30,559 nucleotides of DNA from a virus. Taxonomy: Duplodnaviria > Caudoviricetes. The notes under the pieces are model-generated. The model was not told the origin of the DNA, made no database searches, and saw only the letters and a program-made list of their open reading frames with translations. The number at the start of each line of letters is the position of its first letter. Position 1 is the first letter of the stretch. The stretch spans positions 1 through 30,559 of the IMG/VR virus record IMGVR_UViG_3300017778_002569; one strand, 5' to 3'. This document shows positions 1 through 30,559 of this stretch, piece by piece. The position numbers and the translations under genes were made by a program.

Positions 1-117
1 GGACAAGAAGGCTGGGTCATGGCCACCCCTGCAGGCTATAGCAAAGCAGTGGGACGCTTTGGATCAGACGCTTTTGCCGCACAAAATCGTGCTAGAAATA
101 ATCCTCAACCTCAGTAA
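1..117 (+). CDS. 3' end of a phage protein (partial), possibly an RNA-ligase-like/nucleotidyltransferase-fold conserved phage protein
   Basis: Frame 1 is open from base 1 to TAA at 115-117 (GQEGWVMATPAGYSKAVGRF...). The EGxV...KxVxR pattern resembles ligase-type motifs IV/V. Confidence 0.45.
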   Translation, partial: GQEGWVMATPAGYSKAVGRFGSDAFAAQNRARNNPQPQ

Positions 118-131
118 TTTTTGTCAATTGA

Positions 132-138
132 CTAAATA
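132..138 (+). promoter_or_regulatory. T4-like late promoter (CTAAATA)
   Basis: The NTAAATA motif recurs just upstream of many genes in this window; here it is followed by a small hairpin, SD AGGAG and ATG 180. Confidence 0.65.
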
Positions 139-179
139 AAAGTAGGCCCTGAAAGGCCACTAACTTAGGAGATTCTAAA

Positions 180-644
180 ATGGCATATTTTCCACCCTTC
201 ACTGGTGACGCACAACCAGTATTCGCAATGGACATCAACAATGGTCCACAAACTGGTACAATCGGTTCTACAGATGCACTGGTACAGATGGATGGTCCAA
301 AACTGGACTTTTTCAAAGTAATTGTTGAAAACTCTTCAAACCAAGCAATTGACTTGCGCACTCAACTTGGCAGCTACAGCGGCGGTGTGTTCACACCAGG
401 TGTTGTAGTTCAACTTAACCAAGCTATTCAACGTGTAGCAACTATTGCCAAGTACCAGGTTGAAGGCGACAGCACTGGCCAAATCAGCTACGCTGTGTAT
501 CCACAAGATGCATGGACAGCCGCTACTCTTGACGCAGCCTTGAAAGCTCTAGGCAACGTTCAAATCACAGCCAGCGATGGCACAGTGACTGGTGTTAACG
601 TAGCCGGTACAGACGTTACAAATGTAGGCTTCAAACTAGCTTAA
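180..644 (+). CDS. Putative virion structural protein (154 aa)
   Basis: Late promoter, strong SD (AGGAG) and its own terminator; G/A/T/V-rich composition typical of virion proteins. Confidence 0.55.
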   Translation: MAYFPPFTGDAQPVFAMDINNGPQTGTIGSTDALVQMDGPKLDFFKVIVENSSNQAIDLRTQLGSYSGGVFTPGVVVQLNQAIQRVATIAKYQVEGDSTGQISYAVYPQDAWTAATLDAALKALGNVQITASDGTVTGVNVAGTDVTNVGFKLA

Positions 645-665
645 TCAAATTTAATTTGATCAAGG

Positions 666-689
666 CCCTGGATTTATTCCAGGGTTTTT
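666..689 (+). terminator. Rho-independent terminator
   Basis: CCCTGGA-tttat-TCCAGGG stem followed by TTTTT. Confidence 0.8.
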
Positions 690-697
690 CTTGGCTG

Positions 698-704
698 TTA
701 AATA
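698..704 (+). promoter_or_regulatory. Late promoter (TTAAATA)
   Basis: Motif lies between the terminator and ATG 713. Confidence 0.55.
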
Positions 705-712
705 CTTACACT

Positions 713-1336
713 ATGCAACCAATGCCACTATGGCCCACAATGTTCTACAACTTTGACTGGGCCGAACACAAAACACATGTAAAAGAACTCAAGGCAGTTT
801 GTGAAGATCTTGAACAACGCAATTACGTTAGTAATATAGCACCTGACGCCAAAAAAGGCTTGTACGAAAGCGGATTTGACTTTGTGAAATATGACAATAC
901 CGCAGTCACGGCCTGGGCTGACTGGGTAAAAGACTGTATGTTTCAAGCCAGCCACGACGCCAACAAACGTCACTGGCCGCCTGGCACAAACATACAAGTT
1001 GAATTGCATGAATCCTGGTGCCATATCACACGCAACGGTGGCTATCACGACATGCACATACATCCCAACAGCACTTGGAGTTGCATTTATTATCTTGATT
1101 GTGGAGACATGGACAGCACAACAAAAAATGGATTAAATCGGTTTTACAACCCTAACACCACCATGCATACTGATGCAGGCACATTGTACATGAGCCGTGA
1201 CAACAGCATAGACATACTAGCCGAACCCGGCATGCTGGTGGTATTTCCTGGTTGGGTACAACATTCAGCCCTGCCCTATCAAGGTCATCGTGATCGTTAT
1301 ATTCTAAGTGCAAACAGCAGGATAACACTTTCATAA
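713..1336 (+). CDS. Putative 2OG-Fe(II) oxygenase (TIGR02466-like phage family)
   Basis: SWCHIT..GGYHDMHIHPNSTWSCIYY, PGMLVVFPGWVQHSALP and R..LSAN motifs. Start moved from 656 to ATG 713 because the longer ORF runs through the terminator. Confidence 0.8.
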   Translation: MQPMPLWPTMFYNFDWAEHKTHVKELKAVCEDLEQRNYVSNIAPDAKKGLYESGFDFVKYDNTAVTAWADWVKDCMFQASHDANKRHWPPGTNIQVELHESWCHITRNGGYHDMHIHPNSTWSCIYYLDCGDMDSTTKNGLNRFYNPNTTMHTDAGTLYMSRDNSIDILAEPGMLVVFPGWVQHSALPYQGHRDRYILSANSRITLS

Positions 1337-1764
1337 TGTTTTATCGAATACATTGTTGTACACTGTTTGATATAACAGCTACAGGCGTGCGCAGCCATTA
1401 TAAAGAATCTCGCATACCTTTTCATGATGAAACAGGACAACTTATTCAAGATCAACTTAATTGGACACGATCTCGAAATCAACAAAGAAATTGGGAAACA
1501 ATTAATCAATTGATTTCATTAAGAACATTGCCAGAAAATATTTCTACACCTATATACAACACAAGCACGTTGACTTGGGAATTTGAATTTGATGTTGTGA
1601 ACATTGAATCAATATCATTAAATGACAATCTAGTGGGTGGACTGTTGCGTGATTGTGTTGGGGTACCTATGATACTGGGATTGACAGAAAAGTCAGAGAT
1701 CGGTAATATTTTAACTACTGCAGGACCCGAAATTAACATTTGGTTCACAGTGTTCAAAAGCTAA
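1336..1764 (+). CDS. Hypothetical phage protein (142 aa)
   Basis: Coupled ORF (TAATG overlap) in a co-oriented cluster. Confidence 0.7.
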   Translation: MFYRIHCCTLFDITATGVRSHYKESRIPFHDETGQLIQDQLNWTRSRNQQRNWETINQLISLRTLPENISTPIYNTSTLTWEFEFDVVNIESISLNDNLVGGLLRDCVGVPMILGLTEKSEIGNILTTAGPEINIWFTVFKS

Positions 1765-1767
1765 ATA
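1761..1767 (+). promoter_or_regulatory. Late promoter (CTAAATA)
   Basis: Overlaps the upstream stop codon; followed by GGAG and ATG 1785. Confidence 0.6.
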
Positions 1768-1784
1768 TTCGAACGGAGCATTTA

Positions 1785-2048
1785 ATGGCTGATACCACTG
1801 ATATTGAAAAAAAGAGTTTGGAAGCACACGTTGAGCTGTGTGCTGAACGCTATAAATTACTGGAACTCAAACTAGAAACAGTTGAGACCACAGTATCCAG
1901 CCTCAAAGACATGATTGTGGACCTGCACGGCATGGTGCACAAGATGAGTGAGAAAAGAAATGACCAACTCATTGGCTGGGGCATAGGCCTAATAGGTGTA
2001 CTAGCAGCCACAGTGGGCTGGTTGCTATCTCATTACGTATTCAAATGA
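1785..2048 (+). CDS. Small coiled-coil protein with C-terminal transmembrane helix (possible holin-like/membrane protein)
   Basis: SD GGAG before ATG 1785; heptad-rich N-terminus; hydrophobic LIGWGIGLIGVLAATVGWLL segment. Confidence 0.6.
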   Translation: MADTTDIEKKSLEAHVELCAERYKLLELKLETVETTVSSLKDMIVDLHGMVHKMSEKRNDQLIGWGIGLIGVLAATVGWLLSHYVFK

Positions 2049-2557
2049 TAACAAATCAAAAAGTACTAAATCGTTTGCAACGCCTGGCAGAAGAGGAATT
2101 TCCTTCTCTGCAACAAAATGTCTTGATTCCTGTAGAAAACAACTGTTACGAAGTATTTGGAAATTACTTGATCAAACCCACACACAACAGTGCATTTTTG
2201 GTCAATAAAAACAATGTGCCATGCGGAGAATTTTCATCTACTAGATCTGCACTAAGCTGGTGTATTGCAGACAAATGCAATCAACTGAGTTTAAGAGACC
2301 AGATTTTAGTTCTAGATTCTAGAAAAACCATGCTGACAGCGGACTTGTTTGTTAGGTCCACGCTGGTTGCAGGATTTAAAAATTATACCACACGTTCGGC
2401 AGCTGATGGCAAAATCAGTGCCAGGCGAGACCGTTTGAGCCAAGTGACCCTTCGATTGGACAAATGTGTAAATCTGGCTAAATACTGGCAAATACGAGGA
2501 TTCAACAATGAAACTGCAAGACCTGGGCGCACGCCGACCAACAGAACAAATCGCTAA
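2045..2557 (+). CDS. Hypothetical phage protein (170 aa)
   Basis: ATGA overlap with the previous gene; long ORF. Confidence 0.7.
   Translation: MITNQKVLNRLQRLAEEEFPSLQQNVLIPVENNCYEVFGNYLIKPTHNSAFLVNKNNVPCGEFSSTRSALSWCIADKCNQLSLRDQILVLDSRKTMLTADLFVRSTLVAGFKNYTTRSAADGKISARRDRLSQVTLRLDKCVNLAKYWQIRGFNNETARPGRTPTNRTNR
2478..2484 (+). promoter_or_regulatory. Late promoter (CTAAATA) embedded in upstream CDS
   Basis: About 24 nt before ATG 2508, with SD GAGGA in between. Confidence 0.6.
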
Positions 2558-3410
2558 AGTACTAGAGAGCCAACATGGCGCTCGTATTGACTTTGATCGA
2601 CTATCACGACAACAAGCTCGCACCATGCTAGGCAAGGTACGTTCATTGGTCAAAGAACATCGTGACAGTGTTAGTTTTCACTACAGCGAACGTAATCCAG
2701 ATTACATGAAGCTGGTAATGGTAGAGCAAGCTTTAGTCAGCAAACTCAACGAACAACCCACAGTGGGTGGCGTGGCACCTGTCGCTGGCGCCAATCAAAC
2801 CGGTGCCGCTGGCTCAGTTGCCGCTGTCAATCCAGCGCAGATGGCCATGCAGATGGCACAGCGTAAAAAGCAACTGCAAGATCAACTCAAAGTGGCTCAA
2901 GGACAAGTTAGAAACATTCAAAAGCAAATAACACAACCTACCCTGGGCATGGCCGAGAGTCGTCGTAGCATTAGCGAAAGCGAAGTACAACAAGCTCAAG
3001 TGGTGTTGGCTGCACAAGACATGGTTGATCAAATTCAGAAAATGATGGAACAAATTTCTGAAATGCAATTTAAAGATCTACCTGCCTTGGTCAACAGTAT
3101 TCGCAATGACATGGGTATTGATCAAGCCACCAAGTATCAAGCTGATTCAACAGCCGCATTGACAACATTGCTGACTTCCATACAGTCAGGTAAAACACAG
3201 CTGGAAGCCGCTCAAGGCATTCTAACAGGTCAAGCACCGATTATCCCGGGTGTTGACGCTGGTGTTGATGCCAGTGCTGACCTAGGTGCAGTTGACGGTG
3301 ATGCTGGCGCTGACATTGATGCAGATCTAAATATAGATGCAACTTTGCCAGCAGACGATGAAGAAGACTTAGATACACCTGCAGCCGCCCTGGGTCGCGA
3401 ACGTAGATAA
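2508..3410 (+). CDS. Putative prohead core/scaffold-like protein (300 aa)
   Basis: Late promoter and SD; Q/A-rich coiled coils, acidic C-terminal tail; L/I-x-E sites (LNE, ISE) resembling T4 gp21 cleavage motifs. Confidence 0.5.
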   Translation: MKLQDLGARRPTEQIAKVLESQHGARIDFDRLSRQQARTMLGKVRSLVKEHRDSVSFHYSERNPDYMKLVMVEQALVSKLNEQPTVGGVAPVAGANQTGAAGSVAAVNPAQMAMQMAQRKKQLQDQLKVAQGQVRNIQKQITQPTLGMAESRRSISESEVQQAQVVLAAQDMVDQIQKMMEQISEMQFKDLPALVNSIRNDMGIDQATKYQADSTAALTTLLTSIQSGKTQLEAAQGILTGQAPIIPGVDAGVDASADLGAVDGDAGADIDADLNIDATLPADDEEDLDTPAAALGRERR

Positions 3411-3751
3411 TGAGACTCTTTGAGTTTGAGACTTCCTTGGACACCCAAAAGCTAGTGGCGTTGGGTGAGTTCCTGTTGGCCCGTGCCACAGACACAGATG
3501 CACAAAAGAAAATATCAGTTGCAACATTTTTGCAATTGGCCAATAGCCAAGGTATCAGTCTTAGCCAAGATCAATTGACGACCATGGCACAACAGCCCCC
3601 ATTGAGCAATATCATTCAGGATATTCAAGACAACGAAATTGTATTCAAAGGCTCAGAAGAGCCAGCGCCAAACATGACAGTAGATCAAGCTCAACAAACA
3701 GTAGATCGTATGGCCAAAAGAGCGTCAGCCAAAGCATCTAAATCTTTGTGA
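3410..3751 (+). CDS. Hypothetical late protein (113 aa), possible internal head protein
   Basis: Coupled to the upstream gene; N-terminus MRLFEF. Confidence 0.6.
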   Translation: MRLFEFETSLDTQKLVALGEFLLARATDTDAQKKISVATFLQLANSQGISLSQDQLTTMAQQPPLSNIIQDIQDNEIVFKGSEEPAPNMTVDQAQQTVDRMAKRASAKASKSL

Positions 3752-3755
3752 TCTC

Positions 3756-3784
3756 TTGACTTCTTGTGTGTAAGGCTGTATACT
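3756..3784 (+). promoter_or_regulatory. Sigma70-type promoter for iscU
   Basis: TTGACT (3756-3761), N17, TATACT (3779-3784), then SD AGGAG and ATG 3807. Confidence 0.75.
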
Positions 3785-3806
3785 AACATGATACAGGAGA
3801 ATTAGA

Positions 3807-4187
3807 ATGGCATACTCAGACAAGGTTGTAGATCACTATGAAAATCCCAGGAATGTCGGATCTTTTGACAAGACTGATACTGATATTGGTACTGGTATGG
3901 TAGGCGCACCTGCTTGCGGTGATGTAATGAAACTACAGATAAAGGTTGACCATGATACAGGTATTATTACAGATGCAAAATTTAAAACGTATGGCTGCGG
4001 ATCGGCTATTGCGAGTTCGAGTCTTGTTACAGAGTGGGTCAAAGGCATGCACATCGACCAAGCCGGAGCAATCAAAAACTCCGACATCGCCGAAGAACTA
4101 GCATTACCCCCAGTTAAAATTCACTGTTCAATACTTGCAGAAGATGCCATCAAAGCCGCAGTAGAAGATTATCGTAAAAAACATTAA
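3807..4187 (+). CDS. iscU: Fe-S cluster scaffold protein IscU
   Basis: YSDKVVDHYENPRNVG, APACGD, YGCGSAIASSS and LPPVKIHCS motifs; all three Cys are present. Confidence 0.97.
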   Translation: MAYSDKVVDHYENPRNVGSFDKTDTDIGTGMVGAPACGDVMKLQIKVDHDTGIITDAKFKTYGCGSAIASSSLVTEWVKGMHIDQAGAIKNSDIAEELALPPVKIHCSILAEDAIKAAVEDYRKKH

Positions 4188-4774
4188 TGACAGCAATCAA
4201 GCGTTATTTAATAAGTGCTCCACCTCGTGTGGGCGGAATTCTAATTACCAATATAATATCATCTGCTAATGCTTCAGCATTGCACACACATGACCCACAA
4301 CACAAAACTGATGATGATTCAATTACAGGATTGATAATAGTAGGCCGTCGAGATATATTTTCGGCAGTGATGTCTAATTGCATTGTGTGGCACACTAATC
4401 AATCAGCAATTTACAACCAGCACAACATTGAACCTTTTGAAGTGATAGAACAAGACTTTGTACTTCAATATGCAGATCATGTTTGGCATTCTAAAAGTCA
4501 TGATCTAACAAGACCGTATGGACTAGTTGAAACATTTTATTTTGATGATTTTGTAAATAATTACATGCACGTATTAACTCGTTTGGGATTGCAACAATCC
4601 AGGCAACATATTAATTATAAAGATTTATCAATCAAAGCACCGTATAATTACAAACAATTGGTTAGAAATCATCAAGATTTAAAAATATTATTTGATAGAT
4701 TAGAAACTGAAAATGTAGCCAATCCATACATCAAGTACAATAAATTAGGCATTGAATCTGGGGGATTTGATTAA
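4187..4774 (+). CDS. Hypothetical protein, possible sulfotransferase-like P-loop fold
   Basis: N-terminal LISAPPRVGG resembles a PAPS-binding loop; later RRDIFSAVMS resembles the R..S motif; visibly AT-rich. Confidence 0.5.
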   Translation: MTAIKRYLISAPPRVGGILITNIISSANASALHTHDPQHKTDDDSITGLIIVGRRDIFSAVMSNCIVWHTNQSAIYNQHNIEPFEVIEQDFVLQYADHVWHSKSHDLTRPYGLVETFYFDDFVNNYMHVLTRLGLQQSRQHINYKDLSIKAPYNYKQLVRNHQDLKILFDRLETENVANPYIKYNKLGIESGGFD

Positions 4775-4776
4775 TC

Positions 4777-5100
4777 ATGATTTCAGTAACTGATATAGCC
4801 GCCCGCAAAATTAAATCAGCACTGAGCAAGCGTGGATCAGGGCTGGGCATACAAGTAGGAGTCCGAACCACTGGTTGCTCGGGACTGGCTTATGTGTTAG
4901 AATACGTAGACAACCCCAACTTGCATTGCGTACAGCACTATGACAGTAATGGTGTGAGGATTTTTATAGACCCAAAAAACAAGCCCTACCTTCAAGGCAT
5001 GGTGATTGATTTTGTACGCAATGGACTCAATGAAGGTTTTGAATTTCGCAATCCCAATGAACGTGACCGCTGCGGTTGCGGAGAAAGTTTTAGAATTTAA
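4777..5100 (+). CDS. iscA: A-type Fe-S carrier IscA
   Basis: GVRTTGCSGLAY and C-terminal RCGCGESF motifs. Confidence 0.95.
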   Translation: MISVTDIAARKIKSALSKRGSGLGIQVGVRTTGCSGLAYVLEYVDNPNLHCVQHYDSNGVRIFIDPKNKPYLQGMVIDFVRNGLNEGFEFRNPNERDRCGCGESFRI

Positions 5101-5810
5101 TGATAACTCAACGATACAATTATTCGCCGCTGGATCGAACAACCATTGACGGCAAAAGACATTATTGTTTACCTGACGGCTCCAAGGTGCCCAGCGTCAC
5201 TACCATACTAGATCGCACCAAGCCTGAAGAAAAACGACTGGCCTTGGCCAACTGGAAAAAACGAGTGGGCGAGCAACAGGCACAGCAGATCACCACAGAA
5301 GCGGCCAATCGCGGCACCAGGATGCATGCGTACCTGGAGCACTATGCATTGGAAGCAGACATGAAACCCCTGCCTGGCAATCCGTTTGCTCAGCCGTCTT
5401 GGTTCATGGCCGCAGAAGTTATATTGCAAGGACTGTGTAATGTGGATGAATTTTGGGGAGTAGAAGTGCCTGTTTATTACAGTGGATTATATGCAGGAAC
5501 CACAGACTGTCTTGGCTTATGGAAAGGGCAGCCTGCAATCATTGATTTCAAGCAGACCAACAAGCCCAAAAAGCGTGAATGGATTGACGACTATTTTATT
5601 CAGCTGGCAGCCTATGCCGCGGCGCACAATCATGCACACAGCACAGACATCAAAACAGGGGTGATTATGATGGCTCAACAGCCTGCAGTTTTGCTCGACG
5701 GCACACTGAGCAAGCCTGTTTATACTGAATACGTGATTGAAAGTGATGAATTTGCTCACTGGAACAACGAGTGGAACAAACGTGTTGAATTCTACTACTT
5801 GACTAGCTAA
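5100..5810 (+). CDS. PD-(D/E)xK exonuclease (phage exonuclease family)
   Basis: PSVTTIL, RGTRMH, YAGTTD, IIDFKQ and QLAAY motifs. Confidence 0.85.
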   Translation: MITQRYNYSPLDRTTIDGKRHYCLPDGSKVPSVTTILDRTKPEEKRLALANWKKRVGEQQAQQITTEAANRGTRMHAYLEHYALEADMKPLPGNPFAQPSWFMAAEVILQGLCNVDEFWGVEVPVYYSGLYAGTTDCLGLWKGQPAIIDFKQTNKPKKREWIDDYFIQLAAYAAAHNHAHSTDIKTGVIMMAQQPAVLLDGTLSKPVYTEYVIESDEFAHWNNEWNKRVEFYYLTS

Positions 5811-5813
5811 ATA
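5807..5813 (+). promoter_or_regulatory. Late promoter (CTAAATA)
   Basis: Overlaps the exonuclease stop; SD GAGGA and GTG 5837 follow. Confidence 0.65.
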
Positions 5814-5836
5814 CTGGAACAACTGAGGAATTCCAA

Positions 5837-7414
5837 GTGGCTATAGTACAAGTATCCAGAATAACCAACCGCAAAGGTTTACAAGAAAACTTACCACAAC
5901 TGGCTGGTGCAGAATTAGGCTGGGCGACAAATAGTCGTAGATTGTTTATTGGTAACGGCACTTTGCAAGATGGTGCACCCGTGATCGGGAATACTGAAAT
6001 TCTTACTGAATTTTCAGATATCACAGTGGTCAGTAACTACACCTACGCCGACGTAGTTGTTGGTTATGCCGCTCAAACAGGCCCCACACCCGGTGATCCA
6101 ATAGTTCGATCGGTACAGGACAAATTGGATGATACTGTATCTGTTAGAGATTTTGGCGCAGTTGGTGATGGCGTTGCTGACGATACTGGTGCTATCAACC
6201 GCGCATTGTATCAATTGTACTGTCGTGAAGCCACAACCCCGCCGCGACGCACTTTGCTATTTCCAGCAGGTACATATCGAATCATTGAAAGTTTGATCAT
6301 CCCCACCTGGGCCAAGCTTGTGGGTGAAGGTGCAAATCACAGTATAATCTTACTAGATACTTCTAGTGATATTTCATCACTGTCTGCGTATGTGGCACGA
6401 GTTGGTGATAGTCTTCAGCAAACTGGTGCTAACATTGGTACCAATGGCGCAACTCCACCTAAAAACATTGAAATTTCAAGCATGACTTTTCAATCAGTGG
6501 AAGACACTGATATATTCTTGGTAGATCAAGCCCAGGAAATTTGGTTTCAAAACGTATACTTTGTTGGCCCTGTTACACAAGCCGAAATTGAAAATTCCAA
6601 CACAGTGCCATTGCCGGACATTGCTGGCATACGATTTAACAGCAGTGCCAATTTATTATGCAACAATATCACATTTGACAATTGCGGATTTAATAATATT
6701 ACATATGGTATTGCTGTCGGTGAAGATTTTGCCGGTGTCAATGTTACCAACAGTAGATTTGACACATTATATCAAGGAGTTGTGCTCAATGGAGGTGGTA
6801 CAGGCTTCCGTGTATTACACAACACCTTTGACATAATCTATGGCGAGGGCCTGGATTTTGCAGACGTTAATCTGTGTGTTTCGGGCTACAATGTATTTTA
6901 CAATGTTGGTAATAGTATCGGAGCATCTTCTCCTACTGCCCCGGTTGTTTCTCTGGGCAACGACACTTGTGTATCTGCAAATGATCTTTTTGCTCGAACT
7001 GATTCTGATGCATACACAGTACCACGGATTCGTATTTTAACTTCTACCACAGTTAGTGGTGGCACACAAATGCAAATGGGCCGATATGCTCGCGAATCAG
7101 GACTAACATTTAGCCTTGCAAACAACCAAACCAACCAAACTATTTTTTCTGTCAACAACGATAACACCAAGGCATTTCAAATGTATTATACAATATCTCG
7201 AGACACTTCGGTTAGGAGTGGTATAATGACTGTGGTATCAGGACCAAATGACAGCGCCGGGGATCTAGATTTTACAGATGACTATACTGAAAATTCATCA
7301 ACTGGCGTAACATTAAATGTAACTCAATCTGGATCACAAGTTATTGTTCAATACACTTCTACCAATACCGGCGTGGTCGGAACTCTCACTTACTCTTTAT
7401 CACATCTAGCTTAA
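5837..7414 (+). CDS. Tail/baseplate-associated protein with pectate-lyase-like beta-helix
   Basis: N-terminal LPQLAGAELGWATNSRRLFIGNG (Mtd-N-like); VSVRDFGAVGDGVADDTGAINRAL (Pectate_lyase_3 start); N-rich beta-helix repeats. Confidence 0.75.
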   Translation: MAIVQVSRITNRKGLQENLPQLAGAELGWATNSRRLFIGNGTLQDGAPVIGNTEILTEFSDITVVSNYTYADVVVGYAAQTGPTPGDPIVRSVQDKLDDTVSVRDFGAVGDGVADDTGAINRALYQLYCREATTPPRRTLLFPAGTYRIIESLIIPTWAKLVGEGANHSIILLDTSSDISSLSAYVARVGDSLQQTGANIGTNGATPPKNIEISSMTFQSVEDTDIFLVDQAQEIWFQNVYFVGPVTQAEIENSNTVPLPDIAGIRFNSSANLLCNNITFDNCGFNNITYGIAVGEDFAGVNVTNSRFDTLYQGVVLNGGGTGFRVLHNTFDIIYGEGLDFADVNLCVSGYNVFYNVGNSIGASSPTAPVVSLGNDTCVSANDLFARTDSDAYTVPRIRILTSTTVSGGTQMQMGRYARESGLTFSLANNQTNQTIFSVNNDNTKAFQMYYTISRDTSVRSGIMTVVSGPNDSAGDLDFTDDYTENSSTGVTLNVTQSGSQVIVQYTSTNTGVVGTLTYSLSHLA

Positions 7415-7833
7415 TGTGGCACATCTCCTTTGAGGATAGAATGCGTGCCTGGCATGCCCTGCGTCAATCTGCAGGCCACCTCCCTGCACCAGAAAAATAC
7501 AATTCAATTAACAACTGGTGGTTTCAAGCCCCAATGGTAAATCGATCAATTCAATGGGACGAATATCCCAACTGGCCTGATCCCTGGCAACTATTGGCCA
7601 ATAATAATTTTTGCGATCTTGCAAGAGCCTTGGGAATAGTGTATACTGTTATAATGCTTGATGCTGACAGTGATGTGAGCATTGCACAAAGTGACCAAGG
7701 TAATTTAGTCCTGGTCGAACAAGGGAAATATATACTGAATTGGGCACCTAGGCAACTGTTAAATATCGAATCTGCAAATATCAACATCACACGACAGATT
7801 AACAGTGATTCGCTGTACCAATTAATAGGTTAG
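7414..7833 (+). CDS. Hypothetical phage protein (139 aa)
   Basis: TAATG coupling; W-rich ORF (WPDPWQLL..NNFCDLARALG). Confidence 0.7.
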   Translation: MWHISFEDRMRAWHALRQSAGHLPAPEKYNSINNWWFQAPMVNRSIQWDEYPNWPDPWQLLANNNFCDLARALGIVYTVIMLDADSDVSIAQSDQGNLVLVEQGKYILNWAPRQLLNIESANINITRQINSDSLYQLIG

Positions 7834-7835
7834 AC

Positions 7836-10154
7836 ATGACACAAACACAAATACAAGTATCCAAGCGCCATGGTGGCAAAGAAACGCTAGACATTGAAAA
7901 ACTACATAAAGTGGTTTTTTGGGCAACTCAGAGCATTACCGGAGTTTCAGCCAGTGAAGTGGAAATCAAAAGTCACTTGCAATTTTACAACAACATCCCA
8001 ACATCAGACATTCAGGAAACACTTATTAAAAGTGCGGCAGATTTAATTTCAGAAGAAACACCAAATTATCAATATGTGGCCGGTAGACTAATTTGTTATC
8101 ACCTGCGTAAGCAAGTGTACGGCACATTCCAACCTTGTCATATTCGAGAACTAGTAGAACGCAATGTCAAGCGTGGTTTCTATGATCAAGAATTGCTTGA
8201 TACATACAGCCCAGACGAATGGGAACGCATCAACGGTTTTATCCGTCACGATCGTGATGAGCAGTTGACCTATGCTGCCATGGAACAATTCCGAGGCAAG
8301 TACCTTGTACAAAATCGTGTAACAAAAGAAATATTTGAAACGCCACAAGTGGCCTATGTACTAATTGCTGCCACATTGTTTGGCAAGTACCCCAAGGCAA
8401 CACGCATGACTTGGATTCGTGATTATTATGATGCCATCTCCACACATCAGATCAGTTTGCCTACTCCTGTCATGGCCGGTGTACGCACACCACAACGGCA
8501 GTTCTCTAGCTGTGTGTTGATTGAAACAGGCGACAGCTTGGATAGTATTAATGCCACAACATCTAGTATTGTAAAGTATGTGAGTCAGAAAGCTGGTATC
8601 GGTATCGGCGCCGCACGTATTCGTGCAATTGGTTCACCTATTCGCAATGGCGATGCTTATCACACAGGCGTTATTCCATTCTATAAAATGTTCCAAGCGG
8701 CCACACGTTCGTGCTCACAGGGCGGAGTACGCAACGGTGCCGCCACCTTGTATTACCCACTGTGGCATCTTGAAGTTGAAGACTTATTGGTATTAAAGAA
8801 CAACAAAGGTACCGACGACAATCGTGTACGTCAAATGGACTACGGTGTGCAGTTCAACAAGGTCATGTATGAACGACTGTTGACCAATGGCGACATCACG
8901 CTGTTCTCACCACATGATGTTCCTGAAATGTTTGATGCTTTCTACACCGATGTAGAAAAGTTTCGTGAACTGTACGAACGAGCTGAACGCAATACCAAGC
9001 TTCGCAAAAAAACAATTCCAGCAGTGGAGTTGTTCAGTCGTTTTATGCAAGAGCGCAAAGATACTGGACGTATCTATTTGCAAAACGTAGACCATGCCAA
9101 CAGTCACGGTAGTTTTAAACCCGAGCTGGCGCCCATTCGTCAAAGCAATTTATGTTCTGAGATTGACTTACCCACAAAGCCTTTGAACGATATAAATGAC
9201 CCCGAAGGTGAAATTGCTTTGTGCACACTTAGTGCATTGAACTGGGGTGCGTTCCGTGATCCTGAGGACATGGAAAAGGCATGTATACTAGCAGTACGTG
9301 GACTAGATGCATTGTTGAGCTATCAACATTATCCCATATTGGCTGCACAACTAGCCACAGAGAATCGCCGTCCACTTGGTGTTGGTATTATCAATCTTGC
9401 CTACTGGTTGGCCAAGAATGATGTCAGCTACAGTGATCCAGCCGCACTGGCATTGGTTGACAAATGGGCGCAACACTGGAGTTATTTTTTAATCAAAGCC
9501 AGTGCAGACCTTGCTGAAGAATTTGGTGCATGTCCCAAGTCTAATGAAACCAAGTATCATGACGGAATACTGCCAGTTGACACGTACAAGCGTGAAGTAG
9601 ATGAACTTGTGGCACACGTGGATGCTGTGGACTGGACAGGCCTGCGTGAACAACTCAAACGCACTGGTATTCGAAATAGTACCTTAATGGCACTGATGCC
9701 AGCAGAGACATCGGCCCAGATTAGCAACGCCACAAACGGTATCGAACCCCCACGTAGCTATGTTTCAATTAAACAAAGCAAAGATGGTGTACTCAAACAA
9801 GTTGTCCCTGAGTATCGTCGCCTAAAGAACAAATATGAACTGTTGTGGGATCAGAAATCGCCCGAGGGTTATTTAAAAATCTGCGCAATTCTGCAAAAAT
9901 ACATTGATCAAGGCATCAGCGTAAACACCAGCTACAATCCTCAGCACTACGAAGATGAAAAGATTCCCTTGAGTGATATGCTAAAGCATCTTGTGATGTT
10001 TTATAAGTATGGTGGCAAACAGCTATATTACTTTAACACATATGATGGTTCGGGTGAGATTGATCTTGATAGATTGAGTCAGAAACAAGTGTTAACTGAA
10101 TCTGTTAATACCCCAATACAAGACGAAGACGAGTGCGACAGTTGCACAATTTAA
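7836..10154 (+). CDS. nrdA: Ribonucleotide reductase class Ia alpha subunit
   Basis: N-terminal ATP cone; SLPTPVMAG, QFSSCVL, SCSQGGVRNG, SNLCSEI and ALCTL; LYYFNT tyrosine pair; C-terminal CDSC. No intein or intron is evident. Confidence 0.98.
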   Translation: MTQTQIQVSKRHGGKETLDIEKLHKVVFWATQSITGVSASEVEIKSHLQFYNNIPTSDIQETLIKSAADLISEETPNYQYVAGRLICYHLRKQVYGTFQPCHIRELVERNVKRGFYDQELLDTYSPDEWERINGFIRHDRDEQLTYAAMEQFRGKYLVQNRVTKEIFETPQVAYVLIAATLFGKYPKATRMTWIRDYYDAISTHQISLPTPVMAGVRTPQRQFSSCVLIETGDSLDSINATTSSIVKYVSQKAGIGIGAARIRAIGSPIRNGDAYHTGVIPFYKMFQAATRSCSQGGVRNGAATLYYPLWHLEVEDLLVLKNNKGTDDNRVRQMDYGVQFNKVMYERLLTNGDITLFSPHDVPEMFDAFYTDVEKFRELYERAERNTKLRKKTIPAVELFSRFMQERKDTGRIYLQNVDHANSHGSFKPELAPIRQSNLCSEIDLPTKPLNDINDPEGEIALCTLSALNWGAFRDPEDMEKACILAVRGLDALLSYQHYPILAAQLATENRRPLGVGIINLAYWLAKNDVSYSDPAALALVDKWAQHWSYFLIKASADLAEEFGACPKSNETKYHDGILPVDTYKREVDELVAHVDAVDWTGLREQLKRTGIRNSTLMALMPAETSAQISNATNGIEPPRSYVSIKQSKDGVLKQVVPEYRRLKNKYELLWDQKSPEGYLKICAILQKYIDQGISVNTSYNPQHYEDEKIPLSDMLKHLVMFYKYGGKQLYYFNTYDGSGEIDLDRLSQKQVLTESVNTPIQDEDECDSCTI

Positions 10155-10163
10155 TAGGATAAC

Positions 10164-11291
10164 ATGAGCGTTTTAAATTTAAAAAAAGATCGTGATCATA
10201 CACAAAGCCTGGCCTTTCTTGACCCCGAAGGTGGCATCGGTATGCAACGATTTGATACACTGAAGTATCGACAGTTTGACAAACTTACTGACAAGCAACT
10301 GGGCTTCTTTTGGAGACCCGAAGAAGTCGATGTGTTGCGTGATGCCAAGGACTTTAAAGATCTTACCAGTTACGAACAACATATTTTTACCAGCAATCTA
10401 AAACGCCAAATCCTATTAGATTCTGTTCAAGGTCGCAGTCCCAGTCTTGGCTTCTTGCCATTGACCACATTGCCAGAACTAGAAACCTGGATCACTACTT
10501 GGACATTTAATGAAACTGTTCATAGTCGTAGTTACACGCACTTGATACGTAACGTGTACTCAGATCCAGGCCGGGTGTTTGACGAAATGTTAGACATTGC
10601 TGAAATTGTAGATTGTGCACACAACATTACCAAGTACTATGATGATTTGATAGAATACAGTTTGTTGTATCAAGTGTTGGGTGCGGGCACTCACACTGTG
10701 AATGGTAAAACTGTAACAGTTGACACATACGAGCTTAAACGTCGAATATGGTTGGCAATTGCCAGTGTCAATGTGCTTGAGGGTATTCGATTCTATGTGA
10801 GTTTTGCGTGTAGTTGGGCATTTGCTGAACTTAAAAAGATGGAAGGTAACGCCAAGATCATCAAGTTCATTGCCCGAGATGAAAATGTACACTTGGCATC
10901 CACGCAACAGTTGCTAAAAATATTGCCCAGTGACGACCCCGACTTTGCTCGTATCAAAGAAGAAACACAAAGTGAAATGATCAAGATGTATGAACTTGCT
11001 ATCAAACAAGAAAAAGACTGGGCTAAATTCTTGTTCAAAGATGGCAGCATGATTGGATTGAACGAGCATTTGTTGTGCGAATATGTAGACTGGATTGGTA
11101 ACAAACGCATGACTGCTGTGGGATTACCCACTCAAACCAAAGGCGGCAGTAACCCACTGCCTTGGACGGCTAAATGGATTGCCGGCGCTGAAGTACAAGT
11201 GGCGCCACAAGAAACAGAAATTACATCTTACGTGATTGGTGGTACCAAACAAGATGTAGATTCAAACACATTATCAGGATTGAGCTTATGA
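10164..11291 (+). CDS. nrdB: Ribonucleotide reductase class Ia beta subunit
   Basis: FFWRPEE, QILLDS, ETVHSRSY (radical Tyr), LEGIRFYVSF and RDENVH. Confidence 0.98.
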   Translation: MSVLNLKKDRDHTQSLAFLDPEGGIGMQRFDTLKYRQFDKLTDKQLGFFWRPEEVDVLRDAKDFKDLTSYEQHIFTSNLKRQILLDSVQGRSPSLGFLPLTTLPELETWITTWTFNETVHSRSYTHLIRNVYSDPGRVFDEMLDIAEIVDCAHNITKYYDDLIEYSLLYQVLGAGTHTVNGKTVTVDTYELKRRIWLAIASVNVLEGIRFYVSFACSWAFAELKKMEGNAKIIKFIARDENVHLASTQQLLKILPSDDPDFARIKEETQSEMIKMYELAIKQEKDWAKFLFKDGSMIGLNEHLLCEYVDWIGNKRMTAVGLPTQTKGGSNPLPWTAKWIAGAEVQVAPQETEITSYVIGGTKQDVDSNTLSGLSL

Positions 11292-11572
11292 AACTCACAG
11301 TATATTCAAAAACAGTTTGCCCATATTGCGTACAGGCAAAAAATTATCTCAAGAATAGCAATATTGAATTTGAAGAAATTAATATTGAAGACACACCACA
11401 AGCACGTGAATATATCATGCAAGCTGGGCATCGTACTGTACCTCAAATCTATTACAACGGCAAGTTATTTGTTGAAGGTGGTTGGCAAGGTTTAAGTAAG
11501 TTGAGCGTGGAAGATATCATGCGTGAAATTGAACTGCGCAACGAACTTTCTAATGCTAATGTACCCTTTTAA
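11288..11572 (+). CDS. Glutaredoxin
   Basis: CPYC active site; TVPQI and GG motifs; coupled to nrdB. Confidence 0.93.
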   Translation: MKLTVYSKTVCPYCVQAKNYLKNSNIEFEEINIEDTPQAREYIMQAGHRTVPQIYYNGKLFVEGGWQGLSKLSVEDIMREIELRNELSNANVPF

Positions 11573-11588
11573 TTTAAAGAAAAACACA

Positions 11589-11888
11589 ATGAACATCGAA
11601 AACAATACAATTTATACCTTAAAACTCAGCACCGGTGAAGAGTTGGTGACTAAAGTAGTTGAAGTAAATGCTGATCATATCATGATCGAGCACCCTATTC
11701 TTACAGTGATTAGCCCACAAGGTCTGCAAATGATGCCCGGACTATTTTCTGCAAATCTTGACAAACCCGTGAGGCTAAATAATTCTAGTTGGGCCATGAT
11801 TGCTGAACCACGTGAAGATGTTCGCAATAGCTGGATCCAAGCTACCACTGGAATTACCACAGTGAGCAAGCAGATTATCACAGGATAA
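11589..11888 (+). CDS. Hypothetical phage protein (99 aa), possible Sm-like beta fold
   Basis: ATG 11589 preferred to the longer overlapping start; TLKLSTGEELV motif. Confidence 0.6.
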   Translation: MNIENNTIYTLKLSTGEELVTKVVEVNADHIMIEHPILTVISPQGLQMMPGLFSANLDKPVRLNNSSWAMIAEPREDVRNSWIQATTGITTVSKQIITG

Positions 11889-11896
11889 AGTACAAG

Positions 11897-12172
11897 ATGC
11901 CCGCAGTATGCAGAGTGAACGATAAAAACAACAACCAACCGCCTGGGCTTATACTAGGCGGCGTCAGTTCAGTGCAAGTCAATGGTCGACCTATTGCAGT
12001 TGTGGGCAACAAAATTACTCCTCACGGCAAGGGAAAACATGCCAGTGCTGTGGTGCAAAAAGGTAGTAGCTCGGTATTTGCAGGCGGCAAAGCAGTAACT
12101 TATGTTGGAGCTACCGATGATTGTGGACACAACCACATCAGTGGCAGCGGCGATGTGAATGTGGGTAGCTAA
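11897..12172 (+). CDS. PAAR-repeat baseplate spike tip protein
   Basis: PAVCRVND, SVQVNGRPIAVVG, PHG..H, GSSSVFAGGK and CGH motifs. Confidence 0.9.
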   Translation: MPAVCRVNDKNNNQPPGLILGGVSSVQVNGRPIAVVGNKITPHGKGKHASAVVQKGSSSVFAGGKAVTYVGATDDCGHNHISGSGDVNVGS

Positions 12173-12174
12173 CC

Positions 12175-15100
12175 GTGGGCGCATTATCAAGTGTAATGAG
12201 CATTGCAGGTGCCGGTCTCTTACCTAACCCACCTGGTGAAGTTGGTGTTTCAATAGCGGCAAACACAACTGCTATTAATCAATATACAAACTTATCAATT
12301 GTTGGACAATCAATTACAGTTATCAACTCAGCAATTGTTCAACGTGTAGCAAATAATATTTCCGCGGCCACTCTGACTGGTATTACTAGTTTAGGTAACG
12401 GCACATTCCCTGCATTAACTGATGTTCCATCTGCGGGCAATGTTGTGGCTAATTTACTAGTTGGCGGCACGCCAACAGCAGTGTCCTCTGTTATTTACAC
12501 CGTGTCTGACGCTATAAATTATGATGTTTTACAAATTGTTGGAGGCGATGACGCATCTAAATTTTGTCAAACATTCCAGTCTGCACAAGGGTACGTGGGG
12601 CAGGCAAATGCTCTGTTAAATTCTGTAAAAAATGCAGATATACTTGCTCAGACATTTGACCCTGCTACTGGTGGAATGAACACCTTGAGTACCGGTGGTT
12701 TAAACCAAGTCAGTGGTAACTTATCTGCCTTGGGCACTGACCTTACAGAACTGGGACAATTAATTAACTTACAGCATCTTGATGATTTGGGATTACCTGG
12801 TGAGTTACTGGCGCAAATAGGACGTGTTACCAATGGTGGTATACCGGCAGTGACAGAATTATTGCAGGCTGTAAAGATACCTGATGAAAAAATTACCAGC
12901 TTGGGTCGTGGAACAAACACCTTGACTTCTCAAGAAGAAAAATCGGCCTACACAGTCATGGTATCAATTACAGGGGTACTGTTGTCACAGGTAACAGCTA
13001 TATTGGGAGTACAGGTATCAAACATTACCAATATGGCCCAATTGCTAAACCCCAAGTTGATTCTTCCCACTAGTTATTTGTCTTTGTTGTGCCCCACTAC
13101 TGATAAATTAAGCCCGGTATATCTTACCAATGGTAGTGTAAATTATGATCTTGAACCGGTATTGAACAATGTTGGCGTTACTGCATACTCAGGTCCAAAT
13201 AACACAAACAGTCTTGCTACTCTAAAGTTAATTATTCCACCAGATCAAGCTGTAGCCAACAAAGCATTGTCTCGTAGTTTGCAACAAGTTAAAAATATTA
13301 CCAACACTACATTGGCAGCGTTGGCGTCTGCATTGGTAGTGGTAAGATCTATTGATTCGTTGCCAGCTGTTGCTAATCTCACAACTCCTGTGCCTAGTTC
13401 TGTAAAAAGCTTTTATCAATCACAATTGGGTATAGGCAGCGGTCCCAACGGAACTATATTGTTAGTAGACATCATTGGTGCAGGCAGCGGATATATCATT
13501 ACAGGCAATCTTAATACAGTTTCAAATTCTATTTCTAATTTGCAAACTACCGGATCATTAACTACCCTGAGTGCTTGCTACAACAACATGTTGGGCACAC
13601 TGGGCAATGTGTTTGGTAATGCCTATGCAGGCCCGGGTAACGTGGTAATACCAAGTGGTCCAGGTGCCGGTGCATACGACAGTTGGGATGATGCATTTTC
13701 TACTGGTCTATTACCAGCAGCCAACGCTGCCATTTCTACCATAGTGGCCAGTAACAGTACAACAGTGAATATTGCAAACAACGCCTGGGGCAATATAATA
13801 TTGTCCTTGAGCAACCAACATATCAATCAAGTATCAGCCGAATTAGATTTTGCTAATTTACAACCAAATTCTAAATCTGCCACCATGAGTTTTGCCAGTA
13901 GCCTACATGAGTACGGGCTTGATGAATCTGAAGGTGGGGCAAGTCAATATATCACAGCAGTGGCTGATTCTAATACCCTAGGTGGCCAAAGTATTCTAGC
14001 TAGTTTGCAAGAGGGTCGTAATCTTGCTTCGTTAAACGATGCAGGTATGCAATTGGACACACAGTTATCAGATGCACCTAGTCCGGGCGAAGCAGTAACT
14101 CCTGTACCACTTGTGGGATGGAGTGAATACTCTGCCAACTGGAGCAAAGGTTCAACCTTGATTGCGGCAGATCGAAATTGGGGTCTGTTGCGATCATATC
14201 TTGGAACAAACATTTCAAATTGGGGGTTTGATGGCACTGCTGATCAAGAAGGTACTGTGGCAGTCAAGGCCAGCGGCAAAAATGTTGACGTTGTGATTGT
14301 TGATGCAGTAATTGATCCTGACCATCCCGAATTTGCAGTTAACTCTAATGGCTCTGGCGGCAGCAGATTTCGATATATCAATTGGTACGGATTGCCAGTT
14401 TCGGGTAACCCGGCTGCTGGCCAAACCTATAATCCTCCAATTACTACCACAGCACCTAATTCAGCAGACGACAGTCGACATGCTACCTTTGTTGCTGGTG
14501 TAGCCGCAGGCAACACACAAGGTTGGGCACCCGGTGCCAACATTTATAACATAAGTCCGCAGTATGTCACAGGAGGTGTTCAATACACATACCTTTACAA
14601 ATACATACTGGCTTTCCACTTGGCCAAACGTGCCGCAGGTAACACGAATCCTACTATTTGTAACAACAGTTGGAGCTCAAGATATACTATTCCTTATGCC
14701 AGTATCACAGGTGTTACCTGGCGTGGAGTAACATTTGCTGGACCATTCACTACTGCAGATCTACTCAACTACGGAATAACAAATGATGGCACAGGCAACT
14801 GTATTGTTAATTTACAAAATGCCACCATGGAAGCTGATATTCAAGCATGTATCAATGCGGGTGTTATCATGGTGGCCAGTGCCGGCAATAACGACACAAG
14901 ACTATCGGTGCCCGGAGATATTGATTACAACAATACATTGACTGCTACTGGATTTAATTCAGGTAGCCCTATATACTATGCTCGACCCAGTGCGCCAGTT
15001 AGTTCAAATGTAATTTGTGCGGGCAGTATTGGTGCTGGTATTACCAGCGGCGGCGATAGAAAAGCCAGTGTCAGCAATTGTGGACCTAGGGTAAACTTGT

Positions 15101-15432
15101 TTGCTCCTGGATCTTTCATAACTAGTTCTTGGTTAACATCAACCACTCCAACTGGCGGCGGGTACCCAGCACCAGTGCAGGATCCTAGAGACACAGTTTA
15201 TTGGATTGCCAAATACAGTGGCACCAGTTTTGCTAGTCCACAGGTTACTGGCATACTGGCATGTGTATTGGAAAAGAATCCAACATTCAATCAGACCAGT
15301 GCATTAAATTATATTGTAAACAATGCTCTAATAGGACAAATACCCGATTCTGGTGGCAGTTACACTGATTCGTTTAGTTTACAAGGGGCACCTAACAGGT
15401 ACCTAACCTTGCCGGTTGAATTCCGCGACTAA
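12175..15432 (+). CDS. Large putative virion protein with C-terminal subtilisin-like (S8) peptidase domain
   Basis: Catalytic D (VVIVD, 14302), H (HATFVAGVAAG, 14479), oxyanion N (ASAGN, 14887) and S (GTSFASPQVTG, 15226). The N-terminal ~630 aa are L/G/S/T/N-rich and are joined to the peptidase by a Pro-rich linker. Confidence 0.85.
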   Translation: MGALSSVMSIAGAGLLPNPPGEVGVSIAANTTAINQYTNLSIVGQSITVINSAIVQRVANNISAATLTGITSLGNGTFPALTDVPSAGNVVANLLVGGTPTAVSSVIYTVSDAINYDVLQIVGGDDASKFCQTFQSAQGYVGQANALLNSVKNADILAQTFDPATGGMNTLSTGGLNQVSGNLSALGTDLTELGQLINLQHLDDLGLPGELLAQIGRVTNGGIPAVTELLQAVKIPDEKITSLGRGTNTLTSQEEKSAYTVMVSITGVLLSQVTAILGVQVSNITNMAQLLNPKLILPTSYLSLLCPTTDKLSPVYLTNGSVNYDLEPVLNNVGVTAYSGPNNTNSLATLKLIIPPDQAVANKALSRSLQQVKNITNTTLAALASALVVVRSIDSLPAVANLTTPVPSSVKSFYQSQLGIGSGPNGTILLVDIIGAGSGYIITGNLNTVSNSISNLQTTGSLTTLSACYNNMLGTLGNVFGNAYAGPGNVVIPSGPGAGAYDSWDDAFSTGLLPAANAAISTIVASNSTTVNIANNAWGNIILSLSNQHINQVSAELDFANLQPNSKSATMSFASSLHEYGLDESEGGASQYITAVADSNTLGGQSILASLQEGRNLASLNDAGMQLDTQLSDAPSPGEAVTPVPLVGWSEYSANWSKGSTLIAADRNWGLLRSYLGTNISNWGFDGTADQEGTVAVKASGKNVDVVIVDAVIDPDHPEFAVNSNGSGGSRFRYINWYGLPVSGNPAAGQTYNPPITTTAPNSADDSRHATFVAGVAAGNTQGWAPGANIYNISPQYVTGGVQYTYLYKYILAFHLAKRAAGNTNPTICNNSWSSRYTIPYASITGVTWRGVTFAGPFTTADLLNYGITNDGTGNCIVNLQNATMEADIQACINAGVIMVASAGNNDTRLSVPGDIDYNNTLTATGFNSGSPIYYARPSAPVSSNVICAGSIGAGITSGGDRKASVSNCGPRVNLFAPGSFITSSWLTSTTPTGGGYPAPVQDPRDTVYWIAKYSGTSFASPQVTGILACVLEKNPTFNQTSALNYIVNNALIGQIPDSGGSYTDSFSLQGAPNRYLTLPVEFRD

Positions 15433-15475
15433 AACTAGTATAAACACTGAGTTTTTCTCCTAAATCAAATTTAAG

Positions 15476-15517
15476 GTAAATACTAGTCTTGACTTTTACC
15501 AAAATAAAGTTTACAAT
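15476..15517 (+). promoter_or_regulatory. Tandem late (GTAAATA) and sigma70-type promoters
   Basis: GTAAATA at 15476-15482; TTGACT (15489-15494), N17, TACAAT (15512-15517); SD AAGGA before ATG 15537. Confidence 0.65.
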
Positions 15518-15536
15518 ATATCATTAAAGGAAAAAT

Positions 15537-16448
15537 ATGACTACTACTATCACAATCAAAGACAAAGCAATTAACACAACCTATCAAAATATCACTGGTT
15601 TAACCGGTGGTTCAGGTGATGGTGCTGCCTTTGATGTTGTTAAAACCAATGGCATTTATACTGCCAGTCTCGACGCCCTGGCCGCCAGCGCGGGCACAGG
15701 CTATGTTGCAGGTGACACAATCACTATCCCTGGCGCAAACTTAGGCGGTGCTACTCCCACCAACAACTTGATCCTTACTGTGGGCACAGTTGGTCTCAAT
15801 GGTAAAATTGCCACATTTGGCCAAGTTGGTGTAGGTCGGGTTGGAGATGGTACAGTGGATGTACAAGTTGATGTAACTGGCACTACCGGTGTTGACACAT
15901 ACACACTCAACGGTGCAAGCACAGAGTTTACTGTTACTAAATCTTCATCTGGAATTACTGCTGTGAGCGTGTTAAGCCCCACAGTAACTTTTGCATTTGC
16001 AGATCACGAGCGTGTAATTTTTAACAACAAAGCCATTGCATTTGATGCAACCGGTACTGGTGTTGCTGGAGATGTATATGCATTATTGGCAGCTTCAATC
16101 GGTGCTAGTGATATTACTGCCGCATATGAAGGTGTGGGCATTGCGTTGGTTGAACAAGCTGGTTGGACCAAGCTACAGTTAGCACAGGCTATCTTGAACA
16201 CAGACGTTTACAAAAATGACGCAGGCGGCGTCAGTAATGAAACTTTTGTTAGACAAGTGTTTAACAATGTAGTTGGTCGTGCTGCCACCACAGCCGAAGT
16301 TACTGCGTTTGTTGCAGAAATTGACAAAGGTGTATTCACACAAGCCAGCTTATTGGTTCTTGCAAGTGAATTAACAGCATTTGAAACCACAATTGGTTTA
16401 GTGGGCCTGGCAACTACTGGCATTGAATATACGCCTGTTACATTGTAA
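15537..16448 (+). CDS. DUF4214-like / S-layer-like protein
   Basis: C-terminal SNETFVRQVFNNVVGRAATTAEV..F resembles DUF4214. It is preceded by DTYTLNG..ERVIFNNKAIAFD, typical of RTX/surface-layer proteins. Confidence 0.65.
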   Translation: MTTTITIKDKAINTTYQNITGLTGGSGDGAAFDVVKTNGIYTASLDALAASAGTGYVAGDTITIPGANLGGATPTNNLILTVGTVGLNGKIATFGQVGVGRVGDGTVDVQVDVTGTTGVDTYTLNGASTEFTVTKSSSGITAVSVLSPTVTFAFADHERVIFNNKAIAFDATGTGVAGDVYALLAASIGASDITAAYEGVGIALVEQAGWTKLQLAQAILNTDVYKNDAGGVSNETFVRQVFNNVVGRAATTAEVTAFVAEIDKGVFTQASLLVLASELTAFETTIGLVGLATTGIEYTPVTL

Positions 16449-16479
16449 TCCTGACTGTTGTAATAATACAACATCAACG

Positions 16480-16506
16480 ACCCTGCAATTTGCAGGGTTT
16501 TCTTTT
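16480..16506 (+). terminator. Rho-independent terminator
   Basis: ACCCTGCA-att-TGCAGGGT stem followed by TTTCTTTT. Confidence 0.8.
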
Positions 16507-16508
16507 GG

Positions 16509-16537
16509 TAGACATCAAATGAGTCTTTGTGTATAAT
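16509..16537 (+). promoter_or_regulatory. Sigma70-type early promoter
   Basis: TAGACA (16509-16514), N17, TATAAT (16532-16537). Confidence 0.75.
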
Positions 16538-16567
16538 AGTGGTATTGCAACAAAAAAGGAGTTGGGT

Positions 16568-16777
16568 ATGGCTTACACAGTTTTCAAACACAACAAAGAG
16601 TATGGCCCACGTAAAGGTCTTGAAGGCCCTTTCCACTATCCCAACGGTGCTGTTTTGTACTACGATCCTAAGGAAGGATCATACTATGATCCCACTACTG
16701 ACTTCTATGTAGCGCACGAAGATGTTGCAGAATTACAACAAAGTATTCTTGCACTTCTTGTGGGTCGTAATATCTAA
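16568..16777 (+). CDS. Small hypothetical protein (69 aa) with YYDP repeats
   Basis: SD AAGGAG then ATG 16568; LYYDPKEGSYYDPTTDFY. Confidence 0.7.
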   Translation: MAYTVFKHNKEYGPRKGLEGPFHYPNGAVLYYDPKEGSYYDPTTDFYVAHEDVAELQQSILALLVGRNI

Positions 16778-16803
16778 ATTAATTTTCACATAAGGAGTCA
16801 GTT

Positions 16804-16977
16804 ATGGCCGGTAAAGCAAAATCTTGTTATCTCACAGTATGTCCAAAAGGGTCTATCAAAAGCGTTTTGAGTAAAATGTTTTTTACTGCGGCAGAACTCA
16901 ATAAGTTTATTAAAACACCTGAGTTTCTAGAAAAATACCCTGAAAATGAATATACTATTATCAAAGAAACCTATTGA
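16804..16977 (+). CDS. Small hypothetical protein (57 aa), not in the supplied ORF track
   Basis: SD TAAGGAG at 16791-16797; MAGKAKSCYLTVCPKG...IIKETY-stop fills the gap exactly. Confidence 0.75.
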   Translation: MAGKAKSCYLTVCPKGSIKSVLSKMFFTAAELNKFIKTPEFLEKYPENEYTIIKETY

Positions 16978-16983
16978 TTCTGG

Positions 16984-17012
16984 TTGATCAGAATTAGATC
17001 ATTTGCTATAAT
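16984..17012 (+). promoter_or_regulatory. Sigma70-type early promoter (repeat copy)
   Basis: TTGATC, N17, TATAAT with extended -10 TGC. Confidence 0.7.
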
Positions 17013-17018
17013 AAACAC

Positions 17019-17249
17019 ATGAATAAAACAAATGACATCTTACAGTGGAGCGGAGCAATCTGCATTATAGCAGGCCATACCCTTAACGCAATCGGGCCCG
17101 AGGTCTACCCCTACAACATTGTGACATTTTGTGTGGGTACCTTGGCGTTCCTAATCTGGGCCTATCGTGTTGCAAATAAGCCACAAATGACTGTGAATAT
17201 TGTGTCAATAGCCATAGGACTAGTAGGGTTATACAAAGCTTTTGGTTGA
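17019..17249 (+). CDS. Small membrane protein (~3 TM, 76 aa)
   Basis: Three hydrophobic segments; no SD, and the ATG sits at the predicted +1. Confidence 0.7.
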   Translation: MNKTNDILQWSGAICIIAGHTLNAIGPEVYPYNIVTFCVGTLAFLIWAYRVANKPQMTVNIVSIAIGLVGLYKAFG

Positions 17250-17274
17250 CCAGAATTTCCTGATTTGCTATAAT
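17246..17274 (+). promoter_or_regulatory. Sigma70-type early promoter (repeat copy)
   Basis: TTGACC, N17, TATAAT with extended -10 TGC; SD AAGGAG before ATG 17306. Confidence 0.8.
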
Positions 17275-17305
17275 ACTTGTATAGTAATTAAAAAGGAGCT
17301 AGAAA

Positions 17306-17593
17306 ATGACAGCAACAGAAACAGCAGGAATCCGCGCCGCAGTTGGCAACAACATGCAACGTGACCGTGAAATTCGCATGTATGGTTGCACTGAAGCTCA
17401 AATGCGTGAAGCAGTGGAGAGTTCAATCACTTTCAAACTGTCTGGCCCTGCAATGGTTGCGGCCAGTATGATGAGTGACGCACAAGAGCTGATGGCATAC
17501 GAGAAACCTGACTTTAACACTATTGAAGATCAGCGTCAGTTACTGAACCGTGCCAAATTTGTTTTGTTTACCTACATCATGGACAAGGAGTAA
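17306..17593 (+). CDS. Hypothetical early protein (95 aa)
   Basis: Promoter plus strong SD. Confidence 0.75.
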   Translation: MTATETAGIRAAVGNNMQRDREIRMYGCTEAQMREAVESSITFKLSGPAMVAASMMSDAQELMAYEKPDFNTIEDQRQLLNRAKFVLFTYIMDKE

Positions 17594-17596
17594 TTT

Positions 17597-17812
17597 ATGA
17601 ACATGCCTTTTGAATGTACAATTTTAGATTCGGCGCCTGTGGAAGTTCGCAATCCTTTTTCCGGTGAGTCTTGTGTTTTGACTCCCGAAGCTGTGGCAGT
17701 TTATGACAGCATTTCGGGTGCCAACATGATGGGTGATTACAAAACTGTGCGCCTGGGCCTAGACTGGTTTTGTAAATACTTTCCCAAAGAGTACATGATT
17801 CTTTTGGATTAA
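17597..17812 (+). CDS. Hypothetical early protein (71 aa)
   Basis: SD AAGGAG; C-terminal F.KYFPKEYMILLD. Confidence 0.7.
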   Translation: MNMPFECTILDSAPVEVRNPFSGESCVLTPEAVAVYDSISGANMMGDYKTVRLGLDWFCKYFPKEYMILLD

Positions 17813-17821
17813 GGAAGCGCA

Positions 17822-18409
17822 TTGAGCACCGAAAACATTTTTGTGATATTCCCACCGGGTGCAGGTGGGAACCACTTGGCTAATATTATGGCCCTTTCAG
17901 GAAGATTTAATCGTGAGATTGATTATAATCAATACAACAACATAAAAGGTCCAGCACATTTTTCCAAGATTCAAAATCTTGAAATTACAGAAGAAGAAAT
18001 ACAATCTATATCTGCACAAAACAATGTATTGTGCAGTCACTTGGCACAGTATTTGTGGCGCCAAGATCTTGTTAAACAACATTTGCCAAATCGCAAATAC
18101 ATTATTGTAGATTTAAATAATGCCAGCTTGCAAGTACGTGAACGCATGAATAAATCATTTTTTCCTTACCAGCATGATTATATGTGGGAAGAATCTTCTA
18201 CATTGTATTCATCAAAATATTTTGGTCTACTCACAGGAGAAACTGATTATTTTTATGTCAATGTTGGAATGATTGCCACCCCTGACATTATGCCATTGCT
18301 GACATATCTTAAAACAAATCTAAGGTTAACTATAGACCAAGATCATGCTACAACAATACATCAAAAGTGGTATGATTCTAATTTCAATGGAGCATTAAAT
18401 AATGAATGA
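17822..18409 (+). CDS. Hypothetical protein, possible sulfotransferase-like P-loop fold
   Basis: TTG start after AAGGA; N-terminal VIFPPGAGGNHL loop; AT-rich. Confidence 0.5.
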   Translation: MSTENIFVIFPPGAGGNHLANIMALSGRFNREIDYNQYNNIKGPAHFSKIQNLEITEEEIQSISAQNNVLCSHLAQYLWRQDLVKQHLPNRKYIIVDLNNASLQVRERMNKSFFPYQHDYMWEESSTLYSSKYFGLLTGETDYFYVNVGMIATPDIMPLLTYLKTNLRLTIDQDHATTIHQKWYDSNFNGALNNE

Positions 18410-19775
18410 AACAGATTTTTCCAACACAAGGTTTGATGGTGTAATGGCGGCAGGTTGGGTCCGTGATTTAGAAAGCTCCGATAGTCGAATACACAAAGAA
18501 AAAGTAATCGAAAAAGCCCTGATGGCTGCCAAACTTGGCAGTTCCGATGCACAGGCCTTTTTGTTTAATTGTTTTCAGGCTTACAATCCTTTTTACACAT
18601 TTAATGTTAAACAAGTGCCAGACACGCAAGGACTTACTGGGCGACCTAATCCATGGCCACGTTTTTGGGCCATGCTAGAAGACCTACGCACTCGGGGTAT
18701 CACCGGCCATCGTGCTCGTGACAAGATCCAAGAATGTGCGGAAGAGTTTGACAGCGATGAATGGAACAACTTGTGTGCTCGTGTGATTCGTAAAGATTTA
18801 CGCTGTGGCATCAGTGAAAAAACACTAAACAAAGTGCTGGGGAAAACTGAATACAAGATTCCGGTATTTACTTGTCAGCTAGCGCAGGACTCTACAGACC
18901 AACCTAAAAAGTTGCGTGGCACCAAGCGCCTTGAATGTAAACTAGACGGGGTACGTGTGCTAGCAGTGGTGTCTGGTGCTACCTGTACGTTATACAGTCG
19001 CAATGGCAAGGTGTTTGAAAACTTCCCACAAATTGCCGAAGCTGTATTAGATGCTCGTAAGCACTTTCAACATGGTCGTGGCACCGGAGGACATTTTGTG
19101 TTAGATGGTGAGATTGTGGGAGAAACCTTTCAAAAGCTCATGAAGCAAGCACACCGCAAAAGTGATGCCAAAACAGATGGCATGGTATATCATATCTTTG
19201 ACATCATCCCATTAGACGCACTCAAAGAAGGTCACTGCAATCTACAACAATACAAACGCCTGGAGTGGCTCGACAGTGCCAAAATCGCACTAGAAGAGAC
19301 AGATTGCCTGCGCATCATGCCTGGCATGGATGTGGACTTGGACACAGCCGAAGGCCATGATGTCATGCGACGCTTTGCTGAAGCAAGTGTGGAGCAAGGA
19401 TACGAAGGCATCATGATTAAGAGCGTTGATGCCCCGTACGAGTGTAAACGCAGTGACTTTTGGATGAAATGGAAGCCCACAATCACAGTCGATCTGAACA
19501 TTGTGGGATTTGAAGAGGGCACTGGTCGCAATCTAGGCCGCCTGGGTGCTATAATTTGTGAAGGAGTCGACAATGACAAAACTATTCGTGTTAATGTTGG
19601 TAGCGGTTTGTCTGATAGCAATCGCGATGAGTATTGGCTCAACCGGGATACACTTCTTGGTAACGTGGTTGAGGTCGAAGCAGACGCAGTTACCCAAAAC
19701 CAAGACGGATCATACAGTTTGAGATTCCCTCGCTTTTTGCGATTCCGTGGATTCGAACCAGGCGAAAAGTTATAA
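18402..19775 (+). CDS. ATP-dependent DNA ligase
   Basis: Motif I ECKLDGVR; SRNGK, VLDGEI, FDII, YEGIMIK, KWKP, VGSGLSD and SLRFPRF. Confidence 0.96.
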   Translation: MNETDFSNTRFDGVMAAGWVRDLESSDSRIHKEKVIEKALMAAKLGSSDAQAFLFNCFQAYNPFYTFNVKQVPDTQGLTGRPNPWPRFWAMLEDLRTRGITGHRARDKIQECAEEFDSDEWNNLCARVIRKDLRCGISEKTLNKVLGKTEYKIPVFTCQLAQDSTDQPKKLRGTKRLECKLDGVRVLAVVSGATCTLYSRNGKVFENFPQIAEAVLDARKHFQHGRGTGGHFVLDGEIVGETFQKLMKQAHRKSDAKTDGMVYHIFDIIPLDALKEGHCNLQQYKRLEWLDSAKIALEETDCLRIMPGMDVDLDTAEGHDVMRRFAEASVEQGYEGIMIKSVDAPYECKRSDFWMKWKPTITVDLNIVGFEEGTGRNLGRLGAIICEGVDNDKTIRVNVGSGLSDSNRDEYWLNRDTLLGNVVEVEADAVTQNQDGSYSLRFPRFLRFRGFEPGEKL

Positions 19776-19788
19776 AATTTAGATCAGC

Positions 19789-20658
19789 ATGAAAAAACAA
19801 AATATAAAATGGTTGCATGCTGAAATTAGCACTCGGTGTAATGCTTGGTGCCCTGGGTGCCAACGAAACAACAATGGATATGGGCTATCAGATTTATTCG
19901 TTGAGCAAGACTTACAACTAACAGACTATCAACTCATACTTGACGATTTTGATTATTTAGAAGGCATTCAATTTTGCGGCAACTTTGGTGATCCAATTGC
20001 GCACAATGATTTTCTAAGTATAGTAGAGCATTCTAAACTGCATTGTGACAAGATACAAATTCACACCAATGGTGGATTACGATCACAATCCTGGTGGAAG
20101 GAACTTGCTGAACTTTTACGTGGCCACGAACACGATGTATGGTTTGGCATTGACGGCATAGGTTCAGTTCATGAACAATATCGTCAGGGCACCAGCTATG
20201 AAAAAGTTTTAGAAAATGCTCGGGCTTTTATATCTGCTGGCGGGACTGCTACCTGGCAGTTCATCCCATTCAAACACAACGAACATCAGATCAAGGATTG
20301 CATTCGTCTCAGTCAAGACTTAGGATTTTACAAATTTAAACTGGTAAAATCGTTTAGAGAAGATCAGACACAAGTGAGACATTGGCGCACTGGTGAGCAT
20401 CTATTTGATCTAGAAGCAGCCGATGTTTACAAAAAGTTGTTTTTCCATCCTACTAAATCATATGTTGATCCTGCACAGTGTTTGCATCTTTCCATGCCTA
20501 GTGTGTATTTGCATGCAACTGGAAAAATTAGTGCTTGTTGTTATTTTAGTCAAAGTCAACACTATGATGATTTGCAAACATTTTTGTCTCAAGTTAATAT
20601 ATCTAGTGAATTGACAAAATCACCACACCCAGTTTGCCTAAAAAACTGCGGATCATAG
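19789..20658 (+). CDS. Radical SAM protein with C-terminal Cys-rich (SPASM/twitch-like) region
   Basis: CNAWCPGC motif; GNFGDP, HTNGG and FGIDG; C-terminal C..ACC..C...C. Confidence 0.9.
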   Translation: MKKQNIKWLHAEISTRCNAWCPGCQRNNNGYGLSDLFVEQDLQLTDYQLILDDFDYLEGIQFCGNFGDPIAHNDFLSIVEHSKLHCDKIQIHTNGGLRSQSWWKELAELLRGHEHDVWFGIDGIGSVHEQYRQGTSYEKVLENARAFISAGGTATWQFIPFKHNEHQIKDCIRLSQDLGFYKFKLVKSFREDQTQVRHWRTGEHLFDLEAADVYKKLFFHPTKSYVDPAQCLHLSMPSVYLHATGKISACCYFSQSQHYDDLQTFLSQVNISSELTKSPHPVCLKNCGS

Positions 20659-20687
20659 TTGACATTTTCATTCTAATACCTTATAAT
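20659..20687 (+). promoter_or_regulatory. Perfect-consensus sigma70 promoter
   Basis: TTGACA (20659-20664), N17, TATAAT (20682-20687). Confidence 0.9.
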
Positions 20688-20693
20688 ACAAGG

Positions 20694-20940
20694 GCAGTGA
20701 ATGGGAAATATGGAGGGGGGTTAAGGGTTTGACAGCATGTAACCATGCAGTTGATCTCCGTGGCACAAGTAACCGTAACTCCTCAAGGTGTGGCACCTCC
20801 GGACTTGGATAGCCGCTGTGAAATAACCAAGTTAAAACCAACCAACTACGTACTTGCTGAGTACCTCTAGGGTTGGGAGTAAGCCTCAACAGGGGCGGCA
20901 AGGTGTAAAGCATTTGTAATGTATCAACTCGGAGATCTCT
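20694..20940 (+). ncRNA. Candidate structured non-coding RNA or long structured leader
   Basis: ORF-free gap after a consensus promoter, with several complementary segments including the closing helix GATCTCCG (20753-20760) / CGGAGATC (20930-20937). Confidence 0.6.
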
Positions 20941-20948
20941 AATTTATT

Positions 20949-21245
20949 ATGTCGAAGTCACTTGATCCACTTAAAGAAACGACCCAGGATCTGCATCGTT
21001 TTTGGTTCTTGCTTAGTAATGAAACGCAGTGGTATGCTGTCATGGCCGAATGTCGAACATGGTTTGGAAAAAATTGGAAGTGCCAAAACAAGGTACGACG
21101 CAAACTAGAATCGTACAGTCATCGGCATGACCGTAAACCGCAATTGATCTGGTTCGAAGTGCCCGATACTAAGTTTGCTACATGGGTATCGGTTAAACAT
21201 AGCATACAAGTGCATAGTGATTCCAAACTAAATGCCCATAAATAA
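20949..21245 (+). CDS. Hypothetical protein (98 aa)
   Basis: W-rich ORF; possible SD GGAG at 20931 lies inside the RNA closing helix. Confidence 0.65.
   Translation: MSKSLDPLKETTQDLHRFWFLLSNETQWYAVMAECRTWFGKNWKCQNKVRRKLESYSHRHDRKPQLIWFEVPDTKFATWVSVKHSIQVHSDSKLNAHK
21238..21244 (+). promoter_or_regulatory. Late promoter (ATAAATA)
   Basis: Seven nt before ATG 21252; no SD. Confidence 0.55.
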
Positions 21246-21251
21246 TTTGTT

Positions 21252-22727
21252 ATGCTACTGACATATCTAATGCTGTTTGTGGCCCTGTGCTTGAGTGCAG
21301 TGGCCGCTTTTTATTCTATAGTGGGACTGACTGCTATTTTTGCCGCGGCTGTGATCCCAATTATTATCATGGGCAGTATTTTAGAAGTGGCCAAACTTGT
21401 TGTAACAGTTTGGTTACACGAATATTGGAAGCAGGTCAAGCTTACCATGAAGCTGTATCTTGTGCCGGCTGTGGCTATGCTTATGCTAATTACCAGCATG
21501 GGCATCTTTGGATTCTTATCAAAAGCACATCTGGACCAAAGCATAGTGTCTGGTGATGTGCAAGCCAAAATTGCCATCTACGATGAGAAAATTCAAACAG
21601 AAAAGGAAAACATAGATGTTAATCGCAAAGCTCTCAAACAAATGGATGAGGCAGTGGACCAAGTTATGGGTCGCAGTTCGGACGAAAAAGGGGCGGACAA
21701 AGCAGTTGCCGTACGCAGAGCCCAGCAAAAAGAACGTGCTCGCCTCCTTGCAGACATTGCAGAAGCTCAAAAGAAAATCACTGTACTCAACGAACAACGT
21801 GCGCCAATTGCGGCCGAAGTACGCAAGGTAGAAGCTGAAGTTGGCCCAATCAAGTACATTGCCGCACTGATATACGAAGACAATCCTGATACCAATGTGT
21901 TAGAAAAGGCAGTACGTTGGGTTATCATTTTGCTTGTCATTGTGTTTGATCCTCTTGCTGTGATGATGTTGCTGGCCGCAACAGAATCCATGGCCTGGGA
22001 ACGTCGGCGACGCAACGAAGATCAACTAGCAATGAGCATTACACCACCGGACAAAAAAGATTTGCGACCTTTTACACCAGAAGAAATTGATGCACTAGAT
22101 AAGCAACCAAGACAAGATCCTAGCCCGCCTGGTTGGATGTTTGGCGAAGTTGCACAACCATATCCCATGAACGACCAAGAAGTTGAAGAAGTCATACAAG
22201 AATTTGATCGTACACGACACGCATACTTAGACAAGCCATTTGTACACTTTGAAAATCTCAAGCCCATGGTGCAACAGCCCGAACAAATCGAAGAAGTTGA
22301 CAATGAAGACGAAGACCCGGGACTTAAACAAGCACGTAGCCAATGGAAAATAGATAATCCGGGCAAAACTTTAAAAGAACAACGCCAATTATTCGAGCGT
22401 GGTGTTATAGATCATTTGCCTTGGGAAGACTATCTTGAATCTAAACACAAAAGTAGCGCGGATTTTGGTGCAGAATTTCCTAGCACAGCAGTCAAGGGCG
22501 ACATGTTTGTTCGCACAGACTATTTGCCTACCCGTTTGTACAAATACAATGGAAACAAATGGATAGATACAGACAAGACATTAACAGACAGATATGTGTA
22601 TAATACAGCTTACATTGATCATCTTATTTCTAAAATTGCTTCCGGTGAATATGATCTAGATCTATTGACCGATTCAGAACAGCAAGAAATCTCACAACGT
22701 TTAAATCAAAACACAACTAATGACTGA
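21252..22727 (+). CDS. Multi-pass membrane protein with long coiled coil (491 aa)
   Basis: Three or four N-terminal TM segments, a K/E/Q coiled coil, another TM (WVIILLVIVFDPLAVMMLLA), an acidic linker and a C-terminal KGDMFVRTDYLPTRLYKYNG domain. Confidence 0.75.
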   Translation: MLLTYLMLFVALCLSAVAAFYSIVGLTAIFAAAVIPIIIMGSILEVAKLVVTVWLHEYWKQVKLTMKLYLVPAVAMLMLITSMGIFGFLSKAHLDQSIVSGDVQAKIAIYDEKIQTEKENIDVNRKALKQMDEAVDQVMGRSSDEKGADKAVAVRRAQQKERARLLADIAEAQKKITVLNEQRAPIAAEVRKVEAEVGPIKYIAALIYEDNPDTNVLEKAVRWVIILLVIVFDPLAVMMLLAATESMAWERRRRNEDQLAMSITPPDKKDLRPFTPEEIDALDKQPRQDPSPPGWMFGEVAQPYPMNDQEVEEVIQEFDRTRHAYLDKPFVHFENLKPMVQQPEQIEEVDNEDEDPGLKQARSQWKIDNPGKTLKEQRQLFERGVIDHLPWEDYLESKHKSSADFGAEFPSTAVKGDMFVRTDYLPTRLYKYNGNKWIDTDKTLTDRYVYNTAYIDHLISKIASGEYDLDLLTDSEQQEISQRLNQNTTND

Positions 22728-23907
22728 TAAATTACACCATTGCAGTTTTTGCGGCAAAGAAAAAGACATTGTTACAAAACTTATAGTTAGTGATGCTGTT
22801 GCTATATGTAGTGAATGTGTAAATTTGTGCACCGAGTTATTACAGGATCCAGCACCATCTCTTTTGTTAAAGCTAGACAATGCAAAAATGGATCCAGTGC
22901 AACTTAAATCATATTTAGATCAGTATGTAATTGGACAAGATGCTGCCAAAATTATGTTGAGTGTGGCTATTGTCAATCACTACAAGCGAATCAACTGCAA
23001 AGACCCCGATAGAGAAATTACCAAAGCCAATATCTTGGTATTGGGCCCAACTGGATCGGGGAAAACCTTACTAGCCCGAACTGTGGCCAAATACTTGGAC
23101 GTACCATTTGCCATTGCTGATGCAACAAGCATTACAGAAGCAGGCTATGTTGGTGACGATGTTGAAAGCTTGATCAGTAGATTATTTGCTAACTCGGGCA
23201 ATGATGTTGAAAAAACACAGCATGGTATTGTGTTTGTTGATGAAATTGATAAAATTTCACGCAAAAGTGAATCAACATCAATCACACGTGATGTATCCGG
23301 TGAGGGTGTACAACAAGCATTGTTAAAAATGGTTGAGGGAACAGTTTGTCGTATTCCCACAAGTGGCGGTCGCAAGCATCCAGGTGGTGACATGGTTGAA
23401 ATTGACACCAAAAATATTTTGTTTATTGCCGGCGGCGCCTTTGTTGGGTTGGAAAAAATTATCAAGAATCGCACAGCTGGTACCAGTATTGGTTTTAACT
23501 CACCAGTATCACAGCCCAAAGACGTGCACTTAGATGAAGTTGTGCCTGATGATCTTGTGAAATTTGGATTGATACCTGAGTTCATTGGACGCTTTCCCAG
23601 TGTGGTCACACTAGAAGAGCTAGATCGCCCCAGCATGATTCGTATCCTTACTGAAGTTAAAAACAACTACATCGATCAATACCAATGGTTGTTTAAGCAA
23701 GATGCAGTAGAATTAAAATTCACAATCGATGCAATCGAAACCATGGTTGATCGTGCAACAGAATCAGGCACAGGTGCTAGAGCATTGCATACCGAAATTG
23801 AACATGCACTAATGCCCCATATGTTTCACTTGCGTGAATATCGCGAACGTGGCATCGATATGCTTGAATTAACATCTACAGATATCAATCAGCCCACCGC
23901 AAGGTAA
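22720..23907 (+). CDS. clpX: ATP-dependent Clp protease ATPase subunit ClpX
   Basis: CSFCG..ICSEC zinc domain, Walker A GPTGSGKT, GYVG pore loop, Walker B VFVDEIDK, RDVSGEGVQQ, RKH, IGF loop and GAR sensor 2. Confidence 0.96.
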   Translation: MTDKLHHCSFCGKEKDIVTKLIVSDAVAICSECVNLCTELLQDPAPSLLLKLDNAKMDPVQLKSYLDQYVIGQDAAKIMLSVAIVNHYKRINCKDPDREITKANILVLGPTGSGKTLLARTVAKYLDVPFAIADATSITEAGYVGDDVESLISRLFANSGNDVEKTQHGIVFVDEIDKISRKSESTSITRDVSGEGVQQALLKMVEGTVCRIPTSGGRKHPGGDMVEIDTKNILFIAGGAFVGLEKIIKNRTAGTSIGFNSPVSQPKDVHLDEVVPDDLVKFGLIPEFIGRFPSVVTLEELDRPSMIRILTEVKNNYIDQYQWLFKQDAVELKFTIDAIETMVDRATESGTGARALHTEIEHALMPHMFHLREYRERGIDMLELTSTDINQPTAR

Positions 23908-24143
23908 TGTATATTGAATTTAAAATTGAGGCCCACGAGTTTACACATAAACATGCGTCTATATCATTGGCGTTGATAGACTGGGGTAATCGGCACAATG
24001 TACAATACAAAGATAAAACTATCAACCGTAACATAAGAGTCACATTTGATGATGATAGACATTATACTTTGTTTGCACTTACTTGGAATCCAGGATTTAG
24101 AGCAAATTATCGTGTTATACGTGACCTAAATAACAAAGTATAA
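23907..24143 (+). CDS. Hypothetical protein (78 aa)
   Basis: TAATG coupling to clpX; YTLFALTW motif. Confidence 0.65.
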   Translation: MYIEFKIEAHEFTHKHASISLALIDWGNRHNVQYKDKTINRNIRVTFDDDRHYTLFALTWNPGFRANYRVIRDLNNKV

Positions 24144-24160
24144 AATAATTTTCGTGTATA

Positions 24161-24230
24161 ATAAATACTGTTGTAGTGCCCATGGTGGGGCTACACTGAT
24201 AGTCAACTTGCTTAATAGGAGAATGACATG
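24161..24230 (+). promoter_or_regulatory. Late promoter plus ROSE-like RNA thermometer 5'UTR of hsp20
   Basis: ATAAATA at 24161-24167; hairpin 24172-24195; SD-sequestering hairpin GTCA-a-CTTGCT-taat-AGGAG-aa-TGAC immediately before the ATG. Confidence 0.65.
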
Positions 24231-24659
24231 ACTAAAATCACATCTTTTGATCTCGCCCCCTTCTACCGTAACACGGTAGGTATCGATCGTTTGTTCGACC
24301 GCATTACTCGTCAGATTGATGCAGCCGCCTCAGGCAATTATCCCCCATATGACATTGTTGTTACTGGTGACAGCACATACGAAATTCGTGTGGCAGCCGC
24401 TGGCTTCCGTTTGGAAGAAGTCAACATTGAATACCATGAGGGACAACTGGTTGTAACTGGTACCAAGGACGAAACACCCGATCATGAATACTTGCATCAC
24501 GGTATTAGCAATCGTTCTTGGGTTCGCTCATGGACTTTGGCTGACTATGTAGAGGTCAAGGCTGCTGTAATGAAAGACGGCATCTTGACAATCAAGCTTG
24601 AGCGCATTGTTCCTGAAACAATGAAACCTAAAAAAATTGAGATTAGCTATCAATCTTGA
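24228..24659 (+). CDS. Small heat-shock protein Hsp20 (IbpA-like)
   Basis: GIDRLFD, NYPPYDI, AAAGF, YLHHGIS.R, DGILTIKLER and C-terminal IEI motif. Confidence 0.95.
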   Translation: MTKITSFDLAPFYRNTVGIDRLFDRITRQIDAAASGNYPPYDIVVTGDSTYEIRVAAAGFRLEEVNIEYHEGQLVVTGTKDETPDHEYLHHGISNRSWVRSWTLADYVEVKAAVMKDGILTIKLERIVPETMKPKKIEISYQS

Positions 24660-24666
24660 TCTCTAA

Positions 24667-24698
24667 GTAAATAAACTGTGAGGGGTTCGCCCCTCACA
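24667..24698 (+). promoter_or_regulatory. Late promoter (GTAAATA) followed by a 9-bp UUCG hairpin
   Basis: TGTGAGGGG-TTCG-CCCCTCACA at 24677-24698, with no U-tract after it. Confidence 0.55.
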
Positions 24699-24715
24699 CT
24701 AACACAGGTAGCTAT

Positions 24716-25018
24716 ATGGCAGACACAAAATCTAAAACACGCACAAACTTAAATTTGCAAGAACCACCAATGTTTCGAGTTATCTATATCAACGATAATC
24801 AAACAGCCATGAACTTTGTAGTTGATAGTTTGATCGAACACTTTGCGCATACTCTGGTGACTGCCGAGAAGATTACTGTAGATATTCACGAAACAGGAGC
24901 CGCCACTGTGGCAGTACTGCCTTATGAAATTGCCGAACAAAAAGGTATAGAAGTCACCTTGTCAGCACGTAGTGAAGGTTATCCATTGCAAATCAAACTA
25001 GAACCCAACACTGTTTAA
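24716..25018 (+). CDS. clpS: Clp protease adaptor ClpS
   Basis: EPPMFRVIYIND..T.M.FV, IHETG.A.V, EIAEQK and YPLQ..LEP. Confidence 0.92.
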   Translation: MADTKSKTRTNLNLQEPPMFRVIYINDNQTAMNFVVDSLIEHFAHTLVTAEKITVDIHETGAATVAVLPYEIAEQKGIEVTLSARSEGYPLQIKLEPNTV

Positions 25019-25027
25019 AAGGACCAA

Positions 25028-25384
25028 ATGCATATTGTAATAGGTACAGAAAATGTACAAAAAATTCAAGACAACTACACAGTATTGGAATTAGACACTG
25101 TGCGATTCTCTCCCGATACAGATCCTGTCACAGCATACTGCATTGTAGAAAAAATGTCTGTTGAAGAAATGTTCACAGTTGACCGCTATCGAGAACTACA
25201 TCAAAATCTCATGCGAAATTATCGACTGGCCAATTGGAAGTTCTGCAAAGATGCATTAGAACATCTACAAGGGCGTTGGTCCGGCGAACTGGATAGTTTT
25301 TATCAAAGTCTTGCGCAACGAATTGAGCAATACCAAACAAAACAAGTTGATCAGGCCTGGGACGGTGTAGTAGACCGTTGCTGA
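25028..25384 (+). CDS. Hypothetical protein (118 aa)
   Basis: SD AAGGA; YTVLELDT and WDGV motifs. Confidence 0.7.
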   Translation: MHIVIGTENVQKIQDNYTVLELDTVRFSPDTDPVTAYCIVEKMSVEEMFTVDRYRELHQNLMRNYRLANWKFCKDALEHLQGRWSGELDSFYQSLAQRIEQYQTKQVDQAWDGVVDRC

Positions 25385-26673
25385 CACCATTGCAAAATTC
25401 TTGTTAGATCTTTTCTAGAAATACCAAGTTCCTCAGCAATAATGCTATTGCTTAATGAAGTTCGTGTGTGCCGCTCTTTCAACCAATTTTGCCCATTGCA
25501 ATGTTGTTGATGCACTTGCGCTTGCGCAGACATTAGATTGTCCCATAACTCATTTTTTACTTGATCAGCAAACTCTGCACTAAAAAAGTGTCTACGATTG
25601 TGTTGACAAATTTTTAACATTTCAGTTTGCTGTTGGTGTCTTGCGTGTGGCGACAACTTGCTAATACCAATCATAACATCAACAATGGCTTCTAACCGTT
25701 TCAACGGGTCAACTACTGTATCATAACTTTCATCAATAATATTATTAAAGGTTTTAAATCCATAACTTCTGAGATATTCCAGGCTACCATGAGTAGCAGC
25801 CAAGATAAAAGGTTTGCCACATGCAATTGGACGCAGTATTTTTTCAGTCAAATACAACCTATCATCATCAAATAAGGTTTCTAGCACCACGTCAATTGCA
25901 CACTGCGTGTAATGCTCAATATCATAACTTGCGCTACTGTGACTTGAAATAGTCACCGAGTGGAATTGACTCAAATCGTGCACTCGAAAGTCTTGATTAT
26001 TGTATTGATGTTGTGTATAATGAACATTGTCAGTATCGCAAAAACTAGTTCTAGAACAATTGTCTAGATTACGGTCAATTAACATTTCTAAAAATTTAAG
26101 TCGATATTCGCGGGTGCCGTCCCAGGCCCGCGAATATATGTTAAAGTTATATTGATATTCGGTATGAGACGAGTTGAGTCTAGGATCATGTTCAGCAAAT
26201 CTGTACCAGTCTCGAGCTATCATGGCATGACTCCACCAGTAAGCTGGGACAAAATTTTGTTGGGTGTATTTGTCTAAGTTTGACGATCGTTGCTCAGTGT
26301 GCAATAAAATGCAACAATCATTCATGGTTGCAGGCACAACTGATGCAAGATTTAATTTAGATAAGTGTTCCCAGAATTCTTGTGTTGCATGTTCTGTTCG
26401 GTATTTGGGAATGTTTGGCCACTGAACAGAACATAAAGATTGAAGTTGCTGCCAGTTGAGATTGTCATAACGGGCATGATCAAGTGGTTCTTGATCATAA
26501 CAAATTACCGGAACAAGATGCATGTTGTCGATCCAACTACGTTGTGCATGCCTTGTATCGCTTTGATCAAGGCATTCAAGATTTTTAGACCCATGGGGAT
26601 AAAAGCGATAAATTAATAGATCGTGGGAAATTCCACTTATCCAGTCATACAAATTATCTATAGGAATATGCAT
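25351..26673 (-). CDS. Hypothetical protein, glycosyltransferase-like (GT-B-type C-terminal motif)
   Basis: The only long minus-strand ORF (440 aa). VVLET...YLTEKILRPIACGKPFI resembles the E..Y.TEK donor-binding motif of GT10-like enzymes. Confidence 0.6.
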   Translation of the reverse strand: MHIPIDNLYDWISGISHDLLIYRFYPHGSKNLECLDQSDTRHAQRSWIDNMHLVPVICYDQEPLDHARYDNLNWQQLQSLCSVQWPNIPKYRTEHATQEFWEHLSKLNLASVVPATMNDCCILLHTEQRSSNLDKYTQQNFVPAYWWSHAMIARDWYRFAEHDPRLNSSHTEYQYNFNIYSRAWDGTREYRLKFLEMLIDRNLDNCSRTSFCDTDNVHYTQHQYNNQDFRVHDLSQFHSVTISSHSSASYDIEHYTQCAIDVVLETLFDDDRLYLTEKILRPIACGKPFILAATHGSLEYLRSYGFKTFNNIIDESYDTVVDPLKRLEAIVDVMIGISKLSPHARHQQQTEMLKICQHNRRHFFSAEFADQVKNELWDNLMSAQAQVHQQHCNGQNWLKERHTRTSLSNSIIAEELGISRKDLTRILQWCQQRSTTPSQA

Positions 26674-26675
26674 AT

Positions 26676-27911
26676 ATGAAAATCGGTTTTATTGGTTTAG
26701 GCAAATTAGGTCTAGATTGTGCGGAAGTGTTTGCAGAAAAACATACTGTGTTTGGGTTTGATATTTACCCACGTACCAGTGAGTCAGTTAAAGTTTGCAG
26801 TATTGAAGAAACTGTAAACCAAAGCGAGTGGATCTTTATTGCAGTTCCTACCCCGCATGAAGAAGGATATGATGGCAGCGTCCCAAGCAGCCACATGACT
26901 CCAAAAGATTTTGGGCATGATGCTGTGCTTGAAGCAATTGACAATGTAAACAAACACGCAACTGGTTCTAAAAAAGTTGTGTTGATTTCTACAGTACTGC
27001 CCGGAACCACTCGACGCAAGTTTATTACTCAGTTGGATAAAAAGCACCAATTTCTATATAACCCTTACTTGATTGCCATGGGCTCAGTGAAGTGGGATAT
27101 GGTTAATCCTGAGATGATCATGATTGGCACAGAAGATGGTAACCCCAACGCCCTGGCCAATGAGCTTGTGGAACTCTACAAGACTATCATGCAAAACAAC
27201 CCACGCTACGAAATTGGCACCTGGGATGAGTGTGAAGCCATCAAAATCTTCTACAACACATTTATTTCGGCCAAGGTGGGACTTGCCAACATGATTCAGG
27301 ACTTTGCACTAAAGATTGGTAACATCAATGTTGATGTTGTTACCAATGCTCTAGCACGTAGTACTATGCGCATCATGGGCCCTAAGTACATGACAGCTGG
27401 CATGGGCGATGCAGGTGCATGTCATCCACGTGACAACATTGCACTGAGATGGTTAGCAAAAGAGTATGACATTGGTTATGATTTGTTTGATACTATCATG
27501 CATGCTCGAGAAATTCAAGCTCGTAATCTTGCCAAGTTTTTAGTTGATCATGCCAAACAGCGTGGTATGAGTGTGGTAATTCACGGCAAGGCATACAAGC
27601 CAGACTTGCCTTATTGCATTGGATCATACTCCACCTTGGTTGGTCATTATGTCAAACAACTGGGGTTCAACATTAGATATGTGGACCCACTAGCAGATGA
27701 TACAACAGAAGTAGTATCTGAACTTATTGGACCCTGTGTTATTTTATGGGCACACGATCGACAAATCACATATGAGTACACCGGTGAACAAACCAAAACT
27801 CAAGCATATTGTGAAATCCCCAAGGGATCCGTAATTGTTGATCCATGGCGCAAACTTCCTAGCACTGAACAACAACAAGTAATTCATTATGGCAACACCC
27901 GTGGTTGTTAA
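26676..27911 (+). CDS. UDP-glucose/GDP-mannose dehydrogenase family protein
   Basis: GFIGLGKLG Rossmann motif, IAVPTP, STVLPGTT, EAIKIFYN, GDAGACHPRD catalytic Cys and AYKPD. Confidence 0.9.
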   Translation: MKIGFIGLGKLGLDCAEVFAEKHTVFGFDIYPRTSESVKVCSIEETVNQSEWIFIAVPTPHEEGYDGSVPSSHMTPKDFGHDAVLEAIDNVNKHATGSKKVVLISTVLPGTTRRKFITQLDKKHQFLYNPYLIAMGSVKWDMVNPEMIMIGTEDGNPNALANELVELYKTIMQNNPRYEIGTWDECEAIKIFYNTFISAKVGLANMIQDFALKIGNINVDVVTNALARSTMRIMGPKYMTAGMGDAGACHPRDNIALRWLAKEYDIGYDLFDTIMHAREIQARNLAKFLVDHAKQRGMSVVIHGKAYKPDLPYCIGSYSTLVGHYVKQLGFNIRYVDPLADDTTEVVSELIGPCVILWAHDRQITYEYTGEQTKTQAYCEIPKGSVIVDPWRKLPSTEQQQVIHYGNTRGC

Positions 27912-28407
27912 GTATCACATTGACCCATTTTGGGATCATGAGTTCAAGACATTGGACTATATCTATGAACCTTTCAACGATCCTGAAAGTGTAAACACAT
28001 GGATCAGTCAAGGGTATCAAAGCAAGATTACAGGCGGCATGGCTGACATGCGACATCGACTTCCCAAGTGGAGTGATAGTTTTATTAAAATTTACAACGA
28101 GATGGGCTGGAAAGATGTTGGGTTGTCTTTTTATCGAATGACAACAGGTACAGTGATGCCAGTTCACAGAGATCTTTATAAACGATACATTAGTTTGTTT
28201 GATCTTGCAGGCAAAGAACACACAGTGCGACGTGCACTAGTATTGCTAGAAAATTGGCAATCAGGGCATTATTTAGAAGTGCAAGGTCAACCTTATGTTA
28301 ATTGGCGTGCCGGGGATGTGGTCGAATGGGTATATGATGCTCCACATTCAGCTGCCAACATAGGATTGCAAGATCGTTACACACTGCAAATTACTGGACA
28401 CGCATGA
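27889..28407 (+). CDS. Putative 2OG-Fe(II)/cupin hydroxylase-like protein
   Basis: MPVHRD (HxD) ... PHSAAN ... RYTLQI pattern. Confidence 0.6.
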   Translation: MATPVVVKYHIDPFWDHEFKTLDYIYEPFNDPESVNTWISQGYQSKITGGMADMRHRLPKWSDSFIKIYNEMGWKDVGLSFYRMTTGTVMPVHRDLYKRYISLFDLAGKEHTVRRALVLLENWQSGHYLEVQGQPYVNWRAGDVVEWVYDAPHSAANIGLQDRYTLQITGHA

Positions 28408-29318
28408 TTTTTACAGCCAATGAATGGGATCCGTTAAAGCGAATTGTAGTAGGTGACACCACACATGCCAATTGGCCTGTGCATGATCCTGTATTTGGAC
28501 AAGAAAGCCAAAAAACATTGTGGAAAGAAACGCCAGTGCCATCGGGCCCAGTGCCACAGTGGATCATAGATGAAACCAACGAAGATTTACAAGTATTAGC
28601 GGATACATTAACACAGCTTGGCGTTGAAGTTATTCGCCCGAGTACGTTTAATTTCCAAGCACATGATGGCATGTACAACTATTGCCCACGTGATCGTTTG
28701 TTGGTATATGGTGACAATATTATAGATACTGCCATGATGTATCCATGCAGGGATATGGAACTGCAATGCTATCACGAAATAATTCAAGAAGCTAAAACAT
28801 TTGTGTCTATGCCCAGAGATCGTGGCATTGTTTTAGATGCCGCAAACATTTTGAGATTAAATGATACTTTGTTAATGTTAGAATCTAGTTCAGGTAACAA
28901 AGAAGCCCACGAGTGGTTGATTGATACGTTTGTTGACACCAATATAGAACGCTGTAATTTTTATGCTGGGGTGCATATTGACTCAACTGTTGTGGCCTTG
29001 CGTGATGGCCTTGTTATGCTCAACTCCAGTAGAGTCAAACCTGAATTAGTGCCTAAGGTTTTTGAAAAATGGGAAAAAATTTGGATCGATGATGTAGTAG
29101 CACAATCATTCCATGAATATCCCTATGCATCTAAATGGATTGCTATGAATATGTTGAGCATTGATCCACATACTGTTATTGTAGACAAGCATCAAACTGA
29201 TATAATACAAACACTAGAACGTAGAAATTTCACAGTGATTCCTTTAGAGTTGCGTCATAGCCGTACACTAGGTGGTGGATTTCATTGTGTTACCTTGGAC
29301 TTGTTGCGACAAGCATGA
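28404..29318 (+). CDS. Amidinotransferase (glycine/inosamine-phosphate amidinotransferase family)
   Basis: NEWDPLKRIVVG, CPRD, LDAAN, HIDST and C-terminal LGGGFHCVTLD (catalytic D-H-C). Confidence 0.9.
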   Translation: MIFTANEWDPLKRIVVGDTTHANWPVHDPVFGQESQKTLWKETPVPSGPVPQWIIDETNEDLQVLADTLTQLGVEVIRPSTFNFQAHDGMYNYCPRDRLLVYGDNIIDTAMMYPCRDMELQCYHEIIQEAKTFVSMPRDRGIVLDAANILRLNDTLLMLESSSGNKEAHEWLIDTFVDTNIERCNFYAGVHIDSTVVALRDGLVMLNSSRVKPELVPKVFEKWEKIWIDDVVAQSFHEYPYASKWIAMNMLSIDPHTVIVDKHQTDIIQTLERRNFTVIPLELRHSRTLGGGFHCVTLDLLRQA

Positions 29319-29848
29319 ACTTAACTTGGGTATTTGCTAGTAGTTACATTCTGGATCCTGTTATCGACAATGACCAAATAAAAAACATTGGCAGCACTTG
29401 GGGATCATGGAGTACGTGGCGCACTTGTGGCACAGATAATGTGATATGTCATGACAAAAAAAAAGCACAAGAACTTGTAGATCGTTCTTTTCAAAATTCC
29501 TGTAATTTTTTTGTGAGTCAAAGTTTTGCTCAAGAATTAAAAAATGCATCTGGAGTTAAAATATATGATAGCAATTTTGAACAGGTGTTGCCCAACATAG
29601 AAGACATTATTGCTATGCATTTGGCAGCAAGCTCTAGTGATGTAGTATTGCTTGTGGGGTTTGATCTGGCACCACCTTCTACATCAAATGACCAAATTTA
29701 CCATGGGTTGGCAATTGGGACCTTTAAAAGCTATCCGGAAACACAATGGGTTTTGGTCGATCACTTGACCGAATTAGCAAAACCCTATCAAAAACTATCT
29801 AATCTCACTTGCGACATAATGAAAAATGTGTTACAATTACAACTGTAA
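29315..29848 (+). CDS. Hypothetical protein, possible Maf/DUF115-like glycosyltransferase-related fold
   Basis: ATGA overlap at 29315; AMHLAA...VVLLVGFDL motif. Confidence 0.5.
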   Translation: MNLTWVFASSYILDPVIDNDQIKNIGSTWGSWSTWRTCGTDNVICHDKKKAQELVDRSFQNSCNFFVSQSFAQELKNASGVKIYDSNFEQVLPNIEDIIAMHLAASSSDVVLLVGFDLAPPSTSNDQIYHGLAIGTFKSYPETQWVLVDHLTELAKPYQKLSNLTCDIMKNVLQLQL

Positions 29849-29868
29849 ATGCATCACAAGGATTACTA

Positions 29869-30559
29869 ATGACCAAGCGAATAGGGTTTTGTTGCAAGTG
29901 GCTCAATGACCCTTCAGAATGTGGCGGCATGAAAGTCAATGCAGTAGACCGTGATCTAAACGGCAGATCAACTACCATGAGGTGGCTTCGCGAACATGCT
30001 GACGAAGCAGACCAGCGCCAATGGGATATCATGAATCACAATGCGTCAGCGGCTGTGAAAATGATTGAACGTGTGGCCACCTTGCCCGAAGGCCGTAGAA
30101 TGGTACGTCTGGGCAGTGAAATGCTACAGGGCTATACTGAGCCCAACTGGATTGCATGGTGGCAACGGCAAGAAATACAAGATCATTGTGCTCGAATCTT
30201 TGCCCCTATTGGTGAAACCGCACGTAAATACGATGTACGTTTGAGCTTTCATCCTGGCCAATTTTGTGTACTAGCAAGCGAAGCAGATGAAATTGTAGAA
30301 CGTTCAATACTAGAATTTGAATATCACGCTGATATGGCACGTTGGATGGGCTATGGCAATACCTGGCACGACAACGGGTTTAAGATCAACGTACACTTGA
30401 GCGGTAAAGGTGGAGCCGCTAAATTCTTGCGTACCTTGGGTAGACTCAGTCCTGAAGCAAGAAACTTAATTACCATCGAGAATGATGAGATGACAAATGG
30501 ACTTGACACTACTTTGGCTGTGGCTCAGCATGTGGCTCTTGTATTGGACCTACACCACC
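29869..30559 (+). CDS. uvsE: UV-damage endonuclease UvsE/UVDE (3'-truncated by window end)
   Basis: MTKRIGFCCK, VRLGSE, RLSFHPGQFCVLAS, INVHLSG, TIENDE and VLDLHH; open to the end of the window. Confidence 0.92.
   Translation, partial: MTKRIGFCCKWLNDPSECGGMKVNAVDRDLNGRSTTMRWLREHADEADQRQWDIMNHNASAAVKMIERVATLPEGRRMVRLGSEMLQGYTEPNWIAWWQRQEIQDHCARIFAPIGETARKYDVRLSFHPGQFCVLASEADEIVERSILEFEYHADMARWMGYGNTWHDNGFKINVHLSGKGGAAKFLRTLGRLSPEARNLITIENDEMTNGLDTTLAVAQHVALVLDLHH

Follow-up and report, generated by a model that had tools for sequence, protein, structure and literature searches.

Translational operators and riboswitches, such as the alpha-operon pseudoknot, lie in the 5' leader and cover a translation start with their fold. 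The RNA described here resembles them in its 5' leader position and in having a start codon inside its helices, while it differs from them in being larger, closed end to end and equipped with self-complementary loops, and in that no alternative fold or ligand was identified for it. Another point of reference is provided by the ornate non-coding RNAs OLE, GOLLD and ROOL, which, in the available sections of PMC12286853, PMC3413148 and PMC12054373, have many helices, pseudoknots and an unknown function, as is the case here, and which share with our RNA palindrome switching as a sign of intermolecular kissing. The same sections present GOLLD and ROOL as phage-borne, and OLE as an abundant, stable RNA adjoining the gene of its partner protein. 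By contrast, the present RNA has no Rfam match, is ~300 nt in length rather than 600-800 nt, and overlaps a translated start. The manA RNA is, in the accessible part of bioRxiv 10.64898/2026.07.01.735769, a putative cis element in phage 5' leaders that forms closed RNA-only oligomers by kissing loops; the RNA here is larger, has no Rfam match, and occurs in different phages. Finally, the raiA motif (ModT) possesses two pseudoknots like the present RNA and, according to the available part of PMC11706538, is abundant and stable and was tied first to a neighbouring gene but acts in trans. ModT has its own termination sites, whereas the RNA here ends 3' inside an ORF and has no Rfam match. The manA and ModT precedents indicate that a leader-like position does not settle function.

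The locus was found in a 30,559-nt stretch of DNA from a virus of the Caudoviricetes (IMG/VR record IMGVR_UViG_3300017778_002569), hereafter called the window, which corresponds to ~9% of the genome by completeness estimate, with relatives of up to 315-375 kb. Genes encoding ribonucleotide reductase, Fe-S assembly proteins and DNA ligase are among those of the window (Pfam/PHROG), and a radical SAM protein gene lies directly upstream of the RNA element. One long minus-strand ORF (25351-26673, 440 aa), with no match in Pfam or PHROG, interrupts an otherwise plus-strand window. The RNA is preceded by a sigma70-type promoter with perfect −35 and −10 boxes and a 17-nt spacer (20659..20687, + strand), which the first-pass annotation had singled out as the only perfect one; a search for TTGACA-N16-18-TATAAT indeed returned this single match in the window (0.03 expected). 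Across the family loci the gene upstream of the RNA differs while the promoter is kept, with a −10 box matching at 5-6 of 6 positions ahead of 145 of 149 members and a first G located 7 nt past that box in 127 of 149. The window promoter is atypical of its own (long) subtype, as a perfect −35 box precedes 6/43 long-subtype RNAs against 92/106 short-subtype ones, and most long-subtype promoters have no good −35; at these, for example at L245, L257 and L273, a terminator-like hairpin occupies the −35 place together with an extended −10-like box.

Consistent with the earlier reading, no plus-strand ORF of at least 50 aa occurs within 20659-20948. An antisense 81-aa ORF (20668-20913) was rejected as a gene, being not conserved and broken in the nearest relative; antisense ORFs of at least 75 aa occur in just 7 of 57 representatives. 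The element had also been placed just upstream of a ClpX/Hsp20/ClpS module. This module is present, but the gene directly under the RNA encodes a basic 98-aa protein (pI 9.7; 20949..21245, +) and lies two genes before ClpX. It is followed at 21252..25018 (+) by genes for a 491-aa protein with four hydrophobic segments, a ClpX-like ATPase, a 78-aa ORF, Hsp20 and ClpS, a run whose spacing suggests co-transcription. No terminator-like site was detected on the plus strand between 20994 and 21476.

Covariation, searches of Rfam that gave no match and contigs from RNA runs together support a conserved structured RNA outside the catalogued families behind this promoter. The predicted element runs from the putative +1 to the end of a closing helix, P1 (20694..20994, +). 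Its size is thus ~300 nt instead of the ~240 nt first proposed, and its 3' limit, previously set ahead of ORF 20949, moves ~46 nt into that ORF. Homologues were collected using two downstream proteins and RNA patterns, resulting in 398 loci, with the window's own record (L237) excluded from every count. The 98-aa gene was present in 311 of these loci and an RNA match in 279, and 150 distinct full-length RNAs from related large freshwater phages were obtained; rows were dropped for 11 loci that could not be excised, 6 more that could not be segmented, and the mis-bounded L370. The RNAs fall into two subtypes, a short one of ~230-285 nt and a long one of ~285-303 nt to which the window belongs, and the window reaches 91 bits with a model made from the short subtype. 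Between the window and its nearest relative, the RNA is identical at 288/303 positions compared with 206/252 for the body of the ORF. Among 142 members, 54 positions are at least 95% conserved, many of them in junctions, although this core is conserved partly by construction as the anchors used for cutting out members were taken from those positions.

Matches in cellular genomes were confined to two contigs, both in one Haliscomenobacter MAG, and these are probably binned phage DNA. A pattern scan for the long subtype gave 65 matches, 9 of them real and 56 due to chance. BLAST of the RNA and of the 98-aa protein against 50,697 GenBank phage records gave no match. Four cultured jumbo phages carry a remote homologue of the 491-aa protein; the RNA had no match in them apart from one 52-nt piece at E 0.26, and neither upstream ORF of the two compared is homologous to the 98-aa protein. 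These searches thus yielded no cultured model. A partial match of family model R2 in G003 (46 nt, 15.8 bits) was treated as noise. In Rfam, positions 19500-22000 of the window gave only a 59-nt osmY match (E 0.38) outside the element, and 11 homologous loci gave no match in Rfam 15 at E up to 5. No description of the RNA was found in the literature: PMC9723584 and PMC10914622 do not mention it in the parts examined, and the motifs and three contig ids had no match in four supplements of PMC10690425, a source that lists about ten thousand anonymous viral candidates and, as its supplements were covered in part, may contain a fragment of it. We regard the RNA as a new class among the large ornate phage RNAs, which are themselves a known kind, and the unusual feature of this class is that its 3' domain doubles as a translated start region.

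Known identities were also considered. A tmRNA was rejected because ARAGORN found 0 genes, Rfam gave no match and the model has neither a T arm nor a CCA end, and a 6S RNA because the multibranched, pseudoknotted model contrasts with a single rod with a central bubble and again has no Rfam match. A retron msr-msd was likewise dropped, as no reverse transcriptase was found by Pfam among the 42 ORFs of the window, a stretch small enough relative to the genome for a distant one to be possible. RNase P RNA, judged by its Rfam consensus, is similar in size and arranges several helices in a similar order about a long-range P4, while the present RNA differs in having no crossing P2, no specificity domain and different conserved motifs. 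Searches of RF00010, RF00373 and RF02357 against the window at E up to 10 gave no match and no initial candidate either, family models R1 and R2 did not score true RNase P RNA, and a helix crossing P4 in the manner of P2 was absent from both the covarying pairs and the helix scan, with P4 motifs differing as well. Every membership test run for RNase P RNA came out against it.

The comparative model comprises ~15 helices and two pseudoknots with strong covariation. When every pair of alignment columns was scored, blind to structure, against our own tree-based null, 12 of 33,411 pairs in the short subtype reached E<=0.05, all of them canonical, and a single one of 39,621 did so in the long subtype. 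This pair, 20791-20969, revealed the long-range helix P4; no other pair covaries as strongly in the long subtype, and in the short subtype this pair covaries too. Using plain MAFFT alignments, the model pairs 80.8% of cells in 24 long members (70.7% in shuffles, none of 500 as high), with 211 two-sided changes versus 88, and 92.7% of cells in 34 short members (81.7% in shuffles, again none of 500 as high), with 271 versus 79; these shuffle controls overstate the agreement because the sequences tested are those from which the model was derived, and the structure-blind scan and a cognate duplex test are less biased.

All helices are given on the plus strand. P1 (5' strands within 20694..20705) connects the predicted +1 with the 3' end through 20694-97/20991-94 and 20702-05/20983-86 (100% and 96.9% paired in long members), with compensatory changes in both subtypes and agreement in the cognate duplex test, and the first bases of the RNA thereby pair with codons 12-16 of the 98-aa ORF. 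The 5' arm (20713..20784) contains P2 (20713-18/20779-84), P3 (20719-23/20770-74) and a tip hairpin. It is well supported in the short subtype and only 55-60% paired in the long subtype, where the MAFFT alignment is poor, but the long-subtype arm passed the cognate duplex test (0/5000 permutations as good); it is the least certain part of the long-subtype model. PK1 pairs an internal-loop strand (20762-64) with 20883-85 and is near-invariant in the long subtype, hence the little covariation there. P4 (20790..20793 with 20967-70, the latter in ORF codons 7-8) is 100% paired in either alignment and encloses a junction from which P5, P10 and the P11/P12 arm emanate. In the central domain (20794..20905), P5 (20794-98/20901-05) carries P8 (20802-08/20827-33), an A-run (20834-37), P9 (20838-43/20871-76) with P9b (20850-54/20860-64) and, in the long subtype, PK2 (20812-16/20895-99). 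The 3' domain (20910..20966) holds the start codon of the ORF and consists of P10 (20910-14/20918-22), P11 (20923-27/20962-66) and P12 (20934-36/20951-53). A conserved single-stranded junction (20971..20982) then separates P4 from P1. A near-invariant AGG at 20786-20788 can pair with either of two near-invariant pyrimidine runs (20937-20940 or 20970-20972), and no variation discriminates between them.

Several of these helices had been read by eye in the first-pass annotation, and every complementarity it listed is present in the sequence. P8, P9, P9b and the loop pseudoknot PK2 were among them and are retained as conserved. By contrast, conservation does not support the hairpin at 20735-48, the proposed closing helix 20753-60/20930-37, the helices 20765-70/20912-17 and 20778-82/20876-80, or the hairpin at 20786-98; tested jointly, these five paired in 56.9% of cells compared with 57.2% after shuffling, and 323 of 500 shuffles were as high. 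The helix 20753-60/20930-37 does belong to the minimum-energy fold of the window sequence itself, yet it failed a cognate-versus-cross duplex test (2538/5000 permutations as good), and its overlapping alternative 20749-55/20923-29 was paired in 37/113 cells. The switch that had been suggested, with this closing helix over the GGAG at 20931-34 exchanging with the alternative, is therefore not conserved. Our helix scan found no conserved alternative helix with covariation, the competing helices being composed of invariant bases only. Folding energy was within chance of shuffled controls (z of +0.91, −1.14, −0.97 and −1.8, the last from 40 shuffles), and the minimum-energy fold of the window (−89 kcal/mol) lies below the nested comparative model (−64.7 kcal/mol, pseudoknots uncounted). 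The case for an RNA thus rests on covariation among homologues and not on energy; the single sequence alone could not uphold it. Of the two functions first put forward, a non-coding RNA and a switchable leader, both remain live readings, while the particular switch is not upheld.

The overlap between RNA and ORF was then compared between subtypes. Residues 1-15 of the 98-aa protein overlap the RNA, and the predicted ferredoxin/ACT-like alpha-beta fold starts at residue 16. Fold, family and Atlas searches assigned the protein to no family, with no sequence match in Pfam or PDB, to the RNase P proteins Pop5/RnpA or otherwise, and only generic alpha-beta matches in fold searches (at best Z 6.5, with an rmsd of 2.3 across 64 residues). 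All 148 members examined carry an in-frame ATG within the RNA fold. In the long subtype, it lies ~15 codons before His16 in 42/42, within P12 and mostly without a Shine-Dalgarno sequence, whereas in the short subtype it lies ~26 codons before His16 in 104/106, mostly with a Shine-Dalgarno sequence, and the Shine-Dalgarno and ATG form the two strands of P10. Of 105 short members, 99 preserve the reading frame; in long members it is not preserved upstream of the ATG. Thus, the start has moved between P10 and P12 while the fold stayed. Codon usage at two residues, CTT for Leu8 in 147/148 members and ACG for Thr11 in 148/148, indicates a constraint at the RNA level, with the reservation that these codon motifs were also used to cut the members out. 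Given this layout, a ribosome on the 98-aa ORF would have to unfold the 3' half of the RNA. In L002, a dropped member, the ATG within P1 is the sole in-frame one, as the upstream ATG lies in another frame.

The tip of the P3 arm (20730..20752, +) carries a 6-nt palindrome in most relatives. Of 52 representatives, 47 have a Watson-Crick 6-mer palindrome there (18.1 expected), and five distinct palindromes alternate at this homologous site, while three control regions were at chance level; the P9 region showed 31 of 52 against 16.6 expected. Covariation across the dyad of the P3 tip amounted to 15 cells versus 4.5, a level reached by 0 of 500 shuffles. As such pairs are impossible within one loop, they call for a second copy of the RNA, and the same signature is taken as evidence of intermolecular kissing loops in OLE and GOLLD in the available part of PMC12286853. 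Palindrome switching in relatives thus suggests RNA-RNA kissing. In short-subtype RNAs such as L043:1990-2255 and L047:1845-2113, the P3 tip contains a further palindrome that varies, and this together with the often palindromic P9 loop could provide multiple kissing sites. The window is one of five exceptions, with only a G-U-closed wobble palindrome (20735-40), and its nearest relative L001 has the same tip, so that the window offers a natural case in which to study how self-pairing is lost.

Contigs assembled from 24 RNA runs cover 0.07-0.25 of a 1-kb stretch, and the eight runs examined all contain contigs ending near the base of P1, at 20983, 20983, 20983, 20987, 20980, 20980, 20980 and 20981, in or just past the P4-P1 junction. 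In these eight runs the element contigs lie within 20702-20987 with no loose end and no joint, and five full or near-full ones have 0 mismatches. Neither the ORF body (21005-21262) nor the upstream gene is covered in them, which is not proof of a hole, and two of the eight runs hold perfect pieces of downstream genes. The samples behind the runs were taken in 2017, 2018 and 2025 from lakes, rivers and estuaries, perhaps in four or five campaigns, and several runs may share one campaign. Assembled contigs carry no strand, true end or level and give a weak to moderate hint, and in that measure they point to a discrete RNA stopping at the base of P1.

The RNA and the 98-aa ORF are closely linked in relatives. 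Gene-independent pattern matches lie directly upstream of the ORF in 86 of 89 cases, and 277 of 279 loci with an RNA match hold the ORF. By contrast, 20 distinct upstream regions have no RNA, and in most of them a promoter of this type is followed after ~7 nt by an ATG or GTG, resulting in a leaderless gene; no full copy of the RNA was found elsewhere in six near-complete RNA-less genomes. On the protein tree, 13 RNA-less rows sit among long-subtype rows, which requires 6 changes of state on the best tree and no fewer than 3 if well-supported branches alone are counted; this tree was built from few columns, with a bootstrap that had yet to settle. The short subtype forms one side of a 97/90 branch, and this tracking of the protein tree by RNA subtype fits vertical descent with losses. 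Relatives thus lost the RNA at least three times. The RNA is dispensable: the gene manages without it, whereas the RNA was never encountered apart from the gene. Invariant residues of the 98-aa protein are kept in the 13 RNA-less rows, indicating that they are not there solely for binding the RNA. In L145 together with L071/L072, ~3 kb ending in a permease-like ORF splits the RNA and the 98-aa ORF from the 491-aa gene, showing that the RNA travels with the small ORF and not with the membrane gene. In the RNA-less loci L262-L266, a short ORF stands before the 98-aa gene instead of a promoter, and its first residues resemble codons 9-16 of the 98-aa protein. Small basic ORFs that look bS21-like by eye follow ClpX at L010:5129-5353, L018:5238-5462, L026:5224-5454 and L052:5228-5428. 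They occur with or without the RNA and the window has none at that place, leaving a parallel to OLE and bS21 unsupported.

We give an even chance to the interpretation that the element is a stable, self-associating phage non-coding RNA whose folding competes with translation. A doubly pseudoknotted RNA of ~300 nt would start at the +1 of the promoter and would persist free once its first bases have paired with ORF codons 12-16, and its palindromic loops would allow it to self-associate into a scaffold or decoy, like the ornate phage RNAs. The transcript would then have two exclusive fates. In one, a ribosome starts in the 3' domain and melts P12, P11, P4 and P1, presumably yielding an mRNA for the ClpX run. 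In the other, closure of the RNA comes first and conceals the start, and the untranslated tail would be lost and trimmed back to P1, a step we favour as no intrinsic terminator was found there. Damped downstream translation would be incidental or an additional function, and the basic 98-aa protein would be the first candidate partner. A stable RNA acting as a molecule agrees with the closed ends and invariant core, with the presence of two pseudoknots, with the switching of palindromes and the shift of the start, and with the discrete contig. By contrast, its fixed position, start overlap and losses fit a cis leader and count against such an RNA. In that case the fold would act purely in cis, burying the start of the 98-aa ORF and setting ClpX/Hsp20/ClpS output, and possibly a ligand (the 98-aa protein, heat or a metabolite) would stabilise or open it, with free RNA as the leftover OFF state. 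We hold this explanation, the main rival, to be possible but tentative. In addition to an overlap seen in all 148 members and a position never found elsewhere, the P10 strands formed by the short-subtype Shine-Dalgarno and ATG, the mostly leaderless genes behind the same kind of promoter in loss lineages and the basic nature of the 98-aa protein agree with it, and an OFF-state fragment would likewise accumulate as a stable piece. However, a leader does not account for palindrome covariation that requires a second RNA copy, no covarying alternative helix or nearby terminator was detected, ~15 helices and two pseudoknots exceed the need for hiding a start, and the protein's invariant residues persist in the 13 RNA-less rows.

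Two further explanations were weighed against the self-associating RNA. The element could be a ribozyme. It might, for instance, be distantly related to the catalytic domain of RNase P, having neither P2 nor a specificity domain, or it might process itself and thereby release a leaderless mRNA. Its helices follow an order (closing helix, arm, P4, P5 with two hairpins, A-run, hairpin) reminiscent of the RNase P consensus, as is the P4 3' strand ending in CUU near the 3' end; junction nucleotides are invariant, and the invariant ACG lies approximately at the leaderless start of RNA-less relatives, where the contigs also end. Random priming would probably give ends at an exposed junction too, and the contigs here contain no joints; with no RNase P match in either direction, no crossing P2, differing P4 motifs and no match to an Rfam ribozyme family, we consider catalysis unlikely. 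The same low standing applies to the more far-reaching proposal of a new-class phage catalytic RNA with a stripped RNase P-like helix order surrounding an invariant core, oligomeric, processing host or phage RNAs or itself, and sharing its 3' end with a gene. A selfish or passenger element, inserted between promoter and leaderless gene and kept for its own sake, could explain the patchy presence, with its 20 distinct RNA-less upstream regions and at least 3 state changes (6 on the best tree), but such an element would hardly be expected always at a single site with no adjoining mobility gene and no second copy, nor with a subtype that follows the protein tree, and we find it very improbable.

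Large ornate RNAs with unknown function are rare, and those described have yielded RNA-only cages and stress-response complexes. The present RNA is compact enough for direct transcription, probing and imaging, and its two subtypes and natural losses are available for comparison. Its layout, in which translation of the first gene must unfold the RNA, is unusual. A self-associating RNA at this position would show large lake phages giving their best host-type promoter to an RNA, and its study would show whether a leader and a free non-coding RNA can be one molecule.
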